NCBI GenBank assembly: GCA_963675665.1
Contig: OY776510.1
Span: forward strand, 2,624,001 to 2,688,000
From: Spirochaetia bacterium
GTDB lineage: Bacteria > Spirochaetota > Spirochaetia > UBA9216
Direction: 5' to 3'
Length of the DNA stretch: 64,000 nt
Position 1 is the stretch's first letter. Each line of letters starts with the position of its first letter. The position numbers and the translations under genes were made by a program. The notes below the pieces were generated by a model. It was not told the origin of the DNA. It saw only the letters and a list, made by a program, of their open reading frames with translations, and did no database searches. Shown piece after piece: positions 1 to 64,000 of the stretch.

Positions 1-1
1 C

Positions 2-133
2 GCCCGCAAGATGAGCACTTTGGTATATACAATTTTAAAAACCAGAGAGCCGTTTGATCCGATGAAAATGGCTTTTAGAAAAGAATACAGGGAAATGCAG
101 GCAGCAGCATGGGAAGCTGTAATGGTCGGTTGA
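2..133 (+). mobile_element. 3' end of IS110-family transposase (partial, begins before window)
   Basis: Frame 2 reads ARKMSTLVYTILKTREPFDP...VMVG*, matching the A-R-K-[LM]-x3-[IV]-Y-x-[IM]-L-K C-terminus typical of IS110 transposases. It is followed by a short non-coding end containing TTGACT (173-178). Confidence 0.6.
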
Positions 134-195
134 TATCCGACTAGATCATAAGCTTATATTTTTAGCTTGTGGTTGACTTTTTATAGGAGTTATAT

Positions 196-546
196 ATGAA
201 CGAATACAGGATGGAGTTGAGTATTGCCTGTGCCGGCGGTGATGCCGACCACTTCTATAACACTGTTCTTATGATCGCCAAGGGATTTGAAATCGGAGTT
301 TTGGAGAGTAAGCTGGGGCCGCTTGAGCCCAAGGTTGAGACTGTCATAGAATATGCCCCAGCTCAGGAAGTTAATACTAAAAGAAATCTAAACATAAAGG
401 AGGCAGCTGAATACCTCAACCTCTCAAGCAAAACCCTCTACACATATACAGAAAAAGCAAAGATTCCATTCTATAAAATTGGAAGTCGGATTTTATTCAA
501 AACCGAAGAACTGGATGCCTGGCTGAAAGAGCGGAAGGTAAAGTAA
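196..546 (+). CDS. Excisionase-like helix-turn-helix (HTH_17) DNA-binding protein
   Basis: C-terminal LNIKEAAEYLNLSSKTLY...KIPFYKIGSRILFKTEELDAWL motif; AGGAG RBS upstream. Confidence 0.8.
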   Translation: MNEYRMELSIACAGGDADHFYNTVLMIAKGFEIGVLESKLGPLEPKVETVIEYAPAQEVNTKRNLNIKEAAEYLNLSSKTLYTYTEKAKIPFYKIGSRILFKTEELDAWLKERKVK

Positions 547-547
547 T

Positions 548-1710
548 ATGTACGAATACTATGACAGGGAAAAACTGTACACAGAGGTCTGGGAAAAACC
601 GATGTCTGAGGTATGCAAGAGCTATGGAATATCGGATGTAGCCCTTAAGAAAACCTGTAAGAAACTGCGGGTGGCAACCCCTCCCGGGGATATTGGGCAA
701 AGAAGGATGCCGGAAAAGAACCGCCGAAACCAAAGCTTATCCCCTTTGAAAATCCGCCCAGGCTTATAATCAGAAGAACAACATCGTCAGGTGACAACGA
801 GCCTGATACAGAACCCAGATTGGCTCTCGAGGCATTTGAAGAGGCGGAACGCCTTGTTCAGTCACTTCAGTTGGTGCAGGTTTCGGATGATCTGGAAGAT
901 CTGCACCCGTTTGTTCGTAATACGCGTAAAGTCTTTAAAAGACAGCAGAAAAAGCGATATTACGGAATAGACTATAACCGGGTTAACGTATCAGAGTCGG
1001 GTGTATTCGACATTAATATTGGACAGGATAGCATCGACAGGGTTTCCCTGCTACTTCAATCCATCTGTCATAATCTATTGGTTAACGGATTCATAATAGA
1101 AGCTGATGAGAGAGAAGGTGTTGTATTCCGGATTATGGATGAGGACCTCTCTATTAAGATATCCGAGTCAACTAAAAAGACAGCCATCCCTTAAGGAAAA
1201 CAGGATAAAGACAGCTACTGGCTTAAAGACTATGAGTATATTCCGACCGGGATCCTGAAACTTGAGATTAATACAAGCGCATTCACGATGAAGGGGCAGA
1301 AGGCCTGGACCGATGGTAAAACAAAAAACATTGAAAGCAGAATCAACGAAATTATACGTCAACTCATCTATGCTGCCGCCTGGAACAAGGAACGGGCTGC
1401 CAATCATAAGAAAAGAGCGGAGGAATGGAGAATCGAGGAGGAAAAGCGGGCTGAAAGAGAAAGATTGGCCAGACTTGAACGTGAAAGGATCTCCAGGCTT
1501 GAAGCTGGATACAAGAAATGGATCTACCATAAAGAACTTTCGGATTATGTTAACGCTGTAAGGTCTCACTATCTGGAGCATAAAGGAGAACCTGAAGGAG
1601 ATTTTGCCGACTGGCTGAAATGGGCCGAGGGTTATCTTGAGGTAAACAATCCGCTGAAAGATGAATACCCCAAATTCAAGATAGAGGAGGCTAAGGTATG
1701 TATGTGGTAA
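548..1710 (+). pseudogene. Disrupted conserved hypothetical protein (RExLYxxVW...PPRGYWAK type)
   Basis: ORF 548 frameshifts near 680 into the frame reading RGYWAKKDAGK..., which continues into ORF 820-1194. An in-frame TAA at 1192-1194 is followed by GKQDKDSYWLKDYEYIPTGILKLEI, running in the same frame into ORF 1288-1710. Confidence 0.75.
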
Positions 1711-1907
1711 AGAAGAAGGATGTTAAAAGCAGTGACAATCATATAAAGAGTGAATTAGGGATTCTATTGGATGAGTTTTCCCCTGAAATACTGAAGGCAT
1801 TTACAGAGCCCCCTGAGTTTGGTTCGGTCAGTGTTAAGGTTGTTTATCATCAGGCAAAGGCTGTCAGGATTGAATGCGGAAGATGTATCTCCGCTAAATT
1901 TGGATAG
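1698..1907 (+). CDS. Small hypothetical protein (DUF2292/YezD-like)
   Basis: FGSVSVKVVYHQAKAVRIE resembles the small FGsv.i.vh.GkvvqIe family; GGAGG upstream; overlaps the previous stop codon. Confidence 0.45.
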   Translation: MYVVKKKDVKSSDNHIKSELGILLDEFSPEILKAFTEPPEFGSVSVKVVYHQAKAVRIECGRCISAKFG

Positions 1908-1968
1908 TTTTTCATTTTTCTGTACTTTCCGCATAGTTATGTATAAATTTTACTTATGGGGGTACGTT

Positions 1969-2127
1969 ATGGAGATAGAACCTGTAAATCCTGCATCTGT
2001 CCCGCCTGAACCAGTAGAACCGCCGCCGGTTACCGAGCAAGCCCCGCCGAGCCCTGAAGAAGAGGCTCCGGAGGAACAGATTATTCAGGATGATGAACTT
2101 GGAGAAAATGTAGATCTTCTGACCTGA
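1969..2127 (+). CDS. Small Pro/Glu-rich protein ending LGENVDLLT
   Basis: GGGGG RBS before ATG 1969; low-complexity acidic 52-aa product. Confidence 0.5.
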   Translation: MEIEPVNPASVPPEPVEPPPVTEQAPPSPEEEAPEEQIIQDDELGENVDLLT

Positions 2128-2224
2128 CAGATAGCACTAAACATGCCGCTAAGTAACGTGGGAAATGTCAGATAATGAAGTATTTTTGAGTTACATCGGA
2201 TTGCTCTTGTTAAATGTATAAATC

Positions 2225-2252
2225 TTGACAATAAGTAATATGATAGTAGAAT
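2225..2252 (+). promoter_or_regulatory. sigma70-like promoter of MNT-HEPN operon, probably leaderless
   Basis: TTGACA-16bp-TAGAAT, with the ATG 6 nt after the -10 and no SD sequence. Confidence 0.6.
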
Positions 2253-2258
2253 AAGAGC

Positions 2259-2564
2259 ATGAAGTTCCCTAATGTTGAAATTCAGGATGATATTATCATA
2301 AATCTCGCAAGAAAATATCGCATAAAGGAATTGTCTTTTTTTGGTTCAATTCTGCGAGATGATTTTAATGAGGATAGTGATATTGATATTCTTGTCGAAT
2401 TTATAGATATTCATGAATATTCTCTTTTTGATCTTTTTAAAATTAAGGAAGACTTTAAATCTGTATTCGGAAAAGAAGTGGACTTGATAGAAAAAGATAG
2501 CCTAAGAAATCCGTATCGACGTGAAAATATTCTGAGAAACTCCAGGGTTGTGTATGCAGCTTAG
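2259..2564 (+). CDS. mntA: Minimal nucleotidyltransferase (MNT) antitoxin
   Basis: FFGSILRDDFNEDSDIDILV (GSx10DxD motif) and VDL; 101 aa; overlaps the HEPN gene. Confidence 0.9.
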   Translation: MKFPNVEIQDDIIINLARKYRIKELSFFGSILRDDFNEDSDIDILVEFIDIHEYSLFDLFKIKEDFKSVFGKEVDLIEKDSLRNPYRRENILRNSRVVYAA

Positions 2565-2895
2565 TGAAAGAAATAAAGGTTATCTCTGGGATATTCTGGA
2601 TGCTTGCAAGGATATAATAAATTTTCTTGAAAATACTACCTATGAGGATTTCTCCATTGATAAAATGAAAAGATTTGCTGTAGAGCGGCAGTTACTTGTC
2701 ATCGGAGAAGCTGCCAATCATTTATCTGCAGATTTTACTGAAGCGAATCATGATATACCCTGGCACATGATAGTTGGACTTCGGAATATTATCGCGCACG
2801 AATATGGAGAGATCCTGGTCGATAGGATCTATAAAATAGCGAGAGAAAATGTTCCGGAATTAATGGGACTAATATCTGTATTATTAGATAATTAA
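2554..2895 (+). CDS. hepT: HEPN (DUF86/HepT) ribonuclease toxin
   Basis: IGEAA...IPW...GLRNIIAHEY (Rx4HxY motif). Confidence 0.9.
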   Translation: MQLSERNKGYLWDILDACKDIINFLENTTYEDFSIDKMKRFAVERQLLVIGEAANHLSADFTEANHDIPWHMIVGLRNIIAHEYGEILVDRIYKIARENVPELMGLISVLLDN

Positions 2896-3005
2896 CTCCT
2901 AAATTTATTCCTTTCTCTGCATATTGTTCCTTACTGTCAATTCCTTTGATGGATCATGGGTTCGCATGTTATCCTGTGATCTATTATTAAAAAGGAGATT
3001 TAAAA

Positions 3006-3374
3006 ATGGATTTATTGGTCGATATCCTAAGCCGTATCAGGCGGGATGGGGCTATGTTCTACGGATTATCCGTGAACGACCATCTGGACTACATCAAGGG
3101 TTTGTACGACACCTTCGAAGAGCAGTATTTGATGGTGAGCCGTCTTCGTGAAAAAGTCCAGTGCAATCAGGCTGACTGCCGCAGGATTATCGAGTTTCTG
3201 CTGCAGAACAATTATATCGCAAGCGATCTCTCGACCGACAGCTTCATATCGGAGCATTTCATGTTCAACGGAAAGAAGAAAACAAAGGATGATGTCAGGA
3301 AGTTTCCCCGGGGCGATGCGGATGGAATATCAATCCTTGATGAAAATTTCAGCCTGAAGATCCCTATAAGGTAG
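3006..3374 (+). CDS. Hypothetical protein
   Basis: AAGGAG RBS; 122-aa ORF; no recognised motif. Confidence 0.55.
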   Translation: MDLLVDILSRIRRDGAMFYGLSVNDHLDYIKGLYDTFEEQYLMVSRLREKVQCNQADCRRIIEFLLQNNYIASDLSTDSFISEHFMFNGKKKTKDDVRKFPRGDADGISILDENFSLKIPIR

Positions 3375-3409
3375 CAAAGGAAGAGCAAATCGCTATGTCC
3401 GCATGGAAG

Positions 3410-3448
3410 TTGACTTTTTAATAACCTTGTATTACATTATGTATTACA
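3410..3448 (+). promoter_or_regulatory. Promoter with tandem TGTA-T-TACA operator palindromes for the RHH-PIN operon
   Basis: TTGACT-17bp-TACATT, overlapped by two TGTATTACA copies (3428-3436, 3440-3448). Confidence 0.55.
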
Positions 3449-3458
3449 GGGGGATTGT

Positions 3459-3704
3459 ATGACTACAGTAAGATTAAATGATGATATAGATAATAAACTG
3501 ATTCAATTGATAGATCTTGAAAAAACTACAAAAACAGAGATTATCAAGAAAGCAATATCCGAGTATTACCAGCACCATGTTGAAAAGAAAACGCCGTATG
3601 AGTTGGGAGCGGACCTATTTGGCAGAGTCGGTAGTGAGCCGGATCTCTCCCGGAATTATAAAAAGATATTAAAGGATAAACTGAATGAAAAATACTCTCA
3701 TTGA
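3459..3704 (+). CDS. Ribbon-helix-helix (CopG-like) antitoxin
   Basis: MTTVRL...KTEIIKKAISEY; overlaps the PIN gene. Confidence 0.8.
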   Translation: MTTVRLNDDIDNKLIQLIDLEKTTKTEIIKKAISEYYQHHVEKKTPYELGADLFGRVGSEPDLSRNYKKILKDKLNEKYSH

Positions 3705-4104
3705 TGCAGGTCCTTTAATAGCATTATTTAACAAAAAAGATAAATATCATGAGCAGATAAAAGCCTTTTTAAAGGACTATAATGGGGTACTGACAAGCAG
3801 TTGGCCTGTAATCACCGAAGTTACACATATGCTGGATTTTAGTGTTCAGGCTCAAATAGATTTTCTAACATGGGTGAGCTTAGGCGGGATTATATTGGAA
3901 GATATATCAGATGAAGGATTATCCAGGATCATTGAGTTATCCAGGAAATATTCAGATGTCCCTATGGATTTGGCAGATGCTTCATTGGTAGTCTTGTCAG
4001 AGAAGTTAAGAATTAAGGAAATAATATCGATCGATTCTGATTATTATGTTTATAGAACAATAAACAAAGAAATGATTGAGAATATTTTTCAATATAGTAA
4101 TTAA
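3685..4104 (+). CDS. vapC: PIN-domain (VapC-like) toxin
   Basis: LIDAGPLIAL...VITEV...MDLADASLV...SIDSDY acidic PIN residues. Confidence 0.9.
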   Translation: MKNTLIDAGPLIALFNKKDKYHEQIKAFLKDYNGVLTSSWPVITEVTHMLDFSVQAQIDFLTWVSLGGIILEDISDEGLSRIIELSRKYSDVPMDLADASLVVLSEKLRIKEIISIDSDYYVYRTINKEMIENIFQYSN

Positions 4105-4116
4105 TATCCTGCTTAA

Positions 4117-4278
4117 GAATCTGCCGAATCTATAAAACTGCTTCTGTATTAAGCTTTATTTAAATGTATCTGCGAAGGGAAATTGCCGTCATACCGGATA
4201 GGCGGCCGCACAATCTTCAGAGAGAAAGAGCTGCTGGAGTGGATTGAGTATAGGAAGCGGGATGTGTTGACTGTTTAA
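4117..4278 (+). pseudogene. Degenerate second excisionase-like HTH relic
   Basis: ESAESIKLLLY*ALFKCICEGKLPSYRIGGRTIFREKELLEWI aligns with the C-terminus of 196-546; no start codon and an internal stop. Confidence 0.6.
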
Positions 4279-4286
4279 TGCTTATT

Positions 4287-4422
4287 TGTCGGAAAAAACC
4301 ACCATAAAGCCCAAATATGGCAATAATGACGGAATATACCAACATATAATGCCGAAAATTATACTGTTTTTGCTTCTTAATCAATGTATTTGTTGACTTA
4401 TCCCAACATTAGTGGCTATAAT
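4287..4422 (+). promoter_or_regulatory. Three TG(T/A)YG(G/A)-N6-CCA(A/C)CA operator-like palindromes plus promoter of hipBA
   Basis: 18-bp imperfect palindromes at 4287-4304, 4327-4344 and 4391-4408; TTGACT(4393)-18bp-TATAAT(4417). Confidence 0.55.
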
Positions 4423-4429
4423 GGCTATT

Positions 4430-4783
4430 ATGATGGAAAATGCCAACAATAACTGGGTTTCAATGACGGATTCCGCACTTATTAGTGTAATCGGTTCGTA
4501 TATCAAACACCGGCGACTGGAACAAGATAAGACGCAGGAACAAACAGCGCATGAAGCAGGCGTAAACCGGAGCACTTTGGTTCAAATTGAAAACGGGGAA
4601 TCGATTACGCTTTCTTCTCTCATCCAAATACTGAGAGCGCTTGATTTGTTGCACCTGATGGATAACTTCATAATTGAAGATAAGATAAGTCCGATACAGT
4701 ATGCAAAATTACAGGAAAGACGAAGGAAAAGAGCCAGTTCAACAAAAAGTGTAATTGAACCTGATAAGGATCTGGAATGGTAG
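4430..4783 (+). CDS. hipB: HipB-like XRE HTH antitoxin
   Basis: IKHRRLEQDKTQEQTAHEAGVNRSTLVQIENG HTH; overlaps hipA. Confidence 0.85.
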   Translation: MMENANNNWVSMTDSALISVIGSYIKHRRLEQDKTQEQTAHEAGVNRSTLVQIENGESITLSSLIQILRALDLLHLMDNFIIEDKISPIQYAKLQERRRKRASSTKSVIEPDKDLEW

Positions 4784-6081
4784 ATTATGCATATGTAAAT
4801 ATATGGAATACCTTAGTCGGTGTCGTCAGATGGGACCCAAACCGGCAAATAGCCGATTTTCAGTATGATAAAGATTTTCTGAACAGGAACTGGGATATTG
4901 CGCCGATTAAGATGCCGCTCAGCAACGGAGACAGGGTATACAGCTTTCCTGAACTTTTAAAAGCCAGAGACAGCACGGAAGATTCCTTTAAGGGTCTGCC
5001 CGGGCTGTTAGCTGATTCGCTTCCCGATAAATACGGAAACCTGTTAACAGAAAGGTGGCTGACTGCCAACGGGCGGCCTCCGGGCAGCATGAATCCGGTT
5101 GAAAAACTATGTTTCATCGGAAACCGGGGCATGGGGGCCCTGGAGTTTGAACCTGCCCGGATGAAACCGAACCGGAACACCTTTGCAGTCGAAATAGAAG
5201 GCCTGGTCGATATCGCGAGGAAGATGCTTGCGGAGCGTGAGGATTTTAATACCTCTCTCCAGGAGGATGAGAAACAGGCTATGAGGGAGATCCTTAAGAT
5301 CGGGACCTCAGCAGGCGGTGCAAGGCCCAAGGCTGTCATCGCGTTCAACAGGAAAACAAAAGAGGTACGATCCGGGCAGACTAAGGTCCCCGCCGGGTTT
5401 GAGCATTGGCTTCTGAAGCTTGACGGTGTAAGCGGGGTGCAGGTCGGTGATAGTCACGGCTGGGGTCGTATTGAATATGCATATTACCTGATGGCGAAAG
5501 AATGCGGTATCGAGATGACTGAATGTGAACTGCTCGAAGAAAACGGCAGGGCGCATTTTATGACGAGGCGGTTCGACCGTGAAAAGAATAACATCAGGCA
5601 CCATGTTCAAACCCTTTGCGGTATTCAGCATTTTGATTACAACAATATTTTAGCTTACAGCTATGAGCAGGTCTTTCAGACGATGCGTCAATTGAGATTA
5701 ACCCATCCTGAAGCGGAGCAGATGTTTCGACGGATGGTTTTCAATGTCCTGGCAACCAATTGCGATGATCATACCAAGAACTTTTCATTCAGGTTGAAGA
5801 AGGATGAAAGATGGGCTCTGGCTCCGGCCTACGATGTTTGCTTTTCATATGACCCGAACAATAAATGGGTCAGCCGGCAGACCTTGAGTATAAACAGTAA
5901 ACACAGCGATATTACTAAAGAAGATCTTATGACTATAGCTAAAGCAAACAATATTAAAAAGGGCAGAGAGATAATCGATGAGATTAATGCCGTTGTAAGA
6001 AAGTGGGATGACTTCGCATCCAGGGTAAACGTCAGAGAAGATCTGAAGATCAATATTAAGAATAACCTCCGCACATTTTAA
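4777..6081 (+). CDS. hipA: HipA-family serine/threonine kinase toxin
   Basis: DSLPDKYG, GTSAGGARPKA, RRFDR, NCDDHTKNFSF and LAPAYDV motifs. Confidence 0.95.
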   Translation: MVDYAYVNIWNTLVGVVRWDPNRQIADFQYDKDFLNRNWDIAPIKMPLSNGDRVYSFPELLKARDSTEDSFKGLPGLLADSLPDKYGNLLTERWLTANGRPPGSMNPVEKLCFIGNRGMGALEFEPARMKPNRNTFAVEIEGLVDIARKMLAEREDFNTSLQEDEKQAMREILKIGTSAGGARPKAVIAFNRKTKEVRSGQTKVPAGFEHWLLKLDGVSGVQVGDSHGWGRIEYAYYLMAKECGIEMTECELLEENGRAHFMTRRFDREKNNIRHHVQTLCGIQHFDYNNILAYSYEQVFQTMRQLRLTHPEAEQMFRRMVFNVLATNCDDHTKNFSFRLKKDERWALAPAYDVCFSYDPNNKWVSRQTLSINSKHSDITKEDLMTIAKANNIKKGREIIDEINAVVRKWDDFASRVNVREDLKINIKNNLRTF

Positions 6082-6097
6082 GATAAGAGTGTTTAAT

Positions 6098-6231
6098 GGC
6101 CACGGATTGCCCGGGCAAGGCAGGCGGGTAACACGGACTGCGTTAATCCATATAGTCTGACTTAAACTATCAGCACCGAAGCCGCAGGCGTAGGTATGTG
6201 CATAGCGAAGCAATGCAGGCGGTTAACGGAT
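6098..6231 (+). repeat. CACGGA-family intergenic repeat, copy A (filled)
   Basis: 68-bp core 6131-6198 differs from 32337-32404 at one position. Confidence 0.9.
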
Positions 6232-6325
6232 GAAGAGAAAAGTAATTACGTAATCAGTTGGTATGTTTATACGCAGCTATCTTTGTTCATTCATCATGTT
6301 TGCCTCCAGGATTTTTAATTGTACA

Positions 6326-6424
6326 GCTCATTTCAGGCTGTTCAAGGCCAAGGCAAGCGGTCTTTTAGACCGGCCCTGAGCATCCTGAAAGTGAGCCTGT
6401 CTCCTTTTTAAAAAAAGGAGGCAG
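6326..6424 (+). promoter_or_regulatory. Two-hairpin structured leader of the GxxExxY gene
   Basis: Inverted repeats 6326-6347/6374-6396 enclose CGGTCT-TTT-AGACCG. A second stem, CTGTCTCCTTTTT/AAAAAGGAGGCAG, pairs the SD sequence. Confidence 0.55.
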
Positions 6425-6427
6425 AAA

Positions 6428-6793
6428 ATGCTGGTATATGAAGAGTTGTCAAATAAAGTGGTTAACGGTTTTATTAAAGTCCACAATGAATTGGGTATGG
6501 GGTTGCTTGAGTCATGTTACCACAATGCGCTGTATTTTGAGCTGAAAGAGCAGGGGCTTGGGGTCGGTTATAATGCTCCGTTTAATGTGTTTTATAACGG
6601 TCAGCAGGTGGGTGAGTTTTACGCTGACCTGGCAGTTGAGGGTAAAATTATCATTGAAATCAAGGCGGTTAAGGCTCTTTCTTCGGCGCATGAAGCCCAG
6701 CTATTGAATTATCTCCATATCAGCAAATGTCGGGTCGGGTATCTGGTCAACTTTCAGGGGGAACGGGCGGTCTGGAAACGGTTTGTGGTTTAA
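6428..6793 (+). CDS. GxxExxY protein (PD-(D/E)xK nuclease-like)
   Basis: LGMGLLESCY (GxxExxY), ADLAVEGKIIIEIKA and AQLLNYL motifs; 121 aa. Confidence 0.92.
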   Translation: MLVYEELSNKVVNGFIKVHNELGMGLLESCYHNALYFELKEQGLGVGYNAPFNVFYNGQQVGEFYADLAVEGKIIIEIKAVKALSSAHEAQLLNYLHISKCRVGYLVNFQGERAVWKRFVV

Positions 6794-6794
6794 T

Positions 6795-7946
6795 TTATTT
6801 ATTATTCAATTCTTCTAATTCCTGTTTGGCTTCTTCCACCTCTAACATTGCTTGATATAAACTTAATTGGTGAGTTAAATTTTGAAGTTCTTCCTTTTGA
6901 CTCAATTCTTCTGAATTCATAAATAACTCAGGATAATTCTCTCGTAGTGTTTTTAAATTTGTATTTAATTCTGATGTTATTGAGGACAAAAGTAAAGAGA
7001 GATCCTCTCCTGAACTTGTGTTTGTTATTTTATATTCAGTAAGAGTCGCTGATTTATTTGAAAATGTAATACTTTGGATTGTGTCAGAGAACGGTTTTGA
7101 TTTATATGTGATAATGCCGATAGGTCCTAATTGAGGCAAAATTACGAAATTATCTGTAATATGTTCAGAGTTGATATTGGTCTCAATTAATAACGCTCCT
7201 CCGCTTCTGTAAGGAATCCCGGAGATTTTTGAATCTTTAAGATTCATGATTGGATCAGTTTTTATTTTTTCTGAAGTTATTCGCGATTTAAAATATAGGA
7301 CTAAATTAATGACTTTTTTTTCTTCAGCTATAATTCCCGAGAATAGCTCGTAATTTACTTTTGCGCGAGAATAATTAGAATCACTATCTTTCCAGTTTAA
7401 ATCTGAGATATCAATTATTACTGATAAAGTTTCAGTTTCTGTTCTTATCTCGGAAGCCGTTTTACCTCTGATAGAATTGATTCCTATTTTCCCAATATTG
7501 ATTGCTGCTTCTGAGAAACTTGTGATCATTTCACCTGCTTTATCCTTGATATCCAAATTTGTAGATTTAAGTATTGATGAATTCATAAATTCCAGACTTA
7601 GATCTGAAGTCTTGGTGAATTTGTTTAAGTCAGATGGCTCGAATACAAATTTTAACTCTTGATCGGGCACAATTATTGTTTCAATAGTATAATCTGTGAT
7701 TTTAATTGATATCTCGATTGATGATTCTTCATTCTTTTTTGGGTTTCCCTCATCATCTGCCGGCCATGTTTCTTTTTGAATTATTTCATAATCGAGTTTT
7801 ATTTGAAGCAACCCATACGGCATGGAAAGTATTAAGCCTTGTGGAGGTAATTCATCATTTACCATAGTTACTTCTGCAATAGAAGTGCATCCTGAATAAA
7901 ATGTCATAAAGATAAGCAAGGCAGCAACAATTTTGAATTTTTTCAT
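6795..7946 (-). CDS. Hypothetical lipoprotein (AT-rich)
   Basis: Signal peptide with lipobox ...FYSG-C; AAGGAG RBS; coiled-coil-like C-terminus. Confidence 0.7.
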   Translation of the reverse strand: MKKFKIVAALLIFMTFYSGCTSIAEVTMVNDELPPQGLILSMPYGLLQIKLDYEIIQKETWPADDEGNPKKNEESSIEISIKITDYTIETIIVPDQELKFVFEPSDLNKFTKTSDLSLEFMNSSILKSTNLDIKDKAGEMITSFSEAAINIGKIGINSIRGKTASEIRTETETLSVIIDISDLNWKDSDSNYSRAKVNYELFSGIIAEEKKVINLVLYFKSRITSEKIKTDPIMNLKDSKISGIPYRSGGALLIETNINSEHITDNFVILPQLGPIGIITYKSKPFSDTIQSITFSNKSATLTEYKITNTSSGEDLSLLLSSITSELNTNLKTLRENYPELFMNSEELSQKEELQNLTHQLSLYQAMLEVEEAKQELEELNNK

Positions 7947-8055
7947 AATTTTACTCCTTTAAAATATTTTATATAGCTTAACCAAATATGAAACTGATCC
8001 CTTGATATAAAATAGATAGATGCAAATTTAGCGGTGGTGTTATTCTTTTCTAAAT

Positions 8056-8661
8056 TTAATATTCTTTTTGAATTTTGATTCTTCCTGAAAAATGAGCATT
8101 ATTGGAACAATATCCTGTGACTTTAATTTTTATATGCTTTCCATTACCTATAATGCTTGAACCTTCCAAGAATTGGAGTGTTTTTCCGCTAATATCTTTA
8201 ATGATATTGCCATCAATAATCAATGTCATTTTCCCTTCACTACAATTTGTATTTGTCCTGTTGAATTCAACTACAAAATCAGTATCTTGAGAAAAAGCTG
8301 CAAGAAGAATTTCATCTGAATCTTGGGGAAAAGCATTCCAGGTTGATGAATAAAAATCATTTTGCAGTTCTTGGACACACTCCCATGTTGCTAATATGTT
8401 TGTACCGCTTCCGGTTTGTTCGATTTGAATTTCCTTTCCTTCGAGAAATAAACTTCCCCCTTCATAGAGCATCCCTTCAATTTCAGAACCGTCAACGTAA
8501 AATTTAAATTTTGTGTTTTCTGAATCTACAAGTTCAGTACAATCTAACCTAAAAAGATGTTTTTCACTTAGAGGCATTGCTGTAATTCTTGTAAGGTTTA
8601 ACTTTTCTGTAGTTTTCCAACCGCCTTGAAGGAAGTGCACATTAGTTTTTTTATTTTCCAA
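8056..8661 (-). CDS. Hypothetical protein with two internal repeats (AT-rich)
   Basis: FYVDG...LYEGGSLFLEGKEIQI versus LIIDG...FLEGSSIIGNGKHIKI. Confidence 0.65.
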   Translation of the reverse strand: MENKKTNVHFLQGGWKTTEKLNLTRITAMPLSEKHLFRLDCTELVDSENTKFKFYVDGSEIEGMLYEGGSLFLEGKEIQIEQTGSGTNILATWECVQELQNDFYSSTWNAFPQDSDEILLAAFSQDTDFVVEFNRTNTNCSEGKMTLIIDGNIIKDISGKTLQFLEGSSIIGNGKHIKIKVTGYCSNNAHFSGRIKIQKEY

Positions 8662-8857
8662 TTTTTAATTTCCTTTCCTAGAATATTATAACTCCATTTT
8701 TATATTATGTAAATTATATTGAAATGACAGAATTTTTGAATCGACGTAGCATTTCAGCACGAATCCAAATGCACATTTTTAATATAAAACCACAAAATAT
8801 TATAAAAATAAGTTATAATAGCCCCTGATAATAAAATTATTTAACGAGTGTTGCCCT

Positions 8858-10594
8858 ATGCAAAATATCGAACAACAATTCCTTAACGAACTTGATGCCA
8901 AGCTCTGGAAATCTGCCGACAGGCTCAGAAATGCCCTTGATGCGGCAAATTACAAGCATGTAGTTCTTGGTATAATCTTTTTAAAATATGTTTCCGATGC
9001 CTTTGAACAGCGCCAGACGGAGCTTCGGCGTCTTTTCACTGAAGAGGGGCTTGATGATCTTTATTTTATGCCACGTGAAGATTATAACAGTGACGAAGAG
9101 TACGAACAGGCTATATCCGAGGAATTGGAACTGTATGAATACTATCAGGCTGATAATGTTTTCTGGGTTCCTAAAGTTGCCAGATGGAAATTTCTGCAGG
9201 AATCTGCTGCATTACCAATCGGAACGGTACTTTGGAAGGATGAAAAGGGTAATGATGTTAAACTACGCTCGATTTCATGGTTGATAGATAACGCACTCGA
9301 ATCGATAGAAGATTATAAAATAGATGATAAACCGGCTAATCCCAAGCTTAAAGGGATTTTGCCGCGTATTACGAATTACGCGGTAGATAATTATAATCTC
9401 ATCGAGCTTATCAATAAGTTTTCGGACACTAATTTCAGCAATCCCGAATATAACGGAGAAAAGCTAAGTCTTCACAGCAAGGATATCCTCGGGCACGTTT
9501 ATGAATACTTTCTTGGGCAGTTTGCGCTTGCAGAGGGTAAGCAGGGCGGACAGTATTACACACCTAAAAGTATCGTTACGCTGATTGTTGAGATGCTTGA
9601 ACCGTATAAAGGGCGTGTATACGATCCTGCAATGGGTGCCGGCGGGTTCTTTGTGAACAGCGATAAGTTTATTGAGCATCATGCGGCTGAAAAGCATTAC
9701 AATGCGTCAGAACAGCGAAAGCATATATCGGTATACGGTCAGGAAAGCAACCCCACAACCTGGAAGCTGGCTGCAATGAATATGGCCATCCGTGGGATAG
9801 ATTTTAACTTCGGAAAGAAGAACGCCGATTCATTTCTTGATGATCAGCATCCGGATCTAAGAGCTGATTTTGTCATGGCTAATCCCCCGTTTAATATCAA
9901 GGAATGGTGGCATCCGAAACTTGAAGGCGATGCCCGCTGGAAGTACGGTACTCCTCCGCAGGGAAACGCTAACTTTGCATGGATGCAGCACATGCTCTAT
10001 CATCTAAACGATACGGGTTCCATGGCCCTGCTGCTTGCTAACGGTTCAATGAGTTCAAATACGAATAATGAGGGTGAAATAAGAAAGAACCTTATTGAGG
10101 CTGATATCGTTGAATGCATGGTAGCCTTGCCCGGACAGCTTTTTACAAACACCCAGATCCCGGCCTGTATATGGTTCTTATCAAAGGACAAGAAAAACGG
10201 TTTTGCACTTAATAAGAAGAAAACAGACCGCAGGGGAAAATATCTATTCATAGATGCTAGAAATCTCGGATATATGAAGGACCGTGTTCTTCGTGATTTC
10301 ACGGAAGAGGATATAAAAAAGATTGTACAGGCTTATCACGCTTGGCAGCAGAATGACGGATATGAGGACGAGTCAGGTTTTTGTTACTCGGCAAGTCTGG
10401 AAGAAATAGCAAAGAATGATTATGTGCTGACTCCCGGTCGTTATGTTGGTGCTCCAGAGCAGGAAGAAGATTCCGAACCCTTTCCAGAGAAGATGCAGCG
10501 TCTGACTGGACAACTTAAGGTGCAGTTTGAAGAATCAGACAGGCTTGAAGCTGAGATACGCAAGAATCTTGCAGGATTGGGCTATTCACTGTGA
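8858..10594 (+). CDS. hsdM: Type I R-M methyltransferase subunit M
   Basis: LWKSADRLR, GQYYTP, YDPAMGAGGF (motif I), NPPF (motif IV), YVLTPGRYVG. Confidence 0.97.
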   Translation: MQNIEQQFLNELDAKLWKSADRLRNALDAANYKHVVLGIIFLKYVSDAFEQRQTELRRLFTEEGLDDLYFMPREDYNSDEEYEQAISEELELYEYYQADNVFWVPKVARWKFLQESAALPIGTVLWKDEKGNDVKLRSISWLIDNALESIEDYKIDDKPANPKLKGILPRITNYAVDNYNLIELINKFSDTNFSNPEYNGEKLSLHSKDILGHVYEYFLGQFALAEGKQGGQYYTPKSIVTLIVEMLEPYKGRVYDPAMGAGGFFVNSDKFIEHHAAEKHYNASEQRKHISVYGQESNPTTWKLAAMNMAIRGIDFNFGKKNADSFLDDQHPDLRADFVMANPPFNIKEWWHPKLEGDARWKYGTPPQGNANFAWMQHMLYHLNDTGSMALLLANGSMSSNTNNEGEIRKNLIEADIVECMVALPGQLFTNTQIPACIWFLSKDKKNGFALNKKKTDRRGKYLFIDARNLGYMKDRVLRDFTEEDIKKIVQAYHAWQQNDGYEDESGFCYSASLEEIAKNDYVLTPGRYVGAPEQEEDSEPFPEKMQRLTGQLKVQFEESDRLEAEIRKNLAGLGYSL

Positions 10595-10653
10595 TTTCTG
10601 GAGCTAAATATCGTCATGCAACCGCTAATTATCGCATGTTAGGGCTGTATATC

Positions 10654-10746
10654 TTGACAAATTCCAATCCGGATACTAAATTAATATTAATAGGATCCGC
10701 CACGGGACACCTTCGGGTACCGCACCAGGGCGGATTGTTTTTTTAT
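10654..10746 (+). ncRNA. Candidate structured RNA/attenuator upstream of Abi gene, with own promoter
   Basis: TTGACA-17bp-TAAATT, then a GATCCGCC/GGCGGATT stem enclosing an ACC-TTCG-GGT hairpin, then a T-run. Confidence 0.5.
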
Positions 10747-10768
10747 ATGCCTACGGAGGCTCCTCTCT

Positions 10769-11647
10769 GTGGCTAAAATCCCTTATACAAAGCCCGTATT
10801 ATCCGTCTCCGAGCAAATATCACTACTAAAAGATCGCGGTATAGCTTTTGCTGATGAAGAGTCTTCAGAACGATTTCTAACCTACCATAACTATTACTAT
10901 GTAAGCGGTTATGTCTATTATTTTGAAAATAAAAGCGATGTAAGAACCCATTGCCTGAAGAGACCTATAGATTTCTCCGATGTTATTGCAATTATCCGCT
11001 ATGATCAGCAATTAAGAGAGTTGTTCTTTGGCGCCGTTCAAACGATAGAATTTGCGCTTAGGAGCTCTATTGCGCGAAATCTTGCGGATATGGAGAATCC
11101 ATTTTGTATAGAAGATCGCTCAATATTTAAATCTGATTATCTACATAATATCCTTATGGGTAATATACGAAAGGCTCTTAATGATAGAAAGAAAGAACCC
11201 TTCCTTACTCACTACAGCAATGTTTATCAGGAAGAAATCCCTCCTGTATGGATAACTATAGAGCTGTTGACCTTCGGTGCAGTCTCAAGGCTGTATGCAA
11301 ATTTGAAAACACCATATCAGAAACGAATAGCTGATGAGCTACAAACAGATCACATTGTACTAGTTTCATGGTTGAAGGCTGTAACGGAATTAAGAAACAC
11401 CTGTGCGCATCATTCGCGCCTATGGAACAAAGTCTTTGTTAATGCGCCCAAGATTCGCAAGGCTGATCAAGGTTTTCCGCTTAACGAAAACGGGAAATAT
11501 CGAATAGGGGCTTTTATTCCTATGGTATTACATCTATTGAATGTTATCGGGGAAAGAAGTGACTGGGAAGATCTGTTGTTAGGCTGGATAGAGCAGAATA
11601 GAATTATTTGTTTAAGCGATATGGGGCTTGAAAGGGTGTGGAAGTGA
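10769..11647 (+). CDS. Abi family (Abi_2/AbiD-AbiF-like) HEPN protein
   Basis: K..LS..EQI.LLKDRG, PPVWITIELLTFG and LRNTCAHHSRLWN motifs. Confidence 0.9.
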   Translation: MAKIPYTKPVLSVSEQISLLKDRGIAFADEESSERFLTYHNYYYVSGYVYYFENKSDVRTHCLKRPIDFSDVIAIIRYDQQLRELFFGAVQTIEFALRSSIARNLADMENPFCIEDRSIFKSDYLHNILMGNIRKALNDRKKEPFLTHYSNVYQEEIPPVWITIELLTFGAVSRLYANLKTPYQKRIADELQTDHIVLVSWLKAVTELRNTCAHHSRLWNKVFVNAPKIRKADQGFPLNENGKYRIGAFIPMVLHLLNVIGERSDWEDLLLGWIEQNRIICLSDMGLERVWK

Positions 11648-11648
11648 T

Positions 11649-13055
11649 ATGAGTTTTAAACAACAGATGAATAGACTTTCTGATTTTATAGATATTAAAC
11701 ATGGTTATGCATTTAAAGGTGATTTCTTTGTTTCAGATGAAAAAGAAGATTGTTTGGTTACTCCTGGTAATTTTGCTATTGGTGGTGGTTTTAAAGAGGA
11801 TAAACTGAAATACTATGCAGGTCCTGTTCCAGAAGATTATATTTTACATAGAAATGATCTTGTAGTAACAATGACAGATTTAAGTAAGGAAGCTGATACC
11901 TTAGGTTTCTCTGCATTAATTCCTGAAATAACTGGGCATAGATTTTTACATAATCAACGTATTGGGTTGATCCAATTTAAAAATGACGAAATTGATAAAT
12001 TCTATTTATATTTTTTATTGCGGTCGAGAGAATATCGTCATCATGTAGTAAGTAGTGCCTCTGGAACAACGGTTAAACATACGTCGCCAACAAAAATATT
12101 GTCATTTGAATTTTACAAACCACCTTTAGATGTTCAAAAAATAATTGGTAAGTATTTGATAGATATTGAAAATAAAATCCAACTCAACACAAAAATAAAT
12201 AAAACGCTTGAAGCTATGGCTCAATCAATCTTTAAAAGCTGGTTTGTAGATTTTGATCCGGTAAGAGCCAAGATGGCGGCACTGGTATCCGGCGGCAGCG
12301 ATCGGGATGCCGAGCTTGCCGCTATGAGTGTTATTTCCGGTAAAGATGAAGATGCCATTTTACAATTTGAACAGGCTGATCCGGATGCCTATAAAGAACT
12401 TGCAGAAACAGCCGCGTTATTCCCATCAGCTATGCAGGATTCGGAGCTTGGAGAGATTCCAGAAGGGTGGGAGGTTGCTGATTTAGGAGAATCCTATGAG
12501 GTTGTAATGGGACAATCGCCTAACGGAAACACTTATAATGAACAAAAAGAAGGAGTATTGTTTTTTCAAGGTAGAGCTGAATTCGGTTGGCGTTTCCCTA
12601 CTCCTCGATTGTATACTACAGATCCTAAACGGATGGCAAAAAAAGATGATATATTATTAAGTGTCAGAGCCCCAGTCGGGGATTTAAATTGGGCATTAAA
12701 CGATTGCTGTATCGGCAGAGGCTTAAGTGGCCTAAAACATCACAGTGGCTGTAGTTCATATAGTTATGCTCATCTAAATCATTTAAAAGATATTTTTGAC
12801 AGATTTAATTCAGAGGGCACTGTTTTTGGCTCAATTAATCAAAAAGATTTAAAAGCTATTAAGATTATTGAACCAGAAAAAACATTAGTGGAGCTTTTTA
12901 CGAGAAAAGTAGATGACATTGATAATTCAATTGAAAATTCAAATGAACAAATTATTGTTCTTTCTTCTATCCGAGACACTCTTCTACTAAAACTTCTCTC
13001 CGGTGAAATAGATTTGTCGGCAATTGAAACTGAATTTGATGAGGCTTGTTCATGA
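11649..13055 (+). CDS. hsdS: Type I R-M specificity subunit S
   Basis: Two TRDs with conserved PPLDVQ..I...L..IENKIQLN..INKTLE.MAQSIFKSWFVDFDPV, ELGEIPEGW and RDTLL.KLLSGEI segments. Confidence 0.95.
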   Translation: MSFKQQMNRLSDFIDIKHGYAFKGDFFVSDEKEDCLVTPGNFAIGGGFKEDKLKYYAGPVPEDYILHRNDLVVTMTDLSKEADTLGFSALIPEITGHRFLHNQRIGLIQFKNDEIDKFYLYFLLRSREYRHHVVSSASGTTVKHTSPTKILSFEFYKPPLDVQKIIGKYLIDIENKIQLNTKINKTLEAMAQSIFKSWFVDFDPVRAKMAALVSGGSDRDAELAAMSVISGKDEDAILQFEQADPDAYKELAETAALFPSAMQDSELGEIPEGWEVADLGESYEVVMGQSPNGNTYNEQKEGVLFFQGRAEFGWRFPTPRLYTTDPKRMAKKDDILLSVRAPVGDLNWALNDCCIGRGLSGLKHHSGCSSYSYAHLNHLKDIFDRFNSEGTVFGSINQKDLKAIKIIEPEKTLVELFTRKVDDIDNSIENSNEQIIVLSSIRDTLLLKLLSGEIDLSAIETEFDEACS

Positions 13056-14284
13056 GTTTTTCTGATAATTATTGGGATAAGATTCCTTCATGGAACAATA
13101 GTTCGGCACAAGAAAGTTTTGAAATTTTCTCAGACGATATTAGCGGCAGAATTCCAGTAACAAAGATTGAACACTGGCATGATTTCGTAGAACTTATAGA
13201 AGATTCTTTTTTTAATGGAAACGGCGATGAATACGTATACAGAGGTCATCGTAGATATGATTGGAGAATGACACCGACGCTTGCTCGTGTTACAGAAAAT
13301 GATATCATCACGTTGGATATTGCTGAAAAACAATTATCAATGTTTAGAAAGGCTATCAGGGGGCGTATTACAGACCATTCTCTATTGGAAGAAGGTCTCG
13401 AAGATGATGAGCTATGGTCTATCGGTCAGCATCATGGTCTTATGACACCCTTGCTTGACTGGACTTATTCTCCGTATGTTTCGCTTTTCTTTGCATTTTC
13501 AAAAGAGGATCAGGAAGAGGAAGAGGATAACCCCTATAGATCTGTTTTCATTTTAAATAAAAGCTTTATTGCAAATGATGATCTTTGCCCTGATATCAGG
13601 ATGTTTGAGCCTAAAAAAGATGATTACGGCAGGCTTGTTAACCAGGCTGGACTTTTTACCTTTTCTCCTTATGACTCAACTATCGAAAATAAACTTACCG
13701 AAGTTTTAACTGCTGAAGATTTTCAGGACGACGAGTTAAAAAACGCTACCGAGAAAGAGCAGCCTGGTATTATCGCAAAATACATATGCAAGATTTACAT
13801 AAAGAATGAAGAGCAGCAGGAATGTTTAAAATTCCTCAGAAGAATGAATGTACATCATGCAAGTCTGTTCCCGGATCTCATTGGCGCTGCGGAATACTGC
13901 AATGTCTTTATGATGGAACAAAAAAGGATTATCCCAAATCCACCTGCTTCAGAAATTAAATATTCATACGATAGTGAAAGTACATATTCAGTCGCAGCAG
14001 AACCAACGCCTTCTTATGGAAAAGCTGATTCAATTTTCGAATTACTTAAGATGTCGGATGAAAGCGGAAAAGTTACTCCAGATCTTATTGAGCTTATCGC
14101 AAATGAACTGTCAAAGGTTTTATCTAAATCGATGCTGGTAGATTGGCAGGAGCGAGAAACCCTGCAAGCCCGGATGAAAACACAAACGAGGGTTTTACTC
14201 AGAAAATATGGATATCCAAGTGAAGCGCGCGATCAAGTAATTAAAAATATTATTGATGTTCTCTCCAGGGAGGCAACCGAATGA
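13052..14284 (+). CDS. FRG-domain protein with C-terminal HsdR-like (DUF3387-like) domain
   Basis: YVYRGH, GQHHGLMTPLLDWT.SPYVSLFFA, RLVNQAGLF and SLFPDL FRG motifs; tail VDWQERETLQARMKTQTRVLLRKYGYP. Confidence 0.88.
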   Translation: MSFSDNYWDKIPSWNNSSAQESFEIFSDDISGRIPVTKIEHWHDFVELIEDSFFNGNGDEYVYRGHRRYDWRMTPTLARVTENDIITLDIAEKQLSMFRKAIRGRITDHSLLEEGLEDDELWSIGQHHGLMTPLLDWTYSPYVSLFFAFSKEDQEEEEDNPYRSVFILNKSFIANDDLCPDIRMFEPKKDDYGRLVNQAGLFTFSPYDSTIENKLTEVLTAEDFQDDELKNATEKEQPGIIAKYICKIYIKNEEQQECLKFLRRMNVHHASLFPDLIGAAEYCNVFMMEQKRIIPNPPASEIKYSYDSESTYSVAAEPTPSYGKADSIFELLKMSDESGKVTPDLIELIANELSKVLSKSMLVDWQERETLQARMKTQTRVLLRKYGYPSEARDQVIKNIIDVLSREATE

Positions 14285-17200
14285 CGGAAGAAGAACTTGA
14301 AGGTCTGTGCCTTGAATGGTTTCATGATACCGGCTGGGAAGTTTTATTAGGATCTAATGTCACTCCCGATGGGCCGTCTCCGTTAAGAAGTTCATTCTCT
14401 CAGGTTATAATCGAAGAACATCTTCGTTTCGTTTTTGCTGATCTTAATCACCATATTCCTAAAACTGCTCATGATGTTTGTATCGAGCAGGTTATTTCAA
14501 AGCTTACCAAACCTGAATCTCTTGATCCTGTTCTAAATAATAAAAACTTTCATCATATGTTATTGGCTGGTGTTCCTATTGAATATAAAGATGGTGACGA
14601 GCTTGTTAAGGATCAGGCGCTTCTTGTTGATTTTGAGAAGTATGAGAATAACCGATTTGCAGTTATTAATCAGTTTACCGTTACTGGAACAAAGCAGCCG
14701 CGACGGCCTGATGTCGTCTGTTTTCTAAACGGTTTGCCGATTGCTGTTATTGAGCTTAAGAGTCCTAATGATGAGCATGTTGATATATGGGATGCCTTTA
14801 ATCAGCTTCAAACCTATAAGGATGAAATAGCGGATCTTTTTATCACCAATGAAGCCTTATTATAAGCGACGGTTATACTGCAAGAGTAGGCTCTCTTACG
14901 GCTAACCGCGAGAGGTTCATGCCCTGGCGGACTATAAAGAATGAAGATGACAAGCCCCTGCTTGAGTGGCAGCTTGAGACAATGGTCCGGGGATTCTTTG
15001 ATAGAGAACTGTTTCTCAATTACATTCGCTATTTTGTTTTATTTGAGAACGATGCTGATATTTTGATAAAAAAAATTGCGGGCTATCATCAATTCCATGC
15101 TGTCCTTGAAGCGGTAAGGGCTACTATCATTGCTTCGAAAAGATCCGATCCTGAGTTAATTGCCGAGAAAGCAGATTATGGCAAGCGTGTTGTTCCGGGA
15201 TGTAAGAAGGCTGGGGTAGTCTGGCATACACAGGGAAGCGGTAAGAGCATATCGATGTGTTGTTATGCCGGCATGATCCTTCAACAACCTGAAATGAATA
15301 ATCCTACCCTGGTTGTGGTTACAGATCGCAATGACCTTGACGGCCAACTTTTTACAACCTTCGGTAATGCAGTAGAACTACTTAAACAAACGCCTGTTCA
15401 GGCTTCGAATCGAGATGAGCTGCGTCAATTTATTTCCGAACGGGAGTCAGGTGGAATCATCTTTACTACTGTTCAAAAGTTTACTCTTATCAATGATGAA
15501 AATGAGCATCCGGTTTTAAATAAACGTCATAACATTGTTGTAATATCTGATGAGGCTCATCGAAGTCAATATGGACTTAAAGCTGTATTAACTAAAAATG
15601 GAATTTATAAGTTCGGTTATGCAAAGCATATGCGTGATGCCTTGCCGAATGCATCATTTATCGGATTTACGGGAACGCCAGTATCAAGCGAAGACAAAGA
15701 TACCAGATCTGTTTTCGGTGACTATGTTTCAATCTATGATATTCAGGATGCAGTTGATGATAAGGCAACCGTCCCTATCTATTATGAATCGAGGCTTGCA
15801 AAACTCGATCTGAATCAGGCAGAGATTAGTTCTCTATCAGATAAAGTTGATGAGGTAATTGAAGATGAAGAGGACATCAGCTCCCGCGAAAAAACAAAGG
15901 GGGAGTGGAGCCGACTTGAAAAACTGGTAGGTGCGGCTCCGAGGCTAAAGCAAGTTGCAGCTGATATCGTTGAACACTTTGAGACTCGACTCTCAGTAAT
16001 TGACGGCAAGGCAATGATAGTCGCAATGAGTCGTGAGATTTGCGTTCATCTGTATAATGAAATCATCGCCCTGCGCCCCGACTGGCATAATGATGATCCA
16101 GAAAAAGGTGCAATCAAAATAGTGATGACCGGCTCTGCATCAGACCGTCCCTTTTTACAGCCGCACATCTATAATAAGGCGGTAAAAAAACGAATAGAAA
16201 AGCGGTTTAAGGAGCCGGAGGATAATTTAAAACTTGTGATTGTTCGTGATATGTGGCTTACCGGTTTTGACGCACCATGCTGCCATACCATGTATGTCGA
16301 TAAACCGATGAAGGGCCATAACCTAATGCAGGCGATAGCGCGGGTAAACCGGGTCTTTAAGGATAAACCCGGCGGCCTTGTCGTTGATTATATCGGTATC
16401 GCTAACGAGCTTAAGCATGCTTTGAAGGATTACACCGAATCAAAGGGCCGGGGAGAACCAACGAGATATTCCGAAGAAGCTCTTGCTGTATTGTTAGAAA
16501 AGATCGATATAATAAGGGGGATGTTTGCAGCTTCACCATCGTCTGCAGGGCTTGATATTTCAGCATTCGAGACTAAAGCTAATAAGCTGCTTATTCCAGC
16601 CGCCAATCTTATATTAAGCATGGAAGATGGAAAGAAGCGTTTTCTTGATAATGTACTTGCTGTAAACAAGGCTTTTTCTCTTTGCGGAACTCTTGATGAA
16701 GCCAAAGTAATGAGAAAAGAGATAGCATTTTATACAGCAATAAAAGCGGCCATTACAAAGTTTACTTCAGTCGATAAAAAGCTGACCGAGGAAGAAAAGA
16801 ATTCGGCATTAAAGCAAATACTTGATAATGCAATTGTAGCGGAAGGCGTAACCGACGTCTTTGCCCTTTGTGGTCTTGAGAAGCCCAATATCGGCTTATT
16901 GTCAGATGAGTTCCTTGAAGATGTCAGAAATATGCCTCAGAAGAATCTTGCAATTGAGTTACTTGAAAAACTGCTTCAGGATAGCATAAAGGCAAAGACA
17001 AGAAATAATATAGTTCAGGAAAAGAAGTATGCCGATAGACTTCAGGAAACATTGAGAAAATATAATAACAGGGCAATAGAAACCGCGCAGGTAATTGAAG
17101 AGCTAATCCAGATGGCAAAGGATTTTCAGGAAGCATTAAGAAAGGAAGAAGCGCTTGGCCTTAATCCCGATGAGATAGCCTTTTATGATGCCCTTGCTGA

Positions 17201-17444
17201 CAATGAAAGTGCTGTTCGCGAACTGGGAGACGAGATCTTGAAAAAGATAGCCGTTGAGATTACAGAAAAGCTTCGTCAATCAACCACTGTTGACTGGCAG
17301 GTGCGCGATAGCGTCAGAGCACGATTGAAAATATTAGTTAGACGTACATTAAAGAAATGGAAATACCCGCCGGATAAATCCGCTGAAGCAGTTGAGTTAA
17401 TCATGAAGCAAGCGGAGGTAATGTCCAACGAATGGAGTAGGTAA
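14281..17444 (+). pseudogene. hsdR: Type I R-M restriction subunit R, interrupted by a 1-nt frameshift near 14860
   Basis: The N-part has RRPDVVCFLNGLPIAVIELK and QLQTY. The -1 frame continues [20 protein letters not shown], then [22 protein letters not shown] and QAIARVNR. Confidence 0.9.
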
Positions 17445-17566
17445 AAATGAATATTTTTTTAGGAAAGTTCAGTACAAAATATCCAGAACAAATTGAGAAA
17501 AGATTTTACGGGGCAGGAGAATATAGATAGAATCAAAAGTAATATGAAAAAGGCAAAGTTTCAATT

Positions 17567-20497
17567 ATGAGTTCAATTGAGTCTTTTAAATGCAGAAGAA
17601 GTCCATTGTTAGGCATGGTGCTTCGTCCATTTGGATATTCATATTTTGGAGCAGAGCAGACTTCTTCAGGTATAAACTTTCTTGGTAAGAAATGTAAGCA
17701 GGTTTTATTCTCAGAAATAACCGGCCCCGCAAAGTTCAAAAAGATTTTCTTCCTCACAATGGTAACTTTCCCGTTGAAATGTGGGGATTTGGTAAAAGTC
17801 GTCGGGTTAACTCAGAATGAGGCGGCCCGATTAATAACTATTTCTAATGCCGGATTATGTCAGTATGTTACCGAGCTATTTCTCGATGCAAAAAAGGAGC
17901 TTCAAACTCTTGCCAAAGCTATTGATCATCTGAAACACCCTCGCCACTATCCATCGGCTTGTTTGCTATCACCATTTCTATCCAGGGCAATAAAAGTTTC
18001 TGAAAAGTTCCCTGAGACGATTCCCAAAGGAGTATTAGAGCATAATCAGCAAAAATTATTAAATATTGTCTTAACGTTCCGGAATGCGCCAGAGAGTGTT
18101 AGAGATGCTGCAATTAAGACATTCATCGAAGAAGAATTGGCTGTGATGAATGATTTCTTTGATAAAATCGAGTCGAACCCTCTGTCGCCGGAACAACGTC
18201 GTGCCGTTATCACTGATGAGGATGCTACTCTTGTACTGGCTGGTGCCGGATCAGGAAAGACTACCGTAATTGTATCTAAAGCTGCTTACCTTATAGAGAA
18301 GGGGATTCGGTCACCTTCAGAAATCCTTCTGATGGCGTTTGGTAGAGATGCAGCTTCCGAGATGGCAAAGCGTATTCAGCAGCATACTGGAGCTTCTGTA
18401 AAATCCCTCACTTTTCACGCTCTCGGTCTCGAGATCATTCGGAAAGTCGAAGGAGTTGCGCCAGCTTTAGCGCCGCATGCTAATGATGATGCTCAGTTGC
18501 GAGTACTATTACGACAAATACTAATCAACGATATTGCCAGGCATCCAAAACTTGGAAGAGTTCTTTTAAAAACATTTTCTGAGTTTTACTGGCCATATAA
18601 GAGTGAATGGGATTTTAAGACAAGAGACGAATATTACCAGTATGTTGAAGCTAATGAACTGCGTACCCTGAAAGGTGAACTTGTCAAGAGTTTTGAGGAA
18701 TTAGAGATTGCGAACTGGCTTTATCTTAATGGTATTGCTTATGAATATGAACCAGATTATGAGTACGAGCTTCCGGAGAATGATCGACGTGCATACACTC
18801 CGGATTTTCGGTTGACAGAGAGTGGCGTATATATCGAACACTTTGGTGTTCGAAAAGCCAATGGACCAAAAGGTTCAACTTTTCTAACCACAGCGCCTTT
18901 TGTAGATCGTAAGAGATATCTTGAGGGTATGACATGGAAACGGAATATTCATAATAAATACGGCACAACTCTTATTGAAACCTACAGCTATGAGAGAATC
19001 GAAGATAGACTCACCGATGCTCTAAAAGAGAAACTCGCGCCTTATGTTACATTAAAACCAATACCTCCGGAACAAGTTTTATATACTCTGTTTGAAATGG
19101 GGCAGGTCGATAAATTTGTACAGTCTCTCGGAACATTCCTTCATCATTTTAAGAGTTCCGGAATGACGATCGAACAATGCCGGAAGAAATGTGTTGGTTC
19201 TGAAGATGCATCGCGCAGCTATGCTTTTATGGAAATTTTTGAACCGCTGTTTAACGCTTATCAGAGGCATTTAGGTAAAAGAATCGATTTTGAGGATATG
19301 ATAATCCAGGCAGCAGAGTATGTTGAATCAGGGCACTATCATAGCCCATATCGTCATCTAATCGTAGATGAGTTTCAGGACATCTCTACTGGGAGAACTC
19401 GTTTACTTCGTGCACTGAAGGGTCAACATGATGATGCACGCATTTTTGCGGTAGGGGATGATTGGCAATCTATCTATCGTTTTACAGGATCGGATATTCA
19501 TTTAATGCGTAACTTTGGGAATGAATTTGGAGGGACTTTCGCAGGTTCGAATGGTGTTCACTGCACAGTAGACTTAGGGCGTACATTTAGAAGTAATGAT
19601 AAGATTGCATTGCCTGCAAGGCGATTCGTTCTCCAGAATCCAGCACAAGTTGAAAAGAAAGTTTTATCAGCGAGTTTTTGTGATACTCCGAAGATCAAGG
19701 TTATGTATTATGTTCGCGCACAGGATGGTGAGGTCCTTAAAACAGCTTTAGAAGAGATTGGACGTAATAACACTGGCCACGCGAGTGTCCTCTTGCTCGG
19801 GCGCTATCATTTTATAAAACCGAATAATCTGGCTGAAATCCAGCAAAGTAATCCAAATATGTTCATCCGTTTCATGACGGTGCATGCATCAAAAGGATTA
19901 GAAGCAGATCACGTTGTGATTTTACACGCAACAACTGAGAAGATGGGGTTTCCTTCAGAGATAGTCGAAGATCCATTTCTTAACCTGGTTTTACCCCAAC
20001 CTGAACATTTTAAGCACGCTGAGGAGCGCAGACTCTTTTATGTTGCACTTACAAGAGCAAGAAAATCAGTAACTATACTCGCAGATCAAGAAAAGCCTTC
20101 GATTTTTGTTCGCGAATTGATAGAACAACCTGAATACGAAACGATAATACTTAGTGAATCGGAATTAGCTGTACATCGTTGCAGTGAATGTGGTGGGCAG
20201 ATGTTAGCTCAGGTCTCCAAGAATGAAAAATTATATTTTGCATGTGTGCATCGGTATCTTTGTGGGCATACGTTGTTACCTTGTAATGTTTGTAGTAAAG
20301 ATATCCCAGTAAGACAATCTGCAAATTCAGATAGGCTTGTTTGCAGCTGCGGCGCGGAATTTTTAGCTTGTCCTGAATGTCGTGATGGGTGGCTTGTTGA
20401 GCGAGTAGGGAAGTATGGAAAATTTTTAGGTTGTGTGAATTATCCAGAGTGTAAGGGCACACGGCCGATTATATTAGTTCAAGTGCCTTTAAAATAA
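17567..20497 (+). CDS. UvrD/HelD (helicase IV)-like helicase with inserted nuclease-like domain and C-terminal topoisomerase-type C4 zinc ribbons
   Basis: AGAGSGKT, VDEFQD, VGDDWQSIYRF, TVHASKGLE, EERRLFYVALTRAR. Insert KSFEE..IANWL..YTPDF..YIEHFG. CxxC repeats and GKFLGCVNYPECK at the C-terminus. Confidence 0.9.
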   Translation: MSSIESFKCRRSPLLGMVLRPFGYSYFGAEQTSSGINFLGKKCKQVLFSEITGPAKFKKIFFLTMVTFPLKCGDLVKVVGLTQNEAARLITISNAGLCQYVTELFLDAKKELQTLAKAIDHLKHPRHYPSACLLSPFLSRAIKVSEKFPETIPKGVLEHNQQKLLNIVLTFRNAPESVRDAAIKTFIEEELAVMNDFFDKIESNPLSPEQRRAVITDEDATLVLAGAGSGKTTVIVSKAAYLIEKGIRSPSEILLMAFGRDAASEMAKRIQQHTGASVKSLTFHALGLEIIRKVEGVAPALAPHANDDAQLRVLLRQILINDIARHPKLGRVLLKTFSEFYWPYKSEWDFKTRDEYYQYVEANELRTLKGELVKSFEELEIANWLYLNGIAYEYEPDYEYELPENDRRAYTPDFRLTESGVYIEHFGVRKANGPKGSTFLTTAPFVDRKRYLEGMTWKRNIHNKYGTTLIETYSYERIEDRLTDALKEKLAPYVTLKPIPPEQVLYTLFEMGQVDKFVQSLGTFLHHFKSSGMTIEQCRKKCVGSEDASRSYAFMEIFEPLFNAYQRHLGKRIDFEDMIIQAAEYVESGHYHSPYRHLIVDEFQDISTGRTRLLRALKGQHDDARIFAVGDDWQSIYRFTGSDIHLMRNFGNEFGGTFAGSNGVHCTVDLGRTFRSNDKIALPARRFVLQNPAQVEKKVLSASFCDTPKIKVMYYVRAQDGEVLKTALEEIGRNNTGHASVLLLGRYHFIKPNNLAEIQQSNPNMFIRFMTVHASKGLEADHVVILHATTEKMGFPSEIVEDPFLNLVLPQPEHFKHAEERRLFYVALTRARKSVTILADQEKPSIFVRELIEQPEYETIILSESELAVHRCSECGGQMLAQVSKNEKLYFACVHRYLCGHTLLPCNVCSKDIPVRQSANSDRLVCSCGAEFLACPECRDGWLVERVGKYGKFLGCVNYPECKGTRPIILVQVPLK

Positions 20498-20534
20498 AAA
20501 TGATCATATTAAAAGAAAAAGGAGATTATAATGT

Positions 20535-20620
20535 ATCATCCAAGTGAAAGATCAGTTTTAGATCATGCGTTTTATCTAATCCTTGTCTGCTTTGAACAGC
20601 CATTCTTCATGCGGCAGCAT
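20535..20620 (-). pseudogene. Collapsed HEPN partner of the adjacent MNT
   Basis: Minus strand MLPHEEWLFKADKD* is followed within a few nt, in another frame, by THDLKLI (HEPN K/R-THDL motif). Confidence 0.5.
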
Positions 20621-20930
20621 AGAGTTTTTTCCCTTGATGTATGATTTTAAAAATAAGGGTAGAAGGGTGTTCTTTTCTGTCTTCGATTTCGTTTTCTGTT
20701 AGGACAAGTAAATCAATAGGTATTCTTATTCCTTCTAAAGCTCTTAATCCGTCACGGATTCTATCTGCTTGTGATTTATCGGAATCTTTAAGAACTATGC
20801 ATAAATCAATATCACTGTCGTTTGACGGTGCGCCCCAGGCATAGGAGCCGTACAGGAATATCTCAATAGGCTGATATAAGTCGATGAGGCGTTTGGTTAT
20901 TTCGTCAAGATTTAATTCTTTGACTTCCAT
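20607..20930 (-). CDS. Minimal nucleotidyltransferase (MNT)
   Basis: LYGSYAWGAPSNDSDIDL and PIDLLV motifs. Confidence 0.88.
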   Translation of the reverse strand: MEVKELNLDEITKRLIDLYQPIEIFLYGSYAWGAPSNDSDIDLCIVLKDSDKSQADRIRDGLRALEGIRIPIDLLVLTENEIEDRKEHPSTLIFKIIHQGKKLYAAA

Positions 20931-21198
20931 AGGTTATATTAACTGTAGTATGATTGATAATCAAGGATAAAAACAATTGCGCCGGCATCATTAACTTACT
21001 TTTCTATGGGAATTATAAACACTACAATTTAGTTCATTACCGCAAGTCCCCCGGACTAAGACATTGCAATCATCAGGTAAGTTATTTAGAGTTGCCTGAT
21101 GGATTTAGCGAAACAAGTAAGAAACGAAATCAAAAATACATGAGCGGTCGACTATATTTCGGGAATTGCCTGTGTAGCGTGCAGTATAAGGATAAATA

Positions 21199-21236
21199 TT
21201 GAATTTTATCAAGATTATTGTTATACTTGTATAACA
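21199..21236 (+). promoter_or_regulatory. relBE promoter with operator palindrome
   Basis: TTGAAT-17bp-TATACT, overlapped by TGTTATAC-TT-GTATAACA (21219-21236). Confidence 0.6.
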
Positions 21237-21246
21237 GGAGGATCTT

Positions 21247-21459
21247 ATGATTGCAGTAAGACTTGAAGAAGATCTTGAAAAACGGTTGGAACATTTATCC
21301 CGGGAAACCGGTCGCAGTAAAAGTTATTATGTAAAGCAGGCTATTGAAAATTATCTCGATGACAGGGAAGACTATCTTTTGGCATTATCTGTTCTTGAGG
21401 CGGAAGAACCGGTTAAAAGCATCGAAGAAGTGAGGAAAGAGCTTGGGTTGGTCCGTTAA
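21247..21459 (+). CDS. relB: RelB-like RHH antitoxin
   Basis: MIAVRL...L...TGRSKSYYVKQAIENYLDD.ED. Confidence 0.85.
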   Translation: MIAVRLEEDLEKRLEHLSRETGRSKSYYVKQAIENYLDDREDYLLALSVLEAEEPVKSIEEVRKELGLVR

Positions 21460-21715
21460 ATTTTCAAACACAGCTGTTAAACAATTAAAAAAAATTGACA
21501 AAAAATGTCAGGCAAAAATACTTGATTTTCTTGAGGATGAAATAGCGAATGCAGATGATCCTAAAATAAAAGGAAAGATTCTAACCGGTGATAAAAAAGG
21601 ATTTTGGCGTTACCGCATCGGAAACTACAGAGTTATTTGTGATATACAACATAACGAATTGGTAATTCTTGCTCTTACTATCGGCCACAGAAAAAATGTA
21701 TACAAAGATAAATAA
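21443..21715 (+). CDS. relE: RelE/ParE-family toxin
   Basis: GK.LTG...GFWRYRIGNYRVIC...IGHRKNVY. Confidence 0.9.
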   Translation: MGWSVKFSNTAVKQLKKIDKKCQAKILDFLEDEIANADDPKIKGKILTGDKKGFWRYRIGNYRVICDIQHNELVILALTIGHRKNVYKDK

Positions 21716-21784
21716 TCACTGTCCCGGAGTATATTGTACAATACAGGAATGCGAATGTGTCGGAATAAATACCGTTCTTAATCA

Positions 21785-21892
21785 TCCGTGATCATACCTA
21801 CGCCTACGGCTTCGGTGCTGCTAGTTTAAGTCAGACTATATGGTTTAACGCAGTCCGTGTGACCACATATCTTTTCCCGATATATCCGTGGT
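21785..21892 (-). repeat. CACGGA-family intergenic repeat, copy B (filled, inverted)
   Basis: Reverse complement of 21793-21860 differs from 32337-32404 at two positions. Confidence 0.9.
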
Positions 21893-22001
21893 TATATGTC
21901 TCTCTTCTTTTATCAATAGTTGAAATCTGTGATATATTTTTGATGAAGATTTTGATAATATAAGCGGTAGAATATGGCAGATAGTGCAGGGAGCTGATTT
22001 G

Positions 22002-23498
22002 ATGAACTACGACGTAATTATTATTGGGGCCGGAATCATCGGCGGAGCTGTTGCGCGTGAGCTTTCACGGTACAATTTAAAAATACTTGCTCTTGAAAAA
22101 GAGCAGGATGTATGCTGCGGAATATCAAAGGCAAATACGGGCATAATACACTCTCCCGCTTTCATCACTCCCGGAACATTGAAGGCGAAAATGACGATAA
22201 GCGGTTTTTCCGCGTTTGATAAACTCAGTGATGAACTTGGGTTCCGTTATCAAAAGAAAGGCGCGCTGCTGCTGGCATATTCAGATGAAGAAAAAGATAC
22301 CCTGGAAAGATATATACAAAACGGAATTGAAAATTATTCACTTACAGACAGTTCTCCGCCGGAATACAGAATTCTGAGCGGTCGCGAACTAAGGGCTTTT
22401 GAACCGGAACTGAGTCCGGATGTTACAGCAGCGCTTTTTCTTCCTGATGTCGGGAGGATTATCCCGTATGAGTATGGAATCGCTCTCTGGGAGAATGCTG
22501 TGAAAAACGGTGTGGAGCTGAAACTCGGCGCGCGCGTAACAGGAATTTTAAAAGCGAAGACGGAGGGCTTATGGAGGGTGTCCGTTTCAGGCAGTGAATC
22601 ATTCAGTTCGGAATTTGTTGTTAACGCTGCCGGCCATGGAAGCAACAGGCTCGGTTTGTCCGCCGGGTTCGATGATTCCGGGATCCAGAAGGTCAAGGGA
22701 CAGTATATAATACTGGAGAAGAATACCGGCCCGGCTGTAAACCATATTCTGTTCCAGGTGCCGAAAAGGGGCATTCAGAACAAGGGTAAGGGAATCCTGG
22801 TAACCAGAACGGTATATGGAAATATTATGATCGGCCCGGACGCCCAATGGCAGAACGATGAAGATGATACTTCAACCGATCTTGAGGCGCTGTATGAGGT
22901 TATTGACGGCGCTCTTGAAAGCATTCCTGGACTTGATATATCCAAATGCATTAAAACCTTTGCAGGCGTCCGGCCGAAACCCTCAGGGGGAGATTTCATA
23001 ATTCAGGATATGGATAAGTTTATTCATCTGTGCGGGATTGAGTCTCCGGGTATTACATCATCACCCGCTATTGCCGTGGAGGTAGTGCAACGGCTTGAAG
23101 TCATGGGACTCAGTCTTGTTCCCGGCGCCGCATTTCAGCCACGTCGCAGGCCCATTGTAGAAACGGTTCTTGATTTGCCTCCGGACGAGGTTAAACGGCG
23201 CGTCGGGGTTCCGCATGGAGATCACGACAGGCTGATCTGCAGATGCGAGCAGGTCCCGGAACTGCGTATTATGGATGCGGCAAACCGGGGAATTCCGGTG
23301 CTGACCCTGGACGGAATTAAGCGCAGGACCCGCGCAGGGCAGGGACGCTGTCAGGGGGCATTTTGCGGCCCGCGGGTCAGAAGTATTCTATCGTCTGTCT
23401 ATGGGATACCGGAGGATGCTGTGTCGCAACGCGGTACGGAGCCCGAACCGGACAGGATTTCGGCACAGGACCTCAGAGCGGCTTTGCGGCGTCAATAA
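22002..23498 (+). CDS. FAD-dependent oxidoreductase (GlpA/L-2-hydroxyglutarate oxidase-like) with C-terminal BFD-like [2Fe-2S] domain
   Basis: IIGAGIIG, SKANTGIIH, GIESPGITSSPAIA and ICRCE...GRCQGAFC motifs. Confidence 0.88.
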   Translation: MNYDVIIIGAGIIGGAVARELSRYNLKILALEKEQDVCCGISKANTGIIHSPAFITPGTLKAKMTISGFSAFDKLSDELGFRYQKKGALLLAYSDEEKDTLERYIQNGIENYSLTDSSPPEYRILSGRELRAFEPELSPDVTAALFLPDVGRIIPYEYGIALWENAVKNGVELKLGARVTGILKAKTEGLWRVSVSGSESFSSEFVVNAAGHGSNRLGLSAGFDDSGIQKVKGQYIILEKNTGPAVNHILFQVPKRGIQNKGKGILVTRTVYGNIMIGPDAQWQNDEDDTSTDLEALYEVIDGALESIPGLDISKCIKTFAGVRPKPSGGDFIIQDMDKFIHLCGIESPGITSSPAIAVEVVQRLEVMGLSLVPGAAFQPRRRPIVETVLDLPPDEVKRRVGVPHGDHDRLICRCEQVPELRIMDAANRGIPVLTLDGIKRRTRAGQGRCQGAFCGPRVRSILSSVYGIPEDAVSQRGTEPEPDRISAQDLRAALRRQ

Positions 23499-23542
23499 AA
23501 TACGGGCTGACTTCACATTTTTATACAAAATTGTATGTAGGG

Positions 23543-23572
23543 GGCTTCTAAAAACTGCAGTTTTTAGAAGCC
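23543..23572. repeat. Perfect 30-bp palindrome (REP-like)
   Basis: GGCTTCTAAAAACTGCAGTTTTTAGAAGCC equals its own reverse complement. Confidence 0.85.
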
Positions 23573-23901
23573 GACTTTAGATTTAGCATAACTGAGAGCA
23601 GTCATTTAATCGCTCAGTTTAAGTTACAAACAATTTTATGATCAACATGGTCCAGGAGCAGGGTAATTTACTGGGTAGCAAATAATTTTATCGGGGGATG
23701 GCCATTGATTCCGTTATCACTTTCATTATGTATTGGGGACTGGTAAAAAAGAGGCAACTAACAAAAAATTCTTGTCTGTTCGAACAGAGGGTTAATTGTA
23801 AAACAATGCAAAATATCCAAAATCCGGTAAAACTACTTTAAAATAATCCATTATTGGAGTATAATCCAAATATATAGGTAAATAACTGGAGTATAGTCTA
23901 A

Positions 23902-25113
23902 ATGTTAAATGCGTTTTTCTCAACTTACAGAAGGTTACTTGGAAATACTAATTACAGGCACCATAGATATATCTATAAGGAATTCAATACAGACAATCGT
24001 CTGACCGGTTTGATTGGGCCTCGTGGAACCGGCAAAACTACGCTTTTGTTGCAATACATCAATGAGAAGATTGATAATAAAGACGATTGTATCTATGTCT
24101 CGATTGATCATATCTACTTTTCACAGAACAGCTTACTGGATTTTATAAATGAATTATATGATGATTACGGAATAAGATATTTCTTTTTTGATGAGATTCA
24201 TAAATATCCGAACTGGAACCAGGAATTAAAAAACGCATATGACTCATATCCGGATATAAAGATAGTTTTCTCAGGCAGCTCCAGTATTGATTTGATAAAG
24301 GGAACCTATGATCTTTCCAGGCGGGGAGTTCTTTACCGAATAGGGGGTATGTCCTTCAGGGAGTATCTTCTTTTTAATAATATCCTTGATGTCGAAGCTG
24401 TAAGCCTGGAGCAGATATTGAATGAGAGGGTAAAGCTCGAAGAAAAAGTTTCAGGTATTAAAAGGATAAAAGGACATTTTAAGGATTATCTTGGAACGGG
24501 ATATTACCCGTTTTACATGGAGGATAAGGCTTCCTATAACCAGAAGATTTTAAGGATAATAGAAAAGGCTATTTTTGAAGATATTTCCAACTTTTATAAT
24601 CTTAAAACTGAAAATCTTTCAAATTTCAAAAGGATATTATCGTATTTGGCGACTATCCCTCCCGGAGAATTGAATAGAAACAGTATTTCGAGGAATATCG
24701 GGTTGGATAATAAAACAATACAGAACTACCTGAATATTCTAAAAGAAACCGGATTGATAGAATTGTTGAGAGAGAACAGATCAGGGAGCAATATTCTCAG
24801 GCAGACGGAAAAGATATATCTGGATAACCAGGATTTATATTCTGCAATAATACAAGAAATCGGATACGAATCTAAGGTAGGAACTATAAGGGAGATTTTC
24901 TTTATAAAGATGATTAAAAACTCCGGGCATAAGATTTTTTATGATAAAACGGGAGATTTCGAGGTTGATAATATTATATTCGAGATAGGCGGAAAGAATA
25001 AGAATCTGAAGCAGATTAAAGACAAGCTGGACAATGCATATCTGGTAAAAGATGATATTTTGGTTGGCAGTAAATACGAAATTCCGTTGTACCTGTTTGG
25101 GTTCCTGTACTAA
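23902..25113 (+). CDS. AAA+ ATPase (AAA_14 with DUF4143-like C-terminus)
   Basis: GPRGTGKT, FFDEIHKY, SGSS, DLSRR, GYYPF and FEIGGK motifs. Confidence 0.88.
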   Translation: MLNAFFSTYRRLLGNTNYRHHRYIYKEFNTDNRLTGLIGPRGTGKTTLLLQYINEKIDNKDDCIYVSIDHIYFSQNSLLDFINELYDDYGIRYFFFDEIHKYPNWNQELKNAYDSYPDIKIVFSGSSSIDLIKGTYDLSRRGVLYRIGGMSFREYLLFNNILDVEAVSLEQILNERVKLEEKVSGIKRIKGHFKDYLGTGYYPFYMEDKASYNQKILRIIEKAIFEDISNFYNLKTENLSNFKRILSYLATIPPGELNRNSISRNIGLDNKTIQNYLNILKETGLIELLRENRSGSNILRQTEKIYLDNQDLYSAIIQEIGYESKVGTIREIFFIKMIKNSGHKIFYDKTGDFEVDNIIFEIGGKNKNLKQIKDKLDNAYLVKDDILVGSKYEIPLYLFGFLY

Positions 25114-25150
25114 CGGTGATTATTATAAAGTTCACAACGTTACACAAATA

Positions 25151-25203
25151 ACACGGATGTGTGCGGTACAGCGGAGCAGCGGTGCACGGACGAATTACCG
25201 GAA
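25151..25203 (+). repeat. CACGGA-family repeat, copy E (empty, degenerate)
   Basis: ACACGGAT...GCGGTACAG...GCACGGAC...ACCGGA; shares GCGGTACAG with copy C. Confidence 0.55.
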
Positions 25204-25272
25204 ATATCACGTGATAGTAACAAGTGACGGTCTGCAAAGAGGAAGAAAAGAACGTGCAGCGAATGAAGAAAT

Positions 25273-25434
25273 GATGATCCTAAAATAAAAGGAAAGATTC
25301 TAACCGGTGATAAAAAAGGATTTTGGCGTTACCGCATCGGAAACTACAGAGTTATTTGTGATATACAACATAACGAATTGGTAATTCTTGCTCTTACTAT
25401 CGGCCACAGAAAAAATGCATACAAAGATAAATAG
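25273..25434 (+). pseudogene. Duplicated 3' half of relE
   Basis: 25273-25433 matches 21554-21714 with one visible mismatch. Confidence 0.9.
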
Positions 25435-25573
25435 TAGCTGTCCTGAATGCCGGAGTCGTAATCCCAAGAAGTTCGGCAGCTTTTGCTGCATTACCGCCGG
25501 TTTTCTTCATCGCTTCGCGATAATAGTGTGATTCGGTATTATTCAGCATTGAACGAAAATCAACGCCTCGTAT

Positions 25574-25912
25574 TTGGACAAAATCGTTAAAACATATTAT
25601 AAAGAGAGAAAAGGGATAATTGACGATGAGTTTTATACAGAGCCGGATGAATACTCAATCGATAGGTGTATAGATTATAGAAATATTAGACTGAATCAGG
25701 TAATTACTGCAGAAAAAAAGATCTTTGAATATGAATACGATTTCGGCGACGACTGGGAACACAGGATTGAACTTGAAAAAGTCCTGACAGAACATAACCA
25801 GCAATACCCAGACTGCGGAGGTCCTTTCGGTTATTCCGATCTATTGGAGATCATATCCGATAAAAAGCACGAAGAATACCGGGAGACTATTGAATGGCTG
25901 GGTGATAAATGA
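25574..25912 (+). pseudogene. Fragment of pRiA4b ORF-3-like protein
   Basis: YEYDFGDDWEHRIELE and DCGGPFGY...HEEY..TIEWLG are present; the N-terminus and the GxRAxPPE segment are missing. Confidence 0.7.
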
Positions 25913-25969
25913 ATTGCTAATGGAAGAGGATTACGGTTGTCCGACTATAGATGATGACTATCTTTTATA

Positions 25970-26027
25970 GCCATTCTTCATGCGGCAGCATATAATTTTT
26001 TTCCTTGATGTATTATCTTAAAAATAA
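25970..26027 (-). pseudogene. Relic copy of the MNT 3' end/HEPN start
   Basis: Near-copy of 20599-20656 (GCCATTCTTCATGCGGCAGCATA...CCTTGATGTAT...TAAAAATAA). Confidence 0.75.
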
Positions 26028-26041
26028 AAAAGGAGAAAGCT

Positions 26042-27892
26042 TTGCCCCGCGCAAAAAAGAACCCGAATGAAGGAAAGCTCAGGATTGGCGATGCCTGGAA
26101 TGCAATAACAATTATTGCATACTCCCAGAATAATCCTCTGAAGGCAATTGCCGAATTCGTTGAAAACTCAATTGATGCAAAGGCTTCGCATATAAAGATT
26201 ATCAGGGGGAAGCACAAGGGAGAGCATTATCTTAAGATAATCGATAACGGTCAGGGCATTGATGACTTCAAGTATGTTGCAACGCATATAGGCGATTCCA
26301 TTAAGCGAAAGCTTAAAAAGAGGGGCGAGAAAGGCTTGCAGGGTGAGTTCGGTATCGGCTTATTAAGTTTCTGGACCGTCGGCGAGCAGGCAATGCTTAC
26401 TTCAACAGGCAGTGAAGGCGTTACGCGAAGGCTGAATCTGGTTAAAGACAACCCCGGTTTTAATATAAGCAATGTAAACCAATTGTTTGAAAGTGAAACA
26501 GGAACCGAACTGCATATTACGCCTTTGTTATCAGGGATAAGGCAGCTGCACGGCGAAAAGATTCAGAACTATCTTGCGTCTGAACTTCGCGACCGGATTT
26601 CAAAAAGCGGTGTGGAGATCCGGATAATAGATAAAAGCGCCCGTAAGGAGTATGTCGTTGAACCGCGCAAGTTTACAGGCAGCCTTATTCATAACTTGCC
26701 TCAATGTAAGAATCCGCACGGTGAAATTTATTGCGAGCTGTATGTGAATGACCCTTCGCCGGATAATCACGTGGGCCTTTATAAGCACGGGACAAGAGTG
26801 ATAAAAGACATTACAGGGCTTGAGGCTTTTTCAAAGTCACCATGGAATTCCGAACTGCTTGAAGGCATAATCGACGTCACATTTCTGCAGCTTACACCCG
26901 GCACCCGCGACGGTGTAGTACTTGATGAGGCCTTCGTCAGCTTCGTTGCCTCTTTGGATACTATTACAGAGGATCTCTCAAAGGTTGTCGCAGCTTATAA
27001 ACGGGCTGAAGAAGAAACCGCAAGCAAGAGTATTCTTAGAAAGATAAGCCGTGCCATGAAGGAGGCTCTTTTATTTTTACCCACCGAAGAGTACAGCTGG
27101 CTTAACCTGCAGGGAAAAATAAAGACCAGGGTAGTGAAGTCTGAAAACGGAGAAATAGCGGGCGGTGAACCTGCCGGGGATGCTTCCGAAGGCCATCCGG
27201 ATTATATTGATGTCTCAGCAATTGAGTCCGAAGAAACCGACAGCATAATAATTCCGGAGATTTCCTCAGAACCTGTTGCTGAAAAGAACTTCTTTGATTT
27301 TCCGGGCCCGCTGTTTTCAGCAGTCATTTCACCATCATCTACAGTCATCCCGATAAATACATCAAAGACCTTCCAGCTGAAGGCCAGGGATAAAAAGCGC
27401 ACCCCGATAGAAGATGGTATTCAGGTTCAATGGGACCAGAAGGCTGAATTGGGTACATTTTCATCCAAAACAGGCGAGATAGTTGATTTTCAGGCCGGCA
27501 GTATACCCGGTGTTGAAGAGATAATTGCCTATGTTACACAGAATGATAAGACGGTTGAGTGTACAGCAGTTGTAACGATCACCGGTGAGCTGTTTGGAAA
27601 GGAAGAGGGTGAGGCTGTCGGCGGAAACAAGAAGGGGCTTCCGGGATATACCTTCAATCATTGCCCGGGCGAACTATGGCGCAGCCGCTATGATTCCGAA
27701 CGCGGCATAATAATTATAAACAGCGGTCATGCCGACTTTCTGTTCGCATCAAAATCAAATCCACGTAAATTGCGGTACATCACAAAGCTTTACGCAAAAG
27801 AGCTTGTTCTTGTAAATTTTCCTGAAGCGGATAGTGATAAGCTGCTTGAACGAATGATTGAACTGCAACTGTATACGGAAGAGAACCTGTAG
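26042..27892 (+). CDS. GHKL (HATPase_c_3/MORC-like) ATPase with Ig-like insert
   Basis: AEFVENSIDA (N box), DNGQG (G1), GEFGIG (G2), GT; acidic linker; beta-rich domain; IIINSGHADF tail. Confidence 0.8.
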   Translation: MPRAKKNPNEGKLRIGDAWNAITIIAYSQNNPLKAIAEFVENSIDAKASHIKIIRGKHKGEHYLKIIDNGQGIDDFKYVATHIGDSIKRKLKKRGEKGLQGEFGIGLLSFWTVGEQAMLTSTGSEGVTRRLNLVKDNPGFNISNVNQLFESETGTELHITPLLSGIRQLHGEKIQNYLASELRDRISKSGVEIRIIDKSARKEYVVEPRKFTGSLIHNLPQCKNPHGEIYCELYVNDPSPDNHVGLYKHGTRVIKDITGLEAFSKSPWNSELLEGIIDVTFLQLTPGTRDGVVLDEAFVSFVASLDTITEDLSKVVAAYKRAEEETASKSILRKISRAMKEALLFLPTEEYSWLNLQGKIKTRVVKSENGEIAGGEPAGDASEGHPDYIDVSAIESEETDSIIIPEISSEPVAEKNFFDFPGPLFSAVISPSSTVIPINTSKTFQLKARDKKRTPIEDGIQVQWDQKAELGTFSSKTGEIVDFQAGSIPGVEEIIAYVTQNDKTVECTAVVTITGELFGKEEGEAVGGNKKGLPGYTFNHCPGELWRSRYDSERGIIIINSGHADFLFASKSNPRKLRYITKLYAKELVLVNFPEADSDKLLERMIELQLYTEENL

Positions 27893-27998
27893 CTCATCCT
27901 TTTACATCATTTTTGATCAGGATTTCTTCGCTGAGAAACCCGGCTGTACAATACCTAAAACAATTACTATTATTAACACGAGGAGTGATGGATAGCTT

Positions 27999-28505
27999 AT
28001 GCTCATTATTTTTACCAATGGTTTTATACCTGTAATACCGGTTCTGATATGGAATGCAGTATTTACAAAGAAATTGCCTGAAGAATTCGGTCCCGAATCT
28101 TTTGATAGGGGTATTCCCGGGCCGCTTTTGATATCTGAGAATATCCTGAGATTACTAGTGTTCTTCCTTCCTCTGTGCACAAGGATTAATATCATCAGCA
28201 GTATCGGGCAATTGGGGTTAATAATATTTCTTTTCGGTATTGCATGTTATTTCGGTTCATGGATAATGCTGATTAGATTTCCGGGCGCAAGATGGTCCAA
28301 ATCGCTTTTCGGTTTTACGGCGCCGGCATATACGCCCTTAATCTGGCTGGTCGGCTTAAGCCTCCTGATTGACTCATATTACTTCAGATTTTCGTATGCA
28401 TTCTGGCATTATGCCATACTAAGCTGTGCTTTTATCGGTGTCCATTTAACACATACGATCCTGGCCTTCAGTAAGAAGCGACGTAGCCACAAATACAGGC
28501 TGTAG
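27999..28505 (+). CDS. Hypothetical membrane protein
   Basis: About 5 hydrophobic segments. Confidence 0.65.
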   Translation: MLIIFTNGFIPVIPVLIWNAVFTKKLPEEFGPESFDRGIPGPLLISENILRLLVFFLPLCTRINIISSIGQLGLIIFLFGIACYFGSWIMLIRFPGARWSKSLFGFTAPAYTPLIWLVGLSLLIDSYYFRFSYAFWHYAILSCAFIGVHLTHTILAFSKKRRSHKYRL

Positions 28506-28808
28506 AGATACCTGGTCAAACGGAAGTAGAGCGGTGCGGATGTTCCTGTCATTTGCTCGACATTCTACAGGGATAAGAGTTGCCTTCTGTCTATTACATT
28601 AAACAATAACGAAGGAGTTTTCATGAGATTACTGGATATTGAGTATCAGTTTCAAACCATAATCTGTTTTTGCTCTTTGTCTTCTATCCGTGGTTTTCAT
28701 ATGGAAAATTTCATTTTTCTGCTTTGTCCCCTCAGCAATCCTTGATTTTATTTCTTTTTCCGAATCGCTTCCTGTTTTCAAATTGTTAAAAATATCTATA
28801 ATACTGAT

Positions 28809-29987
28809 ATGGATAATATTAATTCTGAAGAAAATAATAATGAATTTGCTGAACTTTTAAACCGGAGTTTTACTGAGACGGAATCATTGACGCCGGGACA
28901 ACAGATTGAAACCGACATTGTTTCAATAGCCGGAGATACTGTCTTTCTGGAGCTTAACGGAAAGACAGAGGGGGTACTTGACCGGGCCGAGCTTGCAGAT
29001 AAGGATGGAAACATTCAGGTAGAGGTCGGAGACAGGATAAAGGTATTCTTCCTTTATGCAAAAAGCGGCGAGATGCATTTCACAACAAGGATAAGCGGTG
29101 ACAAGGCCGGTGAGGCCGGTAACGCGGTGCTTCAAACGGCGTATGAAAGCGCTATTCCCGTTGAGGGCTTTGTTGAAAAGGAGATCAAGGGCGGTTTTGA
29201 TATCAGGATAGGAGACGTGCGCGCTTTCTGTCCCTGGTCGCAGATGGGTTTGAAGCGTGTAGAAAACGCTGCAGAATGGATTGGAAAAAACCTCACCTTT
29301 AAAATCACCGAATTCAGCGAAAACGGGCGTAATATCCTCGTTTCAAACAGGGCCGTTTTGGAAGAGGAACACAATAAAAAGATCGATGAGCTGAAAAAGA
29401 CTCTTCGTGAAGATATGGTTGTCAAAGGTACTGTAAAGGAGATCCGGGATTTCGGCGCTTTTGTTGATATAGACGGAATTCAGGCCCTTTTGCCGGTTTC
29501 CGAGATAAGCCGGGAGCGGGTAGAGGATATTAACTCTGTACTGAAGGTCGGCAGCGGGATTGAGGCTTCCATTCTGTCAATTGACTGGAAAAGGGAGAGG
29601 ATAAGCCTCAGCATGAAAGCTTTGCTTGCAGACCCCTGGGATGAAATTGAAGCCAAATACAGCAAGGGCTCAAAATATACTGGAACTGTTGCGAGGATTA
29701 CCAGTTTCGGGGCGTTTGTTACCCTTGAACCCGGCCTCGACGGTCTTGTTCATATTTCTGAACTCAGGGGAGATTCCAGCGACAGTAATCCTGCCGATAA
29801 ATTAAAGCCCGGGCAGAGTATCACTGTGCTTATAAAGGACATTGATAAGGGAAAAAAGAGATTATCACTTAAGCCTGCTTCAACAATTCAGGAGGATGAG
29901 ACGGTAAAAAAATATATGGAACCGGAAGTTGACTCCGATACCTACAACCCCTTCGCTGCGCTTTTAAAGGACAGAAAGAAGAAGTAA
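28809..29987 (+). CDS. rpsA: 30S ribosomal protein S1-like, four S1 domains
   Basis: S1 repeats: RAFCPWSQ, DFGAFVDIDG..LLPVSEIS, SFGAFVTLEPGLDGLVHISEL. Confidence 0.85.
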   Translation: MDNINSEENNNEFAELLNRSFTETESLTPGQQIETDIVSIAGDTVFLELNGKTEGVLDRAELADKDGNIQVEVGDRIKVFFLYAKSGEMHFTTRISGDKAGEAGNAVLQTAYESAIPVEGFVEKEIKGGFDIRIGDVRAFCPWSQMGLKRVENAAEWIGKNLTFKITEFSENGRNILVSNRAVLEEEHNKKIDELKKTLREDMVVKGTVKEIRDFGAFVDIDGIQALLPVSEISRERVEDINSVLKVGSGIEASILSIDWKRERISLSMKALLADPWDEIEAKYSKGSKYTGTVARITSFGAFVTLEPGLDGLVHISELRGDSSDSNPADKLKPGQSITVLIKDIDKGKKRLSLKPASTIQEDETVKKYMEPEVDSDTYNPFAALLKDRKKK

Positions 29988-30002
29988 TTTACCGAGGGTA
30001 GT

Positions 30003-30557
30003 ATGAACGTAAAGGAAGCAATAGAATCACGAAGGGCATATCGGGCCCTTGAAACCGCACCTGTCGACAGTGAGACTGTCGAAGAACTCGGAAAAGCCGC
30101 GCAGCTGGCTCCTTCCTGCTTCAACAAGCAGCCGTGGAGGTTTGTGTTCATCTCCGGCTCGCAAAGGCTGGAAGAGTTCCATTCTGTGCTGTCGGAACAG
30201 AACAGCTGGGCTAAAAATGCCCCTCTGATAATTGCCGTGATCACTGAACCGTCAATGGACTGCAGGCTGAAGGACGGGCGGGAATACAGCTTTTTCGATA
30301 CCGGAATTGCATGCGGCTTTATAATGCTGAGAGCAACGGAACTCGGCCTTGTGGCCCATCCCATGGCTGGATACAATCAGGCCGCAGCCAAAGCTGTTCT
30401 GGGCATTCCGGAAGAGATGACTTTAATCAATCTCATCGCAGTGGGCGTCCATGCGGAGAATTACAAAAAACTGCTTGAGGGCGACAGTCTGAAAGTGGAA
30501 GCCGAACGCCCGGTGCGGAAAGATCTGTCCGAGTTAATCAGGGTCGACAGTTATTGA
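30003..30557 (+). CDS. Nitroreductase family protein
   Basis: SRRAYR, LAPSCFNKQPWRF and DTGIA..IMLRATELGL motifs. Confidence 0.92.
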   Translation: MNVKEAIESRRAYRALETAPVDSETVEELGKAAQLAPSCFNKQPWRFVFISGSQRLEEFHSVLSEQNSWAKNAPLIIAVITEPSMDCRLKDGREYSFFDTGIACGFIMLRATELGLVAHPMAGYNQAAAKAVLGIPEEMTLINLIAVGVHAENYKKLLEGDSLKVEAERPVRKDLSELIRVDSY

Positions 30558-30624
30558 GCGCGTGCCCCGGACATTGACATCCGGATACGGCATGATATTA
30601 TTATATCTCCTGATGGAGGCAATT

Positions 30625-32286
30625 ATGAAAAAAACCTGCCGGTTATTAATTCTTGTCCTGGTATTGCTGCTTTGTTCAAGCATCCTTTTTGCCGAAGAGG
30701 CATCCGGCGGCGTCCCGGCTTCGTTCTGCTTCGATTTTTACCGGGCCGTCAGCTCTTCAGAAGAAAATATTCTATTTTCCCCGCTTAGTGTATCCATGGT
30801 GTTTTCAATGGTGCACGCAGGAACAGCCGGCAATACCGCGCAGCAGATCGCCCGGACCTTCGGTTTTAAACCTGACAGCAGTGAACAGGCGGAATACTAC
30901 AAGGGGATAATCGATTCCATCAGGCAGATAAACAGCGGAGACACGTCCCTTCTGCTTTCCAATTCATTGTGGCCGCAAAAAGGGGAAATTAATCCGGAAT
31001 ATACCAGGTTGATTGAAAATGTCTATCACGGGAGAATTTTCCCTGTTGACTACCGCAGCAATGCGCCTGCCGTAACTGAAGCAATTAATAAATATGTAAG
31101 AGAATCTACGGCGGGGAATATTAAACGGCTTCTAAAATACGATCTTGATTCCGAAACGGTATTCACCCTGCTTAACGTAATCTACTTCAAAGACAGCTGG
31201 TTATACCGGTTCAACGAATCCTCGAACATGGTTCTGGAATTTCATATCGATGAAGATCATTCGGTTGAGACAATTTTCATGCATCAGGAATCGCCGTTCA
31301 ACTATTATGAAGATGAGTTTTTCCAGGCGGTGGAGCTTCCATATAATACCGAACGGATCTCGATGCTGATCATTCTTCCGCGAGGCGGGGAAGACTTGCA
31401 GCGGATAGAGCAGGGCCTGTCGTTCGAACAGCTCGAAGGTGTGCTCGGCAAGAAGTGGAGTGAACCGGTTAGTCTTTACCTGCCCCGTTTTGAGCTTGAA
31501 TCAGATCTGGATTTGAAACTGATTCTCTCTTCAATGGGAATAACCGATGCTTTCAATCTTGCGAAGGCTGATTTCTCGAATATGAGCGGCGAGCGGCTCT
31601 GTATCGGCTTTGCAAAACATGCAGCACGAATAAAGGTAAATGAGGAAGGCTCGGAGGCGGCCGCAGCCACTGTTGCAGGCGGGTGTTTTCCGGCCGGCAC
31701 TCTTGTGCTTACCGCCGGAGGTCCTGTTCCAATCGAAGAGATTGAGCCGGGAACACCGGTGCGCAGCTTCAATTTCAAAAAAGACGTTTGGGAAGAAGCA
31801 GAGGTAACAGCCCTGCATCGCTTCGACAATAACGATGCCGGGGTAGAGCTGAGCATTGAGGGCAGCTTTATAAGAGCAACGAGTAACCATCCCTTCTATG
31901 TCCTTGAAGGAGAAGACCTGCAAACACGGAGATATCCGGCTGATATTTCTGATCCGGTTGATGACGCGGGATATGGCGGCAGATGGGTTGAAGCCGGAGA
32001 GCTGCGCCCGGGCGATCTAATCAAGTGTTTCGGTGTCGGTTCTGCTGTAGTCGACAGGGTAAAAAATATAACCCTGCGCGAACCGGTATACAACCTGGCG
32101 GTAGATGGACACCATAATTTTACAGTCGGAAGCTGCGGAGCTCTTGTTCATAATAAGGATGCCCAGGAAGAATCTCCCGTGATGTTTTATGCGAACCGTC
32201 CCTTTATTTTTATTATAAGGGATAACCTGACCGGAGAGATTTATTTTATGGGAAGGCTGAGTAAGCCCGGTCAGGTGAGTAAGTAA
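30625..32286 (+). CDS. Secreted serpin with intein-like Hint domain inserted in the reactive centre loop
   Basis: GGAGG RBS and signal peptide. Serpin motifs NILFSPLS, IN.YV..ST.G.I, LNVIYFKDSW, ELPY, LPRFEL, hinge VNEEGSEAAAAT and FYANRPFIFII...IYFMGR. A Hint insert lies between the hinge and strand s1C. Confidence 0.93.
   Translation: MKKTCRLLILVLVLLLCSSILFAEEASGGVPASFCFDFYRAVSSSEENILFSPLSVSMVFSMVHAGTAGNTAQQIARTFGFKPDSSEQAEYYKGIIDSIRQINSGDTSLLLSNSLWPQKGEINPEYTRLIENVYHGRIFPVDYRSNAPAVTEAINKYVRESTAGNIKRLLKYDLDSETVFTLLNVIYFKDSWLYRFNESSNMVLEFHIDEDHSVETIFMHQESPFNYYEDEFFQAVELPYNTERISMLIILPRGGEDLQRIEQGLSFEQLEGVLGKKWSEPVSLYLPRFELESDLDLKLILSSMGITDAFNLAKADFSNMSGERLCIGFAKHAARIKVNEEGSEAAAATVAGGCFPAGTLVLTAGGPVPIEEIEPGTPVRSFNFKKDVWEEAEVTALHRFDNNDAGVELSIEGSFIRATSNHPFYVLEGEDLQTRRYPADISDPVDDAGYGGRWVEAGELRPGDLIKCFGVGSAVVDRVKNITLREPVYNLAVDGHHNFTVGSCGALVHNKDAQEESPVMFYANRPFIFIIRDNLTGEIYFMGRLSKPGQVSK
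31684..32154 (+). other. Intein-like Hint domain (BIL-A/pretoxin-Hint type), 157 aa, no endonuclease
   Basis: Block A CFPAGTLVLT..G..PIEEI..G..V; block B ATSNHPFYV (TxxH); WVEAGELRPGD; block F VYNLAVDGHHNFTV; terminal LVHN followed by Lys. Confidence 0.93.
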
Positions 32287-32303
32287 AAGCAGGAAGAATA
32301 TTC

Positions 32304-32413
32304 GGCCACGGATATATCGGGCGGTACAGGCGGGTCACACGGACTGCGTTAATCCATATAGTCTGACTTAAACTATCAGCACCGAAGCCGTAGGCGTAGG
32401 TATGAACACTGAT
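32304..32413 (+). repeat. CACGGA-family intergenic repeat, copy C (filled)
   Basis: Core 32337-32404 is shared with copies A and B. Confidence 0.9.
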
Positions 32414-32639
32414 TGAAGAAGTGATTGAGTTAAATCCTGTTTTAAAACAAGAAGAACTTTTCTAAATTGCTGTTAATCTTTTCTGTGTGAAATTTTGGAG
32501 TTAGCTATTCGGGTGGAATATCCTGTCTGCCTTCATTATTTTTAATTTATAATCCATATTATTGCAACAATATTAACGTACCGGGTTATAATAATGATAG
32601 AGATTCCTGCTATATATTTTCATTAATCATGGTTGTCTG

Positions 32640-32837
32640 CATATCATATATGAAGACGGGGCAGAGAAACTGATTGTCGGAACAGGTCAATACGGTTTTG
32701 TTAAATTGTCCGGGGCCGCTGCAGCTTATCTGGAATCAAGGGGTTGTGCCTGCCTGCTTTATCCGACGCCGCGAGCTGTAAAAGAGTGGAATGCGGAGCA
32801 GGGAAAAGTAATGGGGTTGTTTCATATCACCTGCTGA
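32640..32837 (+). pseudogene. 5'-truncated Mth938-like (DUF498) protein
   Basis: EKLIVGTGQYG..KLS..A..YL..RG....PTPRAVKEWN....KVMGLFHITC*; in-frame stop at 32598-32600 and no ATG between that stop and the motif. Confidence 0.7.
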
Positions 32838-32885
32838 GCCAGCCCGGTTTAACGGGCGGGAAAAGTCTTACCCCCTTTGCTGATT

Positions 32886-32936
32886 ATCCGTGTCAATCCG
32901 TGTTGCCATTCATATGTGCCGCCTATATCCGTGGCC
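32886..32936 (-). repeat. CACGGA-family repeat, copy D (empty, inverted)
   Basis: Reverse complement reads GGCCACGGATATA...ACACGGATTGACACGGAT. Confidence 0.8.
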
Positions 32937-33009
32937 AAACGTCTTTAATGTCCACATTTTCAGGTCAGCGCCAGGCTCAGAGAATATAACGGTAAATATA
33001 TTTTTCCAC

Positions 33010-36000
33010 CTAAATCCTGATGCTGCCGCTTTTCCGTCCGGAGACTGCATATTTCATATATGGAATTATTACATCGTTCTTTAATGATTCGGTCCCGTCA
33101 TAGGTTATGGTAAGTACCGGAACACCGGTCAGCTCTTCAATGTCCCTGCTCATGGCTTCGGTGACGAGCGAAGGACAGCAGAATGCGGGGTTTGTCTGAA
33201 TAAAAAGTGAGACATCAGGGTGTTCTTTTATAATGCGGAAGATTTTAAGGATGTTTTCATTGCTTTCGCCTTCCTGCTCCACTCTGATATTAAAATTGGC
33301 AAGCTGGGTCTCAATATCTGGGTTCTTTGACTTTATCGGATCACCTATGTATTTGCTCAGATACCGGTAGTAGCGGCCCTCAAGCAGTTCCATGGCTGCA
33401 AGAAGGGATTTGCAGATGACAACATCGGAAATTTTCAACTCCCTGAACCATCTTTTAAAAACCGCACTGCTGATAATTTTAGCGTATTCGTTATACGGTG
33501 TCGTCAGAACCTCGCCGCCTGCATCTTCTATAATCTTAATCAGGTTCTGATTCATAACATCATTATCCCTGACATACAGATCTCCGAATAGCGCAACTTT
33601 CGGGCGGTCTGTTTTATTGTACTCTATCGCATCAAGCCCGGCTATAATTGATTTCACCGCTTCAGTAAAGTGCATTTCCCCGAGGAACGCTTTTTCCAGA
33701 ATTATTCTTGATTCCGCAATAACCCTGTCTGTTTCTCCCTTATGTACCTCATAGGGTCTTATCATGCAGCCGATTTTTTTCAGGTTGCCTCCGAACATAT
33801 AAGCAAAGTAGGTTTTGATTGATACAATGGGACTGATTTCCACCATGGTCAGCACGCCGGTATAAACACCTGCCGTCTGCAGTCCGTTACCTTCCTTTTC
33901 CATGAGGCTTTTAATGTAGGACGGATACATCGGTATGTTGCAGGCCCATGCTGATTTTATCATCCACAGGACGGTGTCCGCGGGGTTGAGCTTATATTTT
34001 TTTATGTATTGTGCATACTCGTGCGCTATTGTGTTTACAGGAATGCACTGGCCCGTGTTCATTCTCATACTTTCCGCTATCATCTTCGGAGTTTCTTCCA
34101 GCACCCTGGCATCTATTCCCGCGTAGCGCAGATTTGCCGCGACAAGGGGAAGAACAAAGGTGTCCCAGTTCGGCAAAAGAACTGTCTTTCCTTCAAGCGA
34201 TTTGGAGATTTGCGGCAGAACTGGAAGTTTGTTATCCTGCGCAGGAGTCCTTGCTGATTTAAAATGATTTCTGAAAGACCTGATCCCGGCTTCGATTCTT
34301 GTTTCGTATCCGATATTTGAATCGTGATCGTCGGTCTGAAGGATTAAATAAGGTTTTTCATGCCTGTCCATTATCCTCCTGAAATACTCCAGTGTAAACG
34401 AGTCGGGCGAACACTTGAATGATGTCACAAATACAGGGTAAAGCCCCTCGGTTTTCGCGCAATAATCTGCGGCGGCTAGGATCTCCGACGGATAAGCCCA
34501 GTGAAACTGGTCAAGCAGGCCGTCGACGGCTTCTGAAGGTTCGGCTGCCGGAATCATATCGGTAAAATACGTTTCAATACCGAGGGCGGCAAAGAAACCG
34601 GGAATATTCTTGTTCATCGATTCAAGCAGCACTGTATACGGCCTTCCTGTCAGAAGCACCTGTATATCGCCGTTTTCAGAAGAATGATAAACCTTTCTCA
34701 ATGCCTGTTTTGCTTTTTTGAAATTTTCAACTGCATCTTCAAATGCCGCGGATATTTCCGGAAAACTGAACTTCCGTTGAACATGCTCATTTACCGCTTT
34801 CATGAGTTCGAATTTTATTTTAAGCGGATTGGACCGGTAATTGATAAGAGGCATCAAACTCGTTATTTTACTGCCCCTCAGTTTCATTGATGAGGTAAGG
34901 GTTGAACTGAACTGGGTATAGTAGCAGAATTTCCGAAGCCGTGATGTATCTTTTTCATCCTTCCTGTCGCCGATGTGTATGGGCAGAAATACTACATCCG
35001 ATTTTTCGGCAACCGAGGCCGTATGACCGTAGAAAGCCGTCATCGGTGCACAGAATTCGGCGCCGGCAAGCTTTTTGCCCCGGGCTATTACGTCGGGGGT
35101 CTCTTCGCTTGTGACGGTCCTTATTCCGAGATTGTTAAAGAATTTCCGCCAGAGAAGCGTTTCGTCGAAAATCCTGAGTCCCGAGGGAATCCCGACAACA
35201 GGCAGTTCCGTCTTTTCGGGTTGCGCGGGCATCAGCGGGGCAAGTGCGGATTTTCGGATCTGCAGCAGTGAAGGCGTCTGCTGCTTTTTTACAAACTTTT
35301 TGGTGTTATAGTCCCTGCCGCACAGAAATCCGTAGGCAACCTCTTCATTTTTAACATCTGCAATTCTGATTCTGCAGTGGTTTCCGCACAGTCCGCATAT
35401 TTCGGTCCGGACTTCTATATTTTCCCGCCAGATATCGAAGCCCCTGAAGCCGGAAATGCCGCTCTTCTCTTCAGCGGCAGTGACCGCAGCTCCAAGGGCC
35501 CCGGTTAAATGGCAGTATTTTGAAACAAGCACGGGTTTGCCGAGTTTTTGCTCAAAGGCTGCAACAAGCGTCCGGTTCTTTGCGGTTGCTCCCTGAAAAT
35601 ATACCCGGTTTCCGATATTGCCTTCAGCGGCCACCTTCTGCAGATAGTTTTCCCTGACTGAAAACAGTACCGCTGCAAGAATCTCACCGACTTCATAACC
35701 TTTATTCAGGTAATGATTAATATCCCTTTCCATGAAAACAGTGCACCTGTCGCTGGTCAGGGGGGCCCTTGCTCCTTCTGCAAGATCTGCATATTCGGAA
35801 AGTGCCACGCCGAGTTTTGATGCCTGTTCTTCAATAAAGCTGCCGGTTCCGGCTGCGCATACCGTATTCATCTGTGAAAAGGTCACGACGCCCTTTCTCA
35901 GGGTTGTAAATTTAGAATCCTGCCCGCCTATCTCAATAATTGTATCGATATCAGGATCAAGCAATACTGCAGCACGCGCATGAGCTGAAATCTCATCCAG

Positions 36001-37212
36001 AACTGTATCGGCGCCGATCAGGTTGCCGATAAACTTCCGCCCGGACCCGGTGCTGCCCGCAGCAGAGACGGCAATGCTCAATTTCTCCCGTTCGATATAA
36101 GCGCTGCAGGCCTTGAATATAGCTTGAACGGCGGCGACAGGTCTGCCTGCAGTTCTGGTGTAAAAACCCGCTACAGGATTAAACGATGCGTCAATAATTA
36201 TAGCCTTTGTTGAAGTTGAACCTATATCAATTCCCATGGATACTTCAACGGGTATTTCCCCGGAAAGGTCCTGATAAATATCAACCTCTACATCGCTTTT
36301 ATCTGAAAAGTGAAAATTATAATGCTGAAGGCCGTTAAAATCGGGATAATCCGAGAGTTTCAATTCAAGCGGAGAATAAAAATATTCTTTCTCCGCGGCA
36401 TCCGCATCCTGTACCAGTTCAAAACGGTTTTCAGTTTCCTGCGGCAGGTTATCCTGAAGAAGCAGCCTGACCGCGCCGGCGGCCCCGGCAAGGTGGGAGT
36501 ACCTGTGAATCAGGATCTCGTGTCCCAGAATTTCTTCCAGATGCCCGACAACCGCCCTGTTGGCGGCTACGCCTCCGGTGAACACCATGGGGCTGTAATT
36601 CACTTTATCATCGAACAATGAGTCTGCAATATTATTGCCCAGGCCGGCGCAAAGCCCGTCGCAGATCTCTTCGATGGAATAGCCTTCCTGCTGAGAGTGG
36701 ATGATATCGGTCTTTGCGAAAACAGCGCATCTCGATGCTATTTTTGGAACAGCGCCGGTATTGAACAGGGCTTTCCTGCTCAGTTCGGCGCTGTCTGCAA
36801 GGTTTAGTCTTCCGGCCTGCTGATCCAGGAAACCGCCGGTGCCCGCGGCGCAGGAAGTGTTGGATTTCATATTTGTAAAACGGCTGCGGTCATCGAATTC
36901 GATCAATGAGAATCTTTCCCCTCCTACATTGAGGATTGATCTGATATTGCCGTAAAAAAAATTGACGCCCTGAATAATTGATACGATCGGATCAAAACTG
37001 ATCGCGCCGGTGATGATGTCGGGGGTAGAAGCCGTCCGGGCGATTCCGGTCGCATCCGAATAGTCAATTTCCAGAAGCATTTCCCTGATCGCCTTTGAGG
37101 GGTTGCCGTTATGATATCCGTAGCGGTGGTCCGTTACTATTCCTTCAGCAGTCATGACGATGAGAGATACGGTCACGGAGCCTGAATCTATGCCGATAAA
37201 TTTATCTTTCAT
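33010..37212 (-). CDS. CoA-substrate-specific enzyme activase (2-hydroxyacyl-CoA dehydratase activator; two BadF/BcrA ATPase domains + DUF2229-like)
   Basis: GIDSGS and GIDIGSTSTK, two CAAGTG motifs, RCAVFAKTD, C..CGNHC, CSPD. Confidence 0.92.
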   Translation of the reverse strand: MKDKFIGIDSGSVTVSLIVMTAEGIVTDHRYGYHNGNPSKAIREMLLEIDYSDATGIARTASTPDIITGAISFDPIVSIIQGVNFFYGNIRSILNVGGERFSLIEFDDRSRFTNMKSNTSCAAGTGGFLDQQAGRLNLADSAELSRKALFNTGAVPKIASRCAVFAKTDIIHSQQEGYSIEEICDGLCAGLGNNIADSLFDDKVNYSPMVFTGGVAANRAVVGHLEEILGHEILIHRYSHLAGAAGAVRLLLQDNLPQETENRFELVQDADAAEKEYFYSPLELKLSDYPDFNGLQHYNFHFSDKSDVEVDIYQDLSGEIPVEVSMGIDIGSTSTKAIIIDASFNPVAGFYTRTAGRPVAAVQAIFKACSAYIEREKLSIAVSAAGSTGSGRKFIGNLIGADTVLDEISAHARAAVLLDPDIDTIIEIGGQDSKFTTLRKGVVTFSQMNTVCAAGTGSFIEEQASKLGVALSEYADLAEGARAPLTSDRCTVFMERDINHYLNKGYEVGEILAAVLFSVRENYLQKVAAEGNIGNRVYFQGATAKNRTLVAAFEQKLGKPVLVSKYCHLTGALGAAVTAAEEKSGISGFRGFDIWRENIEVRTEICGLCGNHCRIRIADVKNEEVAYGFLCGRDYNTKKFVKKQQTPSLLQIRKSALAPLMPAQPEKTELPVVGIPSGLRIFDETLLWRKFFNNLGIRTVTSEETPDVIARGKKLAGAEFCAPMTAFYGHTASVAEKSDVVFLPIHIGDRKDEKDTSRLRKFCYYTQFSSTLTSSMKLRGSKITSLMPLINYRSNPLKIKFELMKAVNEHVQRKFSFPEISAAFEDAVENFKKAKQALRKVYHSSENGDIQVLLTGRPYTVLLESMNKNIPGFFAALGIETYFTDMIPAAEPSEAVDGLLDQFHWAYPSEILAAADYCAKTEGLYPVFVTSFKCSPDSFTLEYFRRIMDRHEKPYLILQTDDHDSNIGYETRIEAGIRSFRNHFKSARTPAQDNKLPVLPQISKSLEGKTVLLPNWDTFVLPLVAANLRYAGIDARVLEETPKMIAESMRMNTGQCIPVNTIAHEYAQYIKKYKLNPADTVLWMIKSAWACNIPMYPSYIKSLMEKEGNGLQTAGVYTGVLTMVEISPIVSIKTYFAYMFGGNLKKIGCMIRPYEVHKGETDRVIAESRIILEKAFLGEMHFTEAVKSIIAGLDAIEYNKTDRPKVALFGDLYVRDNDVMNQNLIKIIEDAGGEVLTTPYNEYAKIISSAVFKRWFRELKISDVVICKSLLAAMELLEGRYYRYLSKYIGDPIKSKNPDIETQLANFNIRVEQEGESNENILKIFRIIKEHPDVSLFIQTNPAFCCPSLVTEAMSRDIEELTGVPVLTITYDGTESLKNDVIIPYMKYAVSGRKSGSIRI

Positions 37213-37371
37213 TTTACTTCATTTTAACTGTAAATTGTCTCAGAAGAAACTGATTTATTAATTGAATTATGCCCTTTATACGTAATAATGTAATTCAGGC
37301 GATATCGGCAATGTTATAAAATATGTTCCGCTTATTTTGCCTGTTGCCATTCTGAATCATTATGTAAGAAA

Positions 37372-37896
37372 TTATGACCGGCCGAGAACATATGCTATAT
37401 CCGATACTGCCTGCGCCGGATTGTTGTTGTTTGTAAAATCCTTGTCGAACAGATTGGTCACAAACCCTTCGGAGGCTTTACTGAATATCATGTCGTGTCC
37501 TACGAATAATCCCATTGAAATGTTCAATTCGGTTTTTTTTAAATTCAGATAATCTGCCTGTCCGGCAGGATTACATATTATCTGATTGCTGCTTCCGCCG
37601 AGAATATCTTTTTTAGGTATGCGGCCGTATTTGCAGTCGACTGTGAACACGGAAAAATACCTTGAAAAATATTCCTTCAGAATCACTGCTTCCCTTGAAA
37701 AGGTAATGCAGTGAGCAATTCCGATCCGGCTGAACCCGGCGCCCCCGGCAAAATTCATGATTTCTTCAATACGGTTTGAAGTCATGCTGGTACAATCGTT
37801 GTTAACCTTCATTATTTTTCTAAAAGCGTCGTTGTATAGTTTATTCATCATATGAAAAATAGGGAAAAACCCATTCAGAGTCAATACTTTAAACAC
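37372..37896 (-). CDS. DUF1847-like metal-binding protein
   Basis: RIEEI..FA....RIGIAHC, CK.G, CNPAGQA.YLN and GL.VGHD motifs; true start probably further downstream. Confidence 0.75.
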   Translation of the reverse strand: MFKVLTLNGFFPIFHMMNKLYNDAFRKIMKVNNDCTSMTSNRIEEIMNFAGGAGFSRIGIAHCITFSREAVILKEYFSRYFSVFTVDCKYGRIPKKDILGGSSNQIICNPAGQADYLNLKKTELNISMGLFVGHDMIFSKASEGFVTNLFDKDFTNNNNPAQAVSDIAYVLGRS

Positions 37897-38182
37897 GGGG
37901 GCTATACAATCGACGGCGCTATGAGCTGTCTGATAGGCACAAACCCGGTCCGGACGGCCATTCGACGATATTCGACATACTTGATGAACGGTTCATCGAC
38001 AAAGAGAGCCGCAGGTATTCGAGCTTCTGATTTACAAGTATGATCCGACACTGTCGGAAGAAGAAAAGACTGTGGTAATTACGGCTGAGCTGGAAAAGCG
38101 GTTTCCGGGTTTTAATTCAATGATTGAAATGCGAGATCTTGCTACACCCGTAGCATGGGTTCGCTACACAAGCAATTGTCGT
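37891..38182 (+). pseudogene. Collapsed relic of phytoene-dehydrogenase-like FAD oxidoreductase
   Basis: Fragments KHGGYTIDGAMSCLIGT, YDPTLSEEEKTVV and LEKRFPG...IEMRDLATP..W.RYTSN occur in the expected order. Confidence 0.55.
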
Positions 38183-38324
38183 TCAGACTGTTGTTCTTTC
38201 TTCAAAATTTATATGATCATAAAGTTATAAATTGTTATGAAATGTTATAAAATGTAATATAAATGTTGACTTATGTGAAAAATATGATAAAATCATAGAA
38301 AAATAAAACATAAAGGAGACGATT

Positions 38325-39572
38325 ATGAAAAGGTGTTTTAGCGGGTTACTGTTAATTCTGGTTGTCAGCGGAATGGTTTTTGCCGGCGGCAATGCTGAAA
38401 CGTCGGATCCACAGAAACCGGTGGAAATTACAGTATGGCATCGATGGAGCGGGGCAAACGGAGAAATCCTGTCGGATATCTTTCGTTCTTTTGAAGCGCA
38501 GAATCCCGGGATTATAATCAAGGATTCACAGAAAATTGGTGAGTATCTTGTATTGCTCCAGACGCTGATGGCTGATTTGGCTGCCGGAAGCCCGCCGCCT
38601 GATGTGCTCATCGGAAGTTATAATTATCTGGACTTTCTGTACAGCGAACTCAGCCCTGTTCCGATCGATACGCTTGCCGATAGAGATCTGGTAGAAAAGG
38701 TCTTTAACAGGTTTGAAACTTCTGTTCTGGATTTGGGCAAGGTCGAAGGAGTTCAGGCTGGAGTTCCGTATGCTATCAGCAACATAGTTCTTTACTATAA
38801 TCCGGATATTTTCAGGGCGGCAGGTTTGGATCCTGATAATCCGCCGAAGACATGGGATGAAGTATTCGAACAGGGCCGGATTATTAAGGAAAAAACCGAC
38901 AAGTATGCCATAGCCATCCAGAAAATGGATAACTGGGCCGACCAGGCGCTGATTTTCAGTAACGGCGGACATTTGAAATCTGTCGACGGAAGCAAAGTTC
39001 TTTTTAATGACGAGGGCAGTGTCGGAGCTTATGAAATGTGGGCCAGACTGCATGCCGAAGAATTGTCTCCTCCCGGAGCTGATGAAGAAATCGCCGCAAG
39101 TTTCCTTGCCGGAGATCTTGGTATGTACGGCACAACAATAATGAAGCTTCTCTCGCAAAGAAACATGGCTACATTTGAACTGGGAGTCGCACCATTCCCG
39201 GCTTTCACCGGAAAAGAGAAAAGACTGCCTGCCGGCGGCGCAGCGATCAGTGTTTTTACGGAGAAAAAAGAGAGTCAGGATGCGGTATGGAAACTGATAG
39301 ATTACATGACTTCCGATGAGGCATTGAAAGAATGGACAAAAACCGGATATTTATGTGTTACAAAAGCAGACGTGCCTGTAGCAAAAGGACAGGATATTGC
39401 CTATTCACAGGTTCCCAATGCTGTCCCCTGGCAGGCCATGCCGGGAGGATCTACAGGTCTTGAGATCGACAGAATCTTTCTTGATACCAGAACCAAGATT
39501 ATTTATGGAAATGTTGACGCAAAAGAAGGTCTTGATTCTGCTGCGGAGGCATCCAACAAGTTGCTTAAATAA
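38325..39572 (+). CDS. ABC transporter solute-binding protein (CUT1/UgpB-like)
   Basis: Signal peptide FAGGNAE; WHRW, GVPY..S..VLYYN.D.F.AAGLDP..PPKTWDE. Confidence 0.9.
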   Translation: MKRCFSGLLLILVVSGMVFAGGNAETSDPQKPVEITVWHRWSGANGEILSDIFRSFEAQNPGIIIKDSQKIGEYLVLLQTLMADLAAGSPPPDVLIGSYNYLDFLYSELSPVPIDTLADRDLVEKVFNRFETSVLDLGKVEGVQAGVPYAISNIVLYYNPDIFRAAGLDPDNPPKTWDEVFEQGRIIKEKTDKYAIAIQKMDNWADQALIFSNGGHLKSVDGSKVLFNDEGSVGAYEMWARLHAEELSPPGADEEIAASFLAGDLGMYGTTIMKLLSQRNMATFELGVAPFPAFTGKEKRLPAGGAAISVFTEKKESQDAVWKLIDYMTSDEALKEWTKTGYLCVTKADVPVAKGQDIAYSQVPNAVPWQAMPGGSTGLEIDRIFLDTRTKIIYGNVDAKEGLDSAAEASNKLLK

Positions 39573-39752
39573 ATAGAAGTTTAGCCCGGAGCTTATTGAA
39601 GATAAGGCCTGCTTGATTATGACAGGTGGAGAACCAGCCGTTTTTTACTGGATGATATTGATAGGCTTCGGGTATAATTTAAAGATAAACAGGAATTTGG
39701 TATATACTGAAAGGTCAGATTTCAGATCCGGATAACTGTATGGAGATTTTAA

Positions 39753-40562
39753 ATGGTTCATTCTATAGGCAATCAATCCGAATATGCCGTATCTACCTGG
39801 TTTTATAAGCATGAACAAATTGAGACGGCAATTAACAAATTGAAGAATTCCGGGTTTAAAAGGATAGAGTTGTGGGCGGATCAGGTCCATGCTGATCCGA
39901 GGTTGAATAATCTCTCCGGTATCAAAAATGCCTTATCAAAAAATGATGTGGAGGTGCATTCCGTTCATGCCCCCTTTTCAGGAATAGGAAATGAATTTCA
40001 GGATTCTTCCTTTTTCAGGAAATGGGAAGAGCTTCTTGATAAAACTGCTGAATACTGCAGTGAATTAAACTCGGAACTCATGGTTTTACATATTCTCAAT
40101 CGATCGGCATATAACCTGTTCAGTAATGATATCGAAAAAGTATGCTGTTTTATTGAGAATATGTCTGAAAAATTTCGCTCCAGGGGTGTTAAAATACTGT
40201 TGGAGAATTTGATTGGTTCAGGTGCTCCGGGAGAATTTGAATGCACAATCGCTGAACTGAAAAGGGTTTTCGGTTCTCTGGATATAGGTTTTTGTATAGA
40301 TATCAGCCATTCCGTGCTGACAAATCAGGATATTGAAAATGAAATTCGAATAGCCGGCGACAAGTTGTTATCGGTTCATGTCAGCAGTACCGACGGTAAG
40401 AACGACCTTCATCTGCCCCTTGATCAGGGAGTAATAAAATGGCACGAAATGTACGGCCTTTTTCGGCGGATGGGGTATAAAGGCGATTTTGTACTTGAGA
40501 TTAACGGCAGAGACTGTCCTGATGAAATTATGAAAGGTATAGAGAACTATTTCAGCAAATGA
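39753..40562 (+). CDS. Sugar phosphate isomerase/epimerase (TIM-barrel, xylose isomerase-like)
   Basis: SVHAP, LLEN, CIDISH, VHVS, DLHLP..G.I.W and LEI motifs. Confidence 0.85.
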   Translation: MVHSIGNQSEYAVSTWFYKHEQIETAINKLKNSGFKRIELWADQVHADPRLNNLSGIKNALSKNDVEVHSVHAPFSGIGNEFQDSSFFRKWEELLDKTAEYCSELNSELMVLHILNRSAYNLFSNDIEKVCCFIENMSEKFRSRGVKILLENLIGSGAPGEFECTIAELKRVFGSLDIGFCIDISHSVLTNQDIENEIRIAGDKLLSVHVSSTDGKNDLHLPLDQGVIKWHEMYGLFRRMGYKGDFVLEINGRDCPDEIMKGIENYFSK

Positions 40563-40575
40563 CGAATACAAATTA

Positions 40576-41478
40576 TTGTTTTACAAGATTGGGGTTGGCG
40601 TAGTGAGAAAAAAAATTATTCCATATTTATATGTACTTCCGGCAATAGTAGTGTTTATTGTTTTTAAATACTGGCCGATGTTCTTTGGAAGTTTTCTGAG
40701 TTTCTCAAAATGGAATTTTATCGGAAAAATAAAATGGGTCGGACTGGCAAATTTCAAAAACCTGTTTGCAAGCGACCTGTTTATATCTGCCGTAGTAAAT
40801 ACCGTAAAATATACTCTGGTATTGGTGCCTGTCTATATTGTTGTGCCGCTGTTACTGGCTATTTTGATTCTGAGGGTTAAAAACTCCCTGCTTTCAAATA
40901 TGTATAAAATACTGATTTTTATGCCTACAATTCTTTCCTTTGCAATCACATGTATGGTCTGGATGTGGATTTTTAATCCGAGTTTCGGAGCCCTGAATAC
41001 AATTCTGGGTTACTTCGGTGTGGATAATGTTTTCTGGTTGAGTGATGATCGCATGGCGTTTTGGTCGATTGTACTGGTGTCTTCATGGAAAACGCTGGGA
41101 TACAATATGATTATTTATATTGCCGGTTTATCGGCAATATCTCCCGAATTGATTGAAGCGGCATATATTGACGGGGCCAATTCATGGCAAACATTCTGGA
41201 GGATTAAATGGCCGTTATTAAGTCCAATGACGTTTTTTATATTAATTACTTCATTTATTTATGCAACGGACAAGGCGTTTATCCCCATAAATATCCTTAC
41301 AAAGGGCGGCCCGCATGAGGTTACGACAAATCTTGCCTATTCGATTTATATTTACGGATTTGAAATATTCAATATAGGGGCTGCCAATGCTGTTTCCATT
41401 TTGACATTTATTGCCTTTCTTGCCATTACATTTATTATTAACAAGACATCTAAAAAGTGGGTGAACTATGAAAACTAG
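40576..41478 (+). CDS. Carbohydrate ABC permease (UgpA-like)
   Basis: WVGLANF, EAA.IDGA loop, TKGGP. Confidence 0.92.
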   Translation: MFYKIGVGVVRKKIIPYLYVLPAIVVFIVFKYWPMFFGSFLSFSKWNFIGKIKWVGLANFKNLFASDLFISAVVNTVKYTLVLVPVYIVVPLLLAILILRVKNSLLSNMYKILIFMPTILSFAITCMVWMWIFNPSFGALNTILGYFGVDNVFWLSDDRMAFWSIVLVSSWKTLGYNMIIYIAGLSAISPELIEAAYIDGANSWQTFWRIKWPLLSPMTFFILITSFIYATDKAFIPINILTKGGPHEVTTNLAYSIYIYGFEIFNIGAANAVSILTFIAFLAITFIINKTSKKWVNYEN

Positions 41479-42298
41479 GAATATAACTTTAAGCCTGTTG
41501 ACTAACATATTTCTCATATTGATTGCTTTGTTCGTAATTTTCCCGATTGTTTTAATGATTTCCAATTCATTTAAACTTCCGGATGATATGTTTATCAGCA
41601 AAATTCAGCTGATTCCAAGGACCTGGACTCTGGAGAATTATTTTCTGTCCTGGAGAGATTATGATGTGCCGATCTGGTTTATCAATAGTATTGGAATAAC
41701 CATCGGTATTACATTTTTCCAGCTGATAATCTGCGTTCTGGTTGCCTACGGTCTGGTATTTCAGAAAATAAGATTTAAGAATGTTCTTTTTTCATTTTTT
41801 ATCGCGTCCATGGTTGTTCCGTTTCAGGTTACGATGATACCGAATTATATTCTAATCAGCAAAATGGGGCTTATGAATACGTGGATGGGGGTTATACTGC
41901 CGAACCTTGCAAATGCGTTCGGTATATTCCTTTTAAGGCAGCATTTTTCATCTTTTCCCTATTCTCTTTACGAGGCTGCCGTGCTTGAGGGCGCCAATTC
42001 GCTGGAAATTTTGTGGAAGATTGTTTTGCCAATCAGCCAGTCGTTTATAGCCGCCCTGGTAATACTGTTTTTTATGAATTCGTGGAATCTCTATTTCTGG
42101 CCCCTGCTGGTTATGCATACTCCTGAATCAAAGACACTGTCTATTGGTTTGCAGCAGTTTATTGATTATGAATTGGGGCACCGGTGGGGATTGTTTATGG
42201 CAACTGCTACTTTGGCATGTTTACCTACAATAATTTTATATAGTCTTATGCAGAAAAGAATAATAGCCACTTATTCCAAAGCGGGGATTAAGGGTTAA
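41468..42298 (+). CDS. Carbohydrate ABC permease (UgpE-like)
   Basis: FGIFLLRQHF, EAAVLEGA, WN.YFWPL. Confidence 0.92.
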   Translation: MKTRNITLSLLTNIFLILIALFVIFPIVLMISNSFKLPDDMFISKIQLIPRTWTLENYFLSWRDYDVPIWFINSIGITIGITFFQLIICVLVAYGLVFQKIRFKNVLFSFFIASMVVPFQVTMIPNYILISKMGLMNTWMGVILPNLANAFGIFLLRQHFSSFPYSLYEAAVLEGANSLEILWKIVLPISQSFIAALVILFFMNSWNLYFWPLLVMHTPESKTLSIGLQQFIDYELGHRWGLFMATATLACLPTIILYSLMQKRIIATYSKAGIKG

Positions 42299-42315
42299 AG
42301 AAGAATAATAATCAT

Positions 42316-43131
42316 TTGCAACAAGAGGGATTTATGCAAGCTGACATTTCTAAGGGAAATTTGATTCCGGCCAAAAGGCGTGAAATTATCTGTAATATTG
42401 CCCGGAAAGACGGGGTTGTCCGGATTAAGGACCTGAGTGAAAAACTGAAAGTGACCCAAATGACCGTCCACAGGGATCTTGAGATCCTGGAAAAGCAGGG
42501 TGTGCTTGAGAGAACTCACGGCGGTGCCATTTTTTCACACCGGACCGATTTTGAACCTTTGTATGTGCAAAAAAAAGAAAAGAACATTTTGCAGAAGGAA
42601 GAGATAGGAAAGATGGCTGCTTCGCTCATCAAGGAAGGAGACACAATATTCATGAATTCCGGGTCTTCAACCCTGAGTTTTATAAGGAACCTGTCGTGTG
42701 ACGGGGTCAAAATTATTACAAATAATCCCCTGGTTTCTGTCGAATCAATTCCGAATAATCTGGAGATATTTCTTACCGGGGGGCTGCTAAGGAAGGAGTC
42801 GTTCTCTTTGGTCGGAGAGTCAGCCTTACGGGATATCCGTGAAGTATACGCATCGAAGGCAATAATCGGAACCGACGGGATAAGCATGAAATACGGTTTA
42901 ACAATTTCCGTTAGGTCCGAAGCAATACTGAATTCATTGATGATTGCCCAGACTCACGGACCGGTAATAATTCTGGCGGATTCAACAAAATTCGGAAATG
43001 TTTCCAGTTTTGTTTTCTCATCTATCAAGGAAATAAGTGATGTGGTTACTGATGACGGGCTGGATAATATGTATATTGAAGAATTTGAGAAAGCAGGAGT
43101 CAATGTACATCTGGTGAAAATAAATAGATAG
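42316..43131 (+). CDS. DeoR/GlpR transcriptional regulator
   Basis: VTQMTVHRDL..LE..G...RTHGGA; DSTKFG. Confidence 0.93.
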   Translation: MQQEGFMQADISKGNLIPAKRREIICNIARKDGVVRIKDLSEKLKVTQMTVHRDLEILEKQGVLERTHGGAIFSHRTDFEPLYVQKKEKNILQKEEIGKMAASLIKEGDTIFMNSGSSTLSFIRNLSCDGVKIITNNPLVSVESIPNNLEIFLTGGLLRKESFSLVGESALRDIREVYASKAIIGTDGISMKYGLTISVRSEAILNSLMIAQTHGPVIILADSTKFGNVSSFVFSSIKEISDVVTDDGLDNMYIEEFEKAGVNVHLVKINR

Positions 43132-43212
43132 AACTGTATTTGGAAAGAAAAAATCAATTTACGCATGTTTTCACCTTCTGATGGTACAGGTTTTTGGAAA
43201 ATGTGGAGGAAT

Positions 43213-44535
43213 ATGGATATGGATTTTATGAAATACGCTGATGAGCTTCAAACAAAAATATTTTTCAACTCTGAAGGCAGTATAAAAAGTCTAGGACCGG
43301 AGTTTGAAAAGAGATATCCGCAGACGGGGGCTTTTATAGTTTGTGACGGCAATACCCTGCAAGTAGCCGGCAATGATGTTATCCGTCTTTTAAAAAATAA
43401 CGGTATAGAAACAAAACTGTATTTATTTGAAGAGAAATCTCAAAAAATGCTGGATCCCGATTATGAGAACGTAAAAAAACTAATCAGCGGGCTTCCTGCT
43501 GCCGGTTTCATTCCTGTGGCCGTTGGAAGCGGAACCATCAATGATTTGGTAAAGCGTGCAGCTTCTGAAAAGAAAGTTCCATATGTATGTATTCCTACGG
43601 CGTCATCTGTTGACGGTTATTGTTCTTTCGGAGCAGCCTTAACAGTGGACGGTTTTAAAATGACGCTTGGTTGTGACGCGCCGGAAATGGTAATTGCCGA
43701 TTCCGATATTTTAAAAACGGCGCCCCGGGAAATGACCTCTGCAGGATATGGAGACCTGTATGCCAAAAAGACAGCCGGAATTGACTGGATTATGGCTGAT
43801 ATGCTCGGTGTCGAGTCCCTTGATGAAAGAACATGGAAAATGGTACATGATGATCTTGATTCAATTTTAAAGGATTCGGACAGAATCGGCGGGGGAGACA
43901 GCCGCGCTTTATCAGGATTATTTGAAGGTCTTTGTTCTGCAGGTTTTGCGATGCAGCTTTACGGTACTTCACGGCCTGCTTCCGGGTTGGAGCATATGTT
44001 GAGTCACTACTGGGAAATGGAAAATAAAGAAAACGTACTCAAAGTTTCACATGGGTTCAAGGTCGCAGTAGGGATTCTAATCAGCACAGCCGTTACGGAA
44101 AGTTTTCTTGATTTTCCGGTTGAAACTCTGGATATAAAGAAAATTATTGATAAAAGGGAAAGTTGGGAAGAAAGAGCAGGATATATTAAAAGTTCATTTT
44201 CTTCTCCTGTAATCTCCGGGAAGGTTGAGGAAGAATGCCTCGCCAAATGGCTCAATAACCGGGAAATGACGGAGCGATTGTCTTTGCTGAAAGATAAATG
44301 GGCGGACATAAAGCAGAAAATAAAGAATGAAATGATTCCCTTCAAACAGGTGAAATCGGAGCTCAGTAAAGCAGGTTGTCCTGTCAGTATGGAAGAAATT
44401 GGTCTTTCAACAAGCTTTTTACGTGATTCTGTAATCAGGGCCCAGATGATACGCAGCCGCTATATAGTTTTGGAAGCTGTCTATGACTGCGGGTTGATGA
44501 ATGAAATCCTTAATAAGGTTGAAAACTATTTCTAA
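43213..44535 (+). CDS. sn-glycerol-1-phosphate dehydrogenase family protein (AraM/EgsA-like)
   Basis: AVGSGTINDLVK, PTASSVDGY, AGYGD, SGLEHMLSHYWEM and HGFKV motifs. Confidence 0.85.
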   Translation: MDMDFMKYADELQTKIFFNSEGSIKSLGPEFEKRYPQTGAFIVCDGNTLQVAGNDVIRLLKNNGIETKLYLFEEKSQKMLDPDYENVKKLISGLPAAGFIPVAVGSGTINDLVKRAASEKKVPYVCIPTASSVDGYCSFGAALTVDGFKMTLGCDAPEMVIADSDILKTAPREMTSAGYGDLYAKKTAGIDWIMADMLGVESLDERTWKMVHDDLDSILKDSDRIGGGDSRALSGLFEGLCSAGFAMQLYGTSRPASGLEHMLSHYWEMENKENVLKVSHGFKVAVGILISTAVTESFLDFPVETLDIKKIIDKRESWEERAGYIKSSFSSPVISGKVEEECLAKWLNNREMTERLSLLKDKWADIKQKIKNEMIPFKQVKSELSKAGCPVSMEEIGLSTSFLRDSVIRAQMIRSRYIVLEAVYDCGLMNEILNKVENYF

Positions 44536-44544
44536 CAGGAAACA

Positions 44545-45378
44545 ATGATCATGGAAAAACTGAAGAGCAAAAACAACAATATACAAGAAATCCCAAAACA
44601 ATTCTGTTGTGATCTGGAATATTTTTTTACTGATATTGATGACACGCTTACAACAAACGGTTTGCTTCCTTCATCCAGTCTTGAGGCCGTCTGGGCCTTG
44701 CATGAGGCCGGAATAAAAGTTGTTCCAATTACAGGGAGGCCCGCAGGCTGGTGTGATCATATTGCACGTATGTGGCCGGTTGAAGGTGTTATTGGAGAAA
44801 ACGGGGCATTCTATTTCTCATATGACAGGAAGAATTTAAAAGTTGAGCGAGTTTATAACTTGTCTGAGGATGAACGTATTCAATGTATCGAAGGTCTGCT
44901 GAGAATACGCCGGCGGGTTCTTGAAGAGGTGTCGGGGTGCGCCATAGCTTCTGATCAGGATTATCGGTTATTTGATTTGGCCATAGATTATTGTGAGGAT
45001 GTTTCTCCCCTCGATCAGGATGCGTTGAAAAGGATTATTGAAATTATTGAGGAAGAAAAGGCAGTTTATAAAATATCCAGTATCCACATCAACTGCTGGT
45101 ATGGTCAGTATGATAAAGTAAGCTGCCTTAAAAGATTTCTTATGGATAAAACAGGCAAAGCCGTTAACGAATATCAGAAGAGAGTCTTCTTTGTCGGCGA
45201 TTCGCCGAATGATGAGCCTATTTTCAGGGAGTTGAATTATACCGGAGCTGTTGCAAATATTAAAAAGTTTTTGGATTCAATGAAAGCTCACCCGTTATAT
45301 TTAACGTCCGGTGAATCCGGCAATGGTTTCAGGGAAATGGTTCAGGTGCTGTTGGAAAAACGGATGAAATATCTTTAA
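44545..45378 (+). CDS. HAD-IIB hydrolase (phosphatase)
   Basis: TDIDDTLT, ITGRP, GENGA, K, VGDSPNDEP motifs. Confidence 0.9.
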   Translation: MIMEKLKSKNNNIQEIPKQFCCDLEYFFTDIDDTLTTNGLLPSSSLEAVWALHEAGIKVVPITGRPAGWCDHIARMWPVEGVIGENGAFYFSYDRKNLKVERVYNLSEDERIQCIEGLLRIRRRVLEEVSGCAIASDQDYRLFDLAIDYCEDVSPLDQDALKRIIEIIEEEKAVYKISSIHINCWYGQYDKVSCLKRFLMDKTGKAVNEYQKRVFFVGDSPNDEPIFRELNYTGAVANIKKFLDSMKAHPLYLTSGESGNGFREMVQVLLEKRMKYL

Positions 45379-45386
45379 AGAACAGA

Positions 45387-47093
45387 ATGACTATTTGGAA
45401 TATATTTACGTTAATAGGTGGATTAACCGTTTTTCTTTACGGCATGATGGAGATGAATAAACATCTTACCGCTATTGCCGGAGCCAGGATGAAGGGTATT
45501 ATGCTGGCATTGACAAAAAAAAGATTCCGGGGGTATCTTACAGGGCTCGGGCTTACAATGGTGAATCAGTCATCTTCTGCCACAACAGTGCTGGAAGCCG
45601 CATTGGTAGGAGCCGGGCTTATGACTTTTCAGCAGAGTCTGGCTGTTACCCTGGGCGCTGAATTGGGATCCACTTTTCTGCCTCAGCTTGTGGCTTTCCC
45701 GTCAATAACCAAATTCTCTTCTTTGATAATTGCTGTCGGTTTTTTTATCATGATGATGGGGATGACTCGCAGTAAGCATATCGGTATGGCAATACTCACC
45801 TTTGGGCTGCTTTTTTTTGGTATGGATATGATGTCTTCATCCCTGGAGCCTTTAAGAACATTTGACCCTTTTATAAATATGATGAAAAATATCGAGACTC
45901 CTGTTTGGGGAATTCTAATGGGGCTTGTTTTTACAATGATAATACAGTCGTCAGGCGCCACCACCGGTATAACGATTGCTATGGCCATGGCAGGTACTAT
46001 ATCTTTGGAGCAGGCAGTTCCGATTAATCTGGGGGCTGCCGTCGGGACATGTATCACCGCAGTTTTAGGCAGCCTTACTCTAAGCTGGGAAGCAAAACGC
46101 TCTGCCTATATTCATGTAGTGTTTCAGCTTATAGGAACCGTCTGGGTTTTCATTTTATTGATGGTTCCTTTCCGCGGAGAGAGGATGTATATCTGGTTTA
46201 TCAGGTGGTTCACATTTACAATTTTCAGAACAGACAGTGTGGCAAGGCAAATTGCCATGGCATTTACTTTTATGCCGGTAATCAACCATATAATTGTTTT
46301 TCCAAACCTTAACCTGGTAGTAAAATTCTTCAACAGGCTCTTTCCGGTAAGAAAGGGGGTAAAACCTTTTGGTCAGGAATATATAAAAGACAGTCTCATT
46401 AAGCAAAGCGTCAGTTTATCTCTGGAAATGGCTAAAAAAGAAATTATCAGGGTGACGGAAATTGTACAGGCTATGATTTCTGAAATGAGAGAAGCCTTCA
46501 GAAGTAGCAGCACTCAAATCCTGGAAAGAATCCACGCTGATGATCATAAGATTGATTTGCTGCATAAAGCGATAATAACTTTCCTGGCCAGATTGTCTCA
46601 GGAAGAATTGAGCGAGAAAGAGTCACATCTTTGCATGAATTATATGTATGTACAGGATGAGTTGGAGTCAATCGGCGATATTATTGACAAGAATATCTCT
46701 GCTCTCGCAAGGAAAAAGATTGAACAGAATTTTAAATTCTCTGAAGATGGATTTCATGAACTCGAACATTTGATCTATAAACTTGATCGTAATTTTAAGG
46801 CGTTGATGAAGGTTATTACAAATGACGATCTGGAAACGGCAAAAAATCTTTTAAAATTACGGAATACGAATGAAGAAGAGAAATATAAGAATTTACATAT
46901 TTTAAGGCTTTATCAAGGGTTACAGGAATCTATTGCAACTTCTTCAGTGCATCTGGATTTGATTACATATTTTACCCGGATCAATGGGCATATAGCCTAT
47001 ATCGCCGAAAAGCTTTTATTCATGAATGAGAAGAATAAGAAAAATAAAAAGAAAAAGAAGAAACAGGAAAAGGCTGACGTCGAAAAATCATAG
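45387..47093 (+). CDS. Na+/Pi cotransporter family with PhoU domains
   Basis: QSSSATT and QSSGATT repeats, LGAA.GT, ELESIGD. Confidence 0.9.
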   Translation: MTIWNIFTLIGGLTVFLYGMMEMNKHLTAIAGARMKGIMLALTKKRFRGYLTGLGLTMVNQSSSATTVLEAALVGAGLMTFQQSLAVTLGAELGSTFLPQLVAFPSITKFSSLIIAVGFFIMMMGMTRSKHIGMAILTFGLLFFGMDMMSSSLEPLRTFDPFINMMKNIETPVWGILMGLVFTMIIQSSGATTGITIAMAMAGTISLEQAVPINLGAAVGTCITAVLGSLTLSWEAKRSAYIHVVFQLIGTVWVFILLMVPFRGERMYIWFIRWFTFTIFRTDSVARQIAMAFTFMPVINHIIVFPNLNLVVKFFNRLFPVRKGVKPFGQEYIKDSLIKQSVSLSLEMAKKEIIRVTEIVQAMISEMREAFRSSSTQILERIHADDHKIDLLHKAIITFLARLSQEELSEKESHLCMNYMYVQDELESIGDIIDKNISALARKKIEQNFKFSEDGFHELEHLIYKLDRNFKALMKVITNDDLETAKNLLKLRNTNEEEKYKNLHILRLYQGLQESIATSSVHLDLITYFTRINGHIAYIAEKLLFMNEKNKKNKKKKKKQEKADVEKS

Positions 47094-47229
47094 AGATTGT
47101 TTTAGCGGTGGTATCGGTCAAGCAGGAGTTCAGGGATTAGAATATTGACTCTGATCCTGCCGGGACGGCGGCAATATTCTCAATCGGTTTTCATTTGCCT
47201 AATCAAAACAATTTAACTACTATTAATGG

Positions 47230-48679
47230 TATGAAACGACGGTATATTTTTGTGGTATTGCTATCATTTCTTTTTTTGACATTTGCAACCCTGCAAATCT
47301 CAGCACAGAATACGGGTGATGAACCAAGGCTTGAAGCAGACCCGCAGGCATATGTATTTTCGGATGATCTCGATACATCGGACTGGCGTTCCCTTTTCAG
47401 TCTTGCATGGTGGGCTTCAGGAGCTGAAGAGTGGGAAGATGCCGCCGATGAATTTGCTCCTGCTGTGATGAAGCTTACGGCTACTGTTGTTGAAATGGAC
47501 GAAAGGCAGAAAGCGGAATTTGTACTTGAGTATATGCATAAAAGCTTTCTTGGATCGTACAGGCTGAAGCAGACCCGTATTGATACGCTTCTTGAGACGG
47601 GAGGCTATAACTGTGTGTCCTCAGCCGTACTGTATTCAATTCTGGCTACTGCGGTTGGGCTGGATGTTTCAGGCGTTAATACATCAGACCATGCTTTCAG
47701 TTCAGTGCGTATCGATGATAAGCAGATAGATGTGGAAACTACTAACATATATGGTTTTGATCCCGGAACAAGAACTGATTTTCAGGATAATTTCGGCAAA
47801 ACTACAGGATTTTCCTATGTGCCGCCGGGTAATTACAGAGATCGTAATCAGATTGATATTATGAAACTTTTTTCACTGATTATTCAGAACCGTATAGCCG
47901 ACGCCGAATCCGCAGGCCGGTATTCGGAAGCTGTAGGTCTTGCTGTCGACAGATGGGTCCTGCTCGGCGGCGGCCGGGGGCAGGAGTTTGAAGATCTGGT
48001 TACAAGGATGCTTAACTACGGGACCCTCCTGTCGAGGGCCGGCAGGGAAGCGGATGCTCTTGACTGGGCAAAGCTGGCTGTTCAGGTATATGGTACGCAT
48101 CCCAAATGGGATGAATTTATTGACGGCGTTGCCAATAACCTGCTTGTAAAACTTGTACGAAGCGGACGGCTCGATGAAGCACGTTCCCGTCTGGACATGC
48201 TGAGGCCCCGTTTGACCGACAAGGCTGTCGCCGCATTAAATTTTATGGTCTCGGATTCGGAACTTATAGCCGCCCTGGATGATGTAAAGTCTGGCGGGTC
48301 AGAGCCGGATTTTCTGAGAGTAATCGGTAGAATCAAGGAGGAAGGAGTTGTCCCGGAAGATCGTATCAGGGAAGTTGAAGTAAACTGGCGTCTATACAGG
48401 CTTGACCTGATTGCAAAAACTGAAGGATGGGCGGCTGCATATGAGGCAGCAGAAGATGCCATCATGGAGACGGGACCCGATCCGTACCTGGAAAGAGCGC
48501 GCAGAACCTATCTGTCCAATCAGAAAGCTGAACTGTACAATACTGCGGCAGATAAATTCAATCGTCGACAGTATGAAGAAGTGATAATACTTATGCAGAA
48601 TGCAATTAAAGAATTTCCGGATGAAGAAATATTCCGATCCCTTTTATCAAATACAGAGCGAATACTGGCCGGAAACTGA
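47230..48679 (+). CDS. Exported transglutaminase-like/helical-repeat protein
   Basis: Signal peptide; GYNCVSSAVLY...DHAFS...DVETT; TPR-like C-terminus. Confidence 0.65.
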
Positions 48680-48701
48680 TTTATTGCCGTAAATTATAAA
48701 C

Positions 48702-50216
48702 TTAAACATTCCCGAAAGAATGATTCAATATGTCTTTACAGGAAAAATCCTCTGAATCAAGTTCCTTGATAATTTTCCCTTTGTAAAGAACCAAAATACG
48801 ATCACACATTCCGACAAGCTCAGAGATGTCGGAAGATATTAATAAAATAGCGGAATCGGAGTGTGCGATTTTATTCATAAGGTTATAAATTTCAACCTTG
48901 GAGGGTATATCCAGGCTTTGGGTCGGATCGTCCATCAGGTATATTTTACTGTTCATAAGCGCCCATCGGCAGAGATTGGATTTTTGGATGGTCCCGATGC
49001 TCTGTTTGCTTATTTTTTTTTCAGGATTCTTTACGTTCATGCGGAAGTAATGCATAGACTCCCTGGCTTCAATATTTATTTTATTATTGTCCAGAAAACC
49101 GTATTTAAGAAAACGCCTGTAAGACATCAGCATAATATTTTCTATCAAACTCAGGCTGGGAAAAATCCCCTTAAGGGTTTCATCTCCAAGATAGGCGATG
49201 TCGTTCTGTATTGCCTGTACAGGACGCTGAATTTTTACAGGCTCATCATTGATATAGACTGCACCGTCTTTAACCGTTTCAAGACCGAAGAGCATTTTTG
49301 CTATAGTAGATTTTCCTGCACCCTGTAACCCTGCAATTCCAAGTATCTCTCCGCTTTTAAGTGAGAAGTTGATATTTTTAACCGCATTATTTGTACTGCT
49401 CAGGTTTGATACCTCAAGCAAAGTTTTCCCTTTCTTTGCTTTTGTTTTAGGGTAGCGGTTAAGGTAATCTTCACCCGCCATTGAGCGAAGAAAAAAATCA
49501 TTTGAATCCAGTTCAGAATATTCTTTATTTACGACGACAGTGCCGTTGTTCATTATTATCACCTGATCTGCTATTCTGGTAACTTCCTGGATTATATGGG
49601 TTATATAGATAATGCAGGCGCCGGTTTTCTTTGCGGCGAAAATGGCGTTTATTATATTTTCCGTTTCTGTAATTCCCAGGGGGGCTGTGGGCTCGTCCAA
49701 TATGATTACGTTCGGAGCACCGTAGAAGGATTTTGCAATTTCTATCAGTTTGCATTCAGGAAGGCTTAGATCTCTGATATAGGACTTTTCACTGATATCT
49801 ATTCCCAGCCTGTCCATTACAAGTCGGGCTTTATCATAATTGGATTTGTCATTTAAAAACCCGGAATAATTATATGTTTCCTCGTTATTTATCAGGATAT
49901 TGTCAGTGACGGTAAGGTTATCAAAAAGATAGTTCTCCTGGCAGGCGATACGAATGCCCGATTTTGATGCCTGTAACGGAGAAGTCTTGTTTATGCATGA
50001 ATTATCGATGAATAAATTTCCGGAATCAGCAGGTGTAATGCCTGCAATCAATTTTGCCAAAGTAGATTTCCCTGCGCCGTTTTCCCCAAGGATACAGTAA
50101 ATCCGGCCGGGTTTAAATTCAATGTTTATATTGTTTAATACAGGGTAATTTCCGTAATATTTAAAAATATTCTGAAGGCGGACAGCTGTGTCTGACGGCA
50201 ATTTTCTCTCCTTCAA
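48702..50216 (-). CDS. Divergent RbsA-like sugar ABC ATPase (two NBDs)
   Basis: GENGAGKST and ILDEPT in NBD1; second half has GLQGAGKST, QSIGTIQK and MDDPT. Confidence 0.85.
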   Translation of the reverse strand: MKERKLPSDTAVRLQNIFKYYGNYPVLNNINIEFKPGRIYCILGENGAGKSTLAKLIAGITPADSGNLFIDNSCINKTSPLQASKSGIRIACQENYLFDNLTVTDNILINNEETYNYSGFLNDKSNYDKARLVMDRLGIDISEKSYIRDLSLPECKLIEIAKSFYGAPNVIILDEPTAPLGITETENIINAIFAAKKTGACIIYITHIIQEVTRIADQVIIMNNGTVVVNKEYSELDSNDFFLRSMAGEDYLNRYPKTKAKKGKTLLEVSNLSSTNNAVKNINFSLKSGEILGIAGLQGAGKSTIAKMLFGLETVKDGAVYINDEPVKIQRPVQAIQNDIAYLGDETLKGIFPSLSLIENIMLMSYRRFLKYGFLDNNKINIEARESMHYFRMNVKNPEKKISKQSIGTIQKSNLCRWALMNSKIYLMDDPTQSLDIPSKVEIYNLMNKIAHSDSAILLISSDISELVGMCDRILVLYKGKIIKELDSEDFSCKDILNHSFGNV

Positions 50217-50983
50217 ATATCAAAAGTGGTTAACAGTTTTATGTTTTTTTCAAAAAATGCGGTTTTATAACTGTCAATGTCACAGCGGTTTGTTACAACG
50301 CATGATATGCGTTCGAGAGGTGCTGCCTGGTACATCCCTATCCGATCAAATTTTTCATTATCAGCCAGAATGATAATTGTTTTTGAGATCCTGAATATGG
50401 AATTTAATAAATTTGCTTTATTAAGCGTGTCGCAGGTCAGTCCCGCTTTAAGGTCTATCCCGTCTACACTTATAAATGCCTTGTTGACGAAAATTTTATT
50501 CAAAGATTCCATCGAAGATGCATCCGAGGTGTAGGGTGTTCCATTAGTCTCCTTCAGTTCCCCGCCGAGCAGATAGGTCCTTTTTATTGAACTCATAAGT
50601 TCATTTGAAACGGCAACATTATTTGTAACTACGGAAATGTCTTTCAACCGTCTTAAATTCTGTGAAAAAATATAGCAGGTAGAGCCGGGGCCTATAAAAA
50701 TACTGTCGTCCTCTTCCACCAGGGTTAACGCAAGTTCCGCCAGTTTTGATTTTGCAGTATGGTTGGAAATACTTATTCGATTCGTGGTTTCCTGGTTATT
50801 GTTCTCACACAGAACAGCCCCGCCGTGAATTTTCATCAGAAATTTTTCTTTTTCAAGTTTGTCGAGATCTTTTCTTACAGTAACATCGCTGACGTTTAGA
50901 ATTGAGGTTAATGTTGAAATATCAACTGTCTTATTTTTTATTAAAAAATCTTTAATTATTTCGATGCGTTGCGCCGCAAACAT
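50213..50983 (-). CDS. DeoR/GlpR transcriptional regulator
   Basis: VSDVTVRKDL..LE....KIHGGA. Confidence 0.92.
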   Translation of the reverse strand: MFAAQRIEIIKDFLIKNKTVDISTLTSILNVSDVTVRKDLDKLEKEKFLMKIHGGAVLCENNNQETTNRISISNHTAKSKLAELALTLVEEDDSIFIGPGSTCYIFSQNLRRLKDISVVTNNVAVSNELMSSIKRTYLLGGELKETNGTPYTSDASSMESLNKIFVNKAFISVDGIDLKAGLTCDTLNKANLLNSIFRISKTIIILADNEKFDRIGMYQAAPLERISCVVTNRCDIDSYKTAFFEKNIKLLTTFDI

Positions 50984-51184
50984 TTGTATTTCTCTCCTGT
51001 CGAAATCAGCTGATTATATCATGCTTTTTAAAAAAAACAAAATATTTAAAAAAATAACAAATAAAATTTGACAATATTATTTTTAATGTTATACTAAATC
51101 CAACAAAAACGAAAAAAAAATAAAAATATCAAAGTTTATATAAGATTACGTAAACAAACGGAGAAAAACTGTAAAAGAGGGTAT

Positions 51185-52720
51185 ATGACAGATAAATATA
51201 TAATAGGGCTTGATTCAGGAACCTCCAGCATAAAAGCGGTTTTGTTTGATCTTGGGGGAAATGAAATCTGCAAGGAAAACCAGACTCTGAATGCAATACA
51301 GCCGGTTGAAAGCTGGTATGAAGAAGATTTTAATGAAATCTGGGATAAGGCAAAAAAATGTATCCGGAAGATTACGGCAAATTTTAAAAGTGAAGATATA
51401 ATCGGTATTGGAATTACGGCGCAGGGCGACGGGTTGTGGATGCTGGATTCGGAAGGGCTGGCGGTCAGAAACGGATGCTGCTTCTGCGACGGTCGTTCAT
51501 ACAGACAGCTTGAAAAATTAAATAATGACGGAATTACTGATGAGATTTTCAGGCTGACTGGAAGCACGATCTTTACCGGTAATCAAGGCTGTATTTTGAA
51601 ATGGATGGTTGAGAATGAGCCGGAAAGTCTTGATAAGGCCGAATATATTATGCATTTGAAAGATGCTTTGTTTTATAAATTGACCGGGGTTGTTTCAACC
51701 GATTCTACAGATCAGTCTCTTACCATAATTGATATGGAAAAAAGGGATTATAACGATCGGCTGTTTGAATTGTATGAACTGGAAAAATATAAAGATAAAT
51801 ATCCTGAAATAAAGAAAATTATTGAGAATAAATCCTGCATAAATCCGGCTGTCGCTGAAGAACTGGGACTGTCTCAAAAAACAGTTGTTACGTCCGGGCC
51901 GATGGATGTTGTTGCGTGTGCGGTAGGCGCAGGAGTTATAGGCAAGGGGCACGGGTGTTCAATTATCGGTTCAGCTGCACTTCATGAAATGGTGATTGAA
52001 AAACCATGTAATGATGATGCTTTTGCCGGCATGACTGTGACCCATGTTACTGATGATAAATGGTTAAGGTTAATGGCGTCTCTTGCGGCCACTCCCAATC
52101 TGGAATGGGTACTGAAAACTTTCGGTTCCGACGTCAGGAATGAAGCTGAAAGACAAAACAGAAACCTTTACGAATATGTTGAAGAAATGATAGCCGATGT
52201 TCCTGTCGGGGCAAACGGCGTTATCTATCATCCGTATATCCTTGCCGGGGGAGAAAGGGCCCCGTTTATTAACTCCAATGCAAAGGCAAGTTTTACCGGT
52301 ATAGGCATGAGCACTGTTTTGCCGGATATCATTCGTGCGTGCTATGAAGGGGTGGCATATGCAATGCTGGACTGTTACAGCCGTTTGTCGGAGGAAGTAA
52401 CCAGAATTACCGTTTGCGGAGGCGGGGCCTTAAGCAGTTTCTGGTGCCAGATGTTTGCCGATGCAGTAGGCATAAAGATAATCACTGTTAACGGCGAAGA
52501 GCTGGGGGCCAGAGGCGCGGCTCTCACAAATGCGGTGTCCCAGGGGTTGTTCCAGGATTTTAACGATGCAATTGCTAAAGTCGTTAAAACAGAAAACGAA
52601 TATATTCCTGATCCGGATAATCACATGAAATATTTAAGTTTTTATAAACTGTATAAAGAAACGTATGAAGCTCTGACCGGCAGTTGGAAGCTGCGTCATG
52701 AACTTCTGTTTTCAGAATAA
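51185..52720 (+). CDS. FGGY carbohydrate kinase (erythritol/L-xylulose kinase-like)
   Basis: IGLDSGTSSIKA, TAQGDG, GERAPF, EGVAY and CGGGA motifs. Confidence 0.9.
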   Translation: MTDKYIIGLDSGTSSIKAVLFDLGGNEICKENQTLNAIQPVESWYEEDFNEIWDKAKKCIRKITANFKSEDIIGIGITAQGDGLWMLDSEGLAVRNGCCFCDGRSYRQLEKLNNDGITDEIFRLTGSTIFTGNQGCILKWMVENEPESLDKAEYIMHLKDALFYKLTGVVSTDSTDQSLTIIDMEKRDYNDRLFELYELEKYKDKYPEIKKIIENKSCINPAVAEELGLSQKTVVTSGPMDVVACAVGAGVIGKGHGCSIIGSAALHEMVIEKPCNDDAFAGMTVTHVTDDKWLRLMASLAATPNLEWVLKTFGSDVRNEAERQNRNLYEYVEEMIADVPVGANGVIYHPYILAGGERAPFINSNAKASFTGIGMSTVLPDIIRACYEGVAYAMLDCYSRLSEEVTRITVCGGGALSSFWCQMFADAVGIKIITVNGEELGARGAALTNAVSQGLFQDFNDAIAKVVKTENEYIPDPDNHMKYLSFYKLYKETYEALTGSWKLRHELLFSE

Positions 52721-52785
52721 AATCGGAGATTCTTTTTACTAATGTAAACCGGGGTTTATAACCCTAATTATAGGAGGAGGTTCTT

Positions 52786-53802
52786 ATGAAAAGAACTTTA
52801 AATGTTGTTTTGTTTTTAACTATTTGCGCATTACTTGTCAGTGTATTATGCGGATGCTCAGGTAGCAAATCGGAAGCTGCAGAGAGTGCTGCGGTATCGA
52901 ATGGAAGTGTTCAGGTTGCCGAAGGAATGCCTGAAGAGTTGAGGTTTGTTCTTGTCCCGAAGGTTGTTCATCCCTGGTATGATGCAGTTAAAAACGGTGC
53001 CGAAGAAGCAGCAGCTTTTCTGACCAGGACTACCGGAACAAAGGTTGTTATCGATTGGGCTGCTCCGGTTAAAGCTGATGTGGCTTTGCATACAAACACA
53101 ATTGAACAGGCTATTGCTACTAAACCTGACGGGCTGGCTATTGCGGTTCTGGATTCACAGGCGAACACTCCGCAGATCATAGAAGCACAGAAAAGGGGAA
53201 TTGCTACCCTGGTTTTTGATTCGCTTCCGCCCGACGGAACCAATGTTACCGCTATAGGTACGGATTATTACAAAGACGGTTATACACTTGGGAAAAAGCT
53301 TGCTGAAGATATGGGCGGAAAAGGTGATGTAGGATTGCTGCTTGGTTTCCCGACTGCGCCCAATCATAAACAGAGAGTTGACGGTATCAAGGATGCCCTG
53401 GCGGAATATCCCGGAATCAGGATAGTCGGAGAAGCCAACGACAACGACAGTATAGATGAAAGCGTTAAAGCTGCCGGTCAGCTTATTGCCGCCCACCCGT
53501 CAATAACAGGTATGGTCGGTCCCGATGCTGCTGCTCCTATCGGCATAGGCATCGCTATTAAAGAAGCAAACAAGGTTGGAACTATTAAGCTTGTAGGACT
53601 TGCGGATCTCGATGAGATTATTGAAGATGTAAGAAACGGTGTTGCGTCATGTACACTGGTCCATAGAACAAGGCAGATTGGCTGGTGGTTGACAATGTGT
53701 ATGTTCAGTGCGAACACAGGCGGAGATATGCCTTCATTTATTGATGCGGGTACATTTATGGTATACCCCGAAGATGTTGATACTTTTAAAGCTAATTTAT
53801 AA
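52786..53802 (+). CDS. Sugar ABC solute-binding lipoprotein (CUT2)
   Basis: Lipobox LCGC; PKVVHPWY; periplasmic binding fold. Confidence 0.9.
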   Translation: MKRTLNVVLFLTICALLVSVLCGCSGSKSEAAESAAVSNGSVQVAEGMPEELRFVLVPKVVHPWYDAVKNGAEEAAAFLTRTTGTKVVIDWAAPVKADVALHTNTIEQAIATKPDGLAIAVLDSQANTPQIIEAQKRGIATLVFDSLPPDGTNVTAIGTDYYKDGYTLGKKLAEDMGGKGDVGLLLGFPTAPNHKQRVDGIKDALAEYPGIRIVGEANDNDSIDESVKAAGQLIAAHPSITGMVGPDAAAPIGIGIAIKEANKVGTIKLVGLADLDEIIEDVRNGVASCTLVHRTRQIGWWLTMCMFSANTGGDMPSFIDAGTFMVYPEDVDTFKANL

Positions 53803-53822
53803 GACATAGGAAATTAAATGTC

Positions 53823-53853
53823 ATAATGCATGTTCCGAAAGGGCATGCATTAT
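53823..53853 (+). terminator. Intergenic stem-loop after SBP gene
   Basis: ATAATGCATGTTCC-GAAA-GGGCATGCATTAT. Confidence 0.55.
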
Positions 53854-53895
53854 TTCATTATCCCCAAAAAAAATGAAATTATCAAGGAATCCTTA

Positions 53896-55413
53896 ATGAG
53901 AGATGTAGCGCTTTCTGTGAGAGATGTTTATAAATCATTTAGCAATGTTGAAGTTTTGAAGGGGACTAAAATAGATGTGAAAGCCGGGACTGTTCATGCG
54001 CTTGTCGGAGAGAACGGGGCCGGAAAGAGTACCCTGATCAAGATTGTCACCGGAGTTTACACAAAAGACAGCGGCGATGTTTATATTAATAATGAAGAAG
54101 GCTATTTTGATTTAATGAGGGATAAAATTGCCTATGTCCCGCAGGAACTGACGCTTTTCCCGCAATTGACTGTAGCCGAAAATATTTATGTTGACGAAGA
54201 ACCCTTGACAAAGACGAAAAGATTTATAGATTTCTCTAAAATGAATAATATGGCAAGGAAGATCCTGCATGAGCTCAATGTTGAAACAGCTCCCGACACG
54301 GTTCTTTCGGATTTGAGCGTTGCAAATCAGCAGATGGTACAGATAGCACGCGCCATAGCCAAGAAATTCGATGTACTGATTCTTGATGAGCCGACAGCTT
54401 CCATAACTGTGGTTGAAACACAGAAACTTTTTGAAATAGTAAAACAACTGCGCAGGCAGGGTAAAGCCATAGTCCTTATCACCCATAAACTGGATGAGGT
54501 CCAGGAGATATGTGATGATATAACAATCCTCAGGGACGGTATTTCTCTTGGAACCTGGGCTGTTAAGGATATTTCGAGAGACGAAATAGTAAGGCAGATG
54601 GCGGGCGGCAAATTAATAAAATACAAGTCGCCAAACCGGGAAGCAGATCCTGATAACGTAATAATGGAAGTCAAATCGATTTCAGGATACGGTTTTTATA
54701 ATGTTAGTTTTAAATTAAGAAAAGGCGAGATCCTCGGAATGGCCGGACTGGTCGGTTCAGGTCGAACTGAAACCGCTGAAGCGATTTACGGAGGGACAAA
54801 AATACTCAAGGGTGAAGTTTTATTAAACGGTATCGGTCTGAAAAATAAAACGCCGACCCAGGGTGTTAATAACGGAATTATTTATTTTACCGAAGAAAGA
54901 AAAACAAAGGGGATTTTCCCCAATTTAAGCGTTAATGAAAATATTATGATCCCAATAATAAAGAATTATAAAAATGGAATATTTATATCTGAAGAAAAGC
55001 TGGAAAGCAAATCTGCAGAGCTTGCTTCTGAGTATAATGTCAAAGCTGCGTCTTTAAAGGATGAAATGTGTCATTTAAGCGGAGGCAATCAGCAGAAAGC
55101 TTTGTTGGCAAGGGCTGTAGCAATGAAACCGAAAGTTATAATCCTTGATGAACCTACAAGGGGAATAGATGTTAACGCACGTGCGGAAATATATGATAAA
55201 ATCGATGAACTCATTAAAATGGGGATTGGAATTATTGTAATTTCATCGGAAATGGAAGAATTACAGAAGATTACGGACAGAATTCTTGTTTTTCATGGCG
55301 GTACCGTCAGCGCTGAAGTTAAAACGACAGAGGCAAATAATGAAAATCTGTTACGTTACGCCATGGGTTTTAACGATGAACAGGATATTCATAGTATACA
55401 AAATTTAAACTAA
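53896..55413 (+). CDS. Sugar ABC ATPase (RbsA-like)
   Basis: GENGAGKST, LDEPT, LSGGNQQK, LDEPTRGIDV. Confidence 0.93.
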   Translation: MRDVALSVRDVYKSFSNVEVLKGTKIDVKAGTVHALVGENGAGKSTLIKIVTGVYTKDSGDVYINNEEGYFDLMRDKIAYVPQELTLFPQLTVAENIYVDEEPLTKTKRFIDFSKMNNMARKILHELNVETAPDTVLSDLSVANQQMVQIARAIAKKFDVLILDEPTASITVVETQKLFEIVKQLRRQGKAIVLITHKLDEVQEICDDITILRDGISLGTWAVKDISRDEIVRQMAGGKLIKYKSPNREADPDNVIMEVKSISGYGFYNVSFKLRKGEILGMAGLVGSGRTETAEAIYGGTKILKGEVLLNGIGLKNKTPTQGVNNGIIYFTEERKTKGIFPNLSVNENIMIPIIKNYKNGIFISEEKLESKSAELASEYNVKAASLKDEMCHLSGGNQQKALLARAVAMKPKVIILDEPTRGIDVNARAEIYDKIDELIKMGIGIIVISSEMEELQKITDRILVFHGGTVSAEVKTTEANNENLLRYAMGFNDEQDIHSIQNLN

Positions 55414-55418
55414 TTGAG

Positions 55419-56429
55419 GTGTGCAAGATGACCATCAAAAATGAGGGCATGATAGGGCTTTTTAAAAAAATAAGGAATTTCAAGGAAAGCGGAATACTGT
55501 TGGTTTTGTTGGGGATGTATGTTATCGTCAGCCTGTTGTCTCCGCATTTCTGTTCAATTTATAATTTTGCTGTTCTTCTGAAGGCTGTGACATATCTTTG
55601 TTTTATAGCGCTCGCTCAGCATATTGTGTTGTTGCTTGGAGATATTGATTTATCAGTTGGAGCTATTGCTGCTTTCAGCGGTGTTATTACCGGGTTTGCG
55701 ATGGGGCAGTTCGGAATTCCTATTGTTCCTTCAATAATAATAGGTTTGCTTATCGGTACGCTCTGCGGATTAATCAACGGTCTGATTGTAACGATGTTGA
55801 GAGTAAATGCATTGATAGCAACTCTCGGCACCCAGGGGATTTATGTAGGACTGACGCTTGTTATAACAAAGGGGTCCGCCGTAATGGGTTTGCCGAAAGG
55901 ATTTTTCTTTATGGGCCAGAAGGTCTTTCTGGATTTTATCCCCCTTGTATTTCTTATCATGATTGGGGCCCTGATTATTCTTACAGTAATTTTAAGGAAA
56001 ACTCCGTACGGAAGACATATTTTTGCAGTCGGCAGTAATAAAGAGGCCGCCAGAGTTGTCGGACTTCAGGTAAATAAGGTAAAAATCAAGGCATTTATGA
56101 TGTCCGGGTTACTGTGTAGTATGGCAGGTATTCTTATGGTATCAAGACTAACCTCCGCGCAGCCGTCGATCGGCGACGGCTGGCTCATGCCTTCAGTTGC
56201 CGCATGCGTACTGGGAGGAACCCCACTGACCGGAGGAGAAGGCTCAACCCTGGGGGTTTTAATTGGCGTCGGAATACTGAGTATCATAGATAACGCGATT
56301 GTTGTTCTGGGTATTTCACCCTACTGGCAGACATTTGTAAGCGGGTTGGTTGTTGTTATCGCCGTAGCTGTTGATTCGATGAGGCAGAGAAGCTCGTTGA
56401 AGAAAAAAGTACATACTGAAAAGGCATAA
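55419..56429 (+). CDS. Sugar ABC permease (RbsC-like)
   Basis: IDLSVG, GR.IFAVGSN.EAA, VLGGT.L.GG.G. Confidence 0.93.
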   Translation: MCKMTIKNEGMIGLFKKIRNFKESGILLVLLGMYVIVSLLSPHFCSIYNFAVLLKAVTYLCFIALAQHIVLLLGDIDLSVGAIAAFSGVITGFAMGQFGIPIVPSIIIGLLIGTLCGLINGLIVTMLRVNALIATLGTQGIYVGLTLVITKGSAVMGLPKGFFFMGQKVFLDFIPLVFLIMIGALIILTVILRKTPYGRHIFAVGSNKEAARVVGLQVNKVKIKAFMMSGLLCSMAGILMVSRLTSAQPSIGDGWLMPSVAACVLGGTPLTGGEGSTLGVLIGVGILSIIDNAIVVLGISPYWQTFVSGLVVVIAVAVDSMRQRSSLKKKVHTEKA

Positions 56430-56449
56430 TAATAATCGGGGAGAAAAAA

Positions 56450-56797
56450 ATGATTTGCAGAAAAGGTGAGCATCGCATTGAAATAAGAGAGAATGCACGG
56501 GGCGGAAACGGAAAAGTCGAGATCAGTCATTTATTCGAACCCGAACAGACAAAAAATAAAACGCGAATGTTTTCATTTGTTACCCTGGAGCCAGGAGCCT
56601 CGCTGGGATATCATGTTCATGTGAATGAAATGGAGTATTTTTATATTCTGAAAGGAGCTGCAAAGGTCAATGACAACGGAACGGAATATACCCTTTTTCC
56701 CGGAGATACAATGTTTACGGATGAAGGCGAAGGGCATTATATGGAAGCCTGTGAAGGTGGGCCCATGGAATATCTTGCAGTAATAATAAAAAGATAA
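56450..56797 (+). CDS. Cupin domain protein
   Basis: LEPGASLGYHVH..E.EYFYILKG...GEGH. Confidence 0.88.
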   Translation: MICRKGEHRIEIRENARGGNGKVEISHLFEPEQTKNKTRMFSFVTLEPGASLGYHVHVNEMEYFYILKGAAKVNDNGTEYTLFPGDTMFTDEGEGHYMEACEGGPMEYLAVIIKR

Positions 56798-56852
56798 TTC
56801 TGCAAGTACAGGGAGGCAACTGCCGTCCGGGCTGTTGCTTCTGTTTTTCTGT

Positions 56853-58619
56853 CTATAAAGTATGGGGGCTGTTCCACACCTCAACACGGTTGCGGCCGCG
56901 TTCTTTTGCAAGATACAGAGCCTGGTCCGCATTTTTGGAAAGCTTTTTAAGACTGATTGATTCGCCGTCTCTGTTTGTGGATATGCCGATGCTGATTGTT
57001 ACGCGTATGGTTTTGTCTTTTATCTGAATATCTTTTTCTGAAAAAGCCTTTCGTATTCTGTCGGCTATACGGCGTGCTTCTTCTGCGGTTGTTTCAGGCA
57101 GCATAAGCGCAAATTCTTCGCCGCCCATGCGGGCAAAGATATCGCCCTTTCTTATACTGTTTTTAAACTCGGAAGCAACCAGTTTTAGTACAAGATCTCC
57201 GGTATCATGTCCGTATGTATCGTTAACTGCTTTGAAGAAATCAAGGTCCATAAAAAGCAGGCTGAGGGTTTTTCCGCTTTTTTCAGACTTTTCAAAGATG
57301 TTCTCCGTCAGTTCATTGAAGCGCCGCCGGTTAAAAACCTGGGTCAGTTCGTCTACATTAGCTATTCTGAAAGCGTTGGAAAAGCGGGCCGACAGAATAT
57401 AGGATTGAATAAACACAAATACAAGCATTCCGTACGGAGTAAGTGTGCTCATCGGATGAAAAGAACTTGAATATTGTCCGTACAGAATGTCATTGATGGT
57501 GGTAACCAGAACGATCGCGGTTCCAGTAACAACAAGGATTGCTCCATCCATTTTTTTTATAATTGCCTTTATCAGACCTGATAGCAGGTAAACTGCTGCA
57601 GAAACAATCAGAATCTGGGCAAAAGGTTCGGTTTTCACGTAAAATGACTGGTTGGTAACAAGCACCATGATGACGCTGATAAATCCTGTAAACAGCAGGA
57701 GTTTGATAATCCTTTTATGGTAAACGTCGGGATAAAGCGAATACAGAAAAGCAGTGAAAACCGGCATCAGAAGATAATACCCGGCGACCACAGTTCTTAC
57801 CCAGGCATCCCAACCGGCGCCCGGAAAAAGCGTGACAAAAAACATCTCGTTTGTTACAAGTACTCTTGAATCCATTATCAGGCATAAAAGACCGAAAAAA
57901 AGAGTTGAGCAATCCTCGCGTCTCAGGCTGAACAGTCCCAGATGGTACAGCCCCATAATAAGAAGGCTGCCGAAAAGAATGTAATTTAAAATAATGGTCC
58001 GCTCTCTCTGCTCATGAAGCATCGGTGCCGGGCCAAACTCAATCGCGGTGCTTAACCCGCCGCTTTTATAGCTGAAATTGGCCACTTGCAGGATTACCTC
58101 AAGCGAGTCCCTGTCCGCTCGAAAAGCGGTTACATGCGGTCTGAACATGGGAACAAAACCCTCTTTGGAATCAGAAACACTGCCGCATGAGGTTATTTCT
58201 CTGCCGTTTATCCATAGCCGGTATGCGGTAAAAATCTCCTTCATTTTGACGGCATACAGGATGTCGGTTTTGTCAATTTTAATATTAAGGCGGTAAGTTG
58301 CGCATCCGAATGCCGGAAGTGTCTTTTCATACCATTCACCGGTATTCCATGAAGAAGGAACAGTCATCATTTTTACTTCATTATTTTCACTGTTCAGAAC
58401 CGAAAAATCTTCGGAATAAAGAAGATTATTCCAGTAGAATTCCCATTCTCCGTTCAGCCTTACAGGCCCTTCAAGTTCAAAGTCATACCCCTGTAAATCC
58501 AGAACCCCGTTTTGTATATCCGAATGCGGGGCTGCGGTATTGTTAAAGCTGCAGCCGACAACAAGTAATATAACAAGAACGATAAAAGTGATTTTTAAAA
58601 GGTATCTTCCAGCCTTCAT
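56853..58619 (-). CDS. Diguanylate cyclase with 7TMR-DISM-like sensor
   Basis: LNGEWEFYW extracellular domain, about 7 TM helices, DLDFFKAVND.YGH and RMGGEEF. Confidence 0.9.
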   Translation of the reverse strand: MKAGRYLLKITFIVLVILLVVGCSFNNTAAPHSDIQNGVLDLQGYDFELEGPVRLNGEWEFYWNNLLYSEDFSVLNSENNEVKMMTVPSSWNTGEWYEKTLPAFGCATYRLNIKIDKTDILYAVKMKEIFTAYRLWINGREITSCGSVSDSKEGFVPMFRPHVTAFRADRDSLEVILQVANFSYKSGGLSTAIEFGPAPMLHEQRERTIILNYILFGSLLIMGLYHLGLFSLRREDCSTLFFGLLCLIMDSRVLVTNEMFFVTLFPGAGWDAWVRTVVAGYYLLMPVFTAFLYSLYPDVYHKRIIKLLLFTGFISVIMVLVTNQSFYVKTEPFAQILIVSAAVYLLSGLIKAIIKKMDGAILVVTGTAIVLVTTINDILYGQYSSSFHPMSTLTPYGMLVFVFIQSYILSARFSNAFRIANVDELTQVFNRRRFNELTENIFEKSEKSGKTLSLLFMDLDFFKAVNDTYGHDTGDLVLKLVASEFKNSIRKGDIFARMGGEEFALMLPETTAEEARRIADRIRKAFSEKDIQIKDKTIRVTISIGISTNRDGESISLKKLSKNADQALYLAKERGRNRVEVWNSPHTL

Positions 58620-58714
58620 GAATCCTCTATGTGTTACAATGTGTGTTAAATCAAGTATAGTAAAAATAAAAGTATTTTCAAAATTCATTTTAATAAAAAT
58701 TATACGAGAAAGGC

Positions 58715-60268
58715 TCATCGTCCGTAACGGCATATCCTGTTTCTGCCGAGTTTTTTGGCTTTGTACATTGCTGTATCTGCCTGCTGAAGGCTTTTTTCAA
58801 GAGTGTTGCCGTTACCCGGTATAAAAGAACTTATATCGAAACTGGCGGTAATGTGAATTGTATTTTTATTATGGCAAACAGGTGTTTTTTCAATAGCTTT
58901 TCTCAATCTTTCTACCGGTCCCTGGCTCTGATCGGGGGTTGTATCCCGGTAAAGCATAACAAACTCTTCTCCGCCGTATCGGGCATATAAATCTCCGGCT
59001 CTTGTGTTTTCATCTAAAAGCCGGCCTATAATTTTAAGAGCTTCATCTCCGGCACTGTGGCCGTATTTATCGTTTATGGATTTAAAATGATCAAGATCAA
59101 AAATTATTAATGAAAAAAAGCTGTTGTAGCGATTTACCCGCGACACTTCCATGGACGCCAGTTTCATAAAGTGTCGCCTGTTGAAAAGGCCTGTCAGACT
59201 GTCGAAAGAAGCAAGCTTTTCAAGTTTTCTGACATGTGAATGTAATTCGGTAATATCATGCAGAATATAGAGGACACCAAGTTTTCCATAAAAATTATGT
59301 TCTATATCAGATCTTGATGCTTTAAAAATGTGCTGAACCTGATTAACAGGCAGGCTGATCTCTGCAGTATCGTCAATATCCCTGATCTTTTCCCAGAGCC
59401 GGAACTCCAGGATTTCAAGAGGGCTTCCGTAGCTGTCTCCGTTGCACGCAGGGAAAATTGAAGATGCAGATCGGTTGCATTCCGTTAGGCGGTTTTTATT
59501 GTCCAGAACAAGAACCGCATCTTCTATGGCATTCAATACCATATTGCTTGCTATTGGGAACAGATCGAATAATTGGATTTTGAACATACCCCAAAAGAGA
59601 AGCATACCGGATAGTGTAAAAGCGATGGGTACAATATCAAGTTTGTACGGAATTATCTGTGCCAGTAACAGAACATGGGCAAAAGACGGCAAAAGCGCTG
59701 CAGTTATTAATAACATAAACTGTCCCCTGAATTTTCCCCTTGCATTTAATGTATTATAGATCATCCGCAATGTTCCGGCTGAATGTAAAATAATAAGCAG
59801 GGTGTTTGCAATCCAGAAAAGGGGAGCCCGCTGAAACTGGGTTATGGTAATCGTTGGAAGCCCGCTCAACAGGGTGATATCACTGTAAATAAGGCGGTGA
59901 ACGGGATTAGTCCAGACAAGAACAATAATGCCTGCCGGAATCAGCCATAAATAATTCAGTCCTTTATTTGTTTTTCTGTCTTTTTCCATGTTTCGGGGGT
60001 TATAGGAACATGCAAGAAAAATCCACAGCACCGGAATAGAGGACAGGCCTATATATTCAAAATTAAGACACATTATTACTGAAGCCAAATCAGGCATGTT
60101 GATTTCAAGAAGATAACCTGTTGCATAGACAGTATTGGCAAACATCAGTGCGGAATAATACCGCAGGGGGCGTGATTTTTTTCTTTTGGTATAGGCGTAA
60201 ACTGCTAATACTGTAGAGCCGGCAGCTGAAAGCAAAGTAATTATCTTAAATATTATAACAAATTGCAT
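58715..60268 (-). CDS. Diguanylate cyclase with HisKA_7TM and PAS domains
   Basis: 7TM N-terminus (TNP.H.L), PAS-like segment, DLDHFKSIND.YGH and RYGGEEF. Confidence 0.9.
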   Translation of the reverse strand: MQFVIIFKIITLLSAAGSTVLAVYAYTKRKKSRPLRYYSALMFANTVYATGYLLEINMPDLASVIMCLNFEYIGLSSIPVLWIFLACSYNPRNMEKDRKTNKGLNYLWLIPAGIIVLVWTNPVHRLIYSDITLLSGLPTITITQFQRAPLFWIANTLLIILHSAGTLRMIYNTLNARGKFRGQFMLLITAALLPSFAHVLLLAQIIPYKLDIVPIAFTLSGMLLFWGMFKIQLFDLFPIASNMVLNAIEDAVLVLDNKNRLTECNRSASSIFPACNGDSYGSPLEILEFRLWEKIRDIDDTAEISLPVNQVQHIFKASRSDIEHNFYGKLGVLYILHDITELHSHVRKLEKLASFDSLTGLFNRRHFMKLASMEVSRVNRYNSFFSLIIFDLDHFKSINDKYGHSAGDEALKIIGRLLDENTRAGDLYARYGGEEFVMLYRDTTPDQSQGPVERLRKAIEKTPVCHNKNTIHITASFDISSFIPGNGNTLEKSLQQADTAMYKAKKLGRNRICRYGR

Positions 60269-60449
60269 TAAGCACTGACCCCGACAATTAAATGAAACAA
60301 ATTATACAGCTACTACTTTATTCAATAATAAAAAAGAATACAATCAAAAAAAAGATTTTGCAGTATAAACTGCAGTAAAGAACAGTGTTATTTAGGGACA
60401 GTAACTTTTTTTACTTTACAGCAGTTGATTTCGATTTTAGTATTACGTT

Positions 60450-61427
60450 ATGAATAAAATCCTGAGAATTGTAACTCCGCTGTCAGGCGCTCTGTTCCTG
60501 CTGCTTCTCGGGTTATCTGTACGAACAATGGCAAATAATTCTCTTTTCCAAAATGACTCCGGTGAGCAGATTGAGAAAAGTAATCATTATGCTTTTTTCC
60601 TTCCGACGTCGGACTTTTCATTTTTTGAGAACATAAGATCCGGAGCGGTCGAAGCTGCAGGAAAAATGGATTGCGCCATAACCTTTTATTATATAAATTC
60701 AAATACGCTGAGCCTGAGTATGGCTCCGTATACCGGAATCGACGGTGTTGCTGTCTACCTGTACAAAGAAGATCCTGCAATCATGAAGAGCCTTATAGCC
60801 ATTGCCGACGCGAATATCCCTATTGTACAGATCGAAAACGATGTTTTAAGCAGCCCCCAATCATTTTTTATCGGCACAAACAGTTTTGATTCAGGCAAGG
60901 CGATAGGCCGACTGATAATGCGGATAAAAAAAAGCCAACTGAATGCTGCAATTGTTTACAGCGAGAAAAACCCGGGATTAATGTCCGACCGGACGCTTGT
61001 AGAGATGGGAATACAGGATACAGTTGAATACCGCAACCTGACACTGACGGCCAGGGATACAAGCCTTAATCCCCTTGATGTTGAAAAAGTCACCTATGAG
61101 CTGACCCAGCAGGACTCCCCGGTCGATTTAATAATACTCACCGATCCGAATGATACCCTGGTAACGGTGCAGGCAATTATAGACATGAACCTTGTAGGAA
61201 TTGTTCAGGTAATCGGTTTCGGCGACAATCAGGAAATTAAGGATTATATAAAGAAAGGCATTATTCTCGGCAGTATTGTCAGGCACCCCTTTGAAATAGG
61301 GCAGAATGCCGTCCTTGCTTTGAATGAAATTAATACAAGCGGGTATACATCCGCTTTTGTCGATACCGGCATCTCGGTAATCACTGAGAATTCCGACAGC
61401 ATTCTCCCGCAGGGGAACCCGAAATGA
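60450..61427 (+). CDS. Periplasmic sugar-binding sensor protein
   Basis: N-terminal TM; FIGTNSF..G, QVIGFGD, P.EIG...V, VDTG; coupled to the kinase gene. Confidence 0.8.
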   Translation: MNKILRIVTPLSGALFLLLLGLSVRTMANNSLFQNDSGEQIEKSNHYAFFLPTSDFSFFENIRSGAVEAAGKMDCAITFYYINSNTLSLSMAPYTGIDGVAVYLYKEDPAIMKSLIAIADANIPIVQIENDVLSSPQSFFIGTNSFDSGKAIGRLIMRIKKSQLNAAIVYSEKNPGLMSDRTLVEMGIQDTVEYRNLTLTARDTSLNPLDVEKVTYELTQQDSPVDLIILTDPNDTLVTVQAIIDMNLVGIVQVIGFGDNQEIKDYIKKGIILGSIVRHPFEIGQNAVLALNEINTSGYTSAFVDTGISVITENSDSILPQGNPK

Positions 61428-62908
61428 TTAAAAACTCTCTTAAATTCAAACTTGTCTATTATGTTTCAATCAGCATTTTGATACTTGCAGTTTCGTTCAG
61501 CATAATTTTGGTGATTACCATGAACATTCAGAGAATAGCCGACCAGCGTTTCGAGGATGAGCAGTTTCTGCAGGATCTTAAAGGTCAGCTGAATGAGATT
61601 CAGTCGCCGCTTCAGGATTACCTGTCCAGCTGGTCATCTTCAGCATTGTCCAGACTGCTTTTTATTACCGAAACAATGAACGAGTCGGTTCCGAAAGAGC
61701 GTCCGGTTACAAATGTAGATACTGATTTGATAAAGAGGGAAATATTTTTTCTGATAGATGCCTATCTGGTTAAAACCAACCAGATAATTGAAATGAAAAG
61801 AGGCCGCAAGGTTTCCGAGTATACTATCGCTTATGAAGAGCTCAGTCAGCTTCACACATATATCTCAAAGCGGATTGATGATGCAAGCCTTGCAGGTTTC
61901 AGGGTACAGCTGTATGAATATCGTTCATTTCTGGAACTTTTTGAAAGGATTCAGATTTTCAACCTGCTGCTCATAATTACAGCGGCGGCTTTTGTCTACT
62001 CGCTGCTGCTGCAGATGGTGAACATGATTACCAGCCCCATGTATGAGCTATCGCAGCAGGCCATACAGCTGTCGAACGGAAATTTTGAAGTTCCGGATGT
62101 GCATCTTCAGTCAGTGAACGAACTGAACCAGGTTACAAGCGCGTTTAACAATATGAAAAACAGTATCCATCACTACATAATTGAACTTAAAAACCAGAAA
62201 GAAATTGAACAGCAAATGATGGCCGAACGGTTGAGAAATATGAAAATGGAGCAGCTGCTGAAGAGAATGGAACTGTATACAATGCAGGCAAAAATGAATC
62301 CGCATTTTCTTTTTAATACGATAAACACCGGCGTTCAGCTGGCGATAGTTGAAGAGGCTGACCGGACAGCCGAGTATATGGAACACCTGGCTGCTTTGTT
62401 CAGGTTTAATATCAGGGAAACCAAATTCTTTGTTCCTCTTCGACATGAAATAGAGGGGCTGCGTTCATATTTCTATATACTGCGAATCAGGTTTCCCAAA
62501 ACGCTTAATCTTTCTCTTGAGGTTCAGGAAGAGCTGCTTGACAGGTTTAACTGCCCGGCAATGATTATTCAGCCTCTTGTCGAGAATTCCGTTCTGCATG
62601 CTTTTAAGAAGTCGGAGCAGATAGGAGAAATAAGCGTAAGCATAAAATATGAAGATCCTGTAATAATAATTTCGGTCAGGGACGACGGAATAGGAATCTC
62701 CGGGAAAATGGTAAAATCGCTGTTGATACCGCATACGCATGATTATCAGTTAAGTTCAAAGGTTATGGGCCTGGAAAATGTAATCCAGCGCTGTTATTTT
62801 TTCTATCCTGAACAGAAGGACGTTATTTCCATTAACAGCCGCCCGGGTAAGGGAACAGAAATAGTAATCCGTATTCATACCGAGGTGGAGCCGTGTATAG
62901 AGTTGTAA
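61424..62908 (+). CDS. YesM-like sensor histidine kinase
   Basis: HAMP, MNPHFLFNTIN, QPLVENSVLH, DDGIG, GLENV. Confidence 0.92.
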   Translation: MIKNSLKFKLVYYVSISILILAVSFSIILVITMNIQRIADQRFEDEQFLQDLKGQLNEIQSPLQDYLSSWSSSALSRLLFITETMNESVPKERPVTNVDTDLIKREIFFLIDAYLVKTNQIIEMKRGRKVSEYTIAYEELSQLHTYISKRIDDASLAGFRVQLYEYRSFLELFERIQIFNLLLIITAAAFVYSLLLQMVNMITSPMYELSQQAIQLSNGNFEVPDVHLQSVNELNQVTSAFNNMKNSIHHYIIELKNQKEIEQQMMAERLRNMKMEQLLKRMELYTMQAKMNPHFLFNTINTGVQLAIVEEADRTAEYMEHLAALFRFNIRETKFFVPLRHEIEGLRSYFYILRIRFPKTLNLSLEVQEELLDRFNCPAMIIQPLVENSVLHAFKKSEQIGEISVSIKYEDPVIIISVRDDGIGISGKMVKSLLIPHTHDYQLSSKVMGLENVIQRCYFFYPEQKDVISINSRPGKGTEIVIRIHTEVEPCIEL

Positions 62909-64000
62909 TAGTAGATGATGAAGAACCTGTTCTGGACAGTTTTGCTTTTATTCTTGAAAAGAATGTAGATGATTTCGAATTATGCGGTAAAGCCAGATCA
63001 GGAGCTGAAGCTATTGATTTAATCTCTGAGGTAAAACCGGACCTTGTATTTATGGATATACAGATGCCTGGAATCGACGGGATTGATGCGATTACACGTA
63101 TTCAGAAACAGTACAGGAATATAGTTTTTATCCTGGCTACCGCCTACGAACGATTTGACATAGCAAAAAAAGCGATTCCCCTTGGAGTGTTCAGTTACCT
63201 GGTAAAGCCAATTTCCAGGAAAACACTGATTCATGAACTGCGGAAGGTTAAAGTCCATCTGGACGAAATAAGAGAAAGTCACAGCAGTGAACTGCAGGAT
63301 ATCCGGTTTTATAAAAAAACCAGGGATGAAGAGCTTAACAGGTTTTTGCGCAGTTTAATCTGGAAAAATCCTTCGGAAACCGAATGGAACGATTTCAGTC
63401 ATCTTTTTTCTGTTGAAGGTGATATAGGGGCTATAATTATTGCTGACGTTCTGAATCCTCCGGAAAGCCCGATGCTGAAAGATGCCTACGCCAAACTGAC
63501 CGAACAGTTTATGTTCAAAATGCAATGCTTTTCAAGGGTTATTTCGGGACGCCTGATGCTTTTTATTCCGGCAAAAAGCGGCTCTGAGGATTTGATTTCA
63601 ACTATAGACTCGGTCTGCAGCAACATCAGGAATTATCAATACCAGTTCGGGCGGGGCAGCTTTGTGCATTTCTCCCGTCTGAACGAATCCTACATTGAGG
63701 CATTCAGACCTTTTGCCAGAGCCGACATGAATAAGAAAAGGGACACCGGTGAAAGGGCGCAGATGAAGAATCTAACACACAGTTTTCTTGCTTCAGACTG
63801 GTCGAATTTCAAGGATATGCTGGAATCATTCTGGCTCGAAGAATTCAATAATTCGGATTTTATTATTGCGAAAGGTAAGATGGTTGCGCTGTTTACCCTG
63901 CTTCTGAATGAGATAGACGAAGATTTTCTTATCTCACAGGGATTTACTGTTAATCCGGCTGAAGAGATTATGCAGCTGAAAAATGTGGAGGAGTGGCAAT
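62893..64000 (+). CDS. YesN-like response regulator (partial, runs off window)
   Basis: GTG start, MYRVVIVDDE...LVFMDIQMPGIDG...TAY..F...YLVKP. Confidence 0.9.
   Translation, partial: MYRVVIVDDEEPVLDSFAFILEKNVDDFELCGKARSGAEAIDLISEVKPDLVFMDIQMPGIDGIDAITRIQKQYRNIVFILATAYERFDIAKKAIPLGVFSYLVKPISRKTLIHELRKVKVHLDEIRESHSSELQDIRFYKKTRDEELNRFLRSLIWKNPSETEWNDFSHLFSVEGDIGAIIIADVLNPPESPMLKDAYAKLTEQFMFKMQCFSRVISGRLMLFIPAKSGSEDLISTIDSVCSNIRNYQYQFGRGSFVHFSRLNESYIEAFRPFARADMNKKRDTGERAQMKNLTHSFLASDWSNFKDMLESFWLEEFNNSDFIIAKGKMVALFTLLLNEIDEDFLISQGFTVNPAEEIMQLKNVEEWQ

Follow-up and report, generated by a model that had tools for sequence, protein, structure and literature searches.

The gene at 30625..32286 (+ strand) of the window, by which we mean the whole stretch of 64,000 nucleotides that was analysed, encodes a serpin that carries a complete Hint domain inside its reactive centre loop (RCL). 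This loop is probably processed autocatalytically, i.e. the protein would need no protease to cut its trigger loop or to join it again. Serpins are textbook metastable proteins, in which a protease cut in one loop releases energy, and a natural serpin bearing its own loop-cutting or loop-joining enzyme would be new in either case. We tentatively favour the reading that the Hint domain is excised without re-ligation as the dominant outcome and that the serpin thereby fires without a protease. If the protein is self-firing, the stressed-to-relaxed transition would for the first time have a protease-independent trigger; if it splices, this would be the first case of a serpin produced as a zymogen that splicing activates. 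The features of the locus, all on the + strand, are:

30574..30601 (+): promoter-like TTGACA-16 nt-TATTAT, the second hexamer preceded by TG (11/12 matches; agreement with the consensus only)
30615..30619 (+): ribosome-binding site GGAGG, separated by 5 nt from the ATG (seen in the sequence)
30625..32286 (+): serpin-Hint CDS, 553 aa plus stop (ORF listing, translation, Pfam)
30625..30693 (+): signal-peptide-like N-terminus, aa 1-23, ...ILFA/EE (inspection, homologue alignment)
30694..31683 (+): serpin body to P4, aa 24-353, the N-extein (Pfam Serpin over residues 32-350, at positions 4-329 of the 370-position profile)
31642..31683 (+): hinge with proximal RCL EEGSEAAAATVAGG, P17-P4, aa 340-353 (family alignment)
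31684..32154 (+): type A BIL-like Hint domain, residues 354-510 (Pfam, NCBIfam, solved-structure match, family conservation)
31684-31686 (+): Hint Cys1, Cys354 (family conservation)
31879-31890 (+): Hint block B T-S-N-H, T419-S-N-H422 (family conservation)
32149-32154 (+): Hint terminal His-Asn, H509-N510 (family conservation)
32155..32283 (+): C-extein, aa 511-553, with Lys511 at +1, distal RCL KDAQEESPVMFYA and strands s1C, s4B and s5B, NRPFIFIIRD...FMGRL (second Pfam Serpin stretch)

A single open frame (30562..32286, + strand; ORF listing) contains the gene, and ATG 30625 is the likely start codon; the promoter-like site falls inside the longer frame that begins with GTG. An Rfam scan of 28000-34000 gave no match. 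The N-terminus is hydrophobic (MKKTCRLLILVLVLLLCSSILFA/EE), aligns with the ...FAQ/FSQ sites of the homologues, and is modelled by AF2 as a helix at residues 2-22 with low confidence at 19-28. The protein had been called secreted in the initial annotation; this can be kept in the weaker form of a bacterial serpin with a start that is signal-peptide-like by inspection and by alignment with the homologous sites.

Pfam Serpin (PF00079) matches at 8.2e-96 with 321.9 bits (cut-off 27) in two stretches that flank the insert, the C-extein corresponding to profile positions 333-370 in the genome profile search, and the closest solved structure to the serpin body by sequence is conserpin (E 1.7e-53). 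The AF2 model has the serpin fold (mean pLDDT 81.7; Foldseek TM-scores, normalised by target length, of 0.78-0.92 against serpin structures), with C-extein strands at 520-522, 527-533 and 539-545. In the translation, the order at the two junctions is ...VNEEGSEAAAATVAGG / CFPAGT...GALVHN / KDAQEESPVMFYANRPF. Inhibitory serpins have a hinge with Gly at P15, Ser or Thr at P14 and Ala-rich P12-P9, and a cut within the RCL triggers loop insertion. The hinge E-E-G-S-E-A-A-A-A-T follows this small-residue rule, and E340, G342, A345 and A347 are invariant in the alignment of 28 family members, in which the mean pairwise identity is 0.83 for P17-P8 and 0.46 for the serpin body. From this we infer selection for loop insertion, in agreement with the insertion-competent hinge noted in the initial annotation. 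The precursor has only 14 residues (P17-P4) ahead of the Hint domain, and a continuous P17-P1 loop of 17 residues with a bait residue, which is not found there, would exist only after ligation. With the Hint domain removed, the distance from the P17 Glu to the Asn of NRPF is 27 residues (23-30 in the family), as compared to 25-33 by the same measure in 145 insert-free serpins. Thus, the proposal that Hint removal restores a loop of normal length is upheld by this wider comparison; in antitrypsin, on whose loop the P-numbering is based, the distance is 25 residues.

The Hint domain comprises 157 aa (31684-32154, residues 354-510) and starts directly after P4 (Gly353), exactly as originally described. 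PT-HINT (PF07591) is the only Pfam Hint model above its cut-off (whole protein 29.0 bits, isolated domain 33.1, cut-off 27.7), while Intein_splicing stays below (28.1 and 33.9 bits, respectively, cut-off 35.8). Of the NCBIfam models, intein_Cterm exceeds its cut-off (19.9 bits vs 15.6) and intein_Nterm does not (21 bits vs 24.5); NCBIfam has no dedicated family for the serpin-Hint protein. In the profile scans proposed in the initial annotation, Serpin, PT-HINT and intein_Cterm are above the cut-offs and Intein_splicing and intein_Nterm below them. The closest solved match is 2lwy, a bacterial intein-like (BIL) domain (E 9.4e-13), which aligns in two stretches that include both halves and end in ...LVHN. 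The catalytic set suspected to be complete is indeed conserved in the family: Cys1, the block-B Thr and the terminal His-Asn in 28/28 members and the block-B His in 27/28. The +1 residue is Lys511, and among the 28 serpins with the 157-aa type it is Lys in 25, Gly in 2 and Glu in 1; the 14 complete proteins of a second, 138-aa type have Ala (3), Ile (3), Asp (2), Phe (2), Thr (2), Val (1) or Ser (1). P0139, P0141 and P0148 were left out of the counts of +1 residues in the 138-aa type and of would-be P1 residues. With Lys at +1, and no Cys, Ser or Thr, canonical intein splicing via a branched intermediate is excluded. Hence the term "intein-like Hint" is right as to the fold and the intein-like ends, but judged by its sequence the domain is a type A BIL domain with an intact catalytic set, not an intein. 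Its subtype has a 23-aa insert that contains an invariant GRWVEA.

A search for homologues with and without the insert, as had been suggested, revealed 53 database proteins with the same serpin-with-Hint-in-RCL architecture as well as insert-free serpins. The protein is thus not unique, and belongs to a family of about fifty sequences, which are annotated only as serpins. Our literature searches found no description of a serpin with a Hint domain in the RCL, in line with the earlier remark that this architecture is not known from characterised serpins. The 157-aa Hint type starts 13-15 and the 138-aa type 16-19 residues after P17; taken together, the 46 proteins with a complete Hint domain have its start 13-19 residues after P17, i.e. 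a few residues either side of the canonical scissile bond, and in five relatives with the 138-aa type Cys1 lies exactly at P1', whereas the protein of a cultured planctomycete has it one residue earlier. In 22 full-length members, the identities of Hint and serpin co-vary with r 0.913, a value reached in 0/2000 permutations, and the Hint domain, with a mean identity of 0.51, does not fall below the serpin body (0.46). These values indicate that the Hint domain is a long-term resident under selection, which has co-diverged with its host. The Hint tree separates the 157-aa and 138-aa types with 100 SH-aLRT, and the two types may have been recruited into serpins independently; on the serpin tree, a single clade of all Hint-bearing serpins is not rejected (lnL 26 lower, p-AU 0.217), nor is the grouping of the 157-aa type into a clade of its own (p-AU 0.593). 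The placement of the 157-aa type in several places of a quick 124-row tree, in which P0253 (a fragment) and P0296 (a decayed Hint-serpin) carried the label "free", was not borne out by this last test. In an earlier tree the label "free" stood wrongly on P0029, which is a truncated Hint-serpin, and on P0193, which is not a serpin. The locus L021, syntenic with L015, was considered as a Hint-free orthologue or "empty site" and rejected, as it is a copy with three deletions, all in frame, of which one falls within the Hint domain; gene decay or an artefact of co-assembly may explain it. We found no second Hint copy in the genome, no protease gene within about 10 kb of the serpin-Hint gene, and no shared neighbours among 8 serpin-Hint loci, except for one syntenic pair.

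The 157-aa cassette, with its flanks GG/C...HN/KG, also occurs in unrelated secreted proteins, in some of which it splits a DUF2330 domain, and the flanking residues GG/.../KGxxE are the same in 21 non-serpin hosts. In the serpins, Gly or Gly-Gly closes the N-extein of 23/28 members, the Hint domain is followed by Lys-Gly or Lys-Ala, and a Lys lies within four residues after it in 48/49 Hints of the 157-aa type from serpin and non-serpin hosts taken together; the 138-aa type has no conserved Lys at this place. The residue that would become P1 upon Hint removal is Ala, Gly or Ser in 22/30 proteins of the 157-aa type, as compared to 69/298 counted P1 residues of insert-free loops. A GGK or GKG scar was found in 0/298 insert-free loops, and GGG runs in 2. 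Because the flanks are shared with the 21 non-serpin hosts and the would-be P1 is so often small, the loop tip looks like a linker rather than a protease bait.

According to the reading we favour, after export and folding an N-to-S acyl shift at Cys354 would convert the Gly353-Cys354 peptide bond into a thioester, and cyclisation of Asn510 would cut the Asn510-Lys511 bond. Without Cys, Ser or Thr at +1, no branched intermediate would tether the two loop halves, and the 17-kDa Hint domain would leave without re-ligation as the main outcome, ligation being possible in a minority of molecules. Once either junction is broken, the hinge-proximal loop (P15 to about P5) would insert into beta-sheet A, probably outrunning ligation, and the stressed-to-relaxed transition would proceed without a protease, which would make the protein a single-use, self-triggered conformational switch or timer. 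We infer every chemical step here, the step order and the balance of cleavage and ligation; the architecture, the catalytic residues, the hinge and the co-divergence come from the sequence. We prefer this reading on account of the retained catalytic set, the missing +1 nucleophile, the selection on the hinge, the residency of the Hint domain, its placement in the RCL and the linker-like tip. The weight given to cleavage follows from the described BIL domains, which yield mainly cleavage products according to passages of PMC7664689 and PMC4031507. The AlphaFold model was rejected as a judge of conformation. It has residues 342-352 as a confident strand beside s5A, i.e. inserted, the structures that match it with the lowest rmsd are cleaved serpins (1.5-2.2 Å over 330-343 aligned columns), and its pLDDT is under 50 at the junctions (residues 354-359 and 510-519). 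A Hint-free relative modelled as a control at equal depth (28 rows) gave a mixture of latent, cleaved and native matches, of which those with the lowest rmsd were native, and for this reason we treat the model as no evidence on the conformation of the precursor.

To our knowledge, no function has been assigned to a relaxed bacterial serpin, and long-term selection is easier to explain if the product is an active inhibitor. This speaks for a zymogen-like inhibitor, an explanation that is possible but to us rather unlikely, in which the Hint domain splices out by the type A BIL route: with a thioester at Gly353 and Asn510 cyclised, the freed alpha-amine of Lys511 would attack the thioester and leave a continuous RCL ...TVAGG-KDAQEE... 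The spliced product would be a conventional inhibitory serpin, active only after export and folding. Type A BIL domains are able to splice without a +1 nucleophile, as stated in part of PMC4031507. The chemistries of both junctions are conserved in 28/28 members, as is the inhibitory-type hinge, and the strict retention of His-Asn together with the normal length of the Hint-deleted loop agrees with ligation no less well than with cleavage. The conserved flexible flanks (Gly at -1, Lys-Gly at +1/+2) could be an adaptation for aminolysis-type ligation, and the splitting of the DUF2330 domain is intein-like behaviour at a site where re-joining would restore the host. Insert-free bacterial serpins, too, often have a small residue at the counted P1 position (Thr, Gly, Ala or Ser in 150/298). 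On the other hand, the described BIL domains mainly cleave, and any mis-cleavage in a serpin is irreversible; after Asn cyclisation no covalent tether would hold the loop halves together, and insertion would compete with ligation. Moreover, the place of the bait would be taken by the Gly-rich linker that the non-serpin hosts also have, and no insert-free loop bears the GGK or GKG scar.

A bolder version of protease-independent firing, which we regard as doubtful, treats the Hint domain as a built-in surrogate protease. The Cys1 thioester on a loop carbonyl would be the chemical counterpart of the acyl-enzyme between serpin and protease, and in the five 138-aa-type relatives mentioned above it would sit on the P1 carbonyl itself. 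The serpin would be a single-use molecular spring that fires after Asn cyclisation and carries its own Hint domain as a covalent cargo; alternatively, the activated acyl would pass to an outside nucleophile or, as an isopeptide, to the +1 Lys. If true, this would mean timers, covalent traps or anchoring devices, and a new use of the serpin mechanism.

Acyl transfer is improbable in our view. Here the thioester of the N-fragment would be resolved by an outside nucleophile (a cell-envelope amine or a target-protein residue) or by the epsilon-amine of Lys511, the latter giving an isopeptide-bridged loop. The Gly or Gly-Gly end of the N-extein and the nearly invariant Lys after the 157-aa type are consistent with it, and Hedgehog-type transfer, in which cholesterol resolves the thioester, is established for the superfamily according to a passage of PMC7664689. 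Yet the acceptor is hypothetical, no conserved partner gene lies beside the serpin in the 8 loci or within 10 kb here, the 138-aa type lacks the conserved Lys, and His-Asn is conserved, though dispensable in Hedgehog-type domains. We give little credence to an inert insertion, i.e. a Hint domain that no longer processes and serves as a bulky loop domain (e.g. a binding module) on a non-inhibitory serpin scaffold. The subthreshold scores of Intein_splicing and intein_Nterm would agree with it, as would the divergence of this Hint domain (180 bits against the family profile, vs 177-258 for the other 27 serpin Hints). However, the residues for both cleavages are kept in this protein and in 27-28/28 relatives despite a Hint identity of 0.51, a conservation not expected without catalysis. 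Finally, that two genes were wrongly joined by assembly or annotation is practically inconceivable, given the one frame, the genome in one contig of 5.15-Mb, the 53 proteins of the same architecture, and contigs from three runs of two studies that span both junctions, where the initial annotation had asked about misassembly: a 6979-nt contig of run X1 (possibly the source sample) matches 31300-32366 without any difference, contigs of run X3 span each junction, and in run X4, from another study and about 97% identical, contigs 31626-31944 and 31926-32372 do so.

The biological roles of BIL domains are still poorly understood, and whether they cut or splice is a question of long standing. A serpin host would give cleavage and ligation opposite and easily measured consequences, which makes this question directly testable, and a portable cassette with its own flexible flanks may be of interest to protein engineers. 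The closest known system is the type A BIL domain of Clostridium thermocellum (PDB 2lwy), which shares the endonuclease-free mini Hint fold, Cys1, T-x-x-H, His-Asn, the secreted hosts and the lack of a nucleophile at +1. The domain described here differs from it in the 23-aa insert with GRWVEA, in the conserved GG/KG flanks and in the host site, since a cut in a serpin RCL is not neutral and triggers a large conformational change (for BIL domains, part of PMC4031507 cites Amitai 2003, Dassa 2004 and Aranko 2013). Among inhibitory serpins, miropin of Tannerella forsythia (PDB 5ncs, 5ncu, 5ncw), chloropin (8gxv) and the engineered consensus conserpin are similar in fold and in the inhibitory-type hinge, and the miropin/chloropin group also in the signal-peptide-like start, but all have a continuous bait that is cut by the target protease where our protein has a 157-aa Hint domain in place of the loop tip. 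Class 1 inteins, including those of conditional protein splicing, share the Hint fold, Cys1, the terminal Asn, the insertion in a host and a possible role as a switch; they differ from the serpin Hint, which has Lys at +1, no branched intermediate and no homing endonuclease, and resides in a non-essential secreted protein of patchy distribution. The PT-HINT domain of polymorphic toxins is similar as the sole Pfam Hint model above its cut-off, but here both a toxin module and an Rhs context are missing, and the Hint domain lies inside a fold rather than before a C-terminal toxin. Spontaneous latency of PAI-1, in which a serpin inserts its own loop without a protease and with the chain unbroken, is a built-in timer and a parallel for protease-free loop insertion, with the difference that the Hint serpin would free its loop by cutting its own chain.

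The serpin-Hint gene lies in the only open frame listed at this position. Its start is likely to be the ATG at 30625, given the following features:

30562..32286, + strand, open frame, whose longer version begins with GTG
30574-30601, + strand, promoter-like site TTGACA-16 nt-TATTAT with TG before the second hexamer (11/12 match), inside the longer GTG frame
5 nt upstream of ATG 30625, + strand, GGAGG read from the sequence

From this ATG the protein (P0001) has 553 aa: a hydrophobic, signal-peptide-like N-terminus (MKKTCRLLILVLVLLLCSSILFA|EE), a serpin body running up to the hinge EEGSEAAAATVAGG, a Hint domain of 157 residues from Cys354 to His509-Asn510, and then Lys511 followed by KDAQEESPVMFYANRPFIFIIRD... 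The initial annotation had placed the Hint at 31684-32154, in exact agreement with the sequence, and the architecture it proposed is recovered by the Pfam scan, with Serpin (8.2e-96) in two stretches flanking the insert and PT-HINT slightly above its cut-off (29.0 vs 27.7). Intein_splicing fell under the cut-off, and NCBIfam reported only an intein C-terminal motif (above cut-off) and an intein N-terminal motif (below cut-off). The architecture is not an artefact of misassembly, as contigs from three sequencing runs bridge the serpin/Hint junctions: a 6979-nt contig of X1, which may be the source sample, spans 31300-32366 with 0 differences, contigs of X3 cross each junction, and in X4, from a separate study and ~97% identical, contigs covering 31626-31944 and 31926-32372 include both. 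The genome, a single contig of 5.15 Mb, encodes one serpin in total and one Hint of this kind, and no second copy of this Hint was found in it.

The neighbours encode an S1-domain protein, a nitroreductase, a BcrAD/BadFG-type activase fusion and an ABC sugar transporter. The fusion (33010-37212, - strand, downstream of the serpin-Hint gene on the opposite strand) has 1400 aa and joins a DUF2229 CoA-enzyme-activase domain to two BcrAD/BadFG-type ATPase modules; a DUF1847 gene (37372-37896) comes next. Immediately 3' of the serpin-Hint gene is an intergenic repeat of ~100 nt (32304-32414, +), where contigs of several runs end and depth goes up. Other copies, 85-90% identical, lie at ~6098-6198 (+), at 21784-21891 (-) and at one place elsewhere in the genome; the repeat has no Rfam match, and three copies gave no covariation. 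No conserved neighbour gene was found among the loci compared, and no protease gene within ~10 kb of the serpin-Hint gene.

A whole-protein search with P0001 retrieved 509 proteins (E <= 1e-5) among 7999 candidates, and at least seven of the best 120 of these matches, including the query, possess Serpin and PT-HINT together. Searching with residues 325-553 gave 112 proteins, 35 of which, again counting the query, have both domains, and a profile search of a 50%-identity representative library added 15 further serpin-Hint proteins, for a total of 53 distinct sequences, part of them truncated. Seven MAGs among species-representative genomes have the full architecture, six of Spirochaetota and one of Anaerolineales (loci L012-L018); one relative with a 138-aa Hint comes from a cultured planctomycete, where its sole annotation is "serpin family protein". 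Among 40 genomes related to that of P0001, searched with the query, no serpin was found in the five of the same genus, one same-genus genome carries the Hint within a DUF2330-ankyrin protein, and of the same-class genomes one has a serpin with Hint and another a clear Hint-free serpin. The gene is thus accessory and patchily distributed. Another Spirochaetaceae MAG contains a serpin-Hint gene (L021:5881-7095; P0296 in the representative library) that, compared with the syntenic L015:5977-7683, has three in-frame deletions, affecting the serpin helices, the Hint middle, and the Hint end with serpin strands, and so represents a copy in decay or else an artefact of co-assembly.

Two types of Hint occupy the same few residues of the reactive-centre loop.

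Hint types in serpin loops (offset counted after P17, the hinge Glu; three mis-parsed rows left out, two of these supplied from a separate loop measurement)
157-aa type: length 156-162 aa; offset 13 in 10, 14 in 17, 15 in 5; 32 complete proteins
138-aa type: length 137-139 aa; offset 16 in 8, 17 in 5, 19 in 1; 14 complete proteins

In the five 138-aa-type proteins with offset 17, Cys1 is P1', so that the N-terminal junction of the Hint coincides with the canonical scissile bond. The two types are split in the Hint tree with SH-aLRT support of 100, and a 23-residue insert containing an invariant GRWVEA marks the 157-aa type. In the serpin trees the 138-aa group forms one clade (100) and the 157-aa core another (97-98); the AU test rejected neither a single clade of all 157-aa-type serpins (p 0.593) nor one uniting both groups (lnL 26 lower, p 0.217). 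Two independent recruitments would explain the Hint tree and the differing offsets more simply, though the serpin tree by itself does not prove them. Long C-terminal extensions carrying dockerin-like repeats occur in five planctomycete-type proteins with the 138-aa Hint (P0100, P0164, P0170, P0172 and P0166), and precomputed annotation lists PF00404 in P0100 and P0163; such repeats suggest attachment to a surface scaffold.

Pairwise identities of serpin body and Hint are strongly correlated (r 0.913 in 22 full-length members, reached by 0/2000 permutations). Mean identity of the Hint (0.51) is not below that of the serpin body (0.46), and the hinge from P17 to P8 is the most conserved stretch (0.83). 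The Hint thus appears to be an old resident of the serpin, under selection, and the conservation of its catalytic residues and of the hinge suggests that both Hint catalysis and the capacity for loop insertion are being maintained.

The serpin-Hint profile also matches the 157-aa domain in 21 non-serpin proteins of the collected set (157-242 bits), where it interrupts a DUF2330 domain or resides in vWA, LVIVD/beta-propeller, DUF4349 and RHS proteins. Their flanks, GG|C...HN|KG-x-x-E, are those found in serpins (Gly at -1 in 17/21, Lys at +1 in 15/21), and 48 of 49 Hints of this type, from serpin and non-serpin hosts together, are followed by a Lys no more than four residues away. The cassette is therefore portable and carries its own flanks, and since these recur outside serpins, the loop tip of P0001 is probably part of the cassette rather than protease bait. 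Once the Hint is removed, 22 of 30 proteins of this type have Ala, Gly or Ser at the counted P1, against 69 of 298 insert-free loops. In the same-genus genome G001 the host (L006:1186-3480) is a secreted DUF2330-ankyrin protein of 764 aa, HRGG|CFPAGT...LVHN|KGGLE, whose cassette is 42% identical to the Hint of P0001. Part of the non-serpin hosts (P0138, P0171, P0175, P0169, P0177, P0181 and P0185) have two or three tandem N-terminal Hints preceding vWA or Tim44-like domains.

The best solved relative of the P0001 Hint is 2lwy, a bacterial intein-like (BIL) domain (E 9.4e-13), in an alignment that spans both Hint halves and ends in LVHN in both sequences. In 157-aa-type serpins Cys1, block-B Thr and the C-terminal His-Asn pair are conserved in 28/28 and block-B His in 27/28; the +1 residue is Lys in 25, Gly in 2 and Glu in 1, and in the 138-aa type Ala, Ile, Asp, Phe, Thr, Val or Ser. 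The original description as "intein-like" can be refined: the Hint has intact catalytic residues, and the best match and the +1 Lys indicate a type A BIL and not an intein. According to PMC4031507, type A BILs carry His-Asn and can splice when the freed amine attacks the thioester, with cleavage products dominant; PMC7664689 likewise describes mostly cleaved products.

Self-processing of some kind by P0001 is very probable. By established Hint chemistry, Cys354 would form a thioester with Gly353, and Asn510 would cyclise and free Lys511. Hydrolysis of the thioester, or breakage of just one junction, would then release the proximal loop. A freed proximal loop inserts in sheet A of serpins; the serpin would end up relaxed and non-inhibitory, and the Hint would be set free. 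We tentatively favour this cleavage path, because cleavage dominates in described BILs, because once Asn has cyclised no covalent bond joins the two parts of the loop against a strong force separating them, and because the loop tip reads as a linker. These same points weigh against the next candidate, ligation, in which the amine of Lys511 would attack the thioester and restore a continuous loop and a conventional inhibitor; we consider it only slightly less likely than cleavage, although inhibition is the only function that obviously accounts for long-term selection. In its favour, there is strict conservation of His-Asn and of the flexible flanks, the cassette is placed inside folds as inteins are, and the loop without Hint has normal length, as first claimed (27 residues in P0001 and 23-30 in the family, vs 25-33 in 145 insert-free serpins). 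Thioester transfer or isopeptide variants are improbable, and an inert Hint, at odds with the conserved catalytic residues, is more improbable still.

The AlphaFold model of P0001 (28-row alignment, pLDDT 81.7) contains both folds and shows residues 342-352 inserted as a strand, with stretched, low-confidence junctions; its lowest-rmsd matches are cleaved serpins. A Hint-free control serpin at equal alignment depth has a strand at 349-354 only and a low-confidence loop, and its lowest-rmsd matches are native forms, while latent, cleaved and native entries stand intermixed in its Foldseek ranking. At most, the P0001 sequence may be compatible with the relaxed form.

Among the matches listed by a full-text literature search, with subscription journals and supplements outside its coverage, no paper describes a serpin that contains a Hint or intein; two candidate prior descriptions (PMC4582956 and PMC8778642) were rejected, as the passages concerned mention serpin and Hint or intein in separate proteins. 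Serpin and Hint are each of known kinds, and their combination and its consequences are new. Class 1 inteins use a +1 nucleophile to form a branched intermediate, whereas P0001 has Lys511 at this position, and such an intermediate is therefore impossible.
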